A stretch of DNA of 64,000 nucleotides from an uncultured Sutterella sp. (GTDB lineage Bacteria > Pseudomonadota > Gammaproteobacteria > Burkholderiales > Burkholderiaceae_F), in assembly GCA_900757865.1 (NCBI GenBank), contig CAAEPH010000051.1:7858-71857 (forward strand), in the 5' to 3' direction. Made by a program: the position numbers and the translations under genes. How positions within the stretch are numbered: the first letter of the stretch is position 1; every line of letters starts with the position of its first letter. The notes under the pieces were generated by a model. That model worked only from the letters and a program-made list of their open reading frames with translations. It did not search any database and was not told the origin of the DNA. Below are positions 1-64,000 of the stretch, piece by piece.

Positions 1-812
1 GGGTTATTGGGGGAAAACATTTCTGGCGTAAGCGTCGGTAAAGTAAAGTCGCATTTTGGACAGGCGTATTGTGTGTTGAAATCATACCGTTCTTGGTCAT
101 CCATTCCCACAACAAACAACCTCCCCTTCCCTAAATTGGCTGCTGTTTCACAACTTTCCGAAAGGCGAGCACGATTCTCTGGAGAAATCCTTAATCGATC
201 GACTACGACAGCGATCGTGTGGGGGCGATCAGGCTCAAGAGCGATCGCTTGCTCGAGCATCTGAATCTCGCCATCTATTTGAAAACGCATATACCCCTTG
301 GAAAGAGCCTCTGCAAAATACTCTTTGAATGTCCCCTTCTGTTCTTGCACTACTGGGGCTAAAATCATGATGCGTTTCCCTTCAGGTAGTTGCAAAATTT
401 GATCAACAATAAACGCCACAGTCTGCATGCTTAACGGTAGGTCATGAACTGGACAATGAGGAATACCCACTCGAGCAAACAACAGTCGTAAATAATCCAC
501 GACTTCTGTCATAGTTCCTACTGTAGAACGGGGATTATTACCTATACCTTTTTGATCAATGGCAATAGCAGGGGATAGACCGTAAATGGACTCCACATCG
601 GGTCTGGGCATCAAATCGAGAAAATGTCTAGCAAAAATGGACAGGCTTTCCACATAGCGGCGTTGCCCCTCAGCGTACAACGTGTCAAAGGCTAAAGAAC
701 TCTTCCCGCTACCCGACAATCCGGTAAAGACCGTCAACTTTTCACGTGGAATTTCCAAATCAATGTTTTTGAGATTGTGTGTTTTCGCACCTTTGACGAT
801 AATGGCTTCCAT
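1..812 (-). CDS. uvrA: Excinuclease ABC subunit A (UvrA), N-terminal 271 aa; the gene continues past the window start
   Basis: Reverse-strand translation from the ATG at 812 gives MEAIIVKGAKTHNLKNIDLEIPREKLTVFTGLSGSGKSSLAFDTLYAEGQRRYVESLS...YACPKCDFTLPTLTPEMFSPNNP with no stop codon before position 1. This is the canonical UvrA N-terminus with Walker A motif and zinc finger. The ORF track misses it because it lacks a stop codon inside the window. Confidence 0.9.
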   Translation of the reverse strand, partial: MEAIIVKGAKTHNLKNIDLEIPREKLTVFTGLSGSGKSSLAFDTLYAEGQRRYVESLSIFARHFLDLMPRPDVESIYGLSPAIAIDQKGIGNNPRSTVGTMTEVVDYLRLLFARVGIPHCPVHDLPLSMQTVAFIVDQILQLPEGKRIMILAPVVQEQKGTFKEYFAEALSKGYMRFQIDGEIQMLEQAIALEPDRPHTIAVVVDRLRISPENRARLSESCETAANLGKGRLFVVGMDDQERYDFNTQYACPKCDFTLPTLTPEMFSPNN

Positions 813-914
813 GAGGAAAGCTCCCTTAAGCAAAACATGTCCTGACAAACTATAGACTTTATGATCGGCGCTCGTAAAGCTAGCGATTATCTACCATAAA
901 CATTAGCAAGACAA

Positions 915-2165
915 ATGACAAACGTTCAACCCTCTCCAGCTGACCAGAAAAGCAAACGGCTCAGCATGACCCCTCAAGAGAAACATATCAGCATGAGTTT
1001 AGCGGCCGTTTTTGCTTTACGCATGTTGGGACTGTTTTTAATCCTTCCTGTCTTTGCCGTCTACGCACGTCAACTCCCTGGTGGCGAACAAGAGTTCTAT
1101 GTTGGACTCGCCCTCGGTATTTATGGGTTAACGCAATGCTTTTTGCAAATTCCTTTTGGGCTTGCCAGTGATCGACTCGGTAGAAAGCCTGTGATTATTT
1201 TTGGACTCTTACTTTTCATTGTAGGAAGCATCGTAGCTGCCCTAGCAACCAATATTTGGCTTGTGATTGCAGGACGAGCACTTCAAGGTGCCGGTGCGAT
1301 CTCCGCAGCTGTCACGGCCTTCATTGGGGATGCTGTACGAGAGACAGTGATCACCCGTGCCATGGCCATGGTTGGCGCATCCATTGGATTGACCTTTGCT
1401 CTCAGTCTTGTCGTTGCTCCGCCCCTAGCCCAATTGTGGGGAGTCCCAGGTCTTTTTTGGATGACTGCATTTTTATCTTTCTTAGCCATCATCATGGTAT
1501 CTCGCTTGCGTCCTCATACCGCACAACACGATACCCAAGATTCCGAAGCTCATCGTCCTTGGCTAAAAATTGTTTTTGACCCCCAACTGTTACGACTCAA
1601 TGCCGGCATCTTTTTCTTGCATGCCGCCCAAATGTCGCTTTTCGTCGTCGTTCCTCCTCGCTTGGTATCCATGGATCTCCCCGTGCTCCATCACTGGTAT
1701 ATCTATTTGCCCGCCGTGCTCATCGGTTTTGCCATCATGGTCAAGCCTATAATTTGGGCAGAACGCAATGCCAAAGTAGTCAAACTTCAGCGCATCTGTA
1801 TTTCCCTTTTGTTCGTTGTCTTTGCTCTCTTTACCTTTTTGATGCACTCAATTTGGGAAATTGCCTTTTTAATGACCCTCTTTTTTGCTGCTTTTAATAT
1901 TTTAGAAGCCACTTTACCGAGTCTGATTTCACGTACAGCCCCCAAATCTGACAAAGGTTTCGCTCTTGGCGTATATAACACCACGCAAAGCCTTGGCCTT
2001 TTTGTGGGAGGTGCTGTTGGAGGATGGATTGCTCAACATTTTTCCGCCGAAGCTGTGTTTGTCGTTTCATCTTTTGCTATGCTTATCTGGTTCACGCTGG
2101 CTCTTGGGCAGAAAGAGCCCTTATCCAAAAAAGCTCGTGAACACGGTGAAGCAATTCAAGTTTGA
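915..2165 (+). CDS. MFS family transporter (12 predicted TM helices)
   Basis: 416-aa hydrophobic protein with the MFS loop motif GLASDRLGRKPVII. It sits in the conserved position between divergent uvrA and ssb. Confidence 0.8.
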   Translation: MTNVQPSPADQKSKRLSMTPQEKHISMSLAAVFALRMLGLFLILPVFAVYARQLPGGEQEFYVGLALGIYGLTQCFLQIPFGLASDRLGRKPVIIFGLLLFIVGSIVAALATNIWLVIAGRALQGAGAISAAVTAFIGDAVRETVITRAMAMVGASIGLTFALSLVVAPPLAQLWGVPGLFWMTAFLSFLAIIMVSRLRPHTAQHDTQDSEAHRPWLKIVFDPQLLRLNAGIFFLHAAQMSLFVVVPPRLVSMDLPVLHHWYIYLPAVLIGFAIMVKPIIWAERNAKVVKLQRICISLLFVVFALFTFLMHSIWEIAFLMTLFFAAFNILEATLPSLISRTAPKSDKGFALGVYNTTQSLGLFVGGAVGGWIAQHFSAEAVFVVSSFAMLIWFTLALGQKEPLSKKAREHGEAIQV

Positions 2166-2187
2166 TTAGTTTTTTTATTGGGTTACT

Positions 2188-2673
2188 ATGGCTTCCATTA
2201 ATAAGGTCATTCTCGTCGGCAATCTTGGACGTGACCCCGAGACTCGTTACTCTTCTGATGGCAATACTGCTATCACTTCCTTAAACTTAGCCACAACTCG
2301 TCGCTACCGTAGCGCTAGCGGGGAACAAATCAGTGAAACCGAGTGGCATCGCATCACGCTTTTCGCTCGCCTGGCTGAAATCGCTAAAGAATATCTGCGG
2401 AAAGGTAGCTTGGTGTACATTGAAGGACGTCTTCGTACACGTCGCTATACGGGTAAAGATGGTATTGAACGATTTATGACAGAGGTCATTGCAGAGCAGT
2501 TGCAGTTACTCGATCGTCGCTCCACCGAACAGCACGACATCGATGACGGCTTTGAAAGTACTCCGCGCCCAGCTCGTCCTGCAAGCACTCCTCATCATGA
2601 GCCTACGCCAGCCCCTGCGGCAGCGACTCCCTCTCAGACCATCGACGATCTAGAAGAGGATGTTCCGTTCTAA
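2188..2673 (+). CDS. ssb: Single-stranded DNA-binding protein
   Basis: OB-fold N-terminus ([21 protein letters not shown]...) and a Pro/Ala-rich linker. The acidic C-terminal tip is DDLEEDVPF. Confidence 0.95.
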
Positions 2674-2696
2674 ATCCTAGAGGTCTGTTTTTGGCC

Positions 2697-2740
2697 AAAA
2701 GCGCAAGAGCCTATCTTTAAACTCTTGCGCTTTCTTTTTG
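2697..2740. terminator. Bidirectional rho-independent terminator between ssb and the convergent ABC permease gene
   Basis: GCGCAAGAG-loop-CTCTTGCGC stem with T-runs on both strands. Confidence 0.6.
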
Positions 2741-2746
2741 CCGTCA

Positions 2747-3955
2747 TTACTCATGACGCACCGCTTCAATCGGATCCAGTCGTGCTGCTCGACGAGCAGG
2801 GAAGTAGCCAAAGACAACCCCAGTGAGCGCAGCCACCGAGAACGCCAATATATTAATAAAAGGATCGAAGAGGAAAGGGACTTCCATCAAACTCGAAAGG
2901 AAAATGGATACCCCAAAAGCTAACGCTAGCCCAATAACCCCTCCTAAACCACCAAGCACTAGAGACTCTATAAGAAATTGCAATTGAACTTCTCGTGCTA
3001 ATGCACCAATCGCCAATCGAATCCCTATTTCTCGCGTACGCTCAGTCACTGACACCAACATAATATTCATGATGCCTATGCCACCGACTAGCAAACTCAC
3101 ACCAGCCACAGCAGCCAAAAGAGTGGTCATAATTTTCGTGGTTGATGCCACCTTGGCCGCAATCTCTGCTGTATCAAGAATCTGAAAGTTATCATCATCG
3201 CCGTCAGATAACTTTCGGCGTTCTCTTAAAAGCTCTGTCACTGCTGTTTTTAACCGCTCACGATCTGACAGGGGGTTAATCGAGAGCAACAGAGCACCCA
3301 CTTTTGTGGACCCTAACAGTCGGCGTTGAACCGTGGTAATGGGCATAACCATCAAGTCGTCTTGATCGCCCCCCATTGCGGCTGTTCCTTTGGTTTTCAG
3401 TAATCCAATCACTCGGCAGGAAAAACCTCCCGTACGTATCGTTTGACCAATGACAGGTGCGTGTTCTCCAAAGAGCTCTTTTTGAATCGTGCTACCAATC
3501 ACACAAACTGCAGCTCCAGACAGGATCTCTCCAGCCTCAAAATAACGTCCTTGAGCCAACTCTCGGTTATCAATAGAAAAATAATTATTGTTAGTCCCCA
3601 CCACGCTCGTTTGCCAATTCCGACCATTGCCGATGACAGTCAACGTTTTCGCAGCTTGAGGTGCCACAGCAGTAATACCTGCAATCTGTCCTGTAATGGC
3701 TTCTGCATCAGCCATTTTAAAGTCTGGGGCCCCCACAGCTTGCCCAGGCCCCAATCGCAAACCAGGTCGAACCATTAGTTGGTTATTTCCAAAGGACTCA
3801 ATTTGCATGCGGATAGCCTTAGAGGCTCCGTTGCCTACAGTTACCATCGTAATCACGGCAGCCACGCCAATCACAATACCCAGCACCGTCAACAAACTCC
3901 GCATAGGATTGCGAAAAATTTGGCGTAAAGCCAACAAGAAGGCATTCCCAATCAT
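2747..3955 (-). CDS. ABC efflux permease, FtsX/MacB-type (no fused ATPase)
   Basis: 402 aa with an N-terminal TM helix, a large periplasmic domain and the C-terminal FtsX-type 3-TM bundle. Its start overlaps the ATPase gene stop in an ATGA junction. Confidence 0.85.
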   Translation of the reverse strand: MIGNAFLLALRQIFRNPMRSLLTVLGIVIGVAAVITMVTVGNGASKAIRMQIESFGNNQLMVRPGLRLGPGQAVGAPDFKMADAEAITGQIAGITAVAPQAAKTLTVIGNGRNWQTSVVGTNNNYFSIDNRELAQGRYFEAGEILSGAAVCVIGSTIQKELFGEHAPVIGQTIRTGGFSCRVIGLLKTKGTAAMGGDQDDLMVMPITTVQRRLLGSTKVGALLLSINPLSDRERLKTAVTELLRERRKLSDGDDDNFQILDTAEIAAKVASTTKIMTTLLAAVAGVSLLVGGIGIMNIMLVSVTERTREIGIRLAIGALAREVQLQFLIESLVLGGLGGVIGLALAFGVSIFLSSLMEVPFLFDPFINILAFSVAALTGVVFGYFPARRAARLDPIEAVRHE

Positions 3956-4656
3956 AACTGCACTCCTCGATCATCCAACTCTATACGCCCATCACGGAAC
4001 CGTACGTGCCGATGTGCATATTTCGCCATATCGGGCTCATGTGTAACCAACACTACAGTTATGCCATCTTCTGCATTTAGGGCAGAAAGCAACTCCATAA
4101 TTTCGATACTTCTCGCCGTATCCAAACTGCCCGTTGGCTCATCGGCAAGGAGTAACCTTGGCTTCGTCACAATCGCTCTAGCAATGGCTACACGCTGCTG
4201 TTGCCCCCCTGACAAAGCCGCTGGCGTATGGTCTTCCCAAGACAGTAAACCCACCCTATCCAAAGCCTGCCGAGCCAATGCTCGACGCTCTGCTTTGGGC
4301 AGTCCACGGTAAAGAAGGGGCAACTCGACATTTTCGAGAGCGGTTGTTCGCGCTAGTAAATTAAACCCCTGGAAAACAAAACCAAGGTACTGCCTGCGCA
4401 ATAGTGCTCGCTGATCCCCCGATAGGGATTCCACATGAATACCATTAAACTCGTACACGCCACTCGTAGGACGATCTAGAGCACCAATGATATTCATCAT
4501 TGTCGACTTTCCCGACCCCGAAGGGCCCATAATAGCGACGAACTCGCCCTCATCGATCGAAAGGGAAACGTCTTTAAGTGCTTCAAAAGACGCTTCGGCC
4601 GTTCCATACCGCTTTCGAATATGTTCAAGACGTATTAGATGAGATCCATCAGGCAT
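3952..4656 (-). CDS. ABC transporter ATP-binding protein (MacB/LolD-like ATPase)
   Basis: Walker [10 protein letters not shown], signature [14 protein letters not shown], Walker B LLLADEPTGSLD and H-loop VTHE. The probable start is the internal ATG at 4656 (MPDGSHLIRLEHI) with a GGGAG Shine-Dalgarno (SD) site 8 nt upstream; the ORF-track start is 4689. Confidence 0.85.
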   Translation of the reverse strand: MPDGSHLIRLEHIRKRYGTAEASFEALKDVSLSIDEGEFVAIMGPSGSGKSTMMNIIGALDRPTSGVYEFNGIHVESLSGDQRALLRRQYLGFVFQGFNLLARTTALENVELPLLYRGLPKAERRALARQALDRVGLLSWEDHTPAALSGGQQQRVAIARAIVTKPRLLLADEPTGSLDTARSIEIMELLSALNAEDGITVVLVTHEPDMAKYAHRHVRFRDGRIELDDRGVQL

Positions 4657-4660
4657 GCGA

Positions 4661-5929
4661 TCAGTCTCCCGCTTTACGTTGCTGATCAATAATCACTTGA
4701 TCTGTTTCACGAATCTCTCCTTTGAGGATCTCTGTGTGATTACCATCGGTCAATCCTGTGGTCACCGTAAGCTTCAGAGGTTTCCCATCGCGTAATACGT
4801 AGAGCTCTCGTTGAGTTTCACCGTGAATAACCACGTCCTTCACGGTTTTATTTACTGTTGTTCGATGAGGTGGTCCTGCTTGAATCACGGGCTTTTTCGT
4901 CGCGGCTTTCGTGCTCGGCACAAATCTAAAGGCAGAGTTGGGGACTAACAACACCCCATCACGCTTTGCTGTTTCAATGGTTGCTGAGGCGGTCATGCCA
5001 GGTCGCAATAAATGCTGAGAATTATCCACCGTCATGTAAGCGGTATAAGTCACCACATTTTCATTGGTTGCCGAACCGTAAGCAACCTTGGTAAGGGTTG
5101 CTGGGAAATGCTGATTAGGGAAAGCACTCACTGTGAAATAAACCGGATCACCCTCTTTGACAACGCCTATATCGGCTTCATCCACTAACACTTGCAATTC
5201 CAATTTGCTCAAATCCGTGGCTAATGTCAACAACTGAACTGCCTGTAATGAAGCCGCAACCGCCAAACCAGGTTCAACGGTTCTTGTTAAGACCACACCG
5301 TCAATCGGTGACGCGATACGAGCTTTTGACAAGTCAGTCTCTGCCGTTGTCAAGGTGGCCTCTGCACTCATAATATTGGCCTCTGCCACCGCCACACTTG
5401 CCTTATTAACATCCACCTTGGCTTGCTGTTGATCCAGTTCTGTCTGTGAGGGGGACAAGCCACCTGACCGTTTGTGCAAATCTAGCATTCGCTTGTGGGT
5501 AATCTGACTTTCCTTAAGATTGGCAACGCTTTCCTGTCGCTGAGCCTGGGCGCTCTGTAAGGTCGCTTTTGCGCTCTGCACTTTAGCCTTCAAACTTCTC
5601 GTATCTAAATCGATCAAGGGATCTCCCACTTTAACAGGTGAGTTCACATCCACATAGACCTTTCGAACAATTCCTGAAAGTTCGGAGCCCACCGAAACAG
5701 TCCGCGTTGGTTGCAAAGTGCCATCTGCCGTCACAGTCACATTCAGTGAACCCAAAGTAGCTGGCTCGGTTATATAGTGGAGATCCTGTTGTGCATTTTG
5801 TGCCTTCCAATAGTACCACCCACCAGTTGCCAAACCTACTGCTACCACAATGCCTAAGGTTTTGACATACCATGGACGAGAATGGGTTTGAAGAAAATCG
5901 GGCTTATCGTTTGTACTCTTTTGAGACAT
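4661..5929 (-). CDS. HlyD/MacA-family periplasmic adaptor (membrane fusion protein)
   Basis: Single N-terminal TM helix, coiled-coil region and beta-barrel/lipoyl-like domains typical of membrane fusion proteins. The probable start is the ATG at 5929 (MSQKST), which has an AAGGA SD site; the ORF-track start is 5977. Confidence 0.8.
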   Translation of the reverse strand: MSQKSTNDKPDFLQTHSRPWYVKTLGIVVAVGLATGGWYYWKAQNAQQDLHYITEPATLGSLNVTVTADGTLQPTRTVSVGSELSGIVRKVYVDVNSPVKVGDPLIDLDTRSLKAKVQSAKATLQSAQAQRQESVANLKESQITHKRMLDLHKRSGGLSPSQTELDQQQAKVDVNKASVAVAEANIMSAEATLTTAETDLSKARIASPIDGVVLTRTVEPGLAVAASLQAVQLLTLATDLSKLELQVLVDEADIGVVKEGDPVYFTVSAFPNQHFPATLTKVAYGSATNENVVTYTAYMTVDNSQHLLRPGMTASATIETAKRDGVLLVPNSAFRFVPSTKAATKKPVIQAGPPHRTTVNKTVKDVVIHGETQRELYVLRDGKPLKLTVTTGLTDGNHTEILKGEIRETDQVIIDQQRKAGD

Positions 5930-5952
5930 AGTCTGTCCTTCTTGTTTATCGC

Positions 5953-7350
5953 TTACTGCAACTGACGCGTGGTCCATGGACCACCTAAAACACGATACAG
6001 GGTGACATAAGCATTGCTGACTGCCGCACGATTATCCAAGGCGTTTTCTTGAGCACTAAAATAGTTACGCTCTGCTTCGAGTAGACTTAAGTAATCCCCC
6101 AATCCAGCTTGATAACTATCACGCGAGAGTTGGTATGCTTTCTGTGCGTGCTCTTGGGCCTGTTGAAGAAGAGGAATATTTTGTTCCGTTGTCTGCACAG
6201 TCAATAACGCATTGCCCGTCTCCTCTAGCGCGCTTACTAAGGTATCTCGATAGGACGCCTGAGCCTGTGCTAATTGCGCTTTCGCCTGATCGGAGGCTGC
6301 TGACAATGTGCCCCAATTAAGCACCGGGAGCGACATCGCTGCCACAAGAGCCCCCACCCCCGTTCCCGAAGCTCCTAAAGCACTCACCGTGGCTGCTTGT
6401 GTTCCGATGGAACCCGTAATCTGTAAACTCGGAAAAAAATCTTTTTGAGCTGCCTCCAGTGTTTTGGCTCTAGCGTATAGCGTCTCGATAGCACTACGGA
6501 TATCGGGACGCCTCATTAACACCTCCGCAGGAATAGCTACCGCCAAATGAGCTTTAGGACTTGGCAGATCTGTCCCTTCTCCAAGATGGAGCTCATCGCT
6601 GGGAATCGCTAGCAATCTCGCTAACGCCAATTTGTATTGCCCTAAACTTTGCTGAAGCTTTACCAAACGAACTTTGGCGTTCTCTACTTGCACCTGAGCT
6701 GTTTCCACACTAGCTTGATCTCCTAAACCAGCCTGCGATTTCCAGGCGGCTAGATGAGCCGTTTCTTGGTAATTCTGTAGCTCTTTCTCGAGCAACTGAA
6801 GTTTCAGCTGAGCAGCTCGAAAATTGACATAGGCCGTAACCACCTCAGCAACCATTTGGTCCTTCACTTGCTCCAGTGCCCATGCTTTGGCTAGCTCCTC
6901 AAACAGCGCAGCGTCATATCGCGTGTATTGTGCCCCGGCTAAATTAGCCTCCCATGCAGCACTCATTCCCGCTTTATAGGTCGACAATGTCACACCGGAT
7001 GTGCGGTTTTTTCCGGCTGACGCATCGACGCTAAAAGAAGGCCATAAAACCGAATTTGCGCTGCGGACAGCTGCCCGAGCTATTTGCAGTGAGGCCAAGG
7101 CTTCTTCAACCTTGGGCGAGTTCTGTAAAACTTTCTCTACAAATGTATCGATCTGAGGATCGTTCCACTGTGCCCAAAAGACCTCTGGCGCTACAGTATT
7201 TTTTTCTTCTAGAATAGTTTCCCACTGTTGAGGCAAGACGCTGTCAGCCGTTGTTTGAACATCGGGAGGTGAAATCGCACAACCACCGAGAACAATGCAA
7301 CAACTTCCCATTAGAAACTTCTTCCAGACATCCACAGCATTTCGTCTCAT
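5953..7350 (-). CDS. Outer-membrane efflux lipoprotein, TolC/NodT family
   Basis: 465 aa with signal peptide and lipobox (IVLGGCAISPP). The duplicated helix/beta-strand repeat architecture is that of outer-membrane factor (OMF) proteins. It is the first gene of the OMF-MFP-ATPase-permease operon. Confidence 0.8.
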   Translation of the reverse strand: MRRNAVDVWKKFLMGSCCIVLGGCAISPPDVQTTADSVLPQQWETILEEKNTVAPEVFWAQWNDPQIDTFVEKVLQNSPKVEEALASLQIARAAVRSANSVLWPSFSVDASAGKNRTSGVTLSTYKAGMSAAWEANLAGAQYTRYDAALFEELAKAWALEQVKDQMVAEVVTAYVNFRAAQLKLQLLEKELQNYQETAHLAAWKSQAGLGDQASVETAQVQVENAKVRLVKLQQSLGQYKLALARLLAIPSDELHLGEGTDLPSPKAHLAVAIPAEVLMRRPDIRSAIETLYARAKTLEAAQKDFFPSLQITGSIGTQAATVSALGASGTGVGALVAAMSLPVLNWGTLSAASDQAKAQLAQAQASYRDTLVSALEETGNALLTVQTTEQNIPLLQQAQEHAQKAYQLSRDSYQAGLGDYLSLLEAERNYFSAQENALDNRAAVSNAYVTLYRVLGGPWTTRQLQ

Positions 7351-7541
7351 TGTTCATCCTTTTCTTATCCTATTGCAGCGATGCAAAGGGGCACCGCCTT
7401 GATGGATTATTACGTTTTGCTAGACAAGCTTCATCCCATTTGTAAGACTTCAAAAAGGATGACCCAGTTTGAACCCACAGAACCCTTCAGTTTGTTAATA
7501 TCACCATTATTTTTGTTTTAAATCATAAAATTTGTTCATTT

Positions 7542-8255
7542 ATGTTCAAACATCCTCGCCCGGTACTAGTCATTGACAACGACCTCGAGTTTTTGGCGTT
7601 GATCGTCGATTTCTTAGTGCTCGAGGGATTTCACCCGTATTTCGCTTCCACTTTTCAACAGGCTACAACCGTTTTAGAGTCAACTGAAGTGGATGCCATC
7701 GTCTGTCGAGAAGATTTGCCTGAAGGGAAAACGCTAGATTGGCTAGCAGAGCTCACTCAAAACTCACAAACTCCTCTGCAAAACCTCCCCATCCTTTTCC
7801 TGCTCACAAACCCCAGTAACAAGACCAATGTTGTGCCTAAGGAAAAGTACAACATTAGCAAAGCTTATCAACAGCCTTGGTCATTAAAAAACATTGCGCA
7901 AGACCTGCGACAAATGTTGTCGAAAACACAGACTGGTGTGACTCTTATCGCGAATCGCGAAGTGGGTCCCATCTGTATGGACTTGGTTAAGCGCCAATTA
8001 CGCATCAACGGTAAGCTCGTCCCAGTGACGAATACAGAGTTCACCATTCTGGAAGTTCTGATCAACAAGGTAGGCGTCGCTGTTCCTAAAGACGAAATTT
8101 ATCAAAAGGTGCTTGGACGCTCTATGCACCGTTCAGAGCGCTCGATCGATGTCCATATCTCTGCGTTGCGACATAAAATCCAGACTGTCGATAGCGAAAT
8201 CACAATTTCAGGTATTCGTCGTGTAGGTTATCGATTAATCATTAAACAAAGCTGA
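7542..8255 (+). CDS. Atypical OmpR/PhoB-family response regulator: receiver-like domain lacking the phospho-acceptor Asp, plus a winged-helix DNA-binding domain
   Basis: The C-terminal segment (TNTEFTILEVLINKVGVAVPKDEIYQKVLGRSMHRSERSIDVHISALRHKI...RRVGYRL) is a trans_reg_C winged helix. The N-terminal region aligns to a receiver fold, but the beta3 phospho-acceptor position reads VDAIVCREDLP, with Arg or Glu where the Asp should be. No histidine kinase is adjacent. Confidence 0.7.
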   Translation: MFKHPRPVLVIDNDLEFLALIVDFLVLEGFHPYFASTFQQATTVLESTEVDAIVCREDLPEGKTLDWLAELTQNSQTPLQNLPILFLLTNPSNKTNVVPKEKYNISKAYQQPWSLKNIAQDLRQMLSKTQTGVTLIANREVGPICMDLVKRQLRINGKLVPVTNTEFTILEVLINKVGVAVPKDEIYQKVLGRSMHRSERSIDVHISALRHKIQTVDSEITISGIRRVGYRLIIKQS

Positions 8256-8287
8256 TTTCATCCGCTCAGCGACAACCCCATTAAAGC

Positions 8288-8328
8288 AAAAGCCCAGTTC
8301 TGTTTTTCGCAAAAACTGGGCTTTTTAT
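8288..8328 (+). terminator. Rho-independent terminator after the regulator gene
   Basis: AAAGCCCAGTT...AACTGGGCTTTTTATTT. Confidence 0.55.
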
Positions 8329-8508
8329 TTATTCACATCGTTTTAGTTTCCTCTTTTTCAGCATGTTTTGCAAGAGTGTTTTGACATAAAGGCAATCTAA
8401 GTCAAAGAGAGTCGGCTTTCTTCTCAACCAATGGTTGTAGAGAGGCACAATAGAACTCATACGATTAGGTAAGAACCTAATGAAGCTTTTTTCATTGAGG
8501 GGAACGCT

Positions 8509-10557
8509 ATGAGCAATTATTTAACCAAGGACCTCCGAACCGTCGCTCTTGTAGGACATGGATCTTGTGGAAAAACGTCATTGATTGAGGCAATGCTATA
8601 TCGCTCAGGCATGATCCCCGAACTTGGCAGTGTTGAACGTGGGAATACCATGTGCGACAACGACCCTCTAGAAAAACAAGTTCAACACTCCATCCGCCTA
8701 GCCGTGGCCCACATAGATACAGCCATGCCTGACTTAACGCCCGTGCGTATCCATGTTTTGGATACTCCGGGCTATGCTGACTATTTCGGGCAAGACCTCT
8801 CTGCATTAGATGCCGTCAAATCCGTTTGCGCCGTGATTGACGCGACCAAAGGGGTCGAGTTGCTAACCCGGCGTATGATGGAGGTCGCCAAAGAACGTGG
8901 ACTCTGTCGGATGATCGCCATCAACAAATTCGAAGATCCTAACGTTGACCTTGAAGCCTTGCTCTTGGAGCTTCAAGAAACCTGGGGAGAAGGTGTACTT
9001 CCTATTAATCTCCCTGCTAATGGGCGAAAGATCGTGATTGACTGCTTCGATAAAGACGAAGGTGAAGCCGATATTCGAAGCGTATCTGAAGTGCACAGGG
9101 CCTTTATTGAAAAAATCATCGAAGACGATGACGAAACGCTAGAGCGTTACTTTGAAGAAGGCAGTGTCGACCCAAGAACACTGCACCCTCTTATCACCAA
9201 AGCCTTACGTGAGGGGCGAATCATACCCGTTTGTTTTGTATCAGCTAAAAACCTGATTGGCATCCGCGATTTCATGAAAGTGATTATTCGCCATCTCCCC
9301 AGTCCTGCTGAAGCCAATGACGCATTGTTTGTCACAGCAGACGGCACCCCCTATCGCACGGAACCCGACAAAGACAAACCAGTGATTGCACAAGTCTTTA
9401 AAGTGGTCAACGACCCTTATATTGGGAAAATTGGTATCTTCCGCGTCCACCAAGGCACGATCACGAAGGACTCTAATCTTTACGTAGACAGCCATAAAAA
9501 GAGCTTTAAAGCCGCTCATCCTCTATTGCTCCAGGGGAAAAATACGTCAGAAACCGACAGACTCTCTCCTGGCGATATTGGTGCTCTGGCTAAAGTAGAT
9601 GAACTTCGCTATGGCTCCGTCCTACATTCCGAAGCCGACCTTGACATTCACATGCGCCCCATTAACTTCCCCAAACCCATGTTCGGTGTGGCCGTGAAGC
9701 CAGCGCGTCGAGGTGACGAAGGACGACTCAATGAAGTGTTGGCCAAGATGCTCTCCGAGGATCCTACACTGGCTGTAGACCATGACAAAGTCCTCAATGA
9801 AACGGTCATCCGAGGCTTAACAGAAATGCATGTGAGATCCGTTCTGGATCGAATGAAGGTCGACTTTAACTTGGAGGTCGAAACCGCTACGCCTAGCCTA
9901 CCGTACCGCGAAACCATTGCCGCTCCCGCGGAAGGCCATGCACGACATAAAAAACAAACGGGTGGTACAGGTCAATTCGGCGAAGTCTATTTGCGCATTG
10001 AGCCCTTAGCACGAGGAGAAGGCTTCCAATTCGTTGATGCGGTCAAGGGTGGGGTTATTCCCTTTAATCTGATTCCCGCCGTTGAAAAGGGTGTCCGAGA
10101 AGTCATGGATTCTGGCTATTTAGCGGGCTATCCCTTACAGGATATCCGTGTAACGGTCTATGACGGCAAGAGCCATCCTGTTGATTCAAAAGAAGTCGCC
10201 TTTGTAGCCGCCGCTCGTAAAGCGTTCCTCGACGCCTTATCCAAAGCGTCCCCTCAGATTCTTGAACCGATTGTTCGCATTGACGTAGTAGCGCCTAATG
10301 CGTCCTTTGGCGATATTGCTGGAGACCTCGGGTCACGTCGAGGCCAACTCACTGGGAGCGAAATTGTCAATGATGAAATGACGGAAATTCACGCTTTGGT
10401 TCCTCTTAGTGAACTCGATGGGTATGCCACACGACTTCACGCTCTCACGCAAGGCCAAGGAGCTTGGTCTATGGAGCTCGATAGCTATCAACCCGCTCCC
10501 GCCAGCAAACAGGCTGAATTAGCCTCGCACTATACTCGAGTGGCAGAAGAGGATTAA
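8509..10557 (+). CDS. Elongation factor G-like GTPase (EF-G paralog, about 680-aa short form)
   Basis: G1 motif GHGSCGKTS, G3 motif DTPGYADYF and G4 motif NKFED are present. Domains II to V are EF-G-like (GTGQFGEVYLRIEPL, GYPLQDIRVTVYDGKSHPVDSKE). The length and domain layout match EF-G2-type paralogs. Confidence 0.8.
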   Translation: MSNYLTKDLRTVALVGHGSCGKTSLIEAMLYRSGMIPELGSVERGNTMCDNDPLEKQVQHSIRLAVAHIDTAMPDLTPVRIHVLDTPGYADYFGQDLSALDAVKSVCAVIDATKGVELLTRRMMEVAKERGLCRMIAINKFEDPNVDLEALLLELQETWGEGVLPINLPANGRKIVIDCFDKDEGEADIRSVSEVHRAFIEKIIEDDDETLERYFEEGSVDPRTLHPLITKALREGRIIPVCFVSAKNLIGIRDFMKVIIRHLPSPAEANDALFVTADGTPYRTEPDKDKPVIAQVFKVVNDPYIGKIGIFRVHQGTITKDSNLYVDSHKKSFKAAHPLLLQGKNTSETDRLSPGDIGALAKVDELRYGSVLHSEADLDIHMRPINFPKPMFGVAVKPARRGDEGRLNEVLAKMLSEDPTLAVDHDKVLNETVIRGLTEMHVRSVLDRMKVDFNLEVETATPSLPYRETIAAPAEGHARHKKQTGGTGQFGEVYLRIEPLARGEGFQFVDAVKGGVIPFNLIPAVEKGVREVMDSGYLAGYPLQDIRVTVYDGKSHPVDSKEVAFVAAARKAFLDALSKASPQILEPIVRIDVVAPNASFGDIAGDLGSRRGQLTGSEIVNDEMTEIHALVPLSELDGYATRLHALTQGQGAWSMELDSYQPAPASKQAELASHYTRVAEED

Positions 10558-10580
10558 AGAGACTCTCGCTCTCACCTCCA

Positions 10581-10611
10581 CTACCCAGGGTTAACCTGGG
10601 TAGTTTTTTTG
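10581..10611 (+). terminator. Rho-independent terminator after the EF-G-like gene
   Basis: CTACCCAGGG-TTAA-CCTGGGTAG followed by TTTTTTT. Confidence 0.6.
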
Positions 10612-10805
10612 GGGGAGCGGGCTAGCTCGTCCATCCTTAGACCGCTCAGAAACGATCCAATACCCAGAAACAGTATAGGTCCAAACCTGTTTTCTGTTAA
10701 ACTTCGCGTATTTTCTAGGATTGTCTTGGGTAAGATAATCCTGAAGGATAGCCAGTAGCACTCGAGCTGACCATCCTCCCCATTATTGTTCTTTGTATTT
10801 TCATC

Positions 10806-11030
10806 ATGCCTATTTACGCTTATAAATGCTCTCACTGCGGGTACCAGCACGATTATCTGCAGAAGATGAGTGATAAACCCTTAACCACTTGCCCACAATG
10901 TGGCGAGGAAACCTTGGTGAAAGAGTTGTCTGCTCCTGGTTTTGAGCTTAAAGGCTCGGGTTGGGCAGCTACGGACTTTAACGGAGGCCACAAAGCACTG
11001 CCCGCCTCCCACAGTAAACCAAAGTCTTAA
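10806..11030 (+). CDS. FmdB-family zinc-ribbon protein
   Basis: MPIYAYKCSHCGYQHDYLQKMSDKPLTTCPQCGE carries the CxxC...CxxC zinc ribbon of the FmdB family. It occupies the conserved position upstream of DUF502 and aspS. Confidence 0.7.
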   Translation: MPIYAYKCSHCGYQHDYLQKMSDKPLTTCPQCGEETLVKELSAPGFELKGSGWAATDFNGGHKALPASHSKPKS

Positions 11031-11091
11031 TCGTTCCATACGGGGGATTACACATCTCCCGTTTTTTTATCCTTTCGTCAAGGATCTACCC

Positions 11092-11736
11092 ATGTTAAAA
11101 AAATACTTTACTGCGGGACTATTACTGTGGCTACCTCTAGTCATTACCCTATGGATCCTCGAATCCATCATTCGCTGGAGTGACGCCATTGTCAATTTGC
11201 TCCCAAAAGAGTTCCATCCTGAAGTGATCCTAGGTTTTCATATCCCAGGAATCGGACTGGTTCTAGCCTTGATCACCATTTTTATCACGGGTATTTTAGT
11301 TGCTAATTTTATTGGTCAAGCGGTCGTTCACCTCTGGGAAAGTCTTCTAAACCGTATTCCGTTTGTCCGTCCTATTTATTCAGGTGTCAAGCAAATCGCC
11401 TCGACCATCCTCTCGGACAACACGGAAAGCTTCAAAGAAGTCGTACTCATCGAATTTCCTCAAAAATCCCAATGGACGCTCGGCTTTATCGTTTCGACCC
11501 CGAGCAAGCAATTAGCAAACATCGTCGATGAGCCCGAGCTCGTCACGGTTTACATTCCCACGGCACCCAATCCCACGTCGGGTTATGTTGTGATGGTTGC
11601 TCCTGACCAAGTTAAAACCACCGATATTTCTGTGGATGCAGCCTTTAAATTTCATCTTTCCTTGGGAGTTATGACCCCAACGACAGGGTTAAATCAAAAA
11701 AAATCAACTGATCAACCCTATGCAGACAAGTCCTAA
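11092..11736 (+). CDS. DUF502-family inner membrane protein
   Basis: Start taken at MLKKYFTAGLLLWLPLVITLWILES, with an AGGATC SD site. There are two N-terminal TM helices. The FmdB-DUF502-aspS order is conserved in betaproteobacteria. The ORF-track start at 10942 overlaps FmdB and is probably too long. Confidence 0.65.
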   Translation: MLKKYFTAGLLLWLPLVITLWILESIIRWSDAIVNLLPKEFHPEVILGFHIPGIGLVLALITIFITGILVANFIGQAVVHLWESLLNRIPFVRPIYSGVKQIASTILSDNTESFKEVVLIEFPQKSQWTLGFIVSTPSKQLANIVDEPELVTVYIPTAPNPTSGYVVMVAPDQVKTTDISVDAAFKFHLSLGVMTPTTGLNQKKSTDQPYADKS

Positions 11737-11908
11737 CCCCGTTTTACGCCATAAACACGTTCGATAGGGGTAAACTTAATAAGCTTGTCTTTGCTTTGCA
11801 AAGCACAGTTCAACAATGAGCCACTTCTCAGAGCGGCTCTTACGTTAGACCCTCAGCATGTTCGTTACACCATAATTTTCTGGTGTTAACTCTTTTTTCG
11901 GAGCTTTT

Positions 11909-13720
11909 ATGAGAACCGTATACTCAGGCTTGGTTGATGAAAAACTCATCGGTCAGACCGTAACGCTTTACGGCTGGGCACATCGTCGCCGTGACCACGG
12001 TGGTGTTATCTTCATCGACCTGCGAGATCGTGAAGGCCTTGTCCAAGTCGTTTGCGACCCTGATCGCCCTGACGTTTTTGCAACGGCAGATAAGTGCCGT
12101 AATGAATATTGCTTGGAAGTGGTTGGGGTAGTTCGTGCCCGTCCCGAAGGGACCAAGAATCCCTCGCTCATCTCTGGTGGTGTCGAAGTTCTTTGCCATG
12201 AGTTGAAGATTTTGAATCCTTCAGCCACACCACCGTTCCATCTCGACGACGAAAACCTGTCTGAAACAACACGTTTAACCTATCGTGTGCTCGATTTGCG
12301 TCGTCCGATGATGCAAAAGAATCTTCGTACGCGTTATCGCGCAGCGATGGCCTTCCGTAAATTCTTAGATAAGCACGGGTTTATTGATATCGAAACTCCG
12401 ATGTTAACGCGCTCCACTCCAGAAGGAGCCCGTGACTATCTCGTTCCTTCGCGTGTCCAGGATGGCTGTTTCTATGCTTTGCCACAGTCTCCTCAACTGT
12501 TTAAGCAGTTGCTAATGTGCGCTGGTTTTGACCGCTATTATCAGATTGTCAAATGCTTCCGCGATGAGGACCTTCGTGCGGACCGCCAGCCTGAATTTAC
12601 GCAGGTCGATATCGAAACCTCCTTCCTCACCATGGACGAAATTCGTGCGTTGATGGAAGAGCTCATTCGCACCGTCTTCAAAGAGGTCTTGGATGTGGAT
12701 CTCAAGAATCCCTTCCCTGTCATGCTCTATGATGACGCCATGTCCAAGTATGGCTCCGATAAGCCCGACCTCCGTGTGAATCTGCAACTCGTAGAAGTGA
12801 CGGATTTGGTCGCGAACTCGGCCTTTAAAGTCTTCTCTGGCGTTAAAGACTTGCACAACGGTAAAGTGGTTGCCTTACGTGTGCCTGGCGCCGCCGCCAT
12901 GCCCCGCTCCGAAATCGATACCTACACCGAGTTTGTCAAAATTTACGGAGCGAAAGGTCTTGCCTACATCAAGATCAATGATCTTGAGAAAGGTCGTGAA
13001 GGTCTGCAGAGCCCCATTGTGAAGAATCTCTCTGATGAAGAACTCAAGGGGATTCTTGACGCAACCCATGCACAAACGGGCGATGTGATCTTCTTTGGTG
13101 CCGATAAAGCCAAGATCGTTTGGGACAGTTTGGGCGCTCTCCGCCTGAAGATCGGCCATTCCGAATTTGGTAAGAAGACCGGGCTTTTCACACCAGGTTG
13201 GCAACCTCTTTGGGTAATCAACTTCCCCATGTTCGAGTACTCCGAAGAAGATCAACGCTGGGTGGCGATGCACCATCCCTTCACCAGCCCCTTGGATGGT
13301 CATGAAGACCTCTTAAACACCGATCCCGAACACGCTTACGCCAAGGCCTATGACATGGTCTTGAATGGTTGGGAAATCGGCGGTGGCTCGATCCGTATTC
13401 ACCGCGAAGATGTTCAAGAAAAGGTCTTCCGCGCCTTGAAGATTGGCCCGGAAGAAGCTCGCCAGAAATTTGGCTTCTTGCTCGACGCTTTGCAGTTTGG
13501 TGCGCCACCTCATGGTGGTCTTGCCTTCGGGTTAGACCGCATCGTTACCATGATGTGCGAAGCCGATTCCATCCGCGACGTGATCGCCTTCCCGAAGACG
13601 CAGCGTGCACAGTGCTTGCTAACACAAGCGCCTGCCGAAGTTGAAGAAAAGCAACTCCGAGAATTGCATATTCGTCTTCGTAACGAACCGAAGAAGGCTC
13701 ATGACATTGCTGGTCAATAA
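11909..13720 (+). CDS. aspS: Aspartate--tRNA ligase
   Basis: 603 aa with the anticodon-binding OB fold ([26 protein letters not shown]) and class II motifs ([35 protein letters not shown]). Confidence 0.95.
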
Positions 13721-13737
13721 CTAAGTTTGAGCTGGCT

Positions 13738-13772
13738 AAAGTGGCGCGAAATACTTTGCGCCACTTTTTTTC
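13738..13772. terminator. Bidirectional terminator shared by aspS and the convergent primase-like gene
   Basis: AAAGTGGCGC-loop-GCGCCACTTTTTTT. Confidence 0.6.
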
Positions 13773-13782
13773 ACTGTTGTGA

Positions 13783-14775
13783 TTAGTGTCTTAACAAGAC
13801 ATCATTCCAATCCCAGCCTTGTTGTTCAGGAATTTTTATCGTCACCTGTTTTTCTGGATAGAGACGATGCCAAGTCTGTGCCAATTGCCAGGCCGCCGCT
13901 TGACCGCTATAACTGGCGTCGTTATCACCAAAAATCACCAGATGTTCTACACATGTAGGCAGAGTGTCTACATTCTGAAATCCATTTAAACACACTGCAC
14001 TCCACGTTGGTACACCAAAGAGTTGCGCTGCCGAAAGCGCTGTTTCAATGCCTTCTGCGACGCCAAGTGTTCGTCCAGGTTCATAGAGCTGAATCCAGCC
14101 GCCTTTAATCGGTCCTCTACAGAGTTTTTTGGGGCTATTCACAGGTGCTTTAGCACCGTCCACACGCAGATAAGTTCGATGAACATTGATCAGGTGGTCT
14201 TCTAGGTCGGTTAGACGAGCCAACATAGCAGGCCAAGCCTCATGAGCGACAACCGTATCGTCTTCCTTCTCCCAGTAGTCTAATAATGGTGAAAATCGTA
14301 AAACATCGCGTTGCAAAAGCTCATCAGACAAGGCAATGCCTCTATGTGCGAGATAAGAAAGTACAGGATTCGTAGCTGTCAGGGTTTTGAGAGTAATCGC
14401 GTGTTCCCATAAGTCATCGATCACCCGACTTGTTACGTCATCCGTTTTTCTATGAGGCCCTCCTTGTTTTGGGCTCACCTCAACATTTAATGCTCTACCC
14501 AAAAAGATGAGAGTTTGCCAAAACGTTTCATGCCGGTATTGGCGGATAAGATCAATCCCATCACCATGCCCGCATCCGCGGCAAAACCAATACCCATCTT
14601 CCGATTTGGGGTAGAAACTAAAACGATCGCGCCCTCCACATAAAGGGCAAGGACGGTTGACTTTTCGAAAGTGAGAGCCATTCATCCCAGCCTGCTCAAA
14701 TAAATGAACCCATTGCCCACGTGCTCGTCTTTTTATTTCCCCTAAAACATCGGAAAATTCTTGCGACATTCCCAC
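13783..14775 (-). CDS. Phage/plasmid P4-alpha-type primase module: primase-helicase zinc-binding ribbon plus Toprim domain, with no helicase domain
   Basis: CPLCGGRDRFSF...CRGCGHGDGIDL matches the Prim_Zn_Ribbon pattern. A Toprim core follows (GVAEGIETALSAAQLFGVPTWSAVCLNG ... LVIFGDNDASYSGQAAAWQLA, the E...DxD motif). Confidence 0.7.
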   Translation of the reverse strand: MGMSQEFSDVLGEIKRRARGQWVHLFEQAGMNGSHFRKVNRPCPLCGGRDRFSFYPKSEDGYWFCRGCGHGDGIDLIRQYRHETFWQTLIFLGRALNVEVSPKQGGPHRKTDDVTSRVIDDLWEHAITLKTLTATNPVLSYLAHRGIALSDELLQRDVLRFSPLLDYWEKEDDTVVAHEAWPAMLARLTDLEDHLINVHRTYLRVDGAKAPVNSPKKLCRGPIKGGWIQLYEPGRTLGVAEGIETALSAAQLFGVPTWSAVCLNGFQNVDTLPTCVEHLVIFGDNDASYSGQAAAWQLAQTWHRLYPEKQVTIKIPEQQGWDWNDVLLRH

Positions 14776-14955
14776 TCCCTTCGACTGACCAAGTTAATAA
14801 AGATCCTTCTTAGAAACAGTCATTGGATGGCAAGAGAGGGGTTGACTCCCATGAGATCTAAAGACTATTCCCTATTTAGTCCATGTTAACATACTGTTCT
14901 TCAGAGCTAACTAAGGAAAGTCCCAATGCTCTATTCATGACTTTTAGGCTAAGTG

Positions 14956-15204
14956 TTAATGAGACTCTATGGGAGCCTCTTTTTCTTTGTAATCACAAAC
15001 TAAGCTATTCACCAGATTATGCAGAGCCTGTTTATAGGCTTCTTTTCCAACACCAAGCAATACGGCGTCTTCATACATCGTTTGCAGAACATCACGAGCC
15101 TCTTCCCAATTTTCATTCAGGACTTTAACGCTCTCTGTGCATGAAACCGTTGTCCCATCTACGCGTAACCAGCGGATAGGGCATGTCTTTTTTTCGTTCG
15201 TCAT
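14956..15204 (-). CDS. Hypothetical 82-aa protein, translationally coupled to the upstream aldolase gene
   Basis: Its start overlaps the aldolase stop in an ATGA junction. It shares no antisense overlap with another gene. I do not recognise a family. Confidence 0.4.
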   Translation of the reverse strand: MTNEKKTCPIRWLRVDGTTVSCTESVKVLNENWEEARDVLQTMYEDAVLLGVGKEAYKQALHNLVNSLVCDYKEKEAPIESH

Positions 15205-15893
15205 TCTTGTTCAGAATCCTTCACGACTTGACCATAAGTCTTAAACTTTTCAAGTACTTTCCTCATTTCCATTTCCGATAGAAGCTCGACCGAACCCAAT
15301 CCACGCACAATCACGTATTGATGAGCTAAGTTCTCCACCTCATTGGCCAAACTGATAGCCTCATGAAGCGTTTTCCCACACACTAAAACGCCATGGTGTG
15401 CAAGCAGTGTCGCTTTTTTATCTGCTAGCGCTTTAGCCGCTCTGGTGGCCAACTCACTGGAGCCAAATGTGGCATAAGGAGTCACATCTATACTCATGCC
15501 TCCAGCCGCTGCCACCATGTAATGAAAAGGAGGAATACTGAGACCTTGGCAAGCTAAAGCCGTTGCATATAAAGAGTGCGTGTGCACGACGGCAGCCATA
15601 TCTGCTCGCTGTCGATAAACCCTCGCATGCATTTCCCATTCGCTTGAGGGACGATAAGGTCCTAGAGCTCGATTAACGGATAGCGGATCGTTTAAAGGCA
15701 ACCAAACAAGAGCTGACTCGGTCAATTCTTCATAAGGAAGCCCGCTCGGCGTAATCCAGAATCCATCTTGGCCGTCCTCATTTGTGGTGCGAGCTGACAC
15801 ATTACCTGACTTGTTGCAATTTAGACCTAACCGACTCAACCGAAGGGCCGCTTCGACAATATGAGTCTTCAGGTTCTGAGTATCGTCCGACAT
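15201..15893 (-). CDS. Class II aldolase, FucA-like: probable 5-methylthioribulose-1-P/5-deoxyribulose-1-P aldolase of the DHAP shunt (Ald2-type), or MtnB-like
   Basis: Strong resemblance to L-fuculose-phosphate aldolase along the whole length (RLGLNCNKSGNVSAR, AAVVHTHSLYATALA, HYMVAAAGG, LLAHHGVLVCGKTLHEAISLANEVENLAHQY, VLEKFKTYG). Start taken at MSDDTQ at 15893 by alignment to FucA. Its start is 1 nt downstream of the mtnA stop. Confidence 0.75.
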   Translation of the reverse strand: MSDDTQNLKTHIVEAALRLSRLGLNCNKSGNVSARTTNEDGQDGFWITPSGLPYEELTESALVWLPLNDPLSVNRALGPYRPSSEWEMHARVYRQRADMAAVVHTHSLYATALACQGLSIPPFHYMVAAAGGMSIDVTPYATFGSSELATRAAKALADKKATLLAHHGVLVCGKTLHEAISLANEVENLAHQYVIVRGLGSVELLSEMEMRKVLEKFKTYGQVVKDSEQE

Positions 15894-15894
15894 C

Positions 15895-16983
15895 TCAATC
15901 TTCTTTGGTAATAGGGGGCATTCTAGAGACAAGGTCTGTTGGGGAATAAATTCCTGTCTCTGTAATAATAGCCGTCACAAATCGATTATGAGTCACATCA
16001 AAAGCTGGATTAGATGTTGCGGTATTCGCGGGAGCCAATTGCACACTCGAGAGCTGCCCCTGTGAGTCCAGTCCTTTGATCTGCAAAACCTCTTCACTAG
16101 CTCGATCTTCAATGGGTATCTCCCGTTTGCCATCATTTAAGGTCCAATCAATCGTACTTTCCGGTGCTGCAACATAAAATGGGATGTCATTGTCCTTGGC
16201 TGCCAAGGCCTTCAGGTAAGTGCCAATCTTATTAGCGACATCTCCACGGCGAGTAATGCGGTCAGCGCCAACAATAACCATATCCACATCACCGTGTTGC
16301 ATCAGTTGACCACCAGCATTATCCACAATCAAAGTGTGTGGAATGCCTTGCTCAGCCAACTCCCAAGCGGTTAATAAACCCTGGTTGCGGGGACGTGTCT
16401 CGTCTACCCACACATGCACAGGGACTCCTTGCTCAAACGCCAGATATATGGGAGAGAGCGCGGTTCCATAATCCACCGTAGCTAACCAGCCAGCATTACA
16501 GTGCGTCAACACATTGACTGGGCGACGGCATTTGCGGTATTTGTCAGCAATTAATGTGGCTCCTATTTCACCAATCTTGCGGCATGTCAACACATCCGCT
16601 TGTGTCAATTCTTCGGCCATCTTAAGAGCTACGTCTAAACGCTGTTGAGGATCTCGAGGCAAAAGATACCCCAGCATTTTTCTAACACCCCAAGACAAGT
16701 TCACCGCAGTAGGGCGAGCGTTCATGATGACATCAGCAACGCGAATTAAAGCATCGTTATTGGGATTTTCACGAACCGCCAACACAACAGCCCAGATCCC
16801 CGTAATACCAATCAGAGGGGCCCCACGAACTCTCATGGTTTTGATGGCCTCTACACAATCTCGCCAATCGTTCAACTCTCTGAATTTCAATTCATAGGGA
16901 AGAAGCGTTTGATCAATAATTTCGACGGCCTCTCCATTACGTATGGACCGAATTGTGCGACGACATTGTCCGCCTACTTTCAT
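15895..16983 (-). CDS. mtnA: S-methyl-5-thioribose-1-phosphate isomerase
   Basis: eIF-2B alpha/beta/delta-type isomerase motifs (RGAPLIGITG, GADRITRRGDVANKIGTY, VDETRPRNQG). Start taken at MKVGG, which has a GGAG SD site. Confidence 0.85.
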   Translation of the reverse strand: MKVGGQCRRTIRSIRNGEAVEIIDQTLLPYELKFRELNDWRDCVEAIKTMRVRGAPLIGITGIWAVVLAVRENPNNDALIRVADVIMNARPTAVNLSWGVRKMLGYLLPRDPQQRLDVALKMAEELTQADVLTCRKIGEIGATLIADKYRKCRRPVNVLTHCNAGWLATVDYGTALSPIYLAFEQGVPVHVWVDETRPRNQGLLTAWELAEQGIPHTLIVDNAGGQLMQHGDVDMVIVGADRITRRGDVANKIGTYLKALAAKDNDIPFYVAAPESTIDWTLNDGKREIPIEDRASEEVLQIKGLDSQGQLSSVQLAPANTATSNPAFDVTHNRFVTAIITETGIYSPTDLVSRMPPITKED

Positions 16984-17223
16984 ATAGCCACTCCATTGCA
17001 CTGTCTAGGGGAAAAATGGGTTGAGCTCGTTTGCTTACGCGTTATTCACACCCTATGCGCTCCGTCTATCCTCAGTCAAAAAAGCGCAAACTCACTCCTT
17101 TATTCATTGTATAGCCTCAAGTTGACATTGACGAGTGTTGTAACCTTTGCTCTCTTGCTCTGCCATTGTACTGATCCGTACTTTTTCACTTATTTATAAT
17201 AGATAATCAACCTAACTTCTTTT

Positions 17224-19809
17224 GTGAGCGTTGTCATGACCACCTCTGCTCTCAGACAAGCCCTTGTACCCCAATCCATCGCAATCTTGGGGGCTAGTGA
17301 TAAGCCTAATCACCGTGGCACAGCGTTTTGGGATGCTTTGAGACAGCCTAACCCACCTTACCAGCTCTTTGCAGTCAATCCCAAATATGACACGCTACAA
17401 GACGCTCCTTGTTATCGTTCGTTAACGCATGTGCCTGAACCCATTTTGACGGTTCTCAGTACGCCTTCCCCTCAACGCGTTTTAAGTACTCTTGCCAATC
17501 TCCCCTCTTCTTGCCAGTTGTTAGTGCTCTGTGATGAATATCCTCAACTATGGAACCTTCCTATCTATCGAGAACTGTTAGCTCAAATTCGACAACAAAA
17601 CACACGAATCTTGGGGCCGGGTTCTTGGGGTTATATGATTCCAGGAGCCAAACTCAATTTAAGCGTTTGGGCAACCCTACCTAAACCTGGCAATATTGCG
17701 CTTTTTACCTATGCCGGCGACATTGCTGACATCGTTTTAAATCGTCTTTCCTCCTCGGGACAAGGTTTTTCCATCGTGGCAACTCTCGGACAAACGAGGG
17801 ATATCTCCATGTCCGAGTTAATACATACTCAAGCCGTTGAGCGCAATACAAAAGTTATTGCTCTACAGCTCGCCTCGCCTCTCGCAGAACCGCGAAACCT
17901 ATTGAAAGCAATTAGAGATACGGTAACGCGTAAAACGATCATTGTCTTCACGGGACTTCTATCGCAAGATGAGCAACAGCTTCTTACCCCTGCTTTAAAG
18001 GCGCTAGGGGCTCATGTCTGTGATGATGTAGATGGATTCATCGATAGCATCACGGTCTTAGCAGGCAATCGCTTACCCAAACAAAACCACTTAGCCATCC
18101 TAACGACCAGTGAAACCCTAGCAAAATTGGGGCTACAAAACGCAACCAAGGAGCGCATTCCATTAGCTAGATTGTGTGAGAGTACTGTAAAAACGCTGCG
18201 AAACAACGCTTTAACTATCTCCTTCAATAACCCGATAATATCGCGCTCGCTAGATAACGCCATCAAATCGCTCCCAGTACTTCTGCAAGATGAGAGTCTA
18301 GATGCGCTTTTGTTGGTTTTGCATACACCTTCATCCAGCAAGGACACCAGTAAGCTACTGCAACATTTCGTTAAATTGGCAATAGGGTGCACCAAACCGA
18401 TCCTTTGTTGTTGCCTCAATGTTTCTTTATACGAACAATTGGCTGCGCTTCTGCAAAAGTCGTCAAACGTATCTTTGTCTCTTTTTCCTTCTCTTGAGAG
18501 AGCTTTAGTTGCTTTTGATCGAATCGTCACTCAGCGCTACCTAAAGGTGCAACACCAACTCATACCTCAGTCCAGACCGAGTCTTGTTAATACAGCCAGG
18601 ATAGCTACATTAAGAGAGCACATTAAAGAGCATTTAGCGCAAGACCGTTTCGTCCTCTCAGCACCAGAAACCCTCACCTTTCTTTCCAACGCCTCACTGC
18701 CCTTAGCTCGAGCACAAATAGGACATTCGCTCGAAGAATGTATCGACCTACTCAACTCAGCAAAAGGCCCCATGCGTGTACGTCTTCTTGCGCAAGGCTA
18801 TGAAGAAAGTTTACCTGAACTCCTGGTGACAGACAGCCAAGACTTTGAAAAGCTGTGGCATCAAGCATTAGAGCATATTCATCGCCAGCAGGAACAAGCA
18901 GCACCTCTTCAAGCTGTCATCTTTAGTGACCGATCCTGTGAACTAACGTCCGTCAGAGATCTAAACATCTCTTTTTATCATCAGCTAGGACTAGGGAAAG
19001 TCTGTGCGATAGAAAGTGCAGAAGGCACTCTACTTTACTCTTGCTTTCTGCCCTTAAGCTATAACTCCCTTTTGCACCATTTCGCCAAACACCCCTACTG
19101 GCAGGCCTTGACACCAACAGTGAAAGAAAAATTAGCCGACAGTCTTTGCACATTAAGTGACTTTCTTTGTGCGATTCCTGCCGTTTCGCGTCTTCACCTT
19201 CCCATTCGGGTAACTGCCAACCATCTTTTCCCGTCGCTCCCCTGTATGCGGTTAAGTGCTCAGAACTTACAGAACGATGCAGATTTTTCTCATTTGTTGT
19301 TTGCCGCACCTCCTCTTGAAGAGTGGACACAACAACAAACTCCAAAAGGGTCTCTGTTCTTGCGACCACTCTTTGAGAGTGACTTCGATCGACTGGCGCG
19401 TTTTCTTAGGCGACTTTCCGACAAAAGTCGATATTTACGATTCCATACGCGCAGTCAACTCACTGACAAACAGATTCTTGACAGTTTTACCTATAATCCT
19501 GGCGACGGACAAGTTTGGGTATTATGCGACGAACATGAGATCCATGCTCTAGCTAGTTGGAGTCGGTTAGATCAGAGCGAACAAGCCGAATTTGGCATTG
19601 TCGTCGAAGATGCTTGGCAACGCGCTGGACTCGCAACTGTTCTTATGAATAAACTGGTCACTCATTCCAAACGGCATGGGATCACTTCCCTTGTAGGGTT
19701 CGTCCTTAAGGGCAATGAGGGCATGCAAAACTTTCTGCACCGTCAGGGTTTTGTTCGTACTCCCACTCACACGCCTGATACCGAAACCTGGCTTTACACT
19801 ATTCCTTAA
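17224..19809 (+). CDS. pat: Protein lysine acetyltransferase Pat/PatZ-type: NDP-forming acyl-CoA synthetase-like domain fused to a C-terminal GNAT domain
   Basis: 861 aa. The N-terminal CoA-binding domain (SIAILGASDKPNHRGTAFW) aligns with E. coli PatZ/YfiQ. The C-terminal GNAT domain (RYLRFHTRSQLTDKQI...FGIVVEDAWQRAGLATVLMNKLVTHSKRHGITSLVGFVL) closely matches the PatZ C-terminus. Confidence 0.85.
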   Translation: MSVVMTTSALRQALVPQSIAILGASDKPNHRGTAFWDALRQPNPPYQLFAVNPKYDTLQDAPCYRSLTHVPEPILTVLSTPSPQRVLSTLANLPSSCQLLVLCDEYPQLWNLPIYRELLAQIRQQNTRILGPGSWGYMIPGAKLNLSVWATLPKPGNIALFTYAGDIADIVLNRLSSSGQGFSIVATLGQTRDISMSELIHTQAVERNTKVIALQLASPLAEPRNLLKAIRDTVTRKTIIVFTGLLSQDEQQLLTPALKALGAHVCDDVDGFIDSITVLAGNRLPKQNHLAILTTSETLAKLGLQNATKERIPLARLCESTVKTLRNNALTISFNNPIISRSLDNAIKSLPVLLQDESLDALLLVLHTPSSSKDTSKLLQHFVKLAIGCTKPILCCCLNVSLYEQLAALLQKSSNVSLSLFPSLERALVAFDRIVTQRYLKVQHQLIPQSRPSLVNTARIATLREHIKEHLAQDRFVLSAPETLTFLSNASLPLARAQIGHSLEECIDLLNSAKGPMRVRLLAQGYEESLPELLVTDSQDFEKLWHQALEHIHRQQEQAAPLQAVIFSDRSCELTSVRDLNISFYHQLGLGKVCAIESAEGTLLYSCFLPLSYNSLLHHFAKHPYWQALTPTVKEKLADSLCTLSDFLCAIPAVSRLHLPIRVTANHLFPSLPCMRLSAQNLQNDADFSHLLFAAPPLEEWTQQQTPKGSLFLRPLFESDFDRLARFLRRLSDKSRYLRFHTRSQLTDKQILDSFTYNPGDGQVWVLCDEHEIHALASWSRLDQSEQAEFGIVVEDAWQRAGLATVLMNKLVTHSKRHGITSLVGFVLKGNEGMQNFLHRQGFVRTPTHTPDTETWLYTIP

Positions 19810-19836
19810 AGACCTATCTCGCTGGAGATTGAGAGA

Positions 19837-20592
19837 ATGAATAATATTATCAGCTCACTGGAGTTTGGCGTTCTTCGCCTATCTCTTAACCGCATGGCTA
19901 AACGCAATGCCCTAAACGTGGCGCTATGCCAAGAACTCACTCAAGCCCTCGAAGAAGCCTCTCAAAACACTGCGGTTCGTGTCGTTATTTTGCAAAGCGA
20001 ACCGGATGTTTTTAGCGCAGGGGCTGATATGGAAGAAACACAAAAAAAGCCTCAAGAATTGGACGAGGCGTTGTCGGCTCTTTTTGCAGCGTTAAACCGT
20101 TTTCCCAAAACGATCATTGCTAGCGTTAAAGGCCCCTGTGTGGCTGAAGGCCTCTTAGTGGTTCTGTATGCTGACTTGGTTTATGCCTCGCAAGATGCTT
20201 TATTTTCGTTTCCAGCCACAGCGTTAGCAAGAACACCTCGATTTGGCGCTATTTCATTATTTACTAAAACAGGCATGAGCAAGCTCTTGTCTCAAAAAGT
20301 GCTCCTATCAGAACCGATTTCCGTGGAGGAGGCTTTTGAATTAGGCTGGATCAGTGGCGTCACCGAGCCCGATGCACTAGACAAAGTTGTTGCAGAAAAA
20401 GCGGCTCGCCTCGCCGTCCTTCCCCCTAAAGCTGTCCAACTGACCAAAGAACTGCTGCGTGAGAAGGTTCGTGCAGAGATTACGACCTCTTGGGAAACGC
20501 ACAATGCTCTTTATCAATCTCAGTCCAGCTCACCCGAGGCCAAAGAAACACTTCAGGCTTTTTTAGAAGGTCGCAAACCCTCTTTTAAATAG
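19837..20592 (+). CDS. Enoyl-CoA hydratase/isomerase (crotonase) family protein
   Basis: Crotonase fold signature (RNALNVAL...VVILQSEPDVFSAGADM...). Confidence 0.8.
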   Translation: MNNIISSLEFGVLRLSLNRMAKRNALNVALCQELTQALEEASQNTAVRVVILQSEPDVFSAGADMEETQKKPQELDEALSALFAALNRFPKTIIASVKGPCVAEGLLVVLYADLVYASQDALFSFPATALARTPRFGAISLFTKTGMSKLLSQKVLLSEPISVEEAFELGWISGVTEPDALDKVVAEKAARLAVLPPKAVQLTKELLREKVRAEITTSWETHNALYQSQSSSPEAKETLQAFLEGRKPSFK

Positions 20593-20606
20593 CACGCCCC
20601 AAAATA

Positions 20607-20650
20607 GAGCATACCGCACCACATCGGTGCAGTATGCTCACTTTCGTTTT
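20607..20650 (+). terminator. Rho-independent terminator after the crotonase gene
   Basis: GAGCATACCGCACC-ACATC-GGTGCAGTATGCTC followed by a T-rich run. Confidence 0.55.
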
Positions 20651-20729
20651 CCTCCATCACACCAGCACCACCGAAATCATCCTGTCTTTTCCCCTATGTC
20701 ACTAGGGGTACGGCTCCATTAATCAAAGT

Positions 20730-20745
20730 TGGCACGGTTCTTGCT
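20730..20745 (+). promoter_or_regulatory. Sigma-54 (-24/-12) promoter upstream of gltI
   Basis: tTGGCACggttcTTGCTt is a perfect match to the TGGCAC-N5-TTGCW consensus with the correct GG/GC spacing. It lies about 65 nt upstream of the gltI start. Confidence 0.6.
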
Positions 20746-20811
20746 TTATTAAAAGTAAAGCACGACCATGACTCGAGCACTATCGAATCAGTTTCTTCAA
20801 AGGAGTCCGAT

Positions 20812-21711
20812 ATGAAATCCCTTCGCTTCCCTGCCATTGCCATCGTAATGGCGTCTCTGTTGGCTACATCAGCCTTTGCTGCCGATGATCTCACTGGTAC
20901 CTTGAAAAAAATTAAGGACTCTGGCTCGATGACCTTGGGATATCGTGAAGCCTCTGTTCCCTTCTCTTACTTACAGGCTGACGGGACGCCAGTCGGATAC
21001 GGATATGAAGTCTGCAATCGCATTGCGGATGCCGTCAAAAAAGATTTGAATATGCCAAATCTCAAAATCAACTACCAGCCCGTCACGAGTGCTAACCGCA
21101 TTCCACTGATTCAGAATGGCACTGTGGATATTGAATGCGGATCCACGACGAACTCCAAAAAACGCCAGGAACAGGCGGCGTTTGGCACCAATTATTTCGG
21201 TATTCAGGTCACAGCCGCTGTCTGGAAAGACGGTCCAATCAAGACGCTAAAAGACTTGGCTGGCAAAAATGTCGCGGTCACCTCTGGTACCACGACAGTC
21301 GAACTGCTTAAAAAGTTTGAAAAAGATAACAATATTACGATCCGTTTATTAAAGACGAAAAATTTTGCAGAAGCCATGAAATTGGTAGCGAATAAGCGCG
21401 CCGATGCCTTTGTCATTGACGATGTGTTGCTGGCGGGTCAGATTTCCACCCTCCCCAATCCGGATGACTTCAAAATCATTGACGAATCGCTTTCGACAGA
21501 ACCTTACGCTCCGATGTTCCGCAAAGATGATCCGCAGTTCAAGGCTCTCGTTGATAAAACGATTACCGGCATGATCAAAGATGGTTCTTTAGCCAAACTT
21601 TATTCGAAGTGGTTTGAAAGTCCGATTCCTCCGAAGAATGTCAACTTGAACTTCCCGATGAACAAAGTAACTAAAGATCTCTTTGCTAATCCTAATAGTG
21701 ATGGCATCTAA
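20812..21711 (+). CDS. gltI: Glutamate/aspartate ABC transporter periplasmic binding protein
   Basis: Signal peptide followed by close similarity to GltI-type binding proteins (TLGYREASVPFSY, NGTVDIECGSTTN). Confidence 0.85.
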   Translation: MKSLRFPAIAIVMASLLATSAFAADDLTGTLKKIKDSGSMTLGYREASVPFSYLQADGTPVGYGYEVCNRIADAVKKDLNMPNLKINYQPVTSANRIPLIQNGTVDIECGSTTNSKKRQEQAAFGTNYFGIQVTAAVWKDGPIKTLKDLAGKNVAVTSGTTTVELLKKFEKDNNITIRLLKTKNFAEAMKLVANKRADAFVIDDVLLAGQISTLPNPDDFKIIDESLSTEPYAPMFRKDDPQFKALVDKTITGMIKDGSLAKLYSKWFESPIPPKNVNLNFPMNKVTKDLFANPNSDGI

Positions 21712-21729
21712 TCTATAGCCAACCTTTTA

Positions 21730-21775
21730 CCCTGGGTGCCTCAGCTAGCAACTTTTGGGCACTCAGGGACTTTCT
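21730..21775 (+). promoter_or_regulatory. Intra-operon stem-loop between gltI and gltJ (attenuator or mRNA-stabilising hairpin)
   Basis: CCTGGGTGCC...GGCACTCAGG inverted repeat with one mismatch, lying in the 146-nt gltI-gltJ gap. Confidence 0.4.
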
Positions 21776-21857
21776 CCATCAATAACGAAACGCCCACTGT
21801 TTGGCCACCCCTCCACCTGATAGACAGAACGGCCAAACACAATAAGAGGAACGGAAA

Positions 21858-22592
21858 ATGGCATTAAATATGTCACTCGATGTCTTATTTGACATCTCGA
21901 GTTTTACAGATGAACCCTGGTGGCTCTATATCGCTGATGGCGCTATCTGGACCATAGGGCTGGCCTTAAGCTCATTTGCCTTAGCTGTAGCGGTAGGTAC
22001 GGTCATCGGAACACTGCGCACGTCTGAAAACAAAGCTCTCAGTCTGTTTTGTGAAGCTTGGATCGAGATCTTCCGTAACATTCCTCTTATTGTTCAAATC
22101 TTCATTTGGTACTTTGTTGTTCCCGAAATCGTACCAGCTTACAAAGCCTGGATCATCAGCGTTGATCCGATATACAGTCAATTTATTTCAGCCTTCCTGT
22201 GCCTAGGGTTATTCACCTCTTCGCGTGTTGCAGAACAGGTCAGAGCCGGCATTAGCTCTTTGCCTAAAGGGCTCAGCAATGCGGCTAAGGCGCTAGGGTT
22301 AACCACCGTTCAACGCTATCGCTTTGTCGTTTTACCCATGGCCTTTCGCCTCATTCTTCCGCCGTTAACCAGTGAAGCGATGAATTTGATCAAGAACACC
22401 GCCGTGGCAATCACCATCGGTCTCCCCGAACTCACGATGCGCGCAAATGAAATGGGGGAAGACACCTTTCAATTTTTTGCCGCTTATGTCTGGGCTACCA
22501 TCCTCTATATCGCTATAGCACTGGTCGTCAACAGACTCATGGTGTGGGTGGAAGCGCGTAGCACCATCCCTGGCTTCATCGTGGCTAAATAA
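21858..22592 (+). CDS. gltJ: Glutamate/aspartate ABC transporter permease
   Basis: Polar amino-acid ABC permease with the EAA loop motif (ALGLTTVQRYRFVVLPMA). Confidence 0.85.
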   Translation: MALNMSLDVLFDISSFTDEPWWLYIADGAIWTIGLALSSFALAVAVGTVIGTLRTSENKALSLFCEAWIEIFRNIPLIVQIFIWYFVVPEIVPAYKAWIISVDPIYSQFISAFLCLGLFTSSRVAEQVRAGISSLPKGLSNAAKALGLTTVQRYRFVVLPMAFRLILPPLTSEAMNLIKNTAVAITIGLPELTMRANEMGEDTFQFFAAYVWATILYIAIALVVNRLMVWVEARSTIPGFIVAK

Positions 22593-22603
22593 GGATCGAT
22601 ATC

Positions 22604-23287
22604 ATGTCGTTGAACTTTTCATCCATTACCGACAGCTGGGAATATATCCTTAATGGAGCGGCGTATACCTTGGAGTTAACGGCTATTACCGCCGTTGGAG
22701 GCTTGGTTCTCGGAACTTTACTTGCTCTATGCCGTCTTTCCAATAAACCTTACTTGTCAATTCCTGCTCGGCTCTACGTCAATTTAATGCGAGCGGTTCC
22801 CTTGGTGCTAGTGCTTTTCTGGTTCTTCTTGCTTATGCCAGAACTCTTACGAATCGTGCTCCACCTCGAGCATCCGGTCCAGATCGGCGCAGGCAACACT
22901 GCCATCATTACCTTTGTATTGTTTGAGGCTGCCTACTTTTCCGAGATCATGCGTGCCGGTATTCAGTCGATCAAAAAAGGACAGATTTGGGCAGCATATG
23001 GTTTAGGGCTTAGCTATGCCCAGACAATGCGTTATGTCGTTTTACCACAAGCTATCCGGCATATGTTGCCTGTGCTCTTGACGCAGACTATCATTTTGTT
23101 TCAGGATACCAGTTTGGTGTATGTCATTAGCGGCAATGATTTCATGGGCGCAATTTCTAAGATTGCCCAGCGAGACGGACAGCTCGTTCTGATGTATTCT
23201 TTTGCTGCTATTAGTTATTTAGCTGTTTCATTTTCCCTTTCTATGCTGATTCGTCGACTCCAGTGGAAAGGCGGGGCCGCTCGTTAA
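22604..23287 (+). CDS. gltK: Glutamate/aspartate ABC transporter permease
   Basis: Second polar amino-acid permease with the EAA motif (AAYGLGLSYAQTMRYVVLPQA). Confidence 0.85.
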   Translation: MSLNFSSITDSWEYILNGAAYTLELTAITAVGGLVLGTLLALCRLSNKPYLSIPARLYVNLMRAVPLVLVLFWFFLLMPELLRIVLHLEHPVQIGAGNTAIITFVLFEAAYFSEIMRAGIQSIKKGQIWAAYGLGLSYAQTMRYVVLPQAIRHMLPVLLTQTIILFQDTSLVYVISGNDFMGAISKIAQRDGQLVLMYSFAAISYLAVSFSLSMLIRRLQWKGGAAR

Positions 23288-23329
23288 CTGATACACTTCC
23301 CCCTTAGATAAATACAGGATTATTACATC

Positions 23330-24064
23330 ATGGCAATGATTGAAATACGTAACATCAGCAAATGGTACGGTTCTTTCCAGGTTCTCAAAAATTGTTCCGT
23401 TGAAGTGCAAAAAGGCGAAGTCGTTGTCGTTTGTGGACCATCGGGCTCAGGAAAATCGACCCTTATCAAGACTGTCAACGCATTGGAACCGTTCCAAAAG
23501 GGTGAAATCATTGTGGATGGCGTCTCCGTTGGTGACCCCAAAACAAACCTGCCCAAGTTGCGTAGTCGTGTAGGAATGGTGTTCCAACACTTTGAACTCT
23601 TCCCGCATTTATCCATTCGAGAAAATTTGGTCCTCGCCCAAATGAAAGTATTGGGTCGTAGCCGTGAAGAAGCAACCAAACGTGGACTTGAACTTCTTGA
23701 TCGCGTAGGGCTTTTAGCTCATGCCGACAAATTCCCTGGCCAACTCTCTGGGGGACAACAGCAGCGTGTGGCCATTGCTCGTGCTTTAGCTATGGACCCC
23801 ATTTGCATGTTGTTTGACGAACCCACTTCAGCCCTTGATCCGGAAATGATTAATGAAGTACTTGATGTCATGGTGGAGTTGGCCAAAGAAGGGATGACAA
23901 TGATGGTCGTCACTCATGAGATGGGTTTTGCTCGCAAGGTTGCAGATCGCGTCATCTTCATGGAAGCGGGCGAAATCATCGACAATCAACCTGCGCAAGA
24001 GTTTTTCAATAACCCGCATAGTGAACGTGCTCAGCAGTTCCTCTCCAAGATTCTCCAACACTAG
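23330..24064 (+). CDS. gltL: Glutamate/aspartate ABC transporter ATP-binding protein
   Basis: Walker [10 protein letters not shown], signature [14 protein letters not shown], Walker [11 protein letters not shown] and H-loop THEM. Confidence 0.9.
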
Positions 24065-24108
24065 TTAAGAATCGACGTGTGATCTCCAATCACACTCTGT
24101 CTCCATTC

Positions 24109-24150
24109 AGCAACGTAAGCGTCTTTAAGTCGCTTACGTTGCTTTTTTAT
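24109..24150 (+). terminator. Rho-independent terminator after gltL
   Basis: AGCAACGTAAGCG-loop-CGCTTACGTTGCTTTTTTAT. Confidence 0.6.
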
Positions 24151-24269
24151 ATTGTTTTTCCTCTTTTGAGATACTGTCCTACCTATTGAGATTTCGCTAT
24201 TATTAGTGATATTTGTGAACTCGCGTAAAGTCGTGTCTATAGTGTTTGGCATCCAAAAGGAATCCCTCG

Positions 24270-25253
24270 ATGGAACATCAGTTAAAAACAGAAGAAATAT
24301 TAAACCTTGCCAGCGCCGTCCTTGTTCAAGAATCCCAGGCCATTGTCCACTTAGCTAATGAGCTAGGAGAAGACTTTGTGAATGCCGTTTCGACGATATT
24401 AGGCTGTCGGGGGCGTCTGATTGTCTCTGGGATTGGTAAAACAGGCCATATTGGTCGCAAATTGGCTGCCACATTTGCCTCCACAGGAACTCCTGCCTTT
24501 TTTGTGCATGCTGCTGAAGCTGCACATGGTGACCTTGGAATGATTACAAGCCAGGACGTCGTCATTGCCATCTCCTATTCTGGCGAATCTAATGAGCTGC
24601 TTACGATTGTCCCTGCGATCAAGCGTGAGGGAGCTAAGCTCATCGCCATGACAGGGAATGACCATAGTCGTTTAGCTCAATACGCTGACATTCACATCAA
24701 CTGCCACGTTGAACGCGAAGCTTGTCCTCTAAATTTAGCTCCCACAACCTCTACCACAGCAACGCTAGCCATGGGAGACGCCCTAGCTGTTGCTTGCCTT
24801 GCTAGTAAAGGCTTTACCAAAGAGGATTTTGCTCGCAGTCACCCCGGTGGCGCTTTAGGCCGAAAGCTTTTATTACATGTCCAAGACATCATGAGAAAAG
24901 GGGAAGATATTCCTTGTGTCACAGAGGATACTACGGTCTTGGAAGCTATCCGAGAAATTACCAAAAAACATATTGGTATGACCGCCATTGTGGATGAAGA
25001 CAACCACGTCTTGGGTATTTTCACTGAAGGCGATTTGCGCCGTCTGATCGAGAGAGTAGGCGACATTCGTCAAATACGCATTAAAGACGTCATGACGTTC
25101 CACCCAAAAACGATATCTTCCAATGAACTGGCCGCTGCGGCAGTCAAACTCATTGATCAATATCATTGCAACCAACTTTTAGTCGTCGATGAAGACAATC
25201 ATTTAATTGGAGCTCTCCATCTTCAAGACCTACTCTCTGCCAAGGTACTGTAA
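24270..25253 (+). CDS. kdsD: Arabinose-5-phosphate isomerase (KpsF/GutQ family, SIS plus tandem CBS domains)
   Basis: Near-colinear with E. coli KdsD (GKTGHIGRKLAATFASTGTPAFFVHAAEAAHGDLGMIT..., LAPTTSTTATLAMGDALAVA). The ATG at 24270 has an AAGGA SD site; the ORF-track start at 24246 is a TTG codon. Confidence 0.9.
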   Translation: MEHQLKTEEILNLASAVLVQESQAIVHLANELGEDFVNAVSTILGCRGRLIVSGIGKTGHIGRKLAATFASTGTPAFFVHAAEAAHGDLGMITSQDVVIAISYSGESNELLTIVPAIKREGAKLIAMTGNDHSRLAQYADIHINCHVEREACPLNLAPTTSTTATLAMGDALAVACLASKGFTKEDFARSHPGGALGRKLLLHVQDIMRKGEDIPCVTEDTTVLEAIREITKKHIGMTAIVDEDNHVLGIFTEGDLRRLIERVGDIRQIRIKDVMTFHPKTISSNELAAAAVKLIDQYHCNQLLVVDEDNHLIGALHLQDLLSAKVL

Positions 25254-25786
25254 TGTCAATTGTGGAAACGAAAGCCAAAAAAATTCGTTTAGTTGTCCTC
25301 GATGTTGATGGCGTAATGACTGATGGAAGTATTAACACCTCCGGCACTGGAGAACTTTACAAGCGTTTTTTTGTTCGAGATGGCTTAGGCATCAAAATGT
25401 TGCAAAAAGCCGGCATTGAAATCGCCATTATCACAGGGCGAAGCTCTACGATTGTGGCGGAACGTTGCAAGGAGCTTGGCATTACGCGAGTGGCTCAGGG
25501 ACAGCGCTTTAAAACCCCCGCCTATCTGGAATTGGTCAATGAGCTCGGCGTGACAGACGATGAAGTGGCCTATATGGGAGATGACATTCCTGATTTACCC
25601 CTGCTGATGCGTGTTGGCTTATCCACCACACCAGCCGATGGGAATCCTGAGATTATGCCTTGGATTCACTGGCAATCGCATTTCCCCGGTGGTCGCGGAG
25701 CCATTCGAGAACTCGCTGAACTCATTTTAAAGTCCCAAGGAAAGTGGGATGAGCTTGTCCAGCAAACGTTTATTTTGGGCCAATAA
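25253..25786 (+). CDS. kdsC: 3-deoxy-D-manno-octulosonate 8-phosphate phosphatase
   Basis: HAD motifs (LVVLDVDGVMTDG, GDDIPDL). Its start overlaps the kdsD stop in a TAATG junction. Confidence 0.9.
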   Translation: MSIVETKAKKIRLVVLDVDGVMTDGSINTSGTGELYKRFFVRDGLGIKMLQKAGIEIAIITGRSSTIVAERCKELGITRVAQGQRFKTPAYLELVNELGVTDDEVAYMGDDIPDLPLLMRVGLSTTPADGNPEIMPWIHWQSHFPGGRGAIRELAELILKSQGKWDELVQQTFILGQ

Positions 25787-26403
25787 TGTCTCAACGTAAC
25801 CTTATTCTTCGTGAACGTATAACAGCCATTATTGGCATTGTGCTATTGCTCGTTCTTATCGGCCTGAGTTACTACTACTCCATCAGTGGTCAGCTGTTAG
25901 GCCTCAAATACGTGCCTAGCCCAAAAAGTCCTGATTTCATGGCCAAAAATTTGGTCGTCACCGATTTCAATGCTCAAGGAGAGCCCACGCGTCAGCTCTT
26001 GGCTCAACAAGCTGAGCATTTTTCAGACGGCCAGATGAACGCTTCGAAAGCGCAACTCTATAGTTTTTCCGCCAACCGTATGCCCATTCACGTCGTCAGT
26101 GACAAAGCTTGGAGTACAGACAGCCTTCAAACCTTAGAACTCGCAGGTAATGTTTTTCTCCGACAAGAAGCTGACCAAAAGAACCCTTCAATCACCTTTA
26201 AAACAGAATACTTAAAAGGGCTTCTTGACGAAGAATTTTTTGAGACAAACAAACCTGTATTCATGACTCGGGGATTAGACACGACCAGTGCTCTTCATGG
26301 GATGGAGTACGATAACGTCTCTCACACCGTAGAATTGAAAGGCGACGTTGTCTCTGTCTTCCATCCTCAAGAAAGGACGTCACACCCGTCAAAATCACAC
26401 TAA
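25786..26403 (+). CDS. lptC: LPS export protein LptC
   Basis: N-terminal TM anchor followed by an OstA-like beta-jellyroll. It sits in the conserved kdsC-lptC-lptA-lptB position. Confidence 0.75.
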   Translation: MSQRNLILRERITAIIGIVLLLVLIGLSYYYSISGQLLGLKYVPSPKSPDFMAKNLVVTDFNAQGEPTRQLLAQQAEHFSDGQMNASKAQLYSFSANRMPIHVVSDKAWSTDSLQTLELAGNVFLRQEADQKNPSITFKTEYLKGLLDEEFFETNKPVFMTRGLDTTSALHGMEYDNVSHTVELKGDVVSVFHPQERTSHPSKSH

Positions 26404-26582
26404 TCAACTCCTTCAAAAAGGGGTTCGGCGAGACTGCTATACTATTTTGGCTGTGCTCATAATAAGAGGAGATGGTGATGTTAGATGGTTTAACATTCCG
26501 TTTTGGAACCAGCACTTAACCCAACTACTCCAGCGCAGTCAACCATATTGTTTGTTTATCTGACTTCAGATCGGTGACCACT

Positions 26583-27191
26583 ATGAAAAAACTTCTTCCG
26601 CTATATGCTTTGCTCTTCATTGGAATGGGTAATGCATGGGCGTTAGCCACAGATAACGATCAGCCCATTGAAATTCATGCAGATCGCTTTAACGGAGATG
26701 AAGTTAAACAAACAGCTGTCTATACAGGTAATGTGGTTGTTGACCAAGGGAGTATCCGTTTTACGGGCAACACACTGACATTATCCATCACCCCCAAAGG
26801 GTATCGCCATATTGTTCTCGTTGGGACACCATCGACGTTTAAACAAAAACGCGACAATCCCAATCCCAAAATTGACGAATGGATTCATGCCCGAAGTAGC
26901 AAAATTATCTACGACGAAGAAACCGATAAAGTCACATTGAGTGGTAAAGCTGAATTAAAGCGCACAGAAAACGGGCAACAAAAAGACATGACGAGTGGAG
27001 AGACGATCACTTACGACATGCGAAATGCTCTTTCTGAGGTCTCTGGTGCGGTTGTCAACGGCACCCACCAACGTGTCACAACCATTATTGCGCCTAGACG
27101 TAATAATGACGATAACAAAGGCACAACGCAACAACGTCAGCCCTTACAAAACAGCTCAAACATTTCCAAATCGAAAACGGAAGGTAAGTAA
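26583..27191 (+). CDS. lptA: LPS export periplasmic protein LptA
   Basis: Signal peptide ([20 protein letters not shown]) followed by an OstA-like domain ([29 protein letters not shown]). The ATG start is at 26583; the ORF-track start is a GTG at 26574. Confidence 0.85.
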
Positions 27192-27949
27192 TGAACGACA
27201 ACATGACTCAGCACACATTACGGGCAAGGGGTCTAAAAAAACATTATGGCTCTCGTCGCGTTGTCAAAGGGGTTGACCTCTCTGTGCGATCAGGAGAAGT
27301 CGTTGGCCTTTTGGGCCCCAATGGGGCAGGGAAAACGACAACGTTCTATATGGTTGTCGGTCTCATTGTGGGTGATGAGGGCGCTGTTGAGCTCGATGGA
27401 CAAGAGTTAACCCATCTGCCAATCTACAAGCGCGCTCAGTTAGGTGTTTCTTATCTTCCTCAAGAGGCGAGCGTATTTCGTAAACTGTCCGTTGAAGATA
27501 ACATTCGGGCGATATTGGAGTTACAGAAAGATGAGCAAGGGCATCGTCTTTCTTCTAAAGAAATTGACACCCGTCTTGAAAACTTATTGAGCGAACTGCA
27601 AATTCAACACATTCGAACCAATATGGCCCTGTCCCTTTCTGGGGGTGAACGTCGACGTACCGAAATTGCACGAGCGCTTGCTGCTAATCCTCGATTTATT
27701 CTGCTTGATGAACCCTTTGCTGGTGTGGACCCTATTGCGGTTATTGAAATTCAGCGAATTGTCCGCTATTTGCGTGACCGAGGTATCGGCGTTTTAATTA
27801 CTGACCACAATGTGCGTGAAACCCTCGCTATTTGTGACCACGCTTACATTATCAACGAGGGACAAGTTCTTGCCTCGGGCGAACCGGAAGACATCATCAA
27901 TAATGCCGATGTAAGAGCTTTCTATCTTGGAGAAAATTTCCGGATGTAG
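27191..27949 (+). CDS. lptB: LPS export ABC ATPase LptB
   Basis: Walker [14 protein letters not shown], signature LSGGERRR, Walker [12 protein letters not shown] and H-loop ITDHN. Confidence 0.9.
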
Positions 27950-27964
27950 ATCCGCTCTGTGGTT

Positions 27965-29395
27965 ATGAAATCGTCTTTATCGCTTCAGCTTTCTCAACAA
28001 CAAACCCTTACTCTTGATCAGTTGGCTTCGTTAGACATCTTACAAATGTCGACGTTACAACTCGAAGCCGAAATCGTGTTTGCCTTGTCTGAGAATCCAC
28101 TGATTGAATCGGACGATCTTCCCTGCATTAGCACCTCGGCCACAGCGAGTCCTTCCGATGACGAACCCTCTGTACGCCCTAATGCCGATCAACCGCTGGA
28201 ACAACTCTTTGAATACCCTCTAAAACCTGAGAGCAATGAAGATTTCTCACCTGTAGACAACATTCCTACCCTCTCTAGCCTTAAAGATGAACTCAAAACG
28301 GAATTGCATTGTCTACCCGAATCTAACCTGCATCTTTTTTTGGCCGAATGTCTACTTGATGAGCTCGATGGACACGGGCTTCTGCCCGTCAGCCTCTCTC
28401 AACTCGCCGATGAATATGCCGACGTTCTAAAAGAGGAAGGCTATGACCCAGTTCCCCTAGAAGCGTGGGAACACGGATTGAAACTCTTGAAGCGCATTGC
28501 TCCTATTGGGACAGGAGAACCGAATCCAACTGCGGCACTGCTTGCACAATTGGAGCACTTACAACGCAAAGAAATGTATCCCACTGATGCCATCGTTGCG
28601 CTAAAAAACATACTCAATAAAGGCTTATTGAACATCGCTCGCCAAGATCACAAAGCGCTTCTCAAATGTGTTGACCAGGACGAACCTCTGTTGCAGGAAG
28701 CTCTAGCACTAATGCAGCAGCTCAAACCGTATCCTCTGCAAAATGAAAGTCGGGTAGAAACCGAATTTGTCACTCCGGAACTGTATGTCAAAAATCTAAA
28801 CGATCGCTGGCTGGTTTTCCCTGTTGATAATCCACTTTTTCACCTCCGTTTAGCCTCGGAAAAACGCCAAAGTGCCTTAAGACACGAATTGCCTTATGTC
28901 CTGTGGCAAAATTATTTGACTGAAGCCAAATTACTTATTCACGCCTTAAGTGCTCGACGGGAAACCTTGCTCAAAATTGCTCAGTTCATGGTGGATTACC
29001 AACATTTGTTCTTCTCAGAGGGGGAGGCAGGTTTAAAACCTCTACGTCTTCATGACATCGCCAACGCTGTTGAGGTCGCAGAATCCACCGTCTCACGAGC
29101 CATCTCTGGAAAATATTTATATTGCCCTCAAGGCACCGTAGAACTCAATGCTCTTTTGGCAGGGAAAGCCAATAGCGTCGATCAAGATAGCGACAATACA
29201 ATTAGTAATGAAAAAATTTTTGCCCTACTTCGTCAATTGATTTCCCAGGAAGATCCTACTCAACCGCTGTCTGATAATGCTTTAGTTCAACAGCTGGCCA
29301 AGCATAATATTCTCATTGCTCGCCGAACCGTTGCCAAATATCGTGATTTACTCGGAATACCCACTTCACAGGTAAGACGACGTCCTAAAAGCTGA
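27965..29395 (+). CDS. rpoN: RNA polymerase sigma-54 factor
   Basis: The N-terminal region I is Gln/Leu-rich (LSLQLSQQQTLTLDQL). The HTH is present, and the C-terminal RpoN box reads ARRTVAKYR. The ATG start is at 27965. Confidence 0.9.
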   Translation: MKSSLSLQLSQQQTLTLDQLASLDILQMSTLQLEAEIVFALSENPLIESDDLPCISTSATASPSDDEPSVRPNADQPLEQLFEYPLKPESNEDFSPVDNIPTLSSLKDELKTELHCLPESNLHLFLAECLLDELDGHGLLPVSLSQLADEYADVLKEEGYDPVPLEAWEHGLKLLKRIAPIGTGEPNPTAALLAQLEHLQRKEMYPTDAIVALKNILNKGLLNIARQDHKALLKCVDQDEPLLQEALALMQQLKPYPLQNESRVETEFVTPELYVKNLNDRWLVFPVDNPLFHLRLASEKRQSALRHELPYVLWQNYLTEAKLLIHALSARRETLLKIAQFMVDYQHLFFSEGEAGLKPLRLHDIANAVEVAESTVSRAISGKYLYCPQGTVELNALLAGKANSVDQDSDNTISNEKIFALLRQLISQEDPTQPLSDNALVQQLAKHNILIARRTVAKYRDLLGIPTSQVRRRPKS

Positions 29396-29477
29396 CAACT
29401 GACTGGCAAACCGCTAGACTGTCAATACGTTCTTCTCTTAGTGTTAGTCGCCTCAGTTCGACTAACCTTGGTTAACA

Positions 29478-29990
29478 ATGAATACTCTTTCGCCCTTTCT
29501 AACTCTGGATACTGTTCGCGTAGATCTCGATGTGGTAAGTCGAAAACGACTTTTTGAAGAAGCTGCCCTGGTCTTTGAGGCCTCCTATGGCATTCCTCAT
29601 ACAGATGCCTTTGATGCGCTATTTGCCAGAGAAAAACTCGGTTGTACTTGTTTGGGGCGTGCTTGTGCCATTCCGCATGGTCGCCTAGAAACACTAGACA
29701 AACCCGCTGCTTGCTTCATTCGAACCAAGAATCCTGTTGAAATGGAAGCCCCTGATGGTCGTCCTGCACAACTTTTTTTCTTTTTCCTAGTGCCTGCACA
29801 AACAGCGGAACAGTTCTCTAGCATTCTTCAAGAAGCTAAAGCTCTGTTCGCCGACAAAGACATCCGACAACAACTTCTGCAAGCCCCTACCCCTGTCGCG
29901 GTCTGTGACTTGATCCATAACTGGGTATCTCCCAATGAAAACGCCTCTATAGAAACAGAAAACCCCGTTCCCCCTCTTTCGGAGAATTAG
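29478..29990 (+). CDS. ptsN: PTS-Ntr enzyme IIA (nitrogen regulatory protein PtsN)
   Basis: EIIA-fructose-type fold with the phosphorylatable His in the GCAIPHGR context. Confidence 0.85.
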   Translation: MNTLSPFLTLDTVRVDLDVVSRKRLFEEAALVFEASYGIPHTDAFDALFAREKLGCTCLGRACAIPHGRLETLDKPAACFIRTKNPVEMEAPDGRPAQLFFFFLVPAQTAEQFSSILQEAKALFADKDIRQQLLQAPTPVAVCDLIHNWVSPNENASIETENPVPPLSEN

Positions 29991-29994
29991 CGTC

Positions 29995-30888
29995 ATGCAA
30001 CTTATCATTGTCACTGGTCTATCGGGAGCAGGAAAATCGATTGCCACCCGTCAACTGGAAGATTGTGGGTTCTACTGCATCGACAATCTCCCCGCTGACT
30101 TTCTCATTCCTGTAGCGCTGCGTCTACAAGAAAGTGGCACTCAACTTGCCGCGGTAGCCATTGACGCTCGATCTCAGGCCACCTTCGATCACGCTGTTCA
30201 AGCCCTAGATACATTGCATAAACAGGGGCTTGATGTGCGTATTCTTTTTTTGACGGCCTCTTCCGAAGAGTTGGTAAAGCGTTTCTCAGAGACTCGTCGT
30301 CGACACCCTCTGTCGACACGTGCTCGCAAGCACGATCAAGTTCTGTCATTGCAAGAAGCTATTCAAATTGAGCGCGACTTATTAGCTCCCATCACGGAAC
30401 AAGCGGCCGTCATTGATACGACAAACCTCTTGCCGGCTCAATTAAGAAAGTGGGTTCAACAGTTTATTGGTCAACCACACGCAGACATCACCTTGACCTT
30501 TGAATCTTTTGCCTTTAAACAAGGGATCCCTGTTGCTGCCGACTTAGTGTTTGACGTTCGTTGCCTACCGAATCCTTATTACGACCCGCAGCTTCGTTAT
30601 CTAACAGGGAAAGATCAAGCAATTTGTGACTTCATGAAGAATAAACCTGAAGTCAACGAGATGATTGAGGACATTAGCCATTTCATCCACAAATGGTTTC
30701 CTCTGTACTTACAACAAAATCGCCATTACCTATCCGTCGCCATTGGATGTACCGGAGGGCAGCATCGATCTGTTTATGTCGCCGAAACCTTAGCTCAACG
30801 ATGCAAAGCGTTGTGTCCAACCATCGTCCGTCACCGTAACATTGAAAAAAACTTTTCTCCCGAAGAAGTTTTGCATCAAACCATTTAG
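29995..30888 (+). CDS. rapZ: RNase adapter protein RapZ (YhbJ)
   Basis: P-loop VTGLSGAGKS and the conserved C-terminal region (CTGGQHRS). Confidence 0.9.
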   Translation: MQLIIVTGLSGAGKSIATRQLEDCGFYCIDNLPADFLIPVALRLQESGTQLAAVAIDARSQATFDHAVQALDTLHKQGLDVRILFLTASSEELVKRFSETRRRHPLSTRARKHDQVLSLQEAIQIERDLLAPITEQAAVIDTTNLLPAQLRKWVQQFIGQPHADITLTFESFAFKQGIPVAADLVFDVRCLPNPYYDPQLRYLTGKDQAICDFMKNKPEVNEMIEDISHFIHKWFPLYLQQNRHYLSVAIGCTGGQHRSVYVAETLAQRCKALCPTIVRHRNIEKNFSPEEVLHQTI

Positions 30889-30898
30889 CCTTGTCTTC

Positions 30899-32005
30899 TT
30901 ACGAGAAAGCTAACTGTCCTTGATGAAGCGCTCGAAGGGGAATAATTTGCTTAAGTAGCGTAACAATTGGCGCAGGCATCGCAGGAAGAGCATCTAACGA
31001 TGCTTGATAGGCCTTCCAGTCTGAGGGCACCGATACCTCAGAGGATAATTCAGCAATCACGGGATACAAAATCAGTCGGTAATGAGAGAAATCGTGCGTA
31101 AACTCAGGCAACGTCCAATGTAAGAGAATCTTGTCTGAGCTAATAGGCAACGTAACCGAGGAATTAGGTTGATCACTAAAAGGAGAGAGAAACGGTACCC
31201 AGAGGTTGTGCCAAACGCCAGATCCCGCTCGCTTCACTAAATAAAATCGCTCGCCCTGAAAGGCAAAAAAAGCATGTGTATAGCGAATTGGGCGGCTTTT
31301 AATGGGCTTTTTTCCTGGATACTTCTCCACTTGCTCAAGCGCCTTAGCTCGGCAGATTTCCCTCATTGGACATGCGTCACACACGGGATGGCGCTTACAA
31401 ATAGTCGCTCCTAAGTCCATGAGGGCTTGCGTATAGTCTGGCATGTCACTGGGCTCTGGTAAGATCTCTCGAGCCTTGGACCAAACCTGAGTCTCGAAAC
31501 TTCTCTGCCCCGGAAAGCCTTCAATCGCGAAAATTCGCGACAAAGAGCGTTTGGCATTTCCATCACACATAACGGATCTTTCCTGACTAATAAAGGCAGC
31601 CAAAGCGCCAGCGGTAGATGGTCCAACACCCGGCAACGTTTCCCAGTCTTGGGCTGTTTGGGGATACTGCCCATTTCTCTCGAACACCACCATTTGGACA
31701 GCTTTGTGCAGATGTCTAGCCCGACTGTAATACCCCAGTCCTTCCCAAGCTTTCATCACGTCCTCCTCTGAGCTAGAAGCGAAACGCTCGGGAGTAGGAA
31801 ACTTTTCTAGAAAACGATAAAAGTAGGGAATCACCGTTTGAACTTGCGTTTGTTGGAGCATGATTTCAGAAACTAAACGCGTATACCAAGAATCTTGCTC
31901 TTGCCAAGGCAAGTGATGTCGCCCATACGCCCGATACCACTGCAACAACAAATCTGCAAAAAGAGTTTCAGGGGTCAAGGGGGACTTAGCGGATTGCATA
32001 GGCAT
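30899..32005 (-). CDS. mutY: A/G-specific adenine DNA glycosylase
   Basis: HhH-GPD motif (LPGVGPSTAGA). The Fe-S cluster loop reads CDACPMREIC. A C-terminal NUDIX-like domain is present. The true start may be the ATG at 31999. Confidence 0.9.
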   Translation of the reverse strand: MPMQSAKSPLTPETLFADLLLQWYRAYGRHHLPWQEQDSWYTRLVSEIMLQQTQVQTVIPYFYRFLEKFPTPERFASSSEEDVMKAWEGLGYYSRARHLHKAVQMVVFERNGQYPQTAQDWETLPGVGPSTAGALAAFISQERSVMCDGNAKRSLSRIFAIEGFPGQRSFETQVWSKAREILPEPSDMPDYTQALMDLGATICKRHPVCDACPMREICRAKALEQVEKYPGKKPIKSRPIRYTHAFFAFQGERFYLVKRAGSGVWHNLWVPFLSPFSDQPNSSVTLPISSDKILLHWTLPEFTHDFSHYRLILYPVIAELSSEVSVPSDWKAYQASLDALPAMPAPIVTLLKQIIPLRALHQGQLAFS

Positions 32006-32094
32006 GTTTTAAATTACTCTTCATTTCTGTGTGTTATCGACGAGTCTCTTCGTTAAAATACTGTGCTATGTTTTGCCCTATATCGCGGAAACAC

Positions 32095-33861
32095 ATGTCG
32101 CGTTTTCTCCCTTTTTTAAGCCTTACCCTTTGCTTTTGGTTTGGTCTGCTCTCTAGCTCTTTAGCCAAAGACTCAGGCACCATACCAACGGATCTCAATG
32201 AACCGGGGCGAACGATTTATGAGCTTATCTTAGGGAACCTTGCTTTAACCGCTGGCGATAACCAGCTAGCCTACTCCCTGCTTAAACCGGCCGCAGAGAA
32301 GCTACACAGCTCAAGCGTGGCAGAGCTTGCATGGACAGCAGCAGTCAAAACCCGCTCTAATCAACAAATTCTTGAAGCCTCGCATTTATGGTCCAAAATG
32401 GACCCCTCAGCCGGAGTGGCGAATGATGCACTCCTGATGGACGCTATTTTGCACCAAAATGATGCACAAGTGCGTAAATTGCTGGACCAACTCAGCAAAC
32501 AGCATCAGAAAGACGAGGCAAGTTATATCGCCAAAATTACTCGGTTACTCGCCTCAGACAATATCGATCATCTATGGTTTGAAGGTTTTCTTGAACCCTT
32601 CTGGGACAAATACCCCAAAGACATCCAACTCAATATTGCCAAAGCACTCTATAAGCGGCGACTCGGAGAAGATAAAGAGGCTTGTCGATCTGCTCTCTCT
32701 ATCGTCCCTGGAAACGGCATTGTCTTTCGTGAACGGGATCTACCATGGTTCGTTGAAAACGAGGAAGCAGTGACCACAGCAGCTGACGTATGCTGGAGCA
32801 CGATGCCCGAAAAAAGTCAGCGTCTCCTCGAGACCGTTCTCACTGCAAATCCAGCCTCTACGGTAGGGCATCTGATGTATGGGAAAACGTTGGCGCGTTA
32901 CGGACGTTTCGAACAAGCCATCCAAGAAGCTCAAGAGGCTGTGAAACTCGACCCTCATAATCCCACCATCCTTTTTAACGCTGGCTCATTAGCGGCAGAA
33001 AGTCAGAACTATACGCTCGCTAAGGAGTGGTTTCATCAGTATATCGTGACGGGGAGAGCTCAAAACCCCAGCCATGACTGGGCAACAGATGATGTATGGT
33101 TAGCTCTAGCCTCGGTGTATGATCACTTAGGGGACTTTGTCAGCGAAGCTGAGGCACTATCGCGCTATAGTCCAAAACACAATCTCCCCGAAATACGTAT
33201 CCAAGAAACGGTTGCTTGGTTAAAAGCAGGACGGCCTGATACAGCCGAATCTGTTTTACTGACGGCTATCGAGAAAGATCCCAATAATGAACGCACTTAT
33301 TTCAATGCTCGCATCGAAATACTATTGAAAAGTGGGCAGTCCGCCAAAGCCATTCAGATTCTCAAAAATATCCTTGAACACGACCCCAACAATGAAGACA
33401 TTTTGTTCAATTTAGCGCTGATATATGAGCATCTCAAAGAGCCAAGCAAGGCCGAAGAAATATTTAAACAAATCTTACGTATCAACCCTCACAATGCCTT
33501 CGCCGCCAATGGTCTTGGCTACTATTACGTGCAACGTGGAGAAAAACTACATCTGGCACGCACGTTACTTGAAACAGCCTACCGCCAGTCACCTCTAGAC
33601 TGGCACGTTCTCGATTCAATGGCCTGGTTGAGTTTTAAAGAGAAACGATTCGAACAAGCGTATTACTTTGCTTTGGCTGCCATGAAAGGGGCATTCCACC
33701 AGGAGGTGGTTATGCATATGATTGAAATTCTGGTTTCACTCAATCAAATGCATGACGCCCAAGCGGTTTTCAATGAACTCATTCATCGAAATCCCAAAGC
33801 CATAGATGTGCTTGAACTAGGCAAAAAACTCAAGTTACAGCTTCCTCCGGATCACCAATAA
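32095..33861 (+). CDS. Secreted tetratricopeptide-repeat (TPR) protein
   Basis: Signal peptide (MSRFLPFLSLTLCFWFGLLSSSLA) followed by multiple TPR-like helical repeats. It occupies the conserved position upstream of lolB. Confidence 0.6.
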   Translation: MSRFLPFLSLTLCFWFGLLSSSLAKDSGTIPTDLNEPGRTIYELILGNLALTAGDNQLAYSLLKPAAEKLHSSSVAELAWTAAVKTRSNQQILEASHLWSKMDPSAGVANDALLMDAILHQNDAQVRKLLDQLSKQHQKDEASYIAKITRLLASDNIDHLWFEGFLEPFWDKYPKDIQLNIAKALYKRRLGEDKEACRSALSIVPGNGIVFRERDLPWFVENEEAVTTAADVCWSTMPEKSQRLLETVLTANPASTVGHLMYGKTLARYGRFEQAIQEAQEAVKLDPHNPTILFNAGSLAAESQNYTLAKEWFHQYIVTGRAQNPSHDWATDDVWLALASVYDHLGDFVSEAEALSRYSPKHNLPEIRIQETVAWLKAGRPDTAESVLLTAIEKDPNNERTYFNARIEILLKSGQSAKAIQILKNILEHDPNNEDILFNLALIYEHLKEPSKAEEIFKQILRINPHNAFAANGLGYYYVQRGEKLHLARTLLETAYRQSPLDWHVLDSMAWLSFKEKRFEQAYYFALAAMKGAFHQEVVMHMIEILVSLNQMHDAQAVFNELIHRNPKAIDVLELGKKLKLQLPPDHQ

Positions 33862-33876
33862 CGGCAAACACCGCGA

Positions 33877-34386
33877 ATGAAACAGATTCTTCCTTTTTTC
33901 ACATTAATCTTCAGCCTCTTGCTGTTTGGCTGTAGCACCATTTCTCCTACATCAACGTTCGAGCAACACGGTCGTTTTTCTCTTTCAACGATCAACCACA
34001 ATGGTGAAACTAAAACGGATACGGGACGCTTTACTTACCGCTCAACCCAATACAGTCAATCCTTAGACCTATTAACCCCCTTAAGCGGGGTCTTGGCACA
34101 CATTGAAATTACTCCTGACCGAGCCTGTTTAAGTACGTATAACCACCCTGACGAGGTGTGTCGTCAGACACTAACTCAACTCTTTGATGGGTCTTTTGGT
34201 AAGGGGTACTCTCTGCCTATTGAACATTTTGAAGGACTCCTCAAAAGGGGAACGCTGCCACCGAGCGAGACTCATTGGAAAGCTTCTGCGCTGTCGCATC
34301 ATCCTAACGGGAAACCTAAACTCATCGTGATCATGCCAACTCGTCCCGATCAGATCGTTGGCAAACTCTCGCTTATTCTTGACTAA
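33877..34386 (+). CDS. lolB: Outer-membrane lipoprotein LolB (lipoprotein insertase)
   Basis: Lipobox LLFGC. A protein of this size immediately upstream of ispE matches the conserved lolB-ispE synteny. Confidence 0.6.
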   Translation: MKQILPFFTLIFSLLLFGCSTISPTSTFEQHGRFSLSTINHNGETKTDTGRFTYRSTQYSQSLDLLTPLSGVLAHIEITPDRACLSTYNHPDEVCRQTLTQLFDGSFGKGYSLPIEHFEGLLKRGTLPPSETHWKASALSHHPNGKPKLIVIMPTRPDQIVGKLSLILD

Positions 34387-34401
34387 ATGAGTATGTAAAC
34401 C

Positions 34402-35274
34402 ATGCAAGCACTCCTAGGACTCCCTGCCCCTGCCAAAATTAATCTCTTTCTGCATGTTATTGGAAGAAGGAGTGATGGGAAGCATTTACTGGAATCGGCC
34501 TTTAGCTTAGTCAATGTTTGTGACACGATTGACTTAATAGCTTTGGAAAACAATACGATAGAGCGCAAGGGGGACATCATCGGAGACAGTCATCAGGATC
34601 TCTGTGTTCGTGCGGCTCAACTGCTCAAAGAGCGCTTCCACATTCAAACAGGTGTTCAAATTACTGTAAAAAAACGTATTCCTAGTGGAGCCGGTTTAGG
34701 AGGGGGAAGTTCGGATGCTGCAACGACACTCATCGGCTTGAACAAACTTTGGGACCTGCACTTATCGCGATCCGCCTTATTGGTCTTAGGTCTTGAGCTC
34801 GGTGCCGATGTCCCCTTTTTTCTCTTTGGTCACACAGCTTTTGTTGAAGGGATAGGTGAAAAACTGACCCATATTGATCTCCCTGAAGCTCGGTTTGCCA
34901 TCATTTGGCCAGGAAAGTCTGTATCTACAGCAAAAATATTTTCGTCACCAGCCTTGACAAGAGATTCGAAATCTACGAAAATATGCGACTTCTTGGATAT
35001 CCAAACATCCTCATGGCCAGTCTTATTTGGTCGTAATGACTTACAGGCAGTAGCGATAAACGAAGAGCCCGAAATAGCAAAAACTTTGCATTGGCTTAAA
35101 AATTCGCTACAATGTGAGCCTCGTATGACTGGTTCAGGAAGTGCGGTATTCGGAGTTCTCCCTAGTGGGGAACCAACAAATCTAGCAGAGTTGGGGCCTT
35201 GGCCTCAAGATTGGAAAGGTTTTGTTGCAGAGTCCTTGTCGGAGCATCCTCTGGCACAATGGCTCGATGATTAG
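34402..35274 (+). CDS. ispE: 4-diphosphocytidyl-2-C-methyl-D-erythritol kinase
   Basis: GHMP kinase motifs (PAKINLFLHV, IPSGAGLGGGSSDAA). Confidence 0.9.
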   Translation: MQALLGLPAPAKINLFLHVIGRRSDGKHLLESAFSLVNVCDTIDLIALENNTIERKGDIIGDSHQDLCVRAAQLLKERFHIQTGVQITVKKRIPSGAGLGGGSSDAATTLIGLNKLWDLHLSRSALLVLGLELGADVPFFLFGHTAFVEGIGEKLTHIDLPEARFAIIWPGKSVSTAKIFSSPALTRDSKSTKICDFLDIQTSSWPVLFGRNDLQAVAINEEPEIAKTLHWLKNSLQCEPRMTGSGSAVFGVLPSGEPTNLAELGPWPQDWKGFVAESLSEHPLAQWLDD

Positions 35275-35286
35275 AACAAAGAGGAT

Positions 35287-35364
35287 AGGGGTATAGCCAA
35301 GCTGGCCCAAGGCATCGGATTTTGATTCCGACATTCGAAGGTTCGAATCCTTCTACCCCTGCCA
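35287..35364 (+). tRNA. tRNA-Gln (anticodon TTG)
   Basis: Cloverleaf read by hand. The acceptor stem pairs AGGGGTA with TACCCCT. The anticodon stem TCGGA/TCCGA carries the loop TTTTGAT, giving anticodon TTG. The T-arm is GAAGG-TTCGAAT-CCTTC, followed by discriminator G and an encoded CCA. Confidence 0.85.
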
Positions 35365-35374
35365 TTTACTGTAT

Positions 35375-35412
35375 AGGGAGGATGTCTTTTAGACCTCCCT
35401 TTTTTGTTTTTT
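35375..35412 (+). terminator. Rho-independent terminator after tRNA-Gln
   Basis: AGGGAGG-ATGTCTTTTAGA-CCTCCCT followed by TTTTTTGTTTTTTT. Confidence 0.55.
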
Positions 35413-35510
35413 TCTCTGAAGTTTTCGTTGGTCTTGTTAACCGAAACTTCATACCTGCTGTTAACACACGAGTGGGTCTCCCCATTCAGATACACAAAGA
35501 GTTTTTAATC

Positions 35511-36470
35511 ATGGATCCCATGGTGCCAGATAGTATGATGGTCTTCTCCGGGAATGCGAATCCCAAATTGGCAGAAGCTGTCACCAAATACCTCAATATC
35601 CCTCTCGGTAATGCCACTGTCACTCGCTTCAGCGATGGCGAAGTTATGGTTCAGTTGTTGGATAACGTTCGCGGTAAGGATGTCTTTATCCTCCAGTCGA
35701 CGTGCGCTCCGACGAATGACAACCTCATGGAATTGATGTTAATGGCCGATGCTCTGAAACGCGCTTCTGCTCGTCGCATCACGGCAGCTGTTCCGTACTT
35801 TGGCTATGCTCGCCAAGATCGTCGTCCTCGCTCTACTCGTGTTGCCATTTCGGCCAAAGTCGTTGCCAATATGCTTCAGTCCGTCGGTGTTGATCACGTC
35901 TTGACCATGGACTTACATGCTGATCAAATTCAGGGTTTCTTTGACATCCCTGTTGACAACATTTTTGCCACACCTATTTTGCTCAACGATTTAGTTGAAC
36001 GTCACTACGACAACCTCATGGTGGTGTCTCCTGACGTTGGTGGTGTAGTACGTGCCCGTGCAATGGCCAAAGCTCTTGAAGTTGACTTGGCTATTATTGA
36101 CAAACGTCGTCCACGTGCGAATGTCGCCGAAATCATGAACATCATCGGTGAAGTGAAAGATCGCACTTGCGTTATTACTGATGATATCGTGGATACAGCT
36201 GGCACACTTTGCAACGCTGCTGGCGCATTGAAAGAACGCGGAGCGAAACGTGTTGTTGCCTACATCACCCACCCAGTTTTATCTGGCGCTGCCGTAGAAC
36301 GAATTAATAATTCTGCGCTTGACGAACTCGTTGTGACGGATACCATTCCTCTCAACGCTGCCGCCGAAGCCAGCCCTAAGATCCGCCAAATTACCACGGC
36401 TGCGATCATTGGGGAAACCCTTTCACGCATTGCTCGTGAAGCTTCTGTTAGTAGCCTTTTTGCTGAATAA
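35511..36470 (+). CDS. prs: Ribose-phosphate pyrophosphokinase
   Basis: Colinear with E. coli Prs ([14 protein letters not shown]...RFSDGEV...[17 protein letters not shown]...[11 protein letters not shown]). The ORF-track start at 35322 is a TTG codon inside the tRNA gene and is spurious. Confidence 0.9.
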
Positions 36471-36549
36471 CAGATTTTTATTTATCGAGGCTCCCTGCAG
36501 TTGGTCGCGATTGTAGGGGCCCTTTTTTGAACCTTTTAGGAGTAATCCA

Positions 36550-37191
36550 ATGAAAGTCATCGCCACCACGCGTAACACGCAAGGTACGGGTGCGAGCCGC
36601 CGCCTTCGTCGTGCGGATAAATTGCCGGGTATTCTTTACGGCGGCAAAGAACCCGCTACGCCAATCGAGCTCGAACATAATCCTATTTTCTATGCATTGA
36701 AGAAGGAAAAGTTCCACGCTTCGATTTTGACGATGGAACTCGATGGTAAGGAACAATTGGTCGTTTTACGTGCTTTCCAGTTGCATCCTTACAAACCTCA
36801 GGTTATGCATATCGACTTCCAGCGCATTGACGCTAACGAACCTGTGACAATGCGTGTTCCTCTTCACTTCCATGGTGAAGAAGATAGCCCTGCCGTTAAG
36901 ATCGATAAGGGCCTTATCTCGCACACCATTTCCTATGTTGAAGTGACCTGCTTGCCGAAGTTGTTGCCTGAGTTCGTTTCTGTGGATTTGTCCTCCATGA
37001 CGACGGGGACCACCTTCCACGCTGCGATGTTGCAGTTGCCTGAAGGAGTTAGCGTTTCGACCAAGTTTGGTTTGGACACCGTAATCGCGTCGGTTGTGAC
37101 CGTAGCGGAAGAAACCGTTACTACCGAAGCTGGGGCTGATGCCACGGCTGATGCAGCCGCTCCTGCAGCTGACGCTACGCCAGCTGCCTAA
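36550..37191 (+). CDS. rplY: 50S ribosomal protein L25, general stress protein Ctc form
   Basis: L25 N-terminal domain (RLRRADKLPGILYGG) plus a Ctc-type C-terminal extension ending in an Ala/Thr/Asp-rich tail. Confidence 0.9.
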   Translation: MKVIATTRNTQGTGASRRLRRADKLPGILYGGKEPATPIELEHNPIFYALKKEKFHASILTMELDGKEQLVVLRAFQLHPYKPQVMHIDFQRIDANEPVTMRVPLHFHGEEDSPAVKIDKGLISHTISYVEVTCLPKLLPEFVSVDLSSMTTGTTFHAAMLQLPEGVSVSTKFGLDTVIASVVTVAEETVTTEAGADATADAAAPAADATPAA

Positions 37192-37245
37192 GCTTGGCTT
37201 GAGATCCCGAAGAAGCATGCGTTGCTTCTTCGGTTATCGATTCAA

Positions 37246-37288
37246 CCCGCCAAAGAGCTCCTTTGCGCTTGGCGGGTTTCTTTTTTTG
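37246..37288 (+). terminator. Rho-independent terminator after rplY, preceded by a second hairpin at about 37207-37233
   Basis: CCCGCCAAAG-loop-CTTGGCGGG followed by TTTCTTTTTTT. Confidence 0.6.
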
Positions 37289-37536
37289 GAGAGCGTCATT
37301 GGGTGTTGACCTTGTTGTTGCTCTGATGACGAACTCTTTCCACCGTGTTTTAGGCCTTATTTTTTAAGGTTAAAAAATCTGACTGTTTTGGATTGGTTAC
37401 CAAAACGACTTCAGACTTCGGCAAAACGGCACATGTCGAACCTTTGCTCGAAGTATTTATAACGCTCATTACCCCTATTGTGTTGCATTGATTGAGATTG
37501 GTGTTAGGGGTGATTTGCCACACCTTTTGGAACATC

Positions 37537-39291
37537 ATGACTACTTTTAACGATCTCGGTCTTTCTGACACGCTTTGTACTGCGCTATCCAATTTAGGAT
37601 TTGAAGAACCCACCCCTATCCAAATGCAGGCCATTCCTGTCATTTTGGCAGGGCATGATATTTTGGGTCAAGCAGCCACGGGAACCGGGAAAACAGCCGC
37701 CTTTGCTCTACCTTTAATTGAGCGTTATACAATCGATATTGATCCGTCTTCCCCTGTCATTCTAGTTTTGACACCTACACGTGAACTTTGTCTACAAGTC
37801 AGTGAGGCATTCCACTCGTATGGGAAAAATACCTCCCTTATCGTCACCCCAATTTATGGCGGACAAGACTACAGTCGACAAATTCGTGCTCTCAAACGAG
37901 GCACTCATGTGGTTGTTGCCACGCCAGGACGTGCGTTAGACCATATTGGTCGTGGAACACTCGATCTCTCACAAATCAAAGCCGTCGTTTTAGATGAAGC
38001 GGACGAAATGCTCGATCTGGGGTTTGCTGACGAGTTGGATGCTATCTTCGAGACACTTCCTGAGAATGTCCAAACAGCCCTCTTTTCTGCTACCTTACCT
38101 CCTAGAATTGCATCGATTGCCGAAAAACATCTCAACAACCCTACACGTATAACCATTGCTAAGGAAAGGGCCCCAGAAGGAGAACCACAACGCGTACCTC
38201 AGTTCGCCTATGTGGTTGGACACAACTATCGCATGGCTGCTTTGGGTCGTATATTAGATTTAGAAGCACCGGAGTTAGCCATCATTTTCGCTCGTACACG
38301 TAACGAGGTCGATGAATTGACTGAAGCGCTTCGCGCTCGTGGTTACAGTGTAGAGGCATTACACGGGGGGCTCGATCAACCTACACGCGACCGTGTCATG
38401 AAACGCGCTCGTTCTGGTCAGGTTGAAGTGATCGTCGCCACGGACGTAGCCGCTCGTGGCATTGATTTAGAGAACCTCACCCACGTAATCAATTTTGGTA
38501 TTCCGGCTTCTTACGAAACCTATGTCCATCGAATTGGTCGCACAGGTAGAGCAGGACGTACTGGTACTGCTATTAGTATCATTGAACCGAGAGAGCATCG
38601 ACACTTGCGAGCGCTTGAAGGAATTACCAAAGCTCGTATTGAAATTCGCTCCGTCCCCTCTGCCACTGACGTTAGAGCTAAGCGTCTTGATCTGCTGAAA
38701 GGGGAACTGGTAGAAATTTTAGAAGAGGGTAATTTGGATCATTATCGGGTTATCGTAGAGAGCTTATGCGAAGACTACGATCCTTTCGATGTGATTGCTG
38801 CCTCTTTACACCTTGCCGAAGAAATGCGTGGGACACAAGACGATGAAATGGATATTCCGCCCTACTCGAGTTTTGAGCGTCCTCGCAAAAAACGAGAAGA
38901 TAAACCCTCTCGACGTCAGCAAGATGGGCGCCAACCGTTCCAACGTACCCCTGAACCCGGCATGACTCGTCTGTTCTTTGGTATTGGACGGCAATCAGGG
39001 GTTCGACCCTCAGACCTTGTTGGAGCTATCGCCAACGAGGCTAATGTCCCTTCGAAAGCCATCGGAGCTATCGATATTTCTGATCGCTTCAGTTTGGTTG
39101 AAGTTGACAGTTCCTTAGCTAAAAATATCGTTGAAGCCCTACATGGTGTCCGTTTCAAGGGACGTCCAACCCAGGTAAAATTTGATCGTCCCGTGGCCCA
39201 AAGTGAGGAAGATCGTACGTACCACGGGGTCAAAACAAAGAGGAACTTTTCTCGTGAACAGCGCCCCATGGGGCGTCGTGCACGACGTTAA
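37537..39291 (+). CDS. deaD: ATP-dependent DEAD-box RNA helicase, DeaD/CsdA-like
   Basis: Q-motif and motif I AATGTGKT, motif II DEAD, motif III SAT and motif VI HRIGRTGRAG. A C-terminal DbpA-type RNA-binding domain ends in an Arg-rich tail. A leader of about 245 nt precedes it. Confidence 0.85.
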   Translation: MTTFNDLGLSDTLCTALSNLGFEEPTPIQMQAIPVILAGHDILGQAATGTGKTAAFALPLIERYTIDIDPSSPVILVLTPTRELCLQVSEAFHSYGKNTSLIVTPIYGGQDYSRQIRALKRGTHVVVATPGRALDHIGRGTLDLSQIKAVVLDEADEMLDLGFADELDAIFETLPENVQTALFSATLPPRIASIAEKHLNNPTRITIAKERAPEGEPQRVPQFAYVVGHNYRMAALGRILDLEAPELAIIFARTRNEVDELTEALRARGYSVEALHGGLDQPTRDRVMKRARSGQVEVIVATDVAARGIDLENLTHVINFGIPASYETYVHRIGRTGRAGRTGTAISIIEPREHRHLRALEGITKARIEIRSVPSATDVRAKRLDLLKGELVEILEEGNLDHYRVIVESLCEDYDPFDVIAASLHLAEEMRGTQDDEMDIPPYSSFERPRKKREDKPSRRQQDGRQPFQRTPEPGMTRLFFGIGRQSGVRPSDLVGAIANEANVPSKAIGAIDISDRFSLVEVDSSLAKNIVEALHGVRFKGRPTQVKFDRPVAQSEEDRTYHGVKTKRNFSREQRPMGRRARR

Positions 39292-39339
39292 GCACCTAGG
39301 TATGCTTTTTTGATTTAGCTTTTCTGTCGTATTACTGCA

Positions 39340-39969
39340 ATGTCATCAGCACGAATTCGTCTAATGGTTGGACTAGGGAATATGGGAGCCGAATATGACC
39401 ATACCCGTCATAATGTTGGATTCTGGTTCCTCGATCAACTAGCCAACCAATCTCATGTTCAATTCCGTGAAGAGACAAAATTTCACGGTTCCGTTGCTCG
39501 ATCTCGTCTCCAAGGAGAAGATGTTTGGCTTTTAAAGCCGTCAACTTATATGAACCGTTCGGGTGATGCAGTCATCACCTTAGCCCAGTACTACAAGATT
39601 TCCCCTCAAGAAATCCTCGTGATTCACGATGATTTAGATCTTCCTCCGGGATGCATGAAATTTAAGTGTGGTGGTGGCACTGCCGGTCACAATGGGTTGA
39701 AAGATATCACAGCCAAACTCGCCACCCCCAATTACTGGCGATTGCGCTTTGGCATTGGACATCCCCGTAACTTGGGGATGCAACAGGGGGTTGCTGACTT
39801 TGTTCTTTCCTCACCGTCTCGAGAACATCTCCAACTCATTGAACAGTGTCAACAACAAGCCTTGAATAGTATTGCGGATTTGGCCACAGGAGAAACCGAT
39901 CGATTTATTCGCAGTATCTCTAAGTACGGCCATCTTCCCAAGAAAAGTCCCGACAGTACTCCAGAGTAA
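39340..39969 (+). CDS. pth: Peptidyl-tRNA hydrolase
   Basis: MVGLGNMGAEYDHTRHNVGF...HDDLDLPPG...GHNGLKDI. Confidence 0.9.
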   Translation: MSSARIRLMVGLGNMGAEYDHTRHNVGFWFLDQLANQSHVQFREETKFHGSVARSRLQGEDVWLLKPSTYMNRSGDAVITLAQYYKISPQEILVIHDDLDLPPGCMKFKCGGGTAGHNGLKDITAKLATPNYWRLRFGIGHPRNLGMQQGVADFVLSSPSREHLQLIEQCQQQALNSIADLATGETDRFIRSISKYGHLPKKSPDSTPE

Positions 39970-39982
39970 ATCGATCGTGACT

Positions 39983-40468
39983 ATGCTGTTGATTAGTCAA
40001 TGTCTTTTGGGTTACCGCTGTCGCTATGACAGTAGCGCCTCCTCTGATATGCGAGAACGCCTTTCTCGGTTGGGGTACTCCGAACAAGATCTCCTGGCCG
40101 TATGTCCAGAAACGCTTGGGGGATTACCTACACCACGCTTCCCTGCGGAAGTCATCACCATTCAAGGCAAGCGTGTCGTCATCAACAAGGCTGGACAAGA
40201 TGTAACACAAGCTTTTCGGGACGGAGCAAATCAGACGCTTCAACTCGCACAAAAATACCAAGTTCGTACGGCGTTGCTTAAAAGCAAAAGTCCTTCTTGT
40301 GGCGTGCATGCTATTTATGACGGTCACTTTCATGGTGTTTTAAAATCAGAGCCAGGTCTCACTACTGAAAAACTTGTTGCTGCAGGTATCCACGTACTTG
40401 ATGAAACTGAAATTGATCAACTTCCACCCAACAAAGAATGCTCAACCTCTTCGACAGAGAAGCGTTAA
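39983..40468 (+). CDS. DUF523/TudS-like protein (putative 2-thiouracil desulfurase family)
   Basis: N-terminal SQCLLGYRCRYD and a conserved internal Cys (SKSPSCG) match the DUF523 pattern. The start lies 14 nt after the pth stop. The ORF-track start at 39872 overlaps pth and is unlikely. Confidence 0.6.
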   Translation: MLLISQCLLGYRCRYDSSASSDMRERLSRLGYSEQDLLAVCPETLGGLPTPRFPAEVITIQGKRVVINKAGQDVTQAFRDGANQTLQLAQKYQVRTALLKSKSPSCGVHAIYDGHFHGVLKSEPGLTTEKLVAAGIHVLDETEIDQLPPNKECSTSSTEKR

Positions 40469-40555
40469 GACCGTTCTTGCTTTGGGTATTTCGTTAAAAT
40501 AAGTCATTCTGACGACTGTCTTTCCAAATTTTCTTTTTATTTAAGAGATTTTCCT

Positions 40556-41650
40556 ATGGGTTTAAAGTGTGGCATTGTTGGATTGCCTAATGTTGGCAAA
40601 TCCACAATCTTCAATGCGTTAACCAAAGCAGGAATTGCTGCAGAGAACTACCCCTTTTGTACCATTGAACCAAATGTGGGTATTGTTGAGGTTCCCGACA
40701 ATCGACTAAAATCGCTAGCCGAAATCGTTTCTCCACAAAAAATCGTCCCTGCCACCGTTGAATTTGTGGATATTGCAGGTCTTGTAGCGGGAGCAAGTAA
40801 GGGGGAAGGGTTAGGTAATCAATTCCTTGCCAACATCCGAGAGTGTGATGCTATCGCGCATATTGTGCGTTGCTTCAACGATGACAATATCGTCCATGTC
40901 GCTGGCAAAGTCGACCCTCTTGACGACATCAATGTCATAAACACTGAATTAGCCCTTGCAGACTTACAAACTGTTGAAAAAGCGCTCAATCGCTACAGCA
41001 AACAAGCCCGTTCTGGCGGTGATAAAGAAGCCTTGAAATTGGTATTGGTGCTCGAGAAGATTCAGCCAGCACTCAACGAAGGCAAGGCCGTTCGAACTGT
41101 CGCCTTAACGGACGAAGAAAAAGAAACAATTCGTAGCCTATTCCTATTGACGTCTAAACCCGTTATGTATGTCGCTAACGTGGAAGAAGGTGGTTTCGAA
41201 AACAACCCTCTTCTTGAGGCAGTTAAAACTTATGCCAAAGAAGAAAATGCACCAGTGGTTGCTGTTTGCGCCAAGATTGAAGCTGAAATTGCCGATCTGG
41301 ATGATGACGACAAAGCCATGTTCTTGGCCGATATGGGAATGGAAGAAGCTGGACTTGATCGTGTGATTCGAGCTGGTTATCAGCTCCTTGGTCTGCAGAC
41401 TTACTTCACAGCAGGTGTTAAAGAAGTCCGAGCTTGGACCATTCACAAGGGTGACACTGCTCCACAAGCCGCTGGCGTCATTCACTCAGATTTTGAACGC
41501 GGTTTCATTCGCGCTCAGACCATCGGATATGACGACTACATTGCGTATCATGGTGAAAAAGGTGCCCAAGAAGCTGGGAAAATGCGAGCAGAAGGTAAGG
41601 ACTACATTGTCCAAGATGGCGATGTCATGAATTTCCTCTTTAACGTCTAA
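40556..41650 (+). CDS. ychF: Ribosome-binding ATPase YchF
   Basis: G1 motif [12 protein letters not shown]. An Obg-family G domain is followed by a TGS domain. Confidence 0.95.
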
Positions 41651-41673
41651 GCAACCGTTCCAACCCATTCGAA

Positions 41674-41712
41674 AAAGCCCACACGTTTTGTCACGTTGTG
41701 GGCTTTGTTTTG
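41674..41712 (+). terminator. Rho-independent terminator after ychF
   Basis: AAGCCCACACGT-loop-ACGTTGTGGGCTTTGTTTTG. Confidence 0.55.
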
Positions 41713-41748
41713 TAAGATAGGAATCAGTTACAAACTTGAGGATTTCTC

Positions 41749-42120
41749 ATGACCACCACTCAATCCAAACAACGCAAAGAGATTGCTGACCGACTTCGCT
41801 TGGAGCGTGAACGGCTAGGGTATAGTTCCCATCAAATTGCCCAACTGCTTGGCGTCAGCGATAGTGTCTATGCCTCGTTTGAAAATGGTCAAGGGGACCC
41901 AGGACTCTACAACCTGCCTCGTCTAGCCGCCTGCGGTTTCGATATTCTCTTCATTGCTACCAACGAACGACATACCCCGATGGAAGAGGAAAATGAACTG
42001 TTAAGGCGGTTTCGAGAATTATCCCAACGTGGACGCACCTCAATATTCACCACCCTCGATGCGCTAGAGCGTCTAGCGCCAAATATCAAACAAACCATTA
42101 GAGGGCGTTTTAAACGTTAA
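41749..42120 (+). CDS. XRE-family helix-turn-helix transcriptional regulator
   Basis: Cro/C1-type HTH (RLRLERERLGYSSHQIAQLLGVSDSVYASFENGQ). No other recognisable domain. Confidence 0.55.
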   Translation: MTTTQSKQRKEIADRLRLERERLGYSSHQIAQLLGVSDSVYASFENGQGDPGLYNLPRLAACGFDILFIATNERHTPMEEENELLRRFRELSQRGRTSIFTTLDALERLAPNIKQTIRGRFKR

Positions 42121-42198
42121 CTCTGTGAAATCACAAGGTTTTTTCAAATATCCTCCAGGAATTTAGTAACTTTTTGTGATAGTTTTTTTCTTACGATA

Positions 42199-42227
42199 TT
42201 GACTTACTAATAAAATTTTGCTAGTAT
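42199..42227 (+). promoter_or_regulatory. Sigma-70-type promoter for ahpC
   Basis: TTGACT-N17-TAGTAT lies about 50 nt upstream of the ahpC start. The inverted repeat ATCACAA...TTGTGAT sits just upstream of it. Confidence 0.45.
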
Positions 42228-42275
42228 ACCTCCAACACGTTGAGGGAATTAACCTCTATCTATTAGGAGTAATCA

Positions 42276-42839
42276 ATGTCTTTGCTGAATACTGAAATCA
42301 AGCCTTTCAAGGCTCAGGCTTTTCACAATGGTGAATTTATTACGTTGACCGATGCTGACCTCAAGGGTCACTGGTCTGTCGTCTTCTTCTATCCAGCAGA
42401 CTTTACCTTTGTCTGCCCGACCGAATTGGAAGACCTTGCCGATACGTATGAACAGTTCAAGAAGATCGGCGTTGAAATTTACTCGGTCTCTACCGACACT
42501 CACTTTACCCACAAAGCTTGGCATGAAAGCTCCCCAGCTGTCGGTAAAGTTCCCTTCCCGATGATTGGTGACCCCACGACCACCATCTCTCGTAACTTCG
42601 ACGTTTTGATTGAAGCCGATGGCTTGGCTGAACGTGGTACGTTTGTTATCAACCCCGAAGGCAAGATCGTTGTGATGGAACATCATGACGGTGGCATCGG
42701 TCGCGATGCTCACGAACTCCTCCGCAAGGTTCAGGCTGCTCAATACATCGCTGCCAATCCTGGCCAGGTTTGCCCAGCTAAGTGGACGCCGGGTGCTGAC
42801 ACCTTGACGCCGTCGCTTGACCTTGTTGGTAAACTCTAA
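42276..42839 (+). CDS. ahpC: Alkyl hydroperoxide reductase subunit C (2-Cys peroxiredoxin)
   Basis: Near-identical layout to E. coli AhpC, with the peroxidatic Cys in the FTFVCPTE context and the resolving Cys near the C-terminus (GQVCPAKW). Confidence 0.95.
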
Positions 42840-42871
42840 TCGACGACCTATACCAACGGTCCTATGACTTT

Positions 42872-42905
42872 AACCGCAGGATCTTAAACTCCTGCGGTTT
42901 TTTTG
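42872..42905 (+). terminator. Intergenic attenuator/terminator hairpin between ahpC and ahpF
   Basis: AACCGCAGGAT-CTTAAAC-TCCTGCGGTTTTTTTTG. Confidence 0.5.
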
Positions 42906-42920
42906 ATTACAGAGATCCCA

Positions 42921-44480
42921 ATGCTTGATGCTAATTTACAAAATCAACTTCGCGCCTATTTTGCGAAGTTACAGCGCCCTGTTGTTTTGAAAGCTAACCT
43001 AGACTCCTCTAAGGGCGCAAGTGATATGGATGCCTTCTTAACGGAAGTGGCTTCACTGTCTCCTTCTTTGACCTATGAAAAAGAGTCTCGCACAGATGTT
43101 CGTGCGCCCAGCTTCCAAATCACAGCTTCTGGCGCTGATATGGGCATTCGTTTTGCTGGTACCCCCTTGGGTCATGAGTTCACGAGTTTTGTGTTAGCCG
43201 TTCTACAAGCCGGTGGTCATCCTCCTAAAGTAACGGAAGACCAACTCCAGCAAATTAAGGCCTTAAGTGAACCACTCAACTTCGAAGTGTACTTCTCTTT
43301 GTCCTGCCACAATTGTCCCGATGTCGTCCAAGCACTAAATTTGATGGCTACCATCAATCCAAACGTCCGAGTGACAAGCATTGATGGCGCCTTGTATCGT
43401 GATGAAGTGAATGAACGCAACGTCATGGCTGTTCCGGCAGTCTTCCTCAATGGCAAGTCCTTCATTTCGGGACGCCGTGAATTGGGAGAAATCTTAGCGA
43501 AGCTCGACACTGATGGCTCTGCAACGCAAAAAATCGCAGAAAAACTTTCTGCTAAGGAAACGTTTGACATCTTAGTCGTAGGCTCCGGCCCCGCTGGATC
43601 AACCGCCGCCATTTATGCCGCTCGTAAAGGTTTACGTACCGGTATGGTGTCTGAACGTTTAGGTGGACAAGTCAATGAGACGGCTGATATTCAAAACTTC
43701 ACATCCATCCTATCGACCACTGGCGAGGCTCTAGCCAAAAACTTCGCTATTCACGTTCAGTCGTATAACGTCGATATGATCAACAATCAACGCGTTGAAC
43801 GACTCGAAAAGGTTAATAACCTTTGGAAGCTTCACCTGAGCTCTGGTGCAACATTAACAGCGAAAGCGGTTATTGCAGCCACGGGAGCTCGCTGGAAGAC
43901 GCTTAACGTACCTGGAGAAGAAGAACTCAAAGGTCACGGCGTTGCCTACTGTCCCCATTGTGATGGCCCCCTATTCAAAGGAATGGATGTAGCTGTCGTT
44001 GGTGGTGGTAACTCGGGCGTTGAAGCGGCAATTGATTTGGCGGGTATTTGCCATCATGTCACTCTACTCCAGTCGCCTGACCATCTCAAAGCTGACGAAG
44101 TACTTCAGGAAAAAGTCCGCAGTCTCAAGAATGTCACGATCCTCTGTAATGCTCGTACGACTGAACTCACGGGCGACAATGGCAAATTACAGACGCTGAC
44201 TTACCGTGATAAAACCACGGACACGCTACACAATATCGATGTAGCAGGCTGCTTTGTTCAAGTCGGCCTTGTTCCTAACACCGATTGGGTAAAAGGTGCT
44301 GCCGAACTCAATCAATATGGTGAAATCATTATTAATGATCACGGTGCTACATCGGCTGAGGGTCTGTTCGCGGCGGGTGACTGCACGGCGATTCCCTATA
44401 AGCAAGTCGTTATTGGGTTGGGTGAAGGCGCTAAAGCCGCTCTGGGAGCCTTTGACTATCTCATTCGTCGACACGACTAA
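42921..44480 (+). CDS. ahpF: Alkyl hydroperoxide reductase subunit F
   Basis: Begins MLDANLQNQL, as in E. coli AhpF. The N-terminal redox CxxC reads CHNCPD, FAD/NAD motifs are present (GSGPAGSTAAIYAARKG, GGGNSGVEAAIDL), and the second CxxC reads CPHCDG. Confidence 0.9.
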   Translation: MLDANLQNQLRAYFAKLQRPVVLKANLDSSKGASDMDAFLTEVASLSPSLTYEKESRTDVRAPSFQITASGADMGIRFAGTPLGHEFTSFVLAVLQAGGHPPKVTEDQLQQIKALSEPLNFEVYFSLSCHNCPDVVQALNLMATINPNVRVTSIDGALYRDEVNERNVMAVPAVFLNGKSFISGRRELGEILAKLDTDGSATQKIAEKLSAKETFDILVVGSGPAGSTAAIYAARKGLRTGMVSERLGGQVNETADIQNFTSILSTTGEALAKNFAIHVQSYNVDMINNQRVERLEKVNNLWKLHLSSGATLTAKAVIAATGARWKTLNVPGEEELKGHGVAYCPHCDGPLFKGMDVAVVGGGNSGVEAAIDLAGICHHVTLLQSPDHLKADEVLQEKVRSLKNVTILCNARTTELTGDNGKLQTLTYRDKTTDTLHNIDVAGCFVQVGLVPNTDWVKGAAELNQYGEIIINDHGATSAEGLFAAGDCTAIPYKQVVIGLGEGAKAALGAFDYLIRRHD

Positions 44481-44500
44481 GTTCACATTTCCCTAACATA

Positions 44501-44540
44501 AACTGAGGCATCACCACAGGTGATCCTCAGTTTTTTTGTT
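44501..44540 (+). terminator. Rho-independent terminator after ahpF
   Basis: CTGAGGCATCACC...GGTGATCCTCAG followed by TTTTTTTG. Confidence 0.5.
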
Positions 44541-44728
44541 TTTCCCTGCTCCACAAAAACACTCCAGAGGTTTCATAAAAAAGACAACAGGGTAATGAGT
44601 GTTTTTCACAGAACCCCTTTAGGTAAGCCTAACTTCTCGGCTCTATTCTCAGCTCGTGCTAACATCCTCTTAAACTCATTTATTTACCTTTTTCTACTCC
44701 TAAAGCGATGCTGTCTTGGCAACTTTCT

Positions 44729-46699
44729 ATGAAGCGACTTCTTCGAAGCTTATTACTGTTTTTCTTAGCCTTAGCCTCTTTAGGATTAATCATTGTGATC
44801 TCCTTGCACTGGCTCATTACGCCAAGTCATGTATATGAACGCATTGAATCATCACTGCAGCAGGAGCTTCACCTTTCGCTCCAGTCCGATGGGCTTCCTT
44901 CCGTAAAACTACTCCCTCGTCTAAGCATTACTTTCCCTCGAGGGCAACTCCGGTCCTTGGACAATCCGCAATGGCAATTGACTTATGCCAAGACTGTCAT
45001 CACAATGCCAACGTTGGCCTATTGGGCAAAAACTCCTAAGTTGACGCAGGTTGATTTTTCTAATGCCACCCTAACCACTGATGAGTCTTTTTCCCTGTCT
45101 AACTCATCCGTCCAGGAGTTTTTAAAGTACCCTATTGAACACATAAATTTACTGAATTTTAATGTGAGAGATAGTGACTGGGCAGCTCAGCACCTCACGC
45201 TCCATTTGGACACCCTTCCCTCGTCTTTACGGCAATTGGATTTTGAGGGAGAACTGCTCATTCACAACCAACGCGTTCACACGCAGCTCAAGGGACTTCT
45301 TCCTGGCGTATCTCAAATGGCTGAGTCCGTGCTCCCAATTGAACAGTTGAAAGGAGAAATGAAAGGGACGAACTGGCAAATCACGATTGAAAAAGGGCGA
45401 ATTCCAGATGCTTTAAACACTCCAGAGCAGTGGCAAGAATTGCAAGGGAACGCACAACACACTCGATTTGGCGAGTTCTTTTGGCAAAGCCAATCTCTTC
45501 TCTGCACATTTAATCGCCTACATCTCCATGACGCACAACTCACGCCTGTCGGAGCAACCGCGGTAAATTGGGGACTCACTCTATCGGGAGATATTGACTG
45601 GAAGGACTCAAGCCTTCTCGTTCCCAAGCTGATTCTCCAAACCTCACCAGACACATCATGGGGTACGGCCTTTCTTTCTGGGTTCGCGAAATATGATCTA
45701 ACAAATCAAGCCTTTAATCTATCTTTATCGGGCCTCTTACAAGATACTCCTGCATCCATTCAATTAGAGCGACAAGGGAGCACTGTATCTCTTGTTTCTC
45801 CTATCCAAGGTCATATTGAAGTCGCTCGATTCCCTGCCGTATCGCCCACATCCGCACTCAAAGCGATCGATATGCTTTGGCCTGAATCTGCAGAGATTGG
45901 CATCAAAATCCATACGCTAGATCAACCTCCCCTCAATAACATAGAGGGAAAACTACGTATTGCTCATAACGAGCTGTCCTCTGTTGCACCTGGTCTACAG
46001 GCTGATATCTTGGGAAAACCTGCCCTACTGACTTTTTCTATCGCTCGCGATGCTCACTGGCAAGCCAATCTAGAAACCTACCATACCGAACTTCAAGCGC
46101 TTGGATGGCCTCTCCCCCTATCGGGCTTAACCAATCTTCACTTAATTGGGCAGGGATACATTGGGAAATCCTCGGATTGGAAAGGAAACTTCCTCATCCA
46201 GAGTGGGCAACTCATAGGAATCAACATCCCAGAGATCGCCCGCCTTCTCAAAGAAGAAATCCCAGTTAACCAACCTCCCGAAGTCTTTACGCACCACTCG
46301 AGAACCTCTTTCCCTAAGGCTCAAGGACACTTGAGCTTCACGACCCAAGAGGGCTGGAAACTGTCTCAACTTGTCATCCAGACATCACAATGGAACCTCA
46401 AAGCCAACGGGGATTTAACCTCTGAAAAAAGCCAAATGACCGGAGAGGTGGACCTTAAGCTCTTCGCCAAAACCGTCCCTTTACCTTTTTCGGTTTCGCA
46501 ATCTAAAGGCACACCTCCTACATGGGTAACTCAGTGGGAGAGAGCAACTGATCTGCTGCAAGAAGAAGCCGAGCAACTTCCTTGGAGTTGGGATCGTGCT
46601 AAACAAAAAGGGAAACGCTGGTGGCAGAACTTTGAACAGTGGCTCTCAACGGTCATTCCGTTTGATCTTTGGATAGAAAAGCTTCAGAGCTTTTTTTAG
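44729..46699 (+). CDS. AsmA-family envelope protein (putative)
   Basis: N-terminal TM anchor (LLLFFLALASLGLIIVISL) followed by a region that aligns in pattern with the E. coli AsmA N-terminus (P-x6-V...L-x-L-x-DG...P-x-LSI). The remainder is a large periplasmic domain. Confidence 0.55.
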   Translation: MKRLLRSLLLFFLALASLGLIIVISLHWLITPSHVYERIESSLQQELHLSLQSDGLPSVKLLPRLSITFPRGQLRSLDNPQWQLTYAKTVITMPTLAYWAKTPKLTQVDFSNATLTTDESFSLSNSSVQEFLKYPIEHINLLNFNVRDSDWAAQHLTLHLDTLPSSLRQLDFEGELLIHNQRVHTQLKGLLPGVSQMAESVLPIEQLKGEMKGTNWQITIEKGRIPDALNTPEQWQELQGNAQHTRFGEFFWQSQSLLCTFNRLHLHDAQLTPVGATAVNWGLTLSGDIDWKDSSLLVPKLILQTSPDTSWGTAFLSGFAKYDLTNQAFNLSLSGLLQDTPASIQLERQGSTVSLVSPIQGHIEVARFPAVSPTSALKAIDMLWPESAEIGIKIHTLDQPPLNNIEGKLRIAHNELSSVAPGLQADILGKPALLTFSIARDAHWQANLETYHTELQALGWPLPLSGLTNLHLIGQGYIGKSSDWKGNFLIQSGQLIGINIPEIARLLKEEIPVNQPPEVFTHHSRTSFPKAQGHLSFTTQEGWKLSQLVIQTSQWNLKANGDLTSEKSQMTGEVDLKLFAKTVPLPFSVSQSKGTPPTWVTQWERATDLLQEEAEQLPWSWDRAKQKGKRWWQNFEQWLSTVIPFDLWIEKLQSFF

Positions 46700-46735
46700 C
46701 CTCAATTTAGCAAGTGAAACTCCAGGTCGCTCTCG

Positions 46736-47041
46736 TTATGAATGGCGGAAATCAGGAATACCCGTTTCTTCTATGGCTTTTTGTACACGTCGCCGAAGTT
46801 TCAGACGTTGCGCTTTCTCTAGCAATTGTTCACGACTCTCTTGGCGACGAGGATTAGGAATAATACATTCCTCTATGGGGCAAAGTGATACGCATTGGGG
46901 AGATGCGTACTCACCAACACACTCTGTACACTTACCCGCCCGAATAAAGAAATATTCTTCCCCCATCTCAATAGCCTGATTGGGGCACTCTGGCTCACAC
47001 ACGCCACAATTGATACAAGTATCCGTTATCATCAGGGCCAT
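46736..47041 (-). CDS. YfhL-type 2x[4Fe-4S] ferredoxin
   Basis: Two Cys clusters (CINCGVCEPECP and CTECVGEYASPQCVSLCP). Confidence 0.8.
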   Translation of the reverse strand: MALMITDTCINCGVCEPECPNQAIEMGEEYFFIRAGKCTECVGEYASPQCVSLCPIEECIIPNPRRQESREQLLEKAQRLKLRRRVQKAIEETGIPDFRHS

Positions 47042-47045
47042 TTTT

Positions 47046-47531
47046 CTATTCCTTTCTCAATGCGTTCCCCAAAGCCTCTAGCACAATAGGTGAAACGAAT
47101 TTTGCCGCGTCTTTCAAACTAAATCGGGCAATTTCTCTTACAAACGTACCGCTCACAAATTGATATTGATCAGATGGCGCCAAAAAAATCGTCTCTACAT
47201 CAGGCATCAATTGTCGGTTCATACCCGCCATCTGAAACTCGTACTCAAAATCACTGACCGCTCTTGCACCACGAACAATAACTGTGGCTCCAGAAGAATA
47301 AACAAAGTCTTTTAATAATCCTTCAAAAGACTGCACTTTAACATTGTCCATATGGGAAAAAAGCTCATTCGCCAGACTGACTCGTGTGCTCAGATCTAAT
47401 AAGGGATGTTTACCTTCACTTGGTGCTACAGCCACGTATACTCGATCAAAAATACGAGCAGCGCGTCGCACAATATCCTCATGCCCTAAAGTCATGGGAT
47501 CAAATGTTCCAGGATAAACCGCAATAGCCAT
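47046..47531 (-). CDS. coaD: Phosphopantetheine adenylyltransferase
   Basis: [18 protein letters not shown] carries the T/HxGH nucleotidyltransferase motif. Confidence 0.9.
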
Positions 47532-47532
47532 C

Positions 47533-48228
47533 TTATTGTTTTCCTTTTTTCACTTTGGGTAGTTTAGCTTTGGTAGACATGACACTACCTTGACGCGCAT
47601 AAAGTTCATAGACCACAGCGCCAGCCTTGCCCTGTCGGATGCGTACCAACCCCAAAGCCTCAATCACTTCATCGTCTAGGCCTCGCTCTGGCGATTCGAC
47701 ATAAAGAACTCCCTCCGACTTCATCAAACCAATGACTTTTGAGACAATCGTTTTCTGCCAATCTTTCGCAAACGGCGGATCGATAAAAATCACATCGTAT
47801 TGCGCTTGATTCCTTGAAATAAAGTCGTGAGCATCTTCTTGGTAGACTGCACATTTCGTAGAGTCCGCCTTCAACCGCTCTAGTACTTGTCTCAATGTCC
47901 GAACAACAAGGCGGTTGTTGTCTACCCAATGAACCAGATTAGCACCGCGACTCGCTGCCTCTAAGCCCATAGCACCAGAACCCGCAAACAAATCCAATAC
48001 CGCTACGTGAGTAAATTCACCGCTAAATAAATGATACAACCAGTCAAAAACCGTCTCTCTAACGCGTTCACCAGTGGGCCGAAGACCATCCAACAATGCA
48101 ACAGGTACGAGTGATTTTCGCCACTGCCCAGCCAAAATCCTTACAAAGCCATCTCCACGCTTAGGCACTGCTATTGTTAAACTTGTATTATTCGCATATC
48201 TGCGTTTTTTTGTTTTAAATTCTGTCAT
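47533..48228 (-). CDS. rsmD: 16S rRNA (guanine966-N2)-methyltransferase RsmD
   Basis: [15 protein letters not shown] and the DPPF motif (VIFIDPPF). The Lys-rich 33-aa N-terminal extension suggests the true start may lie downstream. Confidence 0.8.
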
Positions 48229-48237
48229 CGGATTGTT

Positions 48238-49194
48238 ATGTCTGAAACGTCAAAGAGCTGGTTTTCCCGATTAAAACAAGGCTTAGAAAAAACTCGAGTC
48301 AATATCGTAGGTCTTTTTTCTGGCGGTGTAATTGATGAAGACTTTTTAGATGAACTCGAGTTCGCCCTGATTACGGCTGATGTAGGTGTAGAAGCTACCT
48401 CGCGTATCCTACAACGTTTGCGAAACCAAATAAAACTAAAAGGTCTTAAAACTCAAGAAGAAGTTCGGTTGGCTTTACGAGATGAAATTTATCATTCTTT
48501 AAAGCCGTGTGAAAAACCCTTCTCCACTGAGGACCATCACCCTTGTGTCATCCTGATGACAGGAGTCAACGGTGCAGGGAAAACAACCTCCATCGGTAAA
48601 CTTGCCAAAAAACTTTCCCAAGAAGGAAAGACAATCCTTTTAGCTGCAGGAGACACCTTCCGCGCCGCAGCCAGAGAACAACTAGCCGTTTGGGGAGATA
48701 GAAATCAAATTGAGGTCATCTCGCAACAAGGAGGCAACCCAGCTGCGGTAATCTTTGACGCCATTGTCTCTGGGATCAAGCATAAAACCGACATTGTTAT
48801 TGCGGATACGGCAGGCCGTCTACCGACTCAAGTCAATTTGATGGAGGAACTTCGCCGCATTAAACGCTCTCAAGCCAAGGCACTCGAAGGTGCCCCTCAT
48901 GAAGTCATCCTCGTGCTTGATGGCACCAATGGACAGAATGCTCTTATGCAAGTCAAGGCGTTTGATGCCGCCACTGAACTCACTGGGCTTATCATCACTA
49001 AGCTAGATGGAACTGCGAAAGGGGGGATTTTGGTTGCTATCGCCCATGAGCACGCCGAGCATCCGCTTCCGATCTACTTCATTGGAGTAGGCGAATCCAT
49101 TGATGATTTACAACCCTTTAACGCCTTGCATTTTTCCAATACGCTTGTCGGTTTAGATGCGGACACTCCTCTCGATAAGTCGGAGTCAAATTAA
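48238..49194 (+). CDS. ftsY: Signal recognition particle receptor FtsY (short form, NG domain)
   Basis: GVNGAGKTTSIGKLA, DTAGR and the closing GVGE motif are present. It is divergent from rsmD, as in E. coli. Confidence 0.9.
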   Translation: MSETSKSWFSRLKQGLEKTRVNIVGLFSGGVIDEDFLDELEFALITADVGVEATSRILQRLRNQIKLKGLKTQEEVRLALRDEIYHSLKPCEKPFSTEDHHPCVILMTGVNGAGKTTSIGKLAKKLSQEGKTILLAAGDTFRAAAREQLAVWGDRNQIEVISQQGGNPAAVIFDAIVSGIKHKTDIVIADTAGRLPTQVNLMEELRRIKRSQAKALEGAPHEVILVLDGTNGQNALMQVKAFDAATELTGLIITKLDGTAKGGILVAIAHEHAEHPLPIYFIGVGESIDDLQPFNALHFSNTLVGLDADTPLDKSESN

Positions 49195-49216
49195 CTCTCT
49201 CTACTGAGGCCATCCT

Positions 49217-50686
49217 ATGTCAAATGAAGCTTTATTTGCTGCCGTAGATCTCGGTAGCAATAGTTTTCGCGTTGAGCTCGGACGTGTTGTCGGAGATCGT
49301 ATTATTACCCAAAGTTACTGGAAAGAAACAATACGACTCGCCGCAGGGTTTGATCAGGATGGCTCACTCACTCCCGACACCATAGAGCGTGCCATCGCTT
49401 GCTTAGAACGATTTAAAGACCGCATCGGTGGCCTCCCTTCCTCCCGGGTACGAGCCGTAGGGACGCAAGCGTTTCGGACAGCAAAAAACGCCGATTTCTT
49501 TCTAGATAAAGCCCAAAAAGCCTTGGGCTATCCCATCGATATTTTGAGTGGTCATGAAGAAGCCCGTCTTGTTTTCAAAGGCAGTGTGAATACTCTTCCC
49601 CCCTCTTCAGCAAAACGCCTCATTGTAGATATCGGCGGTGCAAGTACAGAGTTTGTTATTGGACAGCATTTGGAACCCTCATGCTATGAAAGTTTCCATG
49701 TAGGGTGTGTTAATACCTCGATACGTTTTTTTAAAGATGGGGAACTTTCAGAAGAACGTTTTAATAAAGCAGTCATCGCCTGTGCTGCTGAGTTCGAAGA
49801 GGTGGCAACCCAATTCGATCAATCTCATTTTGAAGAAGCTTATGGCTCTGCAGGCACTTTTGGTGCCGTGGCAGAACTCTGTCGACATCTTTGGAACGAA
49901 GACTTCGTCAGTCTGCATCGCTTAAAAAGCATCAAAAAACAACTCTTGAAATACCGTAACGTCAATGACATCAACTTCCCTGGTCTGAAAGCTGATAGAA
50001 AAGAAGTCATTGCGGGTGGCCTTGCCGTGCTCATGGCCGTATTTATGACACTAGGCATTGATAAAATGCGTGTGGCTCCTGGCGCTCTTCGCGCAGGATT
50101 ACTGTATGACTTATTAGGACGAACCAGCAATCTCGATTCCCGTGATACCTCTGTAGCCCGTCTATGTCAGTCAACCCAAATCTCGGAACAACAATCTCAA
50201 CTAGTCACGGCCCTTACAGATACGTTATCTGAACGCCTGGCTATTCTCAGTCAAGAGGATCGTAAGCTTTTGCACTGGGCGGCCCGCCTTCATGAAGTGG
50301 GCATGCTTATTTCAACAAGCCGTTACCATCGACATGGCTATTACATTGTGATCAATGCGGATATGCCTGGTTTTTCCTCTACCGAGCAATCGACCATGGC
50401 CCATTGGATACTCGGTCAGCGAGGCGGGTTACAAAAACTCAATGGCTTCCTCGACAACGAGAATCATCGTAGAGCACTATTGGCCTTACGACTAGCGGTG
50501 ATCCTAGCCCACTCAAGACAGCCTATCGTGTTCCCCAACATGGACATCGTACAGGAGAAAAAGCTAACAAGGATCAGCTTGGATGCCTCTTGGCTGTCTG
50601 CACACCCGCTCACCGCCTACCTATTAGCTGAAGAAGTAAACTATTGGCTATCAACCCCTTATCGCCTAGTGATTGAAGAACGTTAA
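49217..50686 (+). CDS. ppx: Exopolyphosphatase / guanosine pentaphosphate phosphohydrolase family protein
   Basis: Ppx/GppA N-terminal actin-like ATPase fold (AAVDLGSNSFRVELGR, GGASTEFV) and a C-terminal HD-like domain. Confidence 0.85.
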   Translation: MSNEALFAAVDLGSNSFRVELGRVVGDRIITQSYWKETIRLAAGFDQDGSLTPDTIERAIACLERFKDRIGGLPSSRVRAVGTQAFRTAKNADFFLDKAQKALGYPIDILSGHEEARLVFKGSVNTLPPSSAKRLIVDIGGASTEFVIGQHLEPSCYESFHVGCVNTSIRFFKDGELSEERFNKAVIACAAEFEEVATQFDQSHFEEAYGSAGTFGAVAELCRHLWNEDFVSLHRLKSIKKQLLKYRNVNDINFPGLKADRKEVIAGGLAVLMAVFMTLGIDKMRVAPGALRAGLLYDLLGRTSNLDSRDTSVARLCQSTQISEQQSQLVTALTDTLSERLAILSQEDRKLLHWAARLHEVGMLISTSRYHRHGYYIVINADMPGFSSTEQSTMAHWILGQRGGLQKLNGFLDNENHRRALLALRLAVILAHSRQPIVFPNMDIVQEKKLTRISLDASWLSAHPLTAYLLAEEVNYWLSTPYRLVIEER

Positions 50687-50687
50687 T

Positions 50688-51356
50688 ATGTCGAGTTCTA
50701 CACCATTAATCGAGCTTCGCAATATTCATTTGCAGTATGGAGAACGACCTATTCTCAAAGGTGTCTCCTTTGCGGTGAATCCTGGAGAATTTGCTCTTTT
50801 GTATGGCGGAACTGGCACAGGAAAAAGTTCTCTTTGCCATCTTCTTGCTGGTCTCATCATGCCCTCAGAGGGACAAGTGTTATTGGCCGGGGATGACATG
50901 ACGACATTCACAACTTCGCAAAGACGATGGATTCGGCGCTCAATGGGACTCATGCTACAAAAGCATATGCTGCTTGAGGATCGGACCATACTCCAAAACG
51001 TCATGCTTCCCGCCATCGTTGCTGGTGACGGTTTGCGTGAGGCAAGACGCCGAGCACTGCAAGCGCTTACAAAATGCGGTATAGACGATTTAGCCCAATC
51101 CGATCCTCGCGCTCTTTCAGCTGGGCAACGTCAACTGGCGTGTCTAGCGAGAGCTGTCGTGAATCGCCCCGTGGTCATCATTGCGGACGAACCTTTAGCG
51201 CAACTGGACCAGACCAATGCGATGACCTTGCTCAAACTATTCTCTGCCTTTGCCCAGGCTGGGGTAACCATTGTCATGACTAGCTATCGTCAATCTATTC
51301 TGGCAGGCATTAAAGAAATTCCCCTTGCTCCCTTTGCTGTGCAGGAGGATATATGA
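50688..51356 (+). CDS. ftsE: Cell division ABC ATPase FtsE, with degenerate catalytic motifs
   Basis: 222 aa and colinear with E. coli FtsE. Walker A reads GGTGTGKSS, the signature LSAGQRQ, Walker B VIIADEP and the H-loop MTSYRQ. The ORF-track start at 50673 is a TTG overlapping ppx; the ATG at 50688 is preferred. Confidence 0.8.
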   Translation: MSSSTPLIELRNIHLQYGERPILKGVSFAVNPGEFALLYGGTGTGKSSLCHLLAGLIMPSEGQVLLAGDDMTTFTTSQRRWIRRSMGLMLQKHMLLEDRTILQNVMLPAIVAGDGLREARRRALQALTKCGIDDLAQSDPRALSAGQRQLACLARAVVNRPVVIIADEPLAQLDQTNAMTLLKLFSAFAQAGVTIVMTSYRQSILAGIKEIPLAPFAVQEDI

Positions 51357-52252
51357 GTTTTTTCTCTGAACGCTTATGGGCTTGCCAAGAAGTTTTTTCG
51401 AGTTTTTTCCATGATCAAAAAGTCGTATCCTTGACGATATGTCTATCTTCCTTGGCACTGACAATCCCTGTTTTTATTACCACCATTCTCTATAGCCTAT
51501 CTGCCCCATTGATTGCGCTACCTACACAAGCTGAAATCACGGTTTTCCTCACCGATAGCGCAAATCCCTCCACAGCCATGAAAATGGTTCAAGCCAAAAC
51601 GATTGTCACTCATGTTGAATTGATTAAAAAAGCGGAAGCACTACAAAAACTTAATACACGCTTGGGGATTAAAAATCTAGACAAATTTGACAACCCCTTG
51701 CCAGACATCCTTGTGTTGACCTTGTCACAGCATAGCTCCAGCCAACAAATCGACGACCTGCTCACTGAACTGAATCATCACGATCTCATTGCGATGACAG
51801 CCTTTGACGACGGATGGCGTCAAAAACTTCGTGCCATTAGTCAAGCAACCACAGTTACGGTGATCACCATTGGCGGGATCGTCACCCTGTTGCTTGCTCT
51901 CGTATTACTGACGGTTATTCGGCTCACCACCAAATCAGTGACTCCCATTATGAAGTCCATGTATCTCTTCGGTGCCTCCCCACTTATGGCACTACGCCCT
52001 TGGGTATGGAGAGGTATCACTATTCTGGTCTTATCAAGCCTTCTCTCTTTAGCCATCACAGACGGCGGACTCACGTTGCTACAACCCTATATGACTGAGT
52101 TGGCTAATTTGTATAAAATCAACCTAATACTCCAACTTCCTCCTGCAGATTGGTGTCTAAGTTTTGTCCTTGTATGCGGACTTATTGGCGGCGTAACTTC
52201 GTGGCTATCTGCGTATAGCATCTGGAAAAAATCGAGTACACATATTTTCTAA
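51353..52252 (+). CDS. ftsX: Cell division permease-like protein FtsX
   Basis: Four TM helices with a periplasmic domain between TM1 and TM2. Its start overlaps the ftsE stop. Confidence 0.8.
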   Translation: MSFFSERLWACQEVFSSFFHDQKVVSLTICLSSLALTIPVFITTILYSLSAPLIALPTQAEITVFLTDSANPSTAMKMVQAKTIVTHVELIKKAEALQKLNTRLGIKNLDKFDNPLPDILVLTLSQHSSSQQIDDLLTELNHHDLIAMTAFDDGWRQKLRAISQATTVTVITIGGIVTLLLALVLLTVIRLTTKSVTPIMKSMYLFGASPLMALRPWVWRGITILVLSSLLSLAITDGGLTLLQPYMTELANLYKINLILQLPPADWCLSFVLVCGLIGGVTSWLSAYSIWKKSSTHIF

Positions 52253-52275
52253 TTCTCTTGCTGTTCAGCTTCCTC

Positions 52276-53235
52276 ATGGTTTCTAAAGACAACACTGCTA
52301 AAGACATTAAAACAGGAGTAAGTACGGCTCTACAGCCTTACAAAGCACCCCCTGTTCCCGCCATCATTGGCCCACTTGGAGACCTTCAAGCGTTCTTAAA
52401 AGCAGCAGAAAATGCCCCTATTCTCACGCCAGAGCAGGAAAGAAGTTTAGCGGTTGCGCTTCGCGAACAGGGCGATCTGAATGCTGCGCAATTATTAATT
52501 TTGAGTCATCTCCGACTCGTAATTTCTATTGCGCGTGGTTTTCTTGGGTATGGCCTTTCCTACGCTGACCTCATACAAGAGGGCAATATTGGCCTAATGA
52601 AAGCGATTCGTCATTATGATCCCGATCGTGGTACACGTTTAATGACATTCGCTACACACTGGATTAAAGCGGAAATCCAAGAATACATTATTAAAAATTG
52701 GCGAATTGTTAAGCTTGCTACCACAAAAAATCAACGCAAACTTTTTTTCAATCTTCGTCAAATGAAAGAAGATTACCAGAAAGCGTTAACCTACCAGGAG
52801 GCCGATCATATAGCCTCTGAACTGGATGTGAAACCTAAAGATGTCCTCGAAATGGAAGAACGTCTTTTTGGTCAGGAAACAAGCCTAGATGCGCCAGCAG
52901 TTGATAATGGGGATGGAGAGGCCGATTTTACGCCCCTAGATTGGCTCAGTGACGAAAATAGCGAGCCGGTCAAGATGTTAGAAAACAAGGCCCATGAACG
53001 ACTTGAGTCTGAAGGGCTACAATCTGCACTGCAACAGCTTGACGAAAGAAGTCGTCGAGTCATTGAAGCTCGTTTTTTACATATTGATGAAAATGGGCAA
53101 AACAAAGCAGTAACACTACAAGAATTAGCCTCTGAATTAGGCGTTTCTGCAGAACGTGTACGTCAAATTGAACGCCAAGCTATTGGTAAACTGCACGAAT
53201 TACTCGCTCCTCAAGCCGAGAATTTGGATCTGTAA
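52276..53235 (+). CDS. rpoH: RNA polymerase sigma-32 (heat shock sigma factor)
   Basis: Region 2 (LIQEGNIGLMKAIRHYDPDRG), the RpoH box (QRKLFFNLR) and region 4 (LQELASELGVSAERVRQIE). The start at MVSKD is preferred over the ORF-track start at 52258. Confidence 0.9.
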   Translation: MVSKDNTAKDIKTGVSTALQPYKAPPVPAIIGPLGDLQAFLKAAENAPILTPEQERSLAVALREQGDLNAAQLLILSHLRLVISIARGFLGYGLSYADLIQEGNIGLMKAIRHYDPDRGTRLMTFATHWIKAEIQEYIIKNWRIVKLATTKNQRKLFFNLRQMKEDYQKALTYQEADHIASELDVKPKDVLEMEERLFGQETSLDAPAVDNGDGEADFTPLDWLSDENSEPVKMLENKAHERLESEGLQSALQQLDERSRRVIEARFLHIDENGQNKAVTLQELASELGVSAERVRQIERQAIGKLHELLAPQAENLDL

Positions 53236-53269
53236 TTTTTCAGCCATACTTGTTCATGGCCTACTACTT

Positions 53270-53740
53270 ATGTTTAATATCGTTCTTGTTCACCCCGAAA
53301 TCCCCCCTAACACGGGTAACGTTATTCGCCTTTGTGCCAACACCGGATGCACGCTTCACTTGATCGAACCTTTAGGCTTTTCTCTTGACGACAAGCATAT
53401 GAAACGGGCTGGACTTGACTATCACGAATACGCCACCGTCAAAGTCCATTCCTCTTGGGAGGCCTTTCTGGTCAGTGAGAAACCGAATCTCAGTCGCATG
53501 TTTATCATGACCACCAAAGGCTCCTCCATCTTTTCTAAACTCACCTTTGCACCAGACGATTGGTTTGTTTTTGGCTCAGAAGGACACGGGCTTCCTGATG
53601 AACTCCGCAACAGCTTTCCAGCCAGTCAACGCATTCGTCTCCCCATGCGTCCCAATAATCGAAGCTTGAACTTAAGCAACTCTGTTGCTATTACTGTTTT
53701 TGAAGCATGGAGACAAAATGATTTCCTAGGCGGATCTTAA
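53270..53740 (+). CDS. trmL: tRNA (cytidine34/5-carboxymethylaminomethyluridine34-2'-O)-methyltransferase TrmL (SPOUT class)
   Basis: Colinear with E. coli TrmL/YibK (MFNIVLVHPEIPPNTGNVIRLCANTG...GLDYHEY...FGSEGHGLP...SLNLSNSVAITVFEAWRQ). Confidence 0.85.
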   Translation: MFNIVLVHPEIPPNTGNVIRLCANTGCTLHLIEPLGFSLDDKHMKRAGLDYHEYATVKVHSSWEAFLVSEKPNLSRMFIMTTKGSSIFSKLTFAPDDWFVFGSEGHGLPDELRNSFPASQRIRLPMRPNNRSLNLSNSVAITVFEAWRQNDFLGGS

Positions 53741-53744
53741 ATAA

Positions 53745-53777
53745 AAAGGGAAGGCCTTAAAACCTTCCCTTTTTTAT
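53745..53777. terminator. Bidirectional terminator between trmL and convergent secB
   Basis: AAGGGAAGG-CCTTAAAA-CCTTCCCTT with T/A runs on both sides. Confidence 0.6.
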
Positions 53778-54292
53778 TAGGCTTGAGCCGAAGCATCAGA
53801 CTCGGAATTCGATGTCTTAGCTGCTTCTTGCGCCAAACGTTGCTGATAAAGCAATTCAAAGTTAACTTCAGGCAAATGCACTGGAGGGATATTCGCTCGG
53901 GTCATTAAATCCGCTAAATTGCCGCGCAAATAGGGATAAATAATGGTCGGGCACATAACGTTGGTAATATGTTCAATAGCTTCTTGAGGTAAATTCTGGA
54001 TTGTAAAGATACCCGATTGCTTACCTTCAACCAAAACCACCACTTTATCCAACACTCTGACGGTTATGGTTCCACGCACCGTCACGTCATACAAACCCTC
54101 AACAACCACTCGCTGGCTCACTTCAAACTGAATATCAACCTGAGGTTCTTCTGTTTGGGGTTGCAATAAAATTTCTGGGGCATGAGGCATCTCTAAGGAT
54201 GCATCTTTGAGGTAGCAACGTTGCAATTGAAAAACAGGTTGTTGATCTTCTGCTGGTGTTGCGGCATTGTCTACTGTTTCATTTTCTGCCAT
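53777..54292 (-). CDS. secB: Protein-export chaperone SecB
   Basis: SecB fold sequence (FQLQRCYLKDASLE...) with an acidic C-terminal tail. Confidence 0.9.
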   Translation of the reverse strand: MAENETVDNAATPAEDQQPVFQLQRCYLKDASLEMPHAPEILLQPQTEEPQVDIQFEVSQRVVVEGLYDVTVRGTITVRVLDKVVVLVEGKQSGIFTIQNLPQEAIEHITNVMCPTIIYPYLRGNLADLMTRANIPPVHLPEVNFELLYQQRLAQEAAKTSNSESDASAQA

Positions 54293-54373
54293 GTCTGGCT
54301 CCTTTCTACTTTGGAGGATAGCTTGTCTAACCTCTTCTCTTTTTTATCAAAAACACGAGTCAAAATCAGCACT

Positions 54374-54775
54374 CTATGCAAGAGGGCGATTACTCTTTTG
54401 CCATTCTGAAATACCGCCTTCTAAGGCATAGACTTCCTTAAAGCCCACAGAACGCAATAACTTAGCGGGAGCTTTAAATTGATTCCCCGTCTGATCGACC
54501 AAAATCACGGGCAAATCTTTCTTCAGCTTACCCAACATATTTTGAATTTGATCTGCGGGGTAATTCACTGAATTAGGAATATGCCCTTTTTTGAAATCCG
54601 AAGCCTTCCTCAAGTCAACCACTTGAGCATGCTGGCGATTAATCAAGACGGTCGCTTCCGCTGGGCCTACCGTTGGCCCATGACGTTTTTGGTTTACAGA
54701 ACCAAAAATTAAACCACCCGCGCTGACAATTACGCAGCCAATCAAAAGTAGATTATCAATTAAAAAATCGGTCAT
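54374..54775 (-). CDS. Membrane-anchored rhodanese-domain sulfurtransferase
   Basis: N-terminal TM helix followed by a rhodanese domain (VVDLRKASDFKKGHIPNSVN...ILVDQTGNQ...). The secB-adjacent position is common. Confidence 0.75.
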   Translation of the reverse strand: MTDFLIDNLLLIGCVIVSAGGLIFGSVNQKRHGPTVGPAEATVLINRQHAQVVDLRKASDFKKGHIPNSVNYPADQIQNMLGKLKKDLPVILVDQTGNQFKAPAKLLRSVGFKEVYALEGGISEWQKSNRPLA

Positions 54776-55004
54776 TTATAGTAACGCTTTCTCGTTAGAA
54801 TTGATCATGGAACAGCTGTCCTCTTCCATAAATATAGGGATTGTAGACGAGATTACCATTCTCGTCAGTGACCTTTTCGGGATTCTCCCTATCTGTTTGG
54901 ACAAACACCCCAAAAAAGAAGCTTATCTATTCTCGATCTGTCTCTACAACGGCGTATGCTACTCTTTATCAGGTCACCTCAGTCCGTCTTAACATCACTA
55001 GCCC

Positions 55005-56348
55005 ATGAGTCGCTTTACTTCTCTTTTGTCACAGCTTGTCAATGCAAAAACAGGTGTACTGATTCTCGGTTGTATGGTTAGCTTCCATGCGTCCTTGATC
55101 CCTTTAGTTCTAGCTAAAGCCCCAGCCCAGGACTCCAAGGCCACAATAGCAGACAAAACACGCGCTGAACGAGCCAAATCCGACATTGAACAAGAACTCA
55201 AGGCTCTGCAAAACATGCTAGAGAAAAAAGAGTCAGAAAGAAACAGCAACACACAATCCTTAAAACAGGCCGATGTTGCCATTTCAGAAACCAATCGGAA
55301 ACTCCGACAGCTCGAAATAGACAGAAAGAAAATTGAACGTGACATTCAATCCCTGCGTCACAACGATCGAGAGTTGGCTAAAGGGGCCACTGAAACCATA
55401 GAAAGGTTAAAAAATATCGCCCGTGCACAATTTTTGAACCAACAGCGAAGCCCATGGCAGACCCTCATTGACGGGAATAACCCCAGTACGATCACTCGTG
55501 AAGAGGCTATGTTAGAGTTTTTGGCTCGAGACCAACAGAAAAATCTAGCTCAACTCGCCAATAAACGCGATCGAATAAAAGACGTCACAACCTCTCATGA
55601 ACAACAAAAAGCCCGTCTTTTAGCTATTAAATCGCAAGAGGAAAAAGAACGGACAACTCTACTAGAAGAAAAAAAGGAACGAGAGGCTGCTCTTAAACAA
55701 CTAAGCCAAGAAATCTCTTCTCAACACTCGAAGATAGAGCGCTTACAAAAAGACCAAGAGCGCTTAGGGCGCCTTATTTCATCTATTGAAACGCAGTTAA
55801 AAAAACAAGAACAAGCACGACGCTTAGCTGAAACCCAGCGTAAAGCGGCCATGCAAAAGGAGCGTCAAGCTCAAAAATCGCTCGCTCAATCGCAAGACAA
55901 ACACCTCACAAACGAAGAAAAATCACCATTTAATGGTCAAGGTCAATTCGCTAAACTGCGTGGGCAGCTGACACCCCCTGTCAAGGGAAAATTAGTCGCT
56001 CGATATGGGACTAACCGAGCGGAATCCAGTCATGCCCGCTCTCAATGGCAAGGATTGCGCTTTACCGCACCAGAAGGTAGCGAGGTCGTGGCTTGCGCTA
56101 GCGGTAAAGTTGTATTCTCAGACTGGCTTCGAGGCTATGGGAACCTCATCATTATTGACCACGGTAATCGTTATTTATCCGTTTATGGGAATAACGAAGC
56201 CCTCTATAAGAATGTAGGGGACTATGTCAAACAAGGAGAAACAATTAGCTCTGTAGGAACCTCAGGAGAAAGTGATGAACCGGGGGTATACTTTGAGCTA
56301 CGTTATAACAGCAAGCCGTTTGACCCTCAACCTTGGCTCAAACGGTGA
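55005..56348 (+). CDS. envC: Murein hydrolase activator EnvC-like protein (coiled-coil plus degenerate LytM/M23 domain)
   Basis: Signal anchor followed by a long Gln/Glu/Lys-rich coiled coil of about 280 aa. The C-terminal M23 domain (GLRFTAPEGSEVVACASGKVVFSDWLRGYGNLIIIDHG...SSVGTSGES) lacks a full HxxxD/HxH metal site. Confidence 0.75.
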   Translation: MSRFTSLLSQLVNAKTGVLILGCMVSFHASLIPLVLAKAPAQDSKATIADKTRAERAKSDIEQELKALQNMLEKKESERNSNTQSLKQADVAISETNRKLRQLEIDRKKIERDIQSLRHNDRELAKGATETIERLKNIARAQFLNQQRSPWQTLIDGNNPSTITREEAMLEFLARDQQKNLAQLANKRDRIKDVTTSHEQQKARLLAIKSQEEKERTTLLEEKKEREAALKQLSQEISSQHSKIERLQKDQERLGRLISSIETQLKKQEQARRLAETQRKAAMQKERQAQKSLAQSQDKHLTNEEKSPFNGQGQFAKLRGQLTPPVKGKLVARYGTNRAESSHARSQWQGLRFTAPEGSEVVACASGKVVFSDWLRGYGNLIIIDHGNRYLSVYGNNEALYKNVGDYVKQGETISSVGTSGESDEPGVYFELRYNSKPFDPQPWLKR

Positions 56349-56392
56349 TAACCGCTAGCGGTTTTTGACCAACAACACACAAAAATCATTCC

Positions 56393-57925
56393 ATGAGCAA
56401 ATTTCGTTCTGCTACCTTTGTTTCCATTAGCTTTTGTCTTGGAATAGCCTCCACATACGGTCTTCAAGCTTGGGCTGACAAAGGTCCGTCGAGAACAGTA
56501 CCTATTGCGGAAGTACAACAATTTGCCAAGTCTTTTAATGCCATTAAGTCCTTTTACGTTGATGACGTTGAGGACAAGGATCTCATGCTTAATGCAGTAA
56601 AGGGCATGGTCAGTGGTTTGGACCCACACTCCGAGTTCCTTGATGAAAAAGGTTATAAAAATATGACCGAAAGTACCCAAGGTTCGTTCGGAGGATTGGG
56701 AATTGAAGTAACAAAAGACACTGCTGGGGTTTTGGTGGTTTCTCCCATTGATGAAACACCAGCTGCTAGAGCAGGCATTCGTTCAGGGGACATCATCACC
56801 AAGATCAATGGCATTACAACTGACGATCAGTCACTCGATGCCTCAGTCAAATTGATGCGAGGTGAACCCAATACCCAAATTGAATTAACGGTAGCTCGAA
56901 AAGGCATCAATAAACCCCTTACTTTCAAACTAACTCGCGCCATCATAAAAGTTCAATCCGTCAAAATGAAAAAATTGACGGGAGGCATTGGCTACATCCG
57001 CATTTCACAGTTCCAAGAGCGTACAGGCGCCGATCTTGTCGCTAAGCTCAACGAACTGGCCAAAGATCAATCCTTAAAGGGGCTTGTTCTTGACTTACGA
57101 AATGATCCTGGTGGCGTGCTGCAAGCTGCCATAGCAGTGGCGGGGGCCTTTTTGCCCAATGAATCAGACATTGTTTCCACAAAGGGTCGCACGAAAGATT
57201 CCAATTACACCTATCGCGTGACGCCAGAGGACTACTTCCTCTCTGAAGACAATCCCGATGTTTTAAAAAACTTGACTCCACAAGCCAAAAAGGTCCCTCT
57301 AGTGGTCCTTATCAACTCTGCCTCTGCTTCGGCCTCAGAGATTGTTGCTGGCGCGCTGCAAGATTACCATCGAGCAACGCTTCTAGGAAATCGCTCTTTT
57401 GGCAAAGGGTCTGTACAAACCATTCTGCCTATGCGAACTGGGGAAAAGATTGTTGGCGTCAAATTAACAACTGCCCGATACTACACACCTTCTGGACGGT
57501 CCATTCAGGCCAAAGGTATTGAGCCCGATTTTTATATCGATGACACCCCGAAAGGCAACTATCCGTCCTTCCAAATTCGTGAATCGGACTTAAAACGCCA
57601 TTTGCGAAACAAAGATGAAAATGACACGGCCAAAGATAACCTACCCTACGATGGTGATGACGGTGAAGTTCCTGACTATCAGTTCACCTTTGGCGACGAT
57701 AAGGATTGGCAGTTACAACAAGCGGTCAACTATTTAACTGGGAAACCTGTTGAGGTATCTCAATACCGTGGGAAGCCACGAAAAGTCGTAGAAAAACTGA
57801 AAAAGGAACTGGCTGAGAAAAAAGCACAATCTAAGCTGAACGACGAATCGAAGGCTGACTCCTCAAACGGTCATTCCACAGAACCCACCTCTGCTGAGAA
57901 ATCGTCAACAAATACGGCGCCCTAG
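56393..57925 (+). CDS. ctpA: Carboxy-terminal processing protease (S41 family, PDZ-containing)
   Basis: Signal peptide, PDZ domain (GIEVTKDTAGVLVVSPIDETPAARAGIRSGDII) and S41 catalytic region (LVVLINSASASASEIVAGALQDYHRATLLGNRSFGKGSVQ). Confidence 0.85.
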   Translation: MSKFRSATFVSISFCLGIASTYGLQAWADKGPSRTVPIAEVQQFAKSFNAIKSFYVDDVEDKDLMLNAVKGMVSGLDPHSEFLDEKGYKNMTESTQGSFGGLGIEVTKDTAGVLVVSPIDETPAARAGIRSGDIITKINGITTDDQSLDASVKLMRGEPNTQIELTVARKGINKPLTFKLTRAIIKVQSVKMKKLTGGIGYIRISQFQERTGADLVAKLNELAKDQSLKGLVLDLRNDPGGVLQAAIAVAGAFLPNESDIVSTKGRTKDSNYTYRVTPEDYFLSEDNPDVLKNLTPQAKKVPLVVLINSASASASEIVAGALQDYHRATLLGNRSFGKGSVQTILPMRTGEKIVGVKLTTARYYTPSGRSIQAKGIEPDFYIDDTPKGNYPSFQIRESDLKRHLRNKDENDTAKDNLPYDGDDGEVPDYQFTFGDDKDWQLQQAVNYLTGKPVEVSQYRGKPRKVVEKLKKELAEKKAQSKLNDESKADSSNGHSTEPTSAEKSSTNTAP

Positions 57926-57944
57926 TTGAGGGGTTCTCAACGGG

Positions 57945-57990
57945 AAAAGCTCCTGATACGTCAATAGATCAGGAGCTTTTCTTTTTTTCT
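57945..57990 (+). terminator. Rho-independent terminator after the ctp gene
   Basis: AAAAGCTCCTGAT-loop-ATCAGGAGCTTTTCTTTTTTT. Confidence 0.55.
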
Positions 57991-57994
57991 CGCG

Positions 57995-58606
57995 CTAGGG
58001 CATTGTAAAAGGCACCAGCGTCAATGGTGAAACACCATTAGCATGAACTTTAAAATGACTCATCACAAAACAGTTCCATCGCCCTAACACAAAGCAAAAC
58101 ACCAAATTGGCGCGTGTAGCGATGTTAAAGTCAGCAGGAAAATAGTTGGCTAGAACCGCTTCCTTATAGGCTTGCCGGAGATGAGTTTCAATTTTTTCAT
58201 ACAGCCCCTCAATACGACGGCTGAGCTGACTATCTTCGTGAACTAAAGCGTGTCCGGTAAGCACTCGGCTCAATCCACGATTCACTTCCACAAAATCAAG
58301 CATGACCGAAATCATAGCGTGAATTTTGGCTAATGCATCCAAACTGTCTTTTTCTCGAATGGAAGCAAAAAGCGTCAAAAGCGATTCTTCGACAAAATCG
58401 ATCAATGCATCATACATTGATGATTTACTAGGAAAGTAGCGATACAATGCCGCCTCACTCACCTTTAACGAAGCGGCTAACCTTGCTGTCGTTATGCGCT
58501 CAGCATCATCTTGCTCTAGTAATTTGGCTAAAGCTTGCAAAATATCTAACCGTCGATTTCGACTTTTCATATTTTTCTTATTATCACTAGTTTGCTGCAT
58601 TTTCAC
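57995..58606 (-). CDS. slmA: TetR-family nucleoid occlusion factor SlmA-like regulator
   Basis: Strong similarity to E. coli SlmA over the HTH ([25 protein letters not shown] against [25 protein letters not shown]) and the C-terminal domain ([34 protein letters not shown]). Confidence 0.75.
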   Translation of the reverse strand: [203 protein letters not shown]

Positions 58607-58612
58607 TCATTC

Positions 58613-60400
58613 CTACTGAAGCTTCGACTCGAGGGGGAGCCAGACAAGTGGCTGGCCTGTTACAAAAGTTTCTATTGTAAAGGGGGAACTCTCAACTGGA
58701 AGGGGACCTAAGACACGCCCCCACATACGACCAAATAATCGCCGGAATCGAGATCGCCAGTCCTGGCTCGACACGTCGTTATACGCCACAGGGGCTTCAT
58801 CGGGTAAATTCGCAAGATGTTTTGCAATGGTAACGGCATCATTTAAGTTTCCTAAGGTATCTACCAAGCCTTTTTGTACTGCCTGGCTACCCATCCACAC
58901 TCGGCCCTGTGCTACGTCCTCGACAGCGTTCATCGATAACTGTCGACTCTCTGATACCAATTTCTTAAAGTCTAAATAGGTGCGATTAACGCTCAAAGTC
59001 ATCAATTTCTCAACCGCTGCATTCGGTGCCACGATTGGATTGCCCATATCGGCTAACACAGTCGTTTGATATCCGCCTTGGCCGACGGAAAAGCGCTGTT
59101 TAAGAGCTTCGGCATTAAAACTGAGCGCAAAAACACCTATCGACCCCGTTAGAGTCAGGGGACTAGCTACGATTTTCTGCGCTGCCGTAGAAATCCAATA
59201 ACCTCCCGATGCTGCCATATCTCCCATGGAAATGACCACGGGAATATGTTTGGCAATATCGGCAAGATTGGCTCGAATACTTTCAGCAGCCATTGCATCA
59301 CCACCTGGAGTATTCAGTCGTAGCACCAGCGCTTTTACATGCGAATCTTCCCGGATGCTGTCCAACGCTTGTGCAACGTCACTTGGAATAATGCCACCTC
59401 GCATCGCTTCCGAAGTAATTTCTCCTTCAGCAGACAAGACATAAACGCCATCTGACGTGAGCACCGGTTCGGAATGCGTAAGGGCCAAATAAGTGGTCCA
59501 GCGAACCAGTGGTAGATCCTTTTCATTTTTGGTTGGACTAAAACTTTCAGCGACGGCCTTCCAATAGCTTTCACGCGTCTCAAGTCGATCCACTAATCCC
59601 GCTTCCAAAAACATTTCCCCCATGGTATGGGCTTGGTTCATCGTGTCGGGTAAGCGATTAATCCACTGAGTAACACTGCCAGGCAACAAACCACGTCGCT
59701 GCTCTAAATCGCTTGTTAAATTTAACCACGCGGCATTCAAATAGCTTTTCTGAGCTTCAATATTTTCCTGACTCGGTGCATTTCTCGACAACACTTCGGG
59801 AGCACTTTTATACGAACCCGCCTTATGAACATCAACACCAATACCGAAGAGCCTTAATGTATCGCCCCAATACAATGACGTGCTAGACAACCCTTTGAGT
59901 AATATTTGTCCCATGGGATGGACTGAGACACGGTCCGCATGAGCGGCAATCAAATATTGTCCCTGTGTATAGCTATCCGACCATACCCAAACGGGTTTGT
60001 GACTTACAGCACGAAAAGCGTCCAGACTATCCGAGACGTCTTTAATGGTGCTCATCCCCACTTTCTCTAGCGAACCAATTTCTAAAATCACTCCCTTGAT
60101 GCGCTTATCTGAGGAAGCCTGCTGCAAAACCTCCATGACATCACGAGTGCGAATCTGCTTTTCTTCCATATCATCTGCCCCCAGGGCTGACAACAACATG
60201 GAACCAGAATCACTCGGCAAAGTCTCTGTCAACGTACCTTCTAAATTCAAGTACAACACCGCTTGATCCGGGATTTTGGGTGCTCTGTTCATCATGCCAA
60301 TAACAATGATACTGACTAGCACCAGTAACCAAAACAAAACGGACACCACAGCCCGCTGTATGATCAATAAGAAAGAGAAAAGGGTTTTCAGTAGACTCAT
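58613..60400 (-). CDS. sppA: Signal peptide peptidase SppA (protease IV, 67K type)
   Basis: N-terminal TM helix and two ClpP/crotonase-like repeats, with catalytic Ser/Lys contexts (MGDMAASGGYWIS...GSIGV). Confidence 0.85.
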   Translation of the reverse strand: MSLLKTLFSFLLIIQRAVVSVLFWLLVLVSIIVIGMMNRAPKIPDQAVLYLNLEGTLTETLPSDSGSMLLSALGADDMEEKQIRTRDVMEVLQQASSDKRIKGVILEIGSLEKVGMSTIKDVSDSLDAFRAVSHKPVWVWSDSYTQGQYLIAAHADRVSVHPMGQILLKGLSSTSLYWGDTLRLFGIGVDVHKAGSYKSAPEVLSRNAPSQENIEAQKSYLNAAWLNLTSDLEQRRGLLPGSVTQWINRLPDTMNQAHTMGEMFLEAGLVDRLETRESYWKAVAESFSPTKNEKDLPLVRWTTYLALTHSEPVLTSDGVYVLSAEGEITSEAMRGGIIPSDVAQALDSIREDSHVKALVLRLNTPGGDAMAAESIRANLADIAKHIPVVISMGDMAASGGYWISTAAQKIVASPLTLTGSIGVFALSFNAEALKQRFSVGQGGYQTTVLADMGNPIVAPNAAVEKLMTLSVNRTYLDFKKLVSESRQLSMNAVEDVAQGRVWMGSQAVQKGLVDTLGNLNDAVTIAKHLANLPDEAPVAYNDVSSQDWRSRFRRLFGRMWGRVLGPLPVESSPFTIETFVTGQPLVWLPLESKLQ

Positions 60401-60411
60401 TCACATCACTT

Positions 60412-61077
60412 CTATAAAGATATTCGACGTAATTCTCTAATATGTTTCACCTGTTCATCGATATAAGGCAGTCTCAATCGATGCGTGAGTCGTTTATGCT
60501 TAAATCGATATCCCGTACACCACACGGTTCTCACACCCAAGCGCTTGACTGCTTTTAAGTTCATTAGGCTGTCATCGATAAAACACACTTCTGATGGAAC
60601 CCAACCATAATAAGCACAGAAACTCCTCATATAAGAGGCGCTCGGTTTGGGTCTCCAATCACCAAATAGCTTCATATCAAAGCTAGTGATCATATCATTA
60701 ATAACCGCGCCCAATCCTAGTGCCGCCACTACCTTTTCTGCATAGGGGCGAGGGCCATTTGTATAGACGATCTTTTTACCAACGAGCGCGCCGATGTCTC
60801 TAGCGGGACTTCCTATGCTATGAATGTACTCCGATGGATCAAAATCATGAGTGACTGTGAGAAACTCAATGGGATCGATACGGTGATGCTTCCACAGCCC
60901 AATGAAAGTCGAGCCATATTGACGCCAGTATCTCGCACGTATGTTTGAAGCCTCTTCTAGCGAGATAGAAAAACGCTCGGCAATAAACCGATCCATCCTG
61001 ATATGAATGGCCGTTAACATCCCTGCGGAAGCCTCAAAAAGGGTGTCATCTAAATCGAAAAGCCACGCTTTTGGCAT
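60412..61077 (-). CDS. HAD-superfamily hydrolase (pyrimidine 5'-nucleotidase-like, subfamily IA)
   Basis: Motif I FDLDDTLF. A conserved Lys and the DD motif (FIDDSLMN) are present. The start at MPKAWLF is preferred over the ORF-track start. Confidence 0.7.
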   Translation of the reverse strand: MPKAWLFDLDDTLFEASAGMLTAIHIRMDRFIAERFSISLEEASNIRARYWRQYGSTFIGLWKHHRIDPIEFLTVTHDFDPSEYIHSIGSPARDIGALVGKKIVYTNGPRPYAEKVVAALGLGAVINDMITSFDMKLFGDWRPKPSASYMRSFCAYYGWVPSEVCFIDDSLMNLKAVKRLGVRTVWCTGYRFKHKRLTHRLRLPYIDEQVKHIRELRRISL

Positions 61078-61243
61078 ATCAAACCCTACTCTCAAATAAC
61101 AAAAAGCTCGACCGATACCTATGTTTCATAGGATAACGTATCGAGCTATTTGCCCCTAACGGTCAGTGTCCATCCTAGATGGCTCTACTTGGATGCTGAT
61201 GCGTGTATTACACCCTCTGGTAGCTGACAAAGCTACGATAAGC

Positions 61244-61663
61244 TTAGTCCCCATACATCTTCTGCTTGAGTTCTCGCCGTTGCTGAGCCTCAAGTGAGAG
61301 CGTAGCTGTAGGGCGTGCTAGCAAACGAGCAACACCAATGGGGTCTCCCGTTTCTTCACAATACCCGTATTCACCATTCTCAATCCGTTTCAGCGCTGCT
61401 TGCACCTTTTTGAGCAACTTCCGTTCACGATCTCGTGTGCGTAACTCTAGGGCATGCTCCTCTTCGATGGTCGCTCTATCTGCAGGATCAGGAACAACCG
61501 TTGTTTCACGCAGATTGTTGGTCGTCTGATCGGCATTAGCACGAAGCTCAGCTTCCATTTCTTCAAGGCGGTGCTTAAAGAAGGCCAATTGCCGGTCATC
61601 CATATAGTCCTCTTCAGGCATCTGCAATATTTCTTCGACAGTGAGTAGCTTCTTAGTGGCCAT
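61244..61663 (-). CDS. dksA: RNA polymerase-binding transcription factor DksA, Zn-finger cysteines largely absent
   Basis: Coiled-coil with the acidic tip (PDPADRATIEEEH). The C-terminal region reads GEYGYCEETGDPIGVARLLARPTATLSLEAQ, where only one of the four canonical Cys residues is present. Confidence 0.8.
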   Translation of the reverse strand: MATKKLLTVEEILQMPEEDYMDDRQLAFFKHRLEEMEAELRANADQTTNNLRETTVVPDPADRATIEEEHALELRTRDRERKLLKKVQAALKRIENGEYGYCEETGDPIGVARLLARPTATLSLEAQQRRELKQKMYGD

Positions 61664-61816
61664 AACTATCTTCTTTATAAAGGCTAATAACGGCAAAGCC
61701 GGCGAAAAAACACCTTTTGTGTTCGTTAGACATTGCTTTATACAGGAAATAACGAAGAATTTCCATTACTTCCTGTAAAAACAGATAGGTATCTACCCTC
61801 AATTTAGGGGTTATTC

Positions 61817-62809
61817 CTACTCCAAACAGGTCGTTAATCCTTGTCGAATTGCCTCTTCTGGCAAGTTACGACCGATAAATACCAGTTTGGAGTATGGTTT
61901 TGTATCGCCCCAAGGCCCTAAGGCATCGCTCACGGCGAGCATATGTACCCCTTGAAAAACGACTCGACGGTCAATACCAGAGAGTTGTAGCACTCCTTTG
62001 TAACGCAACAAATTCTCCCCATAAACGCTTGCTAATGAGGAAATGTAGCGCTCCAACTTTTCGGGATTAAATGGGCGATCCGATTCGAACACAAAAGAGT
62101 GAATATCGTCATTGTGGTGATGGTGATGATGATCATTATTGAAGAACGCTGGATCGACATCCAAAATATCATTCATATTGAAACCAGCGATATTCAAAAC
62201 CTCATCCACCGGGCAATTTCCCATGTTCACTTCATGAATAGGTGCACGAGCGTTCATCTGACGAAGACGAGCTTTCATGGCTGTCACGTCTTCAGGTTGG
62301 CACAAGTCTGTTTTACTGAGCAAAATACGATCAGCGAAACCCACTTGGTCTCGAGCAGCAGCTTCTGCATCCAGTGTCTGCGCACCGTACTTACAGTCCA
62401 CTACCGTCACCACACCATCTAAACGGTAAAAAGCAGCAACAGCATCATCCATGAAGAAAGTCTGGGCAACAGGACCAGGGTTAGCCACTCCAGTCGTTTC
62501 GATCACCACATAATCAAACTCGATTTCTCCACGATCACGTTTTAAGCGCAGATCCGTTAATACACGTGATAAATCCCCACGAATCGTACAGCACACACAA
62601 CCATTGCTCATCGACACAATCTGTTCTTTGCCAGAGCGAATTAACAGGTCGTTATCAATATTTTCTTCACCAAACTCATTCTCGATAATGGCAATTTTGA
62701 ACTGATGGTTTTCACTAAGAATACGATTCAATAGCGTCGTCTTTCCTGCCCCTAAAAAGCCGGTCAAAATCGTGACCGGGATATCGGGTGCTTGTTCTTG
62801 AACTTGCAT
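61817..62809 (-). CDS. COG0523-family G3E GTPase (CobW/YeiR/ZigA-like putative zinc metallochaperone) with a His-rich insert
   Basis: P-loop GFLGAGKTTLLNRIL, a CxCC motif (GCVCCTIRGDL) and the insert FNNDHHHHHHNDD. Confidence 0.85.
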   Translation of the reverse strand: MQVQEQAPDIPVTILTGFLGAGKTTLLNRILSENHQFKIAIIENEFGEENIDNDLLIRSGKEQIVSMSNGCVCCTIRGDLSRVLTDLRLKRDRGEIEFDYVVIETTGVANPGPVAQTFFMDDAVAAFYRLDGVVTVVDCKYGAQTLDAEAAARDQVGFADRILLSKTDLCQPEDVTAMKARLRQMNARAPIHEVNMGNCPVDEVLNIAGFNMNDILDVDPAFFNNDHHHHHHNDDIHSFVFESDRPFNPEKLERYISSLASVYGENLLRYKGVLQLSGIDRRVVFQGVHMLAVSDALGPWGDTKPYSKLVFIGRNLPEEAIRQGLTTCLE

Positions 62810-62836
62810 TTCATTACCTCTACAACAACGACATCA

Positions 62837-64000
62837 TCATGGACGCACAAGTAAGTGCAACCCTTTTAAATATTCCCCTTCAGGGTATGTCATCAACAAA
62901 GGATGATCTGCTCCACCTCCGAACCGCCCAATCGCCCATGCATTAACATGAGCATCGAAAACTGCTCCAGCAACTATTTTTTGGAACAGTTCTGGATCGA
63001 TGGCTCCTGAGCAAGAGAAAGTAAATAAATGTCCCCCTGGAGACAATAAATTAAGGCCTTTCAAGTTGATATCTTTATAGGCTCGCGCAGCTTTTTCTAC
63101 CTGTCTATGGTTTGAAGCGAACTTCGGAGGATCCAAGATCACCAAGTCAAAATGCTCACCTCGTTCGTGGCATTGACGTAAATAGGTAAAAACATCTTCG
63201 CAGACAAATTGATGACGACTTTCCGAAAAGCCATTTCTGGCGGAATTTGACTTAGCAATCGCTAAAGCTTCTGCTGACGAATCAACAGATACAACCTCAG
63301 CCGCTCCCCCTTTTAGAAGCGCTAGAGAAAAACCGCCCGTGTAACAGAAACAATTCAATGCGCGCAGTCCACGGCCATGTTGTTCTTTAAACTCTTGAGC
63401 AACTTGCTGGGCCACGAAACGGCTCTCCCTTTGGTCGATATAAAAACCCGTTTTATGACCATTGCGGACGTCGACGCCATACTTAACGCCATCCTCAACC
63501 ACATCTATTTCTGCTGGTGGCTCTTCCCCACGCAACACTCCCGAGACAAGGGGCAATCCTTCCCGTTGACGTAGCTGAGCATCTGATCTCTCATATAGAC
63601 CCTTGGCTGAGGTCTCTTGCATCAAAATATCGGCAATCCACGTCTTATAACGTTCCACACCGGCCGCCATAAACTGCGCCACGATGTAATCACCGTACTG
63701 ATCAACAATCAACCCTGGTAGCTGATCAGCTTCCCCAAAAATCAATCGAATGGCAGACGTTCGAGATTTTAACGATGACCGAGCTTGGATAGCTTGGCGA
63801 ATTTTCTGAACAAACCATTCTCGATTGATCTCTTCATTGCAATCGAATGTCCAACACCGAGCTCGCAATGAGGACTCGGGAGAATAGGCAGCTAAGGCTA
63901 AAGCTTTGCCCTCGGCCGACAATACACGCACGGTTTCACCAACCTCAGGCTTGCCTGTCAGTCGATGCACAGCTGTATCGTAAACCCATGGATGGCGACG
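62837..64000 (-). CDS. rlmI: 23S rRNA (cytosine1962-C5)-methyltransferase RlmI (PUA plus class I SAM methyltransferase); the 5' end lies outside the window
   Basis: The reading frame stays open to the window edge, and the upstream residues (RRHPWVYDTAV) match the RlmI N-terminus (LRRHPWVFSGAV). The SAM-binding region reads LNCFCYTGGFSLALL...DLVILDPPKF. The ORF-track start at 63970 is an internal GTG. Confidence 0.8.
   Translation of the reverse strand, partial: RRHPWVYDTAVHRLTGKPEVGETVRVLSAEGKALALAAYSPESSLRARCWTFDCNEEINREWFVQKIRQAIQARSSLKSRTSAIRLIFGEADQLPGLIVDQYGDYIVAQFMAAGVERYKTWIADILMQETSAKGLYERSDAQLRQREGLPLVSGVLRGEEPPAEIDVVEDGVKYGVDVRNGHKTGFYIDQRESRFVAQQVAQEFKEQHGRGLRALNCFCYTGGFSLALLKGGAAEVVSVDSSAEALAIAKSNSARNGFSESRHQFVCEDVFTYLRQCHERGEHFDLVILDPPKFASNHRQVEKAARAYKDINLKGLNLLSPGGHLFTFSCSGAIDPELFQKIVAGAVFDAHVNAWAIGRFGGGADHPLLMTYPEGEYLKGLHLLVRP

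Follow-up and report, generated by a model that had tools for sequence, protein, structure and literature searches.

Pseudo-receiver regulators are common: several percent of receiver domains are of this kind. According to a 2025 review (Bourret et al., PMC12632262), the manner in which they are turned on and off "remains a mystery". Approximately 2% of the REC-OmpR architectures are aspartate-less receivers (ALRs), and Arg at the Asp site was found in 63 catalogued sequences (Maule et al. 2015, PMC4395418). In Campylobacter, C. fetus has the CosR/CosS system with an Asp-bearing regulator adjoining its kinase (Hwang et al. 2014, PMC3938529), whereas in thermotolerant species (C. jejuni, C. coli, C. 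lari) the kinase is absent and CosR carries Asn or Ser instead of the Asp (PMC3938529). HP1043 (HsrA) of Helicobacter pylori is a constitutive dimer whose activity does not depend on phosphorylation (PMC8345958). ChxR, an atypical OmpR/PhoB regulator of Chlamydia trachomatis, needs no phosphorylation to dimerise, bind DNA and activate transcription (PMC3960148). Here we compare with these an orphan regulator gene located on a 64-kb stretch of Sutterella DNA; hereafter, this whole stretch is called the window.

The regulator and its receiver-like domain

The regulator gene starts with ATG and encodes 237 amino acids (aa). The gene, its two domains and the five positions of the receiver pocket are as follows.

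7542-8255, + strand: regulator gene, OmpR/PhoB-type with a pseudo-receiver (aspartate-less) N-terminal domain (ORF, Pfam, fold)
7542-7916, + strand: receiver-like (beta-alpha)5 domain, aa 1-125 (alignments, AF2, PF00072 below the gathering cut-off)
7575-7577, + strand: Asp12, the retained first acidic residue, DD1 (alignment)
7578-7580, + strand: Asn13, in place of the second acidic residue, DD2 (alignment)
7707-7709, + strand: Arg56, in place of the phospho-Asp (alignment, AF2)
7806-7808, + strand: Thr89, the retained conserved Thr (alignment, AF2)
7872-7874, + strand: Gln111, in place of the conserved Lys (alignment)
7947-8252, + strand: winged-helix DNA-binding domain, aa 136-237 (Pfam Trans_reg_C 9.4e-17, conservation, dN/dS 0.08)

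The original prediction of an OmpR-family regulator agreed with the ORF and with Pfam, in which Trans_reg_C (PF00486), the C-terminal winged-helix domain of the OmpR/PhoB family, matched aa 158-232 (E = 9.4e-17; 61.3 bits, above the cut-off of 26.2). The receiver model Response_reg (PF00072) scored 21.9 bits, under its cut-off of 30.2. The family architecture, an N-terminal (beta-alpha)5 fold followed by a linker and the winged helix, was found in the AF2 model and by Foldseek. The model (pLDDT 82) had beta1-5 and alpha1-5 in sequence, with a short alpha4 of low confidence, and its C-terminal part had the layout of beta-sheet, three helices and wing. Full-length PrrA, VanR, PhoP and KdpE matched it with Foldseek E-values of 1e-12 to 2e-14. 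An identical protein (P0179) is present on 34 public contigs, and intermediate relatives (between 38% and 97% identity), by which the Asp-to-Arg change might be dated, were absent from 1.84 billion cluster representatives. All of the 11 species-level variants of the regulator were full length and carried R56.

HMMER alignments to PrrA and RegX3 paired 'DAIVCREDLP' of the regulator with 'DAIVLDINMP', and HMMER and MAFFT (the latter with canonical orthologues) concur that Arg56 occupies the phospho-Asp position, anchored by Pro60 at D+4. Since beta3 spans residues 52-56 in the AF2 model, Arg56 lies at the C-terminal end of this strand. An Arg at the beta3 phospho-acceptor position had been proposed, with an AlphaFold or alignment check as the way to verify it, and all three methods upheld it with the register held by Pro60. 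The phospho-acceptor Asp of a canonical receiver is thus absent. In the acidic pair for metal binding, DD1 is present as Asp12 and DD2 is replaced by Asn13; the beta1 segment LVIDND, first read as conserved, therefore keeps only the first acidic residue. The Thr/Ser at the end of beta4 is present as Thr89, the Thr of LLT already noticed from the sequence, and this site is Ile or Leu in sister kinase-less lineages. At the end of beta5, where Lys precedes the conserved Pro ('KP'), the regulator reads Gln111-Pro112 ('QQPW'). The Lys near SKAY had been mistaken for the conserved one; in the alignments it pairs with the first Asp of 'GADDY', a beta5 signature that is also lost. Since Arg56, Asn13 and Gln111 stand at the D, DD2 and K sites, the pocket is short of three catalytic residues out of five, and not of one as the original prediction had it. 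Loss of three residues including the Asp, with the fold kept, corresponds to the pseudo-receiver or aspartate-less class as defined in PMC12632262 and PMC4395418. Because these pocket residues are lost, the regulator should not be switchable by Asp phosphorylation. The label "response regulator transcription factor", which automated annotation gives to such proteins, wrongly implies kinase control.

The alpha4-beta5-alpha5 face, which is the dimer face of canonical family members, is heavily substituted. The receiver surfaces still constrained are helix alpha1 and parts of alpha5, but not the pocket or the alpha4-beta5 face. In the DNA-binding domain, recognition-helix residues R200, D203, V204, H205, S207, R210 and K212 and wing residues R226, G229 and Y230 are conserved in all the lineages compared, in kinase-less and kinase-linked orthologues alike.

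Loss of the kinase and divergence of the regulator

A common gene order, UvrA-MFS-SSB-MacB-ABC-MFP-OEP divergent from regulator-(kinase)-EF-G-AspRS, was found in 22 loci. At the same locus, Sutterella wadsworthensis, S. parvirubra and relatives have a canonical regulator with all five residues, and a CpxA-like histidine kinase directly after it. The regulators with DD/D/T/K all have the CpxA-like kinase after them (L001, L003-L008, L011, L012 and L022); in L009 and L010 the regulator is also DD/D/T/K and the contig stops within the kinase gene. None of the regulators without a Pfam receiver match has the CpxA-like kinase after it (window, L002, L013-L018, L020 and L021). These regulators match Trans_reg_C only, and between two and four of their five active-site residues are substituted. 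In canonical orthologues, the CpxA-like kinase (about 460 aa; in S. wadsworthensis, L008 10746-12104), in some cases together with an inositol monophosphatase gene, occupies the site of the spacer that follows the regulator gene in the window:

8256-8508, no strand: 253-bp spacer, the kinase deletion scar (synteny; no kinase remnant by tblastn)

It had been stated that no histidine kinase is encoded nearby, and Pfam found none among the 26 ORFs of the 64-kb window that reach 318 aa, or among four shorter ones. In tblastn with two orthologous kinases, fragments of the cognate kinase were found neither in the window nor in any of the kinase-less loci; the same search matched only unrelated phosphonate-binding kinases in L013, L014 and L018, which served as the positive control. 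The regulator is an orphan in the sense that no partner kinase lies in its operon or neighbourhood, and its gene, which is monocistronic, has a terminator to itself.

Among the curated NCBIfam models, CpxR and CpxA gave the highest scores for the canonical Sutterella orthologue P0002 and its kinase, with 208 bits for CpxR (cut-off 341) and, for the kinase, 219 bits for Legionella-type CpxA (cut-off 800) and 183 bits for E. coli-type CpxA (cut-off 486). Because all these scores are below the curated cut-offs, the system is called Cpx-like and not a proven Cpx orthologue. The window regulator itself scored 68 bits against the CpxR equivalog NF008199 and failed the cut-off of 341. The regulator derives from the response regulator that a CpxRA-like two-component system had at this chromosomal position, and the kinase was deleted without trace in the window's clade. 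Comparative genomics thus explains the degenerate receiver by deletion of the kinase in this clade and decay of the pocket.

In the tree of five concatenated flank proteins, the window clade had 100% bootstrap support, and its position as sister group of the kinase-bearing Sutterella had 98%. A single group of all kinase-less loci appeared in 0 of 300 replicates, indicating at least two independent losses of the kinase. Regulator identity was 32-44% between kinase-less pairs while that of EF-G was 87-91%; for kinase-bearing pairs the values were 63-87% and 81-92%, respectively. Mean identity in the kinase-less clade was 34% for the receiver and 42% for the DNA-binding domain, compared with 74% and 64% in the kinase-bearing lineages. 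Receiver identity was 21-33% between kinase-less and kinase-linked orthologues and 28-43% among the kinase-less ones. The DNA-binding domain, too, evolves faster than in kinase-bearing lineages, and its DNA specificity may therefore have drifted.

Selection was tested with the window regulator and the 97%-identical copy in L002. The dN/dS was 0.144 for the whole regulator (P = 1.7e-7), 0.21 for the receiver domain (P = 0.006 against neutrality) and 0.08 for the DNA-binding domain (P = 3e-5), and the neighbouring genes of the same pair showed 0.02-0.065. The regulator is intact and under purifying selection, despite its accelerated divergence.

Neighbouring genes and regulatory elements

The regulator gene is flanked by the following genes and elements.

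2747-7350, - strand: divergent tripartite efflux operon, MacAB-TolC-like (Pfam, NCBIfam, conserved arrangement)
5953-7350, - strand: NodT/TolC-type outer-membrane factor, OEP (Pfam, NCBIfam)
4661-5977, - strand: MacA-like adaptor, MFP (Pfam, NCBIfam)
3952-4689, - strand: ABC ATPase (Pfam, NCBIfam)
2747-3955, - strand: MacB-type permease (Pfam, NCBIfam)
7491-7525, + strand: the only conserved block of the pump/regulator spacer, TTTGTTAATAT at 7491-7501 and TTGTTTTAAATCA at 7513-7525 (cross-locus conservation)
8282-8333, + strand: intrinsic terminator 3' of the regulator gene, with a G+C-rich 12-bp stem and then a T-run (RNAfold)
8509-10557, + strand: EF-G paralogue, conserved downstream neighbour and alternative candidate target (Pfam, NCBIfam)

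Both flanks are as originally described, with the OEP/MFP/ABC/MacB operon on one side and the EF-G paralogue on the other. The EF-G paralogue scored 813 bits against NF009891, above the cut-off, and was below the cut-off of TIGR00484 (NCBIfam). The divergent arrangement of pump and regulator was found in all loci but L021, and the outer-membrane component of the pump is also fast-evolving (32-52% identity). The efflux operon is the most likely regulatory target; this link is weakened by L021, which keeps the regulator though the pump operon no longer adjoins it.

The conserved block contains two TTGTT repeats 21 bp apart (7492-7496 and 7513-7517) and lies 17-51 bp 5' of the regulator ATG; a further TTGTT is located at 7532-7536. 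It is kept in 11 of the 12 aligned loci (kinase-linked Sutterella loci, the window and L002) and in all seven further loci, namely six kinase-less loci and L019, in which the kinase status is not known. It was not found in L021, in the pump-proximal half of the spacer or 5' of EF-G. The block could serve as a promoter, with a TGnTAAGAT-like extended -10, as an operator or as both, and it may simply be the regulator promoter and not an operator. A standard -35/-10 pair was rejected because the 21-bp repeat spacing does not fit; the extended -10 (TGnTAAGAT), with TGTTAATAT as the putative -10, is the sole plausible promoter reading. A search of the window for extra copies of TTTGTTAAKAT gave two matches versus 3.0 expected by chance, the only other match having one mismatch and lying within the MacB coding region. 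With matches no more frequent than chance, the window alone is uninformative on the regulon. A sigma-70 promoter scan of 7200-8600 gave one minus-strand match, which was not above chance.

The terminator was found with RNAfold (-18.7 kcal/mol, z = -5.2; 0 of 200 shuffles folded equally well), since the promoter/terminator scan, with its loop limit of 8 nt, had overlooked it. The element is conserved in L002.

Interpretation and relation to known systems

The reading we consider likely is that the regulator is a phosphorylation-independent pseudo-receiver winged-helix transcription factor, formerly of a CpxRA-like system, which probably regulates both its own expression and that of the divergent MacAB-TolC-like pump. 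After deletion of the kinase gene in the window's clade, the phospho-Asp, the second acidic residue, the Lys and the beta5 'GADDY' disappeared from the regulator. Selection has nonetheless maintained the regulator gene intact, and the residues that contact DNA are unchanged. Most likely the regulator can bind DNA in the unphosphorylated state and acts on its own promoter and the divergent efflux operon, with its activity presumably set by its own abundance, or by some ligand or partner. We infer the phosphorylation independence from the sequence, and the targets and mode of control are likewise our inference. The loss of the Asp, DD2 and Lys, the deletion of the kinase and the purifying selection all favour the original reading as an orphan OmpR-family regulator, atypical and independent of phosphorylation. 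Taken as a whole, that prediction was right about the ORF, the Arg at the Asp site, the Thr, the absence of a kinase and the flanks, and wrong about the Lys near SKAY and the extent of the pocket loss.

The regulator might instead be a decaying, functionless remnant drifting to a pseudogene after kinase loss. Its very fast divergence in kinase-less clades, the lack of constraint on the former active-site residue (R, S, N or T) and a dN/dS two to six times that of the neighbouring genes would fit such a remnant, but the dN/dS of 0.144 is far under 1 and the receiver-like domain alone is constrained. Every kinase-less lineage has a full-length ORF at deep divergence after at least two kinase losses, the DNA-contacting residues are conserved and no population variant among the 11 is truncated, making decay most improbable. 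Control by phosphorylation could also persist if a distant kinase or acetyl phosphate acted on Glu57 or Asp58, which immediately follow Arg56, and Asp12 and Thr89 are indeed kept. The metal-binding DD2 and the catalytic Lys are gone, though, the receiver is under the Pfam cut-off, the cognate kinase is deleted with none within 64 kb, and the alignment register is fixed by Pro60. In addition, Glu57/Asp58 are not conserved, since sister lineages read SSL, YQH, NTM, SRL and SKL, and we consider an alternative phosphosite very unlikely. It is scarcely credible that Arg56 is itself the key adaptive change, through arginine phosphorylation or a positive charge locking an 'on' conformation. Arg at the phospho-Asp site is uncommon, and both possibilities were raised for the 63 sequences (Maule et al. 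2015, PMC4395418); R56 is also invariant in the 11 species-level variants. However, Ser or Asn occupies the site in the closest sister lineages, which stem from this very kinase loss, indicating that the position is not constrained across the clade, and the window revealed no arginine kinase. A meaning of Arg itself was therefore rejected; with R, S or N among window-clade members, Arg is not a selected feature.

As for the targets, it is unlikely that the downstream EF-G paralogue, rather than the efflux operon, is the main one. The regulator adjoins EF-G in all loci that reach that far, including L021 with no adjacent pump, but inherited gene order accounts for this. Between the two genes lies a strong terminator; in genomes with the kinase, as in most members of the window's clade, further genes intervene; and the TTGTT element is missing 5' of EF-G and from L021 as well. 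It is also rather unlikely that the fast divergence is more than relaxation, the freed receiver-like domain having acquired new lineage-specific inputs (ligand, protein partner); co-evolution with the fast-evolving outer-membrane component of the pump is a candidate driver of such inputs.

Under the favoured reading of a phosphorylation-independent regulator, the locus adds no new class and is a well-documented new example of a known one. It offers an unusually clean before-and-after series, with the intact pair in close relatives and at least two lineages in which the kinase was deleted and the regulator kept. At each loss of the Cpx-like kinase, the regulator was kept, the pocket was lost and divergence became several-fold faster, still under purifying selection. 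This series makes testable which receiver surfaces are constrained, whether DNA specificity persists and whether expression of the adjacent efflux pump is rewired, and Sutterella-like gut bacteria may represent a replicated natural experiment in the origin of pseudo-receivers.

Among known systems, HP1043 is also an orphan of the OmpR/PhoB type, and its receiver is highly degenerate. The likeness to HP1043 first pointed out holds for a functional analogue but not for a close relative, because HP1043 was absent from the PDB phmmer matches to the window regulator at E<=0.01 and its structure (2hqr) ranked only 42nd by Foldseek. ChxR was also absent from the PDB sequence matches at E<=0.01, and the window protein, in contrast to it, can be traced to a canonical ancestor that had a kinase at this locus. 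CosR is similar in having kinase-kept and kinase-less species within one genus and a receiver more variable than the DNA-binding domain (PMC3938529). In contrast to CosR, whose homologues are approximately 80-90% similar between both groups (PMC3938529), Sutterella receivers are only 21-33% identical across groups, kinase loss happened at least twice in the Sutterella group, and there is a fold match (8uvk and 8uvx, Foldseek ranks 28-34) but no sequence-level orthology. Membership in the HP1043, ChxR or CosR family was thus rejected, as only the common family fold is shared, without a sequence-level relationship. Compared with CpxR/CpxA, the window regulator is without the kinase. The closest correspondence is with the ALR or pseudo-receiver (PsR) class of the OmpR/PhoB type, which likewise combines a receiver fold without the phospho-Asp and with more pocket losses, an orphan gene and a winged-helix output (PMC4395418; PMC12632262). 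The window regulator does not differ from this class in kind; it represents an uncharacterised lineage whose origin is readable from syntenic kinase-bearing relatives.

Receiver domain of the regulator

In the regulator, Pfam detected an OmpR-type winged helix (Trans_reg_C, aa 158-232, E 9.4e-17, 61.3 bits) and a sub-threshold receiver match (Response_reg, aa 8-97, 21.9 bits versus a gathering score of 30.2). No curated NCBIfam model matched at cut-off, the top scores being those of PhoB (70 bits) and CpxR (68 bits). The AlphaFold2 model, computed from an input alignment of 27 sequences (mean pLDDT 82), has a complete (beta-alpha)5 domain at the N-terminus, followed by a linker and the winged helix, and Foldseek matched it in the PDB to the full-length OmpR/PhoB regulators PrrA, VanR, PhoP, MtrA and KdpE (E 2e-14 to 1e-12). 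The alpha4-beta5-alpha5 face, which is the dimerisation face of the OmpR/PhoB family, is heavily substituted.

Regulator gene and modelled elements of its N-terminal domain
7542-8255, + strand: regulator ORF, 237 aa, ATG start
aa 7-11, beta1; aa 15-27, alpha1
aa 31-35, beta2; aa 38-47, alpha2
aa 52-56, beta3; aa 64-74, alpha3
aa 84-88, beta4; aa 100-103, alpha4 (short, low-confidence)
aa 105-110, beta5; aa 115-129, alpha5

Active-site equivalences were determined by HMMER alignments to PrrA and RegX3 and by MAFFT alignments to the canonical relatives, in which all five catalytic positions are present. Both pair 'VLVIDND' of the regulator with 'ILIVDDD', 'AIVCREDLPEG' with 'IMVLDVMMPGK', 'LFLLTN' with 'VLMLTA', and 'AYQQPW' with 'YVPKPC', and the residues were assigned from this agreement.

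Catalytic positions of the receiver
DD1: Asp12, kept
DD2: Asn13, lost
D: Arg56, lost
T: Thr89, kept
K: Gln111, lost

The register is anchored by the conserved Pro at D+4 (Pro60), and Arg56 is the C-terminal residue of beta3 in the model, indicating that the main observation of the original prediction, Arg in place of the phospho-acceptor Asp at beta3, was correct. The conserved Thr noticed in LLT is Thr89 at the T position, and the retention described for beta1 (LVIDND) holds for Asp12, the DD2 residue being Asn13. The Lys proposed near SKAY was misplaced: its counterpart in the alignments is the opening Asp of the family 'GADDY' beta5 motif, and Gln111 occupies the true Lys position. Judged from the alignments, the pocket is more degenerate than had been stated, and the regulator can be classed both as a pseudo-receiver and as an aspartate-less receiver according to the definitions in PMC12632262 and PMC4395418.

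Absence of the kinase and its repeated loss

The absence of a nearby histidine kinase was confirmed within the 64-kb window. Pfam found no HisKA or HATPase_c in the 26 window ORFs of at least 318 aa or in four shorter ORFs, and the best tblastn match of the orthologous kinase to the whole window had only E 0.68; in other loci the identical query did reach an unrelated kinase (E about 1e-4), indicating that the search was sensitive enough. The only large ORF of the window without domain assignment (44708-46699, + strand, 663 aa) matched no Pfam family at E<=1e-5.

The common gene order is UvrA - MFS - SSB - MacB - ABC - MFP - OEP, regulator, EF-G paralogue - (DUF502) - AspRS, with all pump genes on the minus strand and the regulator on the plus strand. 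In every canonical locus a kinase of ~460 aa (HAMP-HisKA-HATPase_c) lies about 30-50 bp after the regulator. The top curated models for this pair are CpxR and CpxA, both below cut-offs, and on these scores the pair is best described as Cpx-like, not as a proven Cpx orthologue. In the window and its near-identical copy L002, the kinase is gone, and so is the inositol monophosphatase gene that some relatives carry; the 253-bp spacer left at the kinase site contains no remnant of either gene. Among the sampled loci the association was without exception: a canonical pocket with an adjacent kinase in 12 loci (two cut by the contig end), and a degenerate pocket with no kinase in 10. A strong intrinsic terminator at the end of the regulator gene indicates that the gene is monocistronic.

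8282-8333: intrinsic terminator after the regulator gene, -18.7 kcal/mol, z -5.2

Several neighbouring genes vary. In three window-clade lineages (L013 11287-15557, L014 10957-15121, L018 10926-14901), the kinase-less regulator is separated from the inositol monophosphatase gene by a three-gene block, which encodes an FAD-binding flavoprotein, a NarL/GerE-type response regulator and a kinase with a phosphonate-binding periplasmic domain; L017 has the same regulator protein as L018 and lacks the block, indicating that it is mobile or was recently gained or lost. AspRS is adjoined in the window (13783-14775, - strand), and also in L002, L015 and L022, by a gene that combines a Zn-ribbon primase domain, DUF7146 and Toprim; in L016 this gene is split into two ORFs, which may be a frameshift. 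For the ABC ATPase (3952-4689, - strand, TTG, 245 aa) and the adaptor (4661-5977, - strand, 438 aa), taking the longest ORF gives starts that overlap the upstream genes; the L002 gene calls are shorter (234 and 422 aa), so that translation of both probably begins further downstream.

Among 5.8 billion proteins searched, one regulator relative had 97% identity (P0001); a second group, at 36-39% identity, combines the shared N-terminus MFKHPRP and motif VPKDEIYQKVLGR with a fully canonical receiver. Hosts of the canonical proteins in the genome scan were S. wadsworthensis, S. parvirubra and several metagenome-assembled Sutterella genomes. Exhaustive HMMER searching of 1.84 billion cluster representatives found no relatives between 38% and 97% identity. 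Asp was also missing in several of its best distant matches, being Ser in P0030, P0031 and P0037, Asn in P0033 and P0034, and Thr in P0036 and P0041, and His-His replaces the acidic pair in P0040; a member of the P0031 cluster at NCBI is a Sutterella sp. 'response regulator transcription factor'. The retrievable loci of these matches (L013-L018, L020, L021) are the same syntenic locus, where Pfam sees the winged helix only and no CpxA-like kinase follows the regulator.

A neighbour-joining tree of the flanks (EF-G, AspRS, MacB, ABC ATPase and MFS protein; 2,365 concatenated columns, 300 bootstraps) supported the window clade (window, L002, L013, L014, L017) at 100%, its sister relation to the kinase-bearing Sutterella group at 98%, and a separate kinase-less clade of L015 and L020 at 100%. 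All kinase-less loci fell on one side of a split in 0/300 bootstraps, and since it is implausible that a degenerate regulator gave rise again to the canonical pair, the kinase was lost at least twice, independently. In the alignment, the window clade has in common 'LP(D/E)G..(L/V/F)(D/T/A)WL', 'RR(V/I/Q)GY' and a one-residue deletion, and the other kinase-less clade a three-residue deletion in beta5 and 'RGVGY'; this different decay fits independent histories.

Divergence, selection and upstream elements

Regulator identity was 63-87% at EF-G identity of 81-92% for kinase-bearing pairs, and only 32-44% at 87-91% for kinase-less pairs of the window clade. In the kinase-bearing lineages the receiver is more conserved than the DNA-binding domain (74% versus 64%), and in the window clade it is less conserved (34% versus 42%). 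Between the window and L002, the regulator gene has 20.5 synonymous and 10.5 non-synonymous changes (dS about 0.14).

dN/dS between the window and L002 (P against neutrality)
Whole regulator gene: 0.144 (1.7e-7)
Receiver-like domain: 0.21 (0.006)
DNA-binding domain: 0.08 (3e-5)
Neighbouring genes: 0.02-0.065

The 11 species-level variants are all full-length and retain R56, and 34 public contigs carry the exact window protein. The regulator gene is not decaying. Conserved in all kinase-less lineages are D23, L25, L27, E28 and F30 in alpha1 and beta2, P112, and, in the recognition helix and wing, the residues that contact DNA (R200, D203, V204, H205, S207, R210, K212, R226, G229, Y230). The pump outer-membrane factor (5953-7350, - strand, and orthologues) also evolves unusually fast, at 32-52% identity between lineages versus 74-87% for the MacB permease; the two fast-evolving genes at the locus are the regulator and this exposed pump component.

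In the 191-bp spacer between pump and regulator, the sole block conserved in kinase-bearing and kinase-less loci alike is TTTGTTAA(G/C/T)AT, ~10 nt, and TTGTTyyAAATCA. This block may serve as an extended -10 promoter (TGnTAAGAT), as a regulator-binding repeat pair two helical turns apart, or as both; further matches to it in the window were no more frequent than expected by chance. Conservation of another upstream block, (C)GTAACAAACTTTTGC, is limited to the kinase-bearing loci, and in kinase-less ones it is degenerate or absent. Together with TTTGTTAAC it forms an imperfect inverted repeat, and it is a possible phospho-regulator-dependent site, no longer needed once the kinase was lost.

7491-7525: conserved upstream block, 17-51 bp before the regulator ATG
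7466-7489: window position corresponding to the (C)GTAACAAACTTTTGC block, which in L003-L011 lies ~20-35 bp upstream of the TTTGTTAA element (e.g. L008 about 9910-9925)

L021, in which pump and regulator are no longer neighbours, lacks the conserved block. In this most divergent kinase-less lineage (L021 6000-10000), an amidohydrolase, a phosphoribosyltransferase and an NMT1-family gene replace the MacAB-TolC-like operon and MFS gene, and the regulator-EF-G-AspRS order is retained. No Shine-Dalgarno was recognisable before the regulator ATG in any lineage (7510-7541 and equivalent positions in all loci), suggesting weak or unusual translation initiation.

Proposed function and comparison with known systems

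We propose that the regulator was the output half of a Cpx-like system and is now stranded, and that its winged helix would act independently of phosphorylation, with its activity set by its own concentration or a further input. The original reading as an orphan atypical regulator of the phosphorylation-independent type is supported by the pocket loss and the kinase-free window, and gains an evolutionary explanation. We consider this origin and the non-phosphorylatability, taken together, quite probable. The regulator is further predicted to bind its own promoter region at the conserved element and to control itself and the divergent MacAB-TolC-like operon, on the basis of the arrangement conserved in 21 of the 22 loci and the retained DNA-contacting residues; we put this tentatively, at somewhat under an even chance.

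The alternatives appear less likely. A drifting remnant would suit the low identities within the window clade, and has to be set beside selection against non-synonymous change in both domains. Residual phosphorylation might use Glu57 or Asp58, acidic residues following Arg56, in a pocket with the DD2 and K residues replaced. As for a regulatory role of Arg56 itself, which is constant among the species-level variants, the D-site residues of the window-clade regulators are R, S, S, N, N and S, and by this comparison the former Asp site is unconstrained and Arg is not a selected innovation. The EF-G paralogue, the downstream neighbour even in L021, is likewise a less likely target than the pump operon and the regulator itself; it lies beyond the terminator.

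Regulators of the aspartate-less or pseudo-receiver class are already well described: about 2% of REC-OmpR proteins lack the aspartate, with 63 catalogued sequences having Arg at the site (PMC4395418), and PsRs make up about 6% of bacterial receivers, most characterised ones being orphans (PMC12632262). The value of the locus is therefore a clean, replicated natural series on pseudo-receiver origin, not a new mechanism. The resemblance to HP1043 that had been suggested stands as functional analogy and, according to sequence and fold searches of the PDB, goes no further; ChxR is likewise a functional analogue only. The closest evolutionary parallel is Campylobacter CosR/CosS, where species without the CosS kinase have Asn or Ser at D51 of CosR (PMC3938529). 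However, CosR is ~80-90% similar across the kinase-bearing and kinase-less groups (PMC3938529), whereas the Sutterella regulators diverge down to about 35%, and in Sutterella the kinase loss is replicated.

Follow-up and report, generated by a model that had tools for sequence, protein, structure and literature searches.

A gene for a stand-alone DnaG-type primase was found on the minus strand (positions 13783..14769) of a 64,000-nucleotide stretch of DNA from an uncultured Sutterella sp., referred to here as the window, and was characterized by means of the ORF list, Pfam and PHROG matches, an AlphaFold2 model, Foldseek searches and dN/dS estimates. Very probably, it encodes a domesticated enzyme that was captured from a family of phage and plasmid type and has since been kept by vertical inheritance under selection. 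Stand-alone Toprim primases are taken to indicate phages and conjugative elements; here, such a primase is a stable part of the chromosome, under selection, throughout a genus of bacteria common in the human gut. What we describe is a domesticated chromosomal locus of a known enzyme family, and not a new mechanism or kind of system.

Domain architecture, fold and completeness

The ORF list gave a reading frame of 330 amino acids starting at a GTG codon (13783..14775, minus strand). The true start is likely the ATG at 14769, which is preceded by AAGGGAG at 14775-14781 and yields a protein of 328 amino acids. The database protein P0001, which has the same length (328 amino acids) and an essentially identical sequence, corresponds to the window primase and derives from human-gut metagenome contigs only. 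Three Pfam domains, each above its gathering score, were detected in the order Zn_Ribbon_Prim, DUF7146 and Toprim_3: a C4 zinc ribbon (PF08273; 14554..14652, minus strand, residues 42-74 of the 330-aa ORF) with an E value of 1.7e-11 and 44.7 bits against a cut-off of 23; DUF7146 (PF23639; 14095..14421, minus strand, residues 119-227) with an E value of 2.7e-19 and 69.9 bits against 27; and a Toprim domain (PF13362; 13789..14067, minus strand, residues 237-329), with the motifs EGIETA, GDND and DWND, with an E value of 6.6e-14 and 52.6 bits against 27.2. The combination of zinc ribbon and Toprim core noticed in the original prediction was thus borne out, both domains being above curated cut-offs, and the motifs that it had quoted, CPLCGGRDRF and CRGCGHGDG, are present. 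PHROG 510, annotated as 'DNA primase', matched the window protein at 1e-60. RefSeq genomes of Sutterella label the gene just 'toprim domain-containing protein'; in the literature we found no mention of DUF7146, no work on a Sutterella primase gene and no title that combined Sutterella with 'DNA primase'.

Conservation was examined in an alignment of 38 sequences (A2) that comprises both chromosomal and phage copies. The four cysteines of the zinc ribbon (Cys 43, 46, 65 and 68 of the 330-aa ORF, or C41, C44, C63 and C66 in the 328-aa numbering), which lie within the two motifs mentioned above, were invariant in all 38 homologues, as were D48 and R49, residues R143, H197 and K207 within DUF7146 (328-aa numbering) and, within the Toprim domain, E239-G240-x-E242, D282-x-D284 and D320-W-N-D323. 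A 'DaN-acidic' motif has been described as the signature of catalytically active DnaG-like primases of mobile elements (Iyer et al.; PMC5512222), and the DWND of the window protein fits this 'DaN-' synapomorphy (PMC5512222).

A sequence search of the PDB with the window protein gave no match, so a fold search was used instead. The AlphaFold2 model built on the A2 alignment had a mean pLDDT of 92.9, and its significant Foldseek matches in the PDB were DnaG-family primases in 14 out of 14 cases, covering Aquifex DnaG (ZBD+RPD), the DnaG cores of E. coli, S. aureus and M. tuberculosis, T4 gp61, Twinkle and T7 gp4 (entries 2au3, 1dd9, 4e2k, 5w33, 8dvf, 7t8c, 6n9v and 1q57 among others). Between 250 and 260 columns of the model were aligned with the DnaG catalytic cores 1dd9, 1dde and 1eqn. 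Since the fold matched DnaG-family primases only, we read DUF7146 in the model as the putative N-terminal subdomain of the primase RNA-polymerase domain. DnaG, T7 gp4 and T4 gp61, which gave the best and only significant PDB matches, share with the window protein the zinc-binding domain and the RNA-polymerase domain with Toprim, whereas sequence identity is 10-18% and the window protein has neither the C-terminal DnaB-binding domain of DnaG nor a fused helicase. Replicative DnaG was rejected as its identity given this missing C-terminal domain and the scores of the CHC2 zinc finger (PF01807; 18.1 bits, cut-off 24.9) and the DnaG equivalog (TIGR01391; 25.1 bits, cut-off 283.6), both under their cut-offs. 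No canonical dnaG was found among the large ORFs of the 64-kb window.

Among 5.8 billion proteins searched, 2014 homologues were found; of the best 120, the majority have 300-366 amino acids and the same three domains. With more than 2000 homologues sharing an architecture of 300-360 amino acids and three domains, the window protein is complete and without truncation; the end after Toprim, which had been read as a possible sign of truncation, is the normal form of the family. Nothing follows the Toprim domain, and the stop codon lies 15 nt from a terminator hairpin. Pfam confirmed the earlier statement that the protein ends at Toprim without a helicase domain. A truncated helicase pseudogene had also been proposed at 14776-14955. 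Because the primase is encoded on the minus strand, however, it is the C-terminal end that borders the aspS terminator, and the proposed region lies upstream of the gene, where no downstream helicase remnant could be located. With the C-terminus of P4 alpha and three phage SF2 helicases as queries, tblastn found no helicase remnant in 13000-15300 even at E<=10, and none near the primase when the whole window was searched.

Relatives on phages, plasmids and satellites

The family is represented by 191 records in phages and 3314 in plasmids, 2790 of the latter conjugative. Lambdoid phages use these primases together with an SF2 helicase encoded by a gene of its own: in Stx phage TL-2011c, in Pseudomonas phage YA3 and in one metagenomic phage, the gene for a primase of about 315 amino acids comes right after that for a 500-aa SF2 helicase, and the pair sits in the cI-proximal replication module. 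The Eru modules of Stx phages, including the Eru1 module of TL-2011c, have been described (PMC8951638). The primases of Stx phages with non-lambdoid replication (Eru1; TL-2011c / P13374 ORF37) and of YA3 (PHROG 510) have about 310-340 amino acids, the same three domains in the same order and the same invariant residues as the window protein, with 32-34% identity over 95% of the protein. However, their genes are phage genes that directly follow an SF2 helicase in a cI-controlled module, whereas the window copy is a vertically inherited chromosomal locus with no helicase, repressor or phage gene. The original prediction had expected a D5/DnaB-like helicase as the partner; the phage relatives use a separate SF2 helicase gene instead.

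The Toprim primases of conjugative plasmids belong to the same family, where identity to the window protein reaches 35% over 99% of its length, and have in common with it the DaN- Toprim signature (PMC5512222) and a helicase-independent architecture. Plasmid members are named 'toprim domain-containing' or 'primase-helicase zinc-binding domain' proteins. They are found near relaxase, coupling-protein and other transfer-associated genes, one copy being located a few kilobases from MobH and TraD, whereas the window has no transfer genes.

The description of the window gene as a P4-alpha-type primase module held in the sense that the window protein is a homologue of the first 300 residues of P4 alpha: residues 5-303 of P4 alpha align with the whole window protein, with 24% identity, an hhalign probability of 99.9% (E value 1.1e-32) and a BLASTP E value of 3e-14. 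Both proteins have Zn_Ribbon_Prim, Toprim_3 and a DWND at the end. In contrast to the window protein, P4 alpha does not reach the DUF7146 model, and it continues with D5_N, SF3 helicase (DUF5906) and Pox_D5 origin-binding regions, all of which are missing from the window protein. Membership in the fused primase-helicase family was rejected on the absence of this D5_N, SF3 helicase and origin-binding half. Furthermore, the integrase, attP and ori/crr iterons of P4 are all missing from the window locus.

The primase locus and its neighbours in Sutterellaceae

AspS assigns the window to Sutterella, with 91% identity to the AspS of an uncultured Sutterella and 89% to that of S. massiliensis. All Sutterella-level relatives that were recovered (L005, L006, L007, L085, L086-89, L090-91, L092-94 and L101) have a primase orthologue flanked by aspS on one side and by the co-directional orf82-mtnB-mtnA genes on the other, in the order mtnA-mtnB-orf82-[lipoprotein]-primase-[EamA]-aspS. 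Each of these relatives, but not the window, has a lipoprotein gene of about 169 codons that separates orf82 from the primase, and in some an EamA gene lies between the primase and aspS. The picture of an orphan wedged in by local insertion does not survive this result, as the orthologue occupies the same slot in all Sutterella relatives examined. In contig L103 the primase still follows mtnA-mtnB-orf84, with a different downstream neighbour and aspS not adjacent. No primase was found at the locus in L008-L010, more distant Sutterellaceae (AspS 77%) with the order aspS-lipoprotein-MFS-orf82-mtnB-mtnA. The original prediction had named, as an observation that would speak against it, the presence of the gene at this position in all relatives without flanking variation; this is largely what was seen, as the position is shared within Sutterella, with some variation in the flanks, and the gene is absent only from the more distant L008-L010.

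In the window, the convergent aspS and primase genes are separated by a hairpin (13738..13767, both strands) with folding energies of -23.2 and -19.1 kcal/mol on the two strands and a z value of about -4. Its T-tail is strong in the aspS direction only, with just UUU in the primase direction; the hairpin is an intrinsic terminator for aspS and a weaker one for the primase. Of the bidirectional terminator proposed earlier, the folding on both strands was reproduced, but the strong T-tail faces aspS only. The 186-bp spacer upstream of the primase (14770..14955, minus strand), which contains the AAGGGAG mentioned above as its ribosome-binding site, occupies the place that the lipoprotein gene has in relatives. 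Neither a consensus sigma-70-like promoter nor a terminator or coding remnant was predicted in it, with only a weak 8/12 promoter match seen by eye, and no Rfam RNA or riboswitch matched 13500-17400 at E<=1. Further upstream and co-directional with the primase lie orf82 (14956-15204), a class II aldolase/MtnB-like gene (15201-15932) and an MtnA/IF-2B gene (15895-17001), all on the minus strand, with a promoter-like site upstream of mtnA at 17134-17106. Given this site and the lack of a predicted promoter or terminator in the spacer, co-transcription of the primase with mtnA-mtnB-orf82 is plausible, and these genes (14956..17001) together with the primase as the last gene probably form one transcription unit.

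Several observations concern these neighbours. The orf82 product, a conserved protein of 82-88 amino acids that belongs to no Pfam, NCBIfam, PHROG or PADLOC family, is in Sutterellaceae always encoded after the gene for the class II aldolase (MtnB-like), whether the primase is present or not. What had been called the mtn operon (15201-17001) encodes no more than MtnA (IF-2B family) and a protein of the class II aldolase family, a pair that we presume could serve a DHAP-shunt type of 5-deoxyribose/methylthioribose salvage instead of classical methionine salvage. In contig L001, which is near-identical to the window, mtnA (7765-8872) is split into two frames of 246 and 120 amino acids, both 100% identical to the window protein, owing to either a frameshift or an assembly error.

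The lipoprotein has about 169 amino acids and a lipobox (...GCAHPQL), with a sub-threshold BamE-like match only in Pfam. Its gene was located at L086:7460-7969, L095:6891-7958, L105:5363-5875, L107:54-566 and L008:11894-12394, and is absent from the window, whose lineage lost it without trace. Chromosomal copies from related genera form a sister group (P0120, P0090 and P0110, one of them named Duodenibacillus), in which the primase lies in different core neighbourhoods, either secB-response regulator-...-primase-flavodoxin or primase-ybaK-ruvX. There, too, this lipoprotein, in one or two copies with 44-70% identity, usually comes directly before the primase. In Sutterellaceae, the two genes are thus adjacent in three chromosomal settings that are unrelated to each other, with the lipoprotein upstream. 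Burkholderiaceae chromids carry weak homologues of the lipoprotein, and genuine phage matches were not found; the lipoprotein was thus rejected as part of a mobile module and regarded as a Burkholderiales host gene. The simplest account of these arrangements, taken from gene order and sequence, would be that the primase was captured just downstream of the lipoprotein gene and stayed in its transcription unit.

This recurrent pairing with one host lipoprotein gene, together with fast evolution as in conflict genes, could also be explained if the primase fold had been recruited to a non-priming job coupled to the lipoprotein or salvage genes, for example as a Toprim nuclease, a nucleotidyl-transferase or a defence/anti-plasmid factor. 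Archaeal DnaG, a homologue of Toprim primases that acts outside replication, provides a precedent. We consider this explanation improbable. The pairing is not obligate, since the window has no lipoprotein gene and L008-L010 hold the lipoprotein without a primase at the locus; the residues that are conserved, also in the zinc ribbon and at the basic positions of the N-terminal subdomain, match those of active primases exactly and are common to the phage copies. Moreover, no PADLOC match exceeded noise (DRT models at E 0.019 and 0.047), and a defence system was rejected on these matches.

Vertical inheritance, alternative origins and possible role

In a neighbour-joining tree, all mtn-linked primases and one relocated copy formed a clade with 94% bootstrap support, and the phage copies fell outside it. 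The sister relationships (P0120/P0090 group versus plasmid group) had only 68% support, so that one capture event or two would fit the tree. Pairwise identity of the primase tracks that of the flanking genes, with Spearman coefficients of 0.89 for MtnA, 0.86 for EF-G2 and 0.83 for ECH (Pearson 0.80-0.93). The dN/dS values of the primase, which come from inter-species pairs as near-identical metagenome copies differ by 0-3 substitutions, were 0.137 at dS 0.24 and 0.091 at dS 1.5, comparable to those of the neighbouring aldolase gene and higher than those of aspS or mtnA. The primase is the fastest-evolving gene in the cluster (40-48% identity between species versus 86-91% for AspS), which indicates that constraint on it is weaker than on true housekeeping genes. 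The CoA_binding/Succ_CoA_lig/acetyltransferase gene (17224-19809, plus strand), transcribed divergently from mtnA, shows 28-30% identity across Sutterella species, with AspS at about 90%; the primase is hence not the sole fast-evolving gene at the locus.

The GC content of the primase (0.468) is close to the window mean (0.471) and its codon usage is inside the host range; the deviation in GC and codon usage suggested as a check was not seen, composition being indistinguishable from the rest of the window. The tree clade, the co-divergence with the flanks, the dN/dS of about 0.1 and this host-like composition together point to old vertical inheritance under purifying selection. On the same results and the conserved slot, a recent insertion was rejected. 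The earlier statement that hallmarks of mobile elements are missing nearby was confirmed: in the near-identical contig L001 all genes called within about 10 kb on either side are housekeeping genes (precomputed Pfam), no att-like direct repeats surround the primase gene, where only imperfect chance pairs of 14-20 nt were seen, and the only tRNA in the window, tRNA-Gln at 35287, is about 20 kb away. An integrated satellite, prophage or ICE (P4-like, PICI) was rejected, as there are no att repeats, target tRNA or element genes nearby and the flanks are conserved across species. Among the housekeeping genes of the window, a 663-aa ORF (44708-46699, plus strand) had no Pfam match at E<=1e-5.

A decaying remnant of a phage, satellite or ICE (P4/PICI-like), with integrase, att sites and helicase lost and the ORF carried as neutral cargo, would account for a family that is overwhelmingly found on phages and plasmids, for a primase that evolves faster than its neighbours and is absent from L008-L010, and for the possible truncated copies described below. 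Against this, none of the species examined has a broken ORF although the proteins diverge by 40-60%, no catalytic residue varies, dN/dS is about 0.1, composition is host-like, the primase co-diverges with the flanking genes, and neither another element gene nor a helicase fragment accompanies it; we therefore regard a remnant as quite improbable. Of the two options that the original prediction had offered, a domesticated remnant or a stand-alone primase with a host function, 'domesticated' describes the gene better. Least probable, and very much so, is that the aspS-mtn intergenic region is an insertion hotspot where different Sutterella species acquired primases separately, as the identity of only 40-48% between species and the EamA and lipoprotein genes that come and go in the flanks might suggest, because the mtn-linked copies form one clade without phage or plasmid sequences, the distances between pairs of them go with those for MtnA, EF-G2 and ECH, and the primase is linked to mtnAB even where aspS is not its neighbour (L103). 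The low identity follows from the primase being the fastest-evolving member of a vertically inherited cluster; at a conserved locus, low inter-species identity can reflect fast vertical evolution and need not reflect repeated transfer.

For the domesticated primase we propose that an ancestor of the Sutterella group would have captured one copy into its chromosome, directly downstream of the host lipoprotein gene, and that this copy would then have been inherited vertically as the last gene of a co-directional mtnA-mtnB-orf82-(lipoprotein)-primase cluster, from which the lipoprotein gene would later have been deleted in the lineage of the window. The enzyme, with a zinc ribbon for template recognition and a two-subdomain RNA-polymerase domain ending in Toprim, is predicted to be catalytically competent; it would bind ssDNA via the zinc ribbon and make short RNA primers at an active site formed by the Toprim and basic residues. 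The plasmid primases TraC of RP4 and Sog of ColIb-P9/R64, both transferred to the recipient cell, are functional paradigms, likened here by description and not by sequence. By analogy with Sog and TraC, the window enzyme may synthesize short RNA primers on ssDNA and need no helicase dedicated to it. Since both a helicase domain and a DnaB-binding domain are missing, it would presumably act distributively, a mechanism derived from knowledge of the family. It may benefit the host, for example by auxiliary or repair priming or by handling incoming ssDNA, and its rapid evolution hints at a conflict-related role.

More tentatively, and less likely than not, Sutterellaceae might keep it as a second, helicase-independent cellular primase of phage or plasmid origin, fixed before the genera diverged, with a host function beyond that of DnaG, and located beside the lipoprotein and MtnA/aldolase genes with which it is probably co-transcribed; possible functions are priming of ssDNA gaps or incoming DNA, or a conflict-related role. 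The use that a cell may have for a second primase without a helicase could be studied at this locus as a natural example. The primase may be dispensable, considering its absence at the locus in L008-L010 and the presence of contigs in which the copy is cut at the Toprim boundary. In one such case (L109:370-1662; P0097, P0098 and P0100), the first 243 primase residues are fused to a radical-SAM-like C-terminal part in a protein of 430 amino acids. The fusion point is GIAE at the start of Toprim, the genes that follow encode DUF2344, L31 and HflX, and GC is about 0.63 on both sides; this type represents either a lineage that lost Toprim by rearrangement or a recurrent assembly chimera.

The best 'phage' match to the primase, with 45% identity, was rejected as such. 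It lies on MT836472.1 (L085), deposited as 'UNVERIFIED: Bacteriophage sp.', a 10-kb sequence that is a mislabelled fragment of a Sutterella chromosome with the gene order SBP-ECH-CoA-ligase/acetyltransferase-mtnA-mtnB-orf82-lipoprotein-primase. The fragment was probably classed as viral on account of its primase gene. The presence of the primase as a stable chromosomal gene, of which this fragment is one case, cautions against using the three-domain architecture as a marker of prophages or ICEs.
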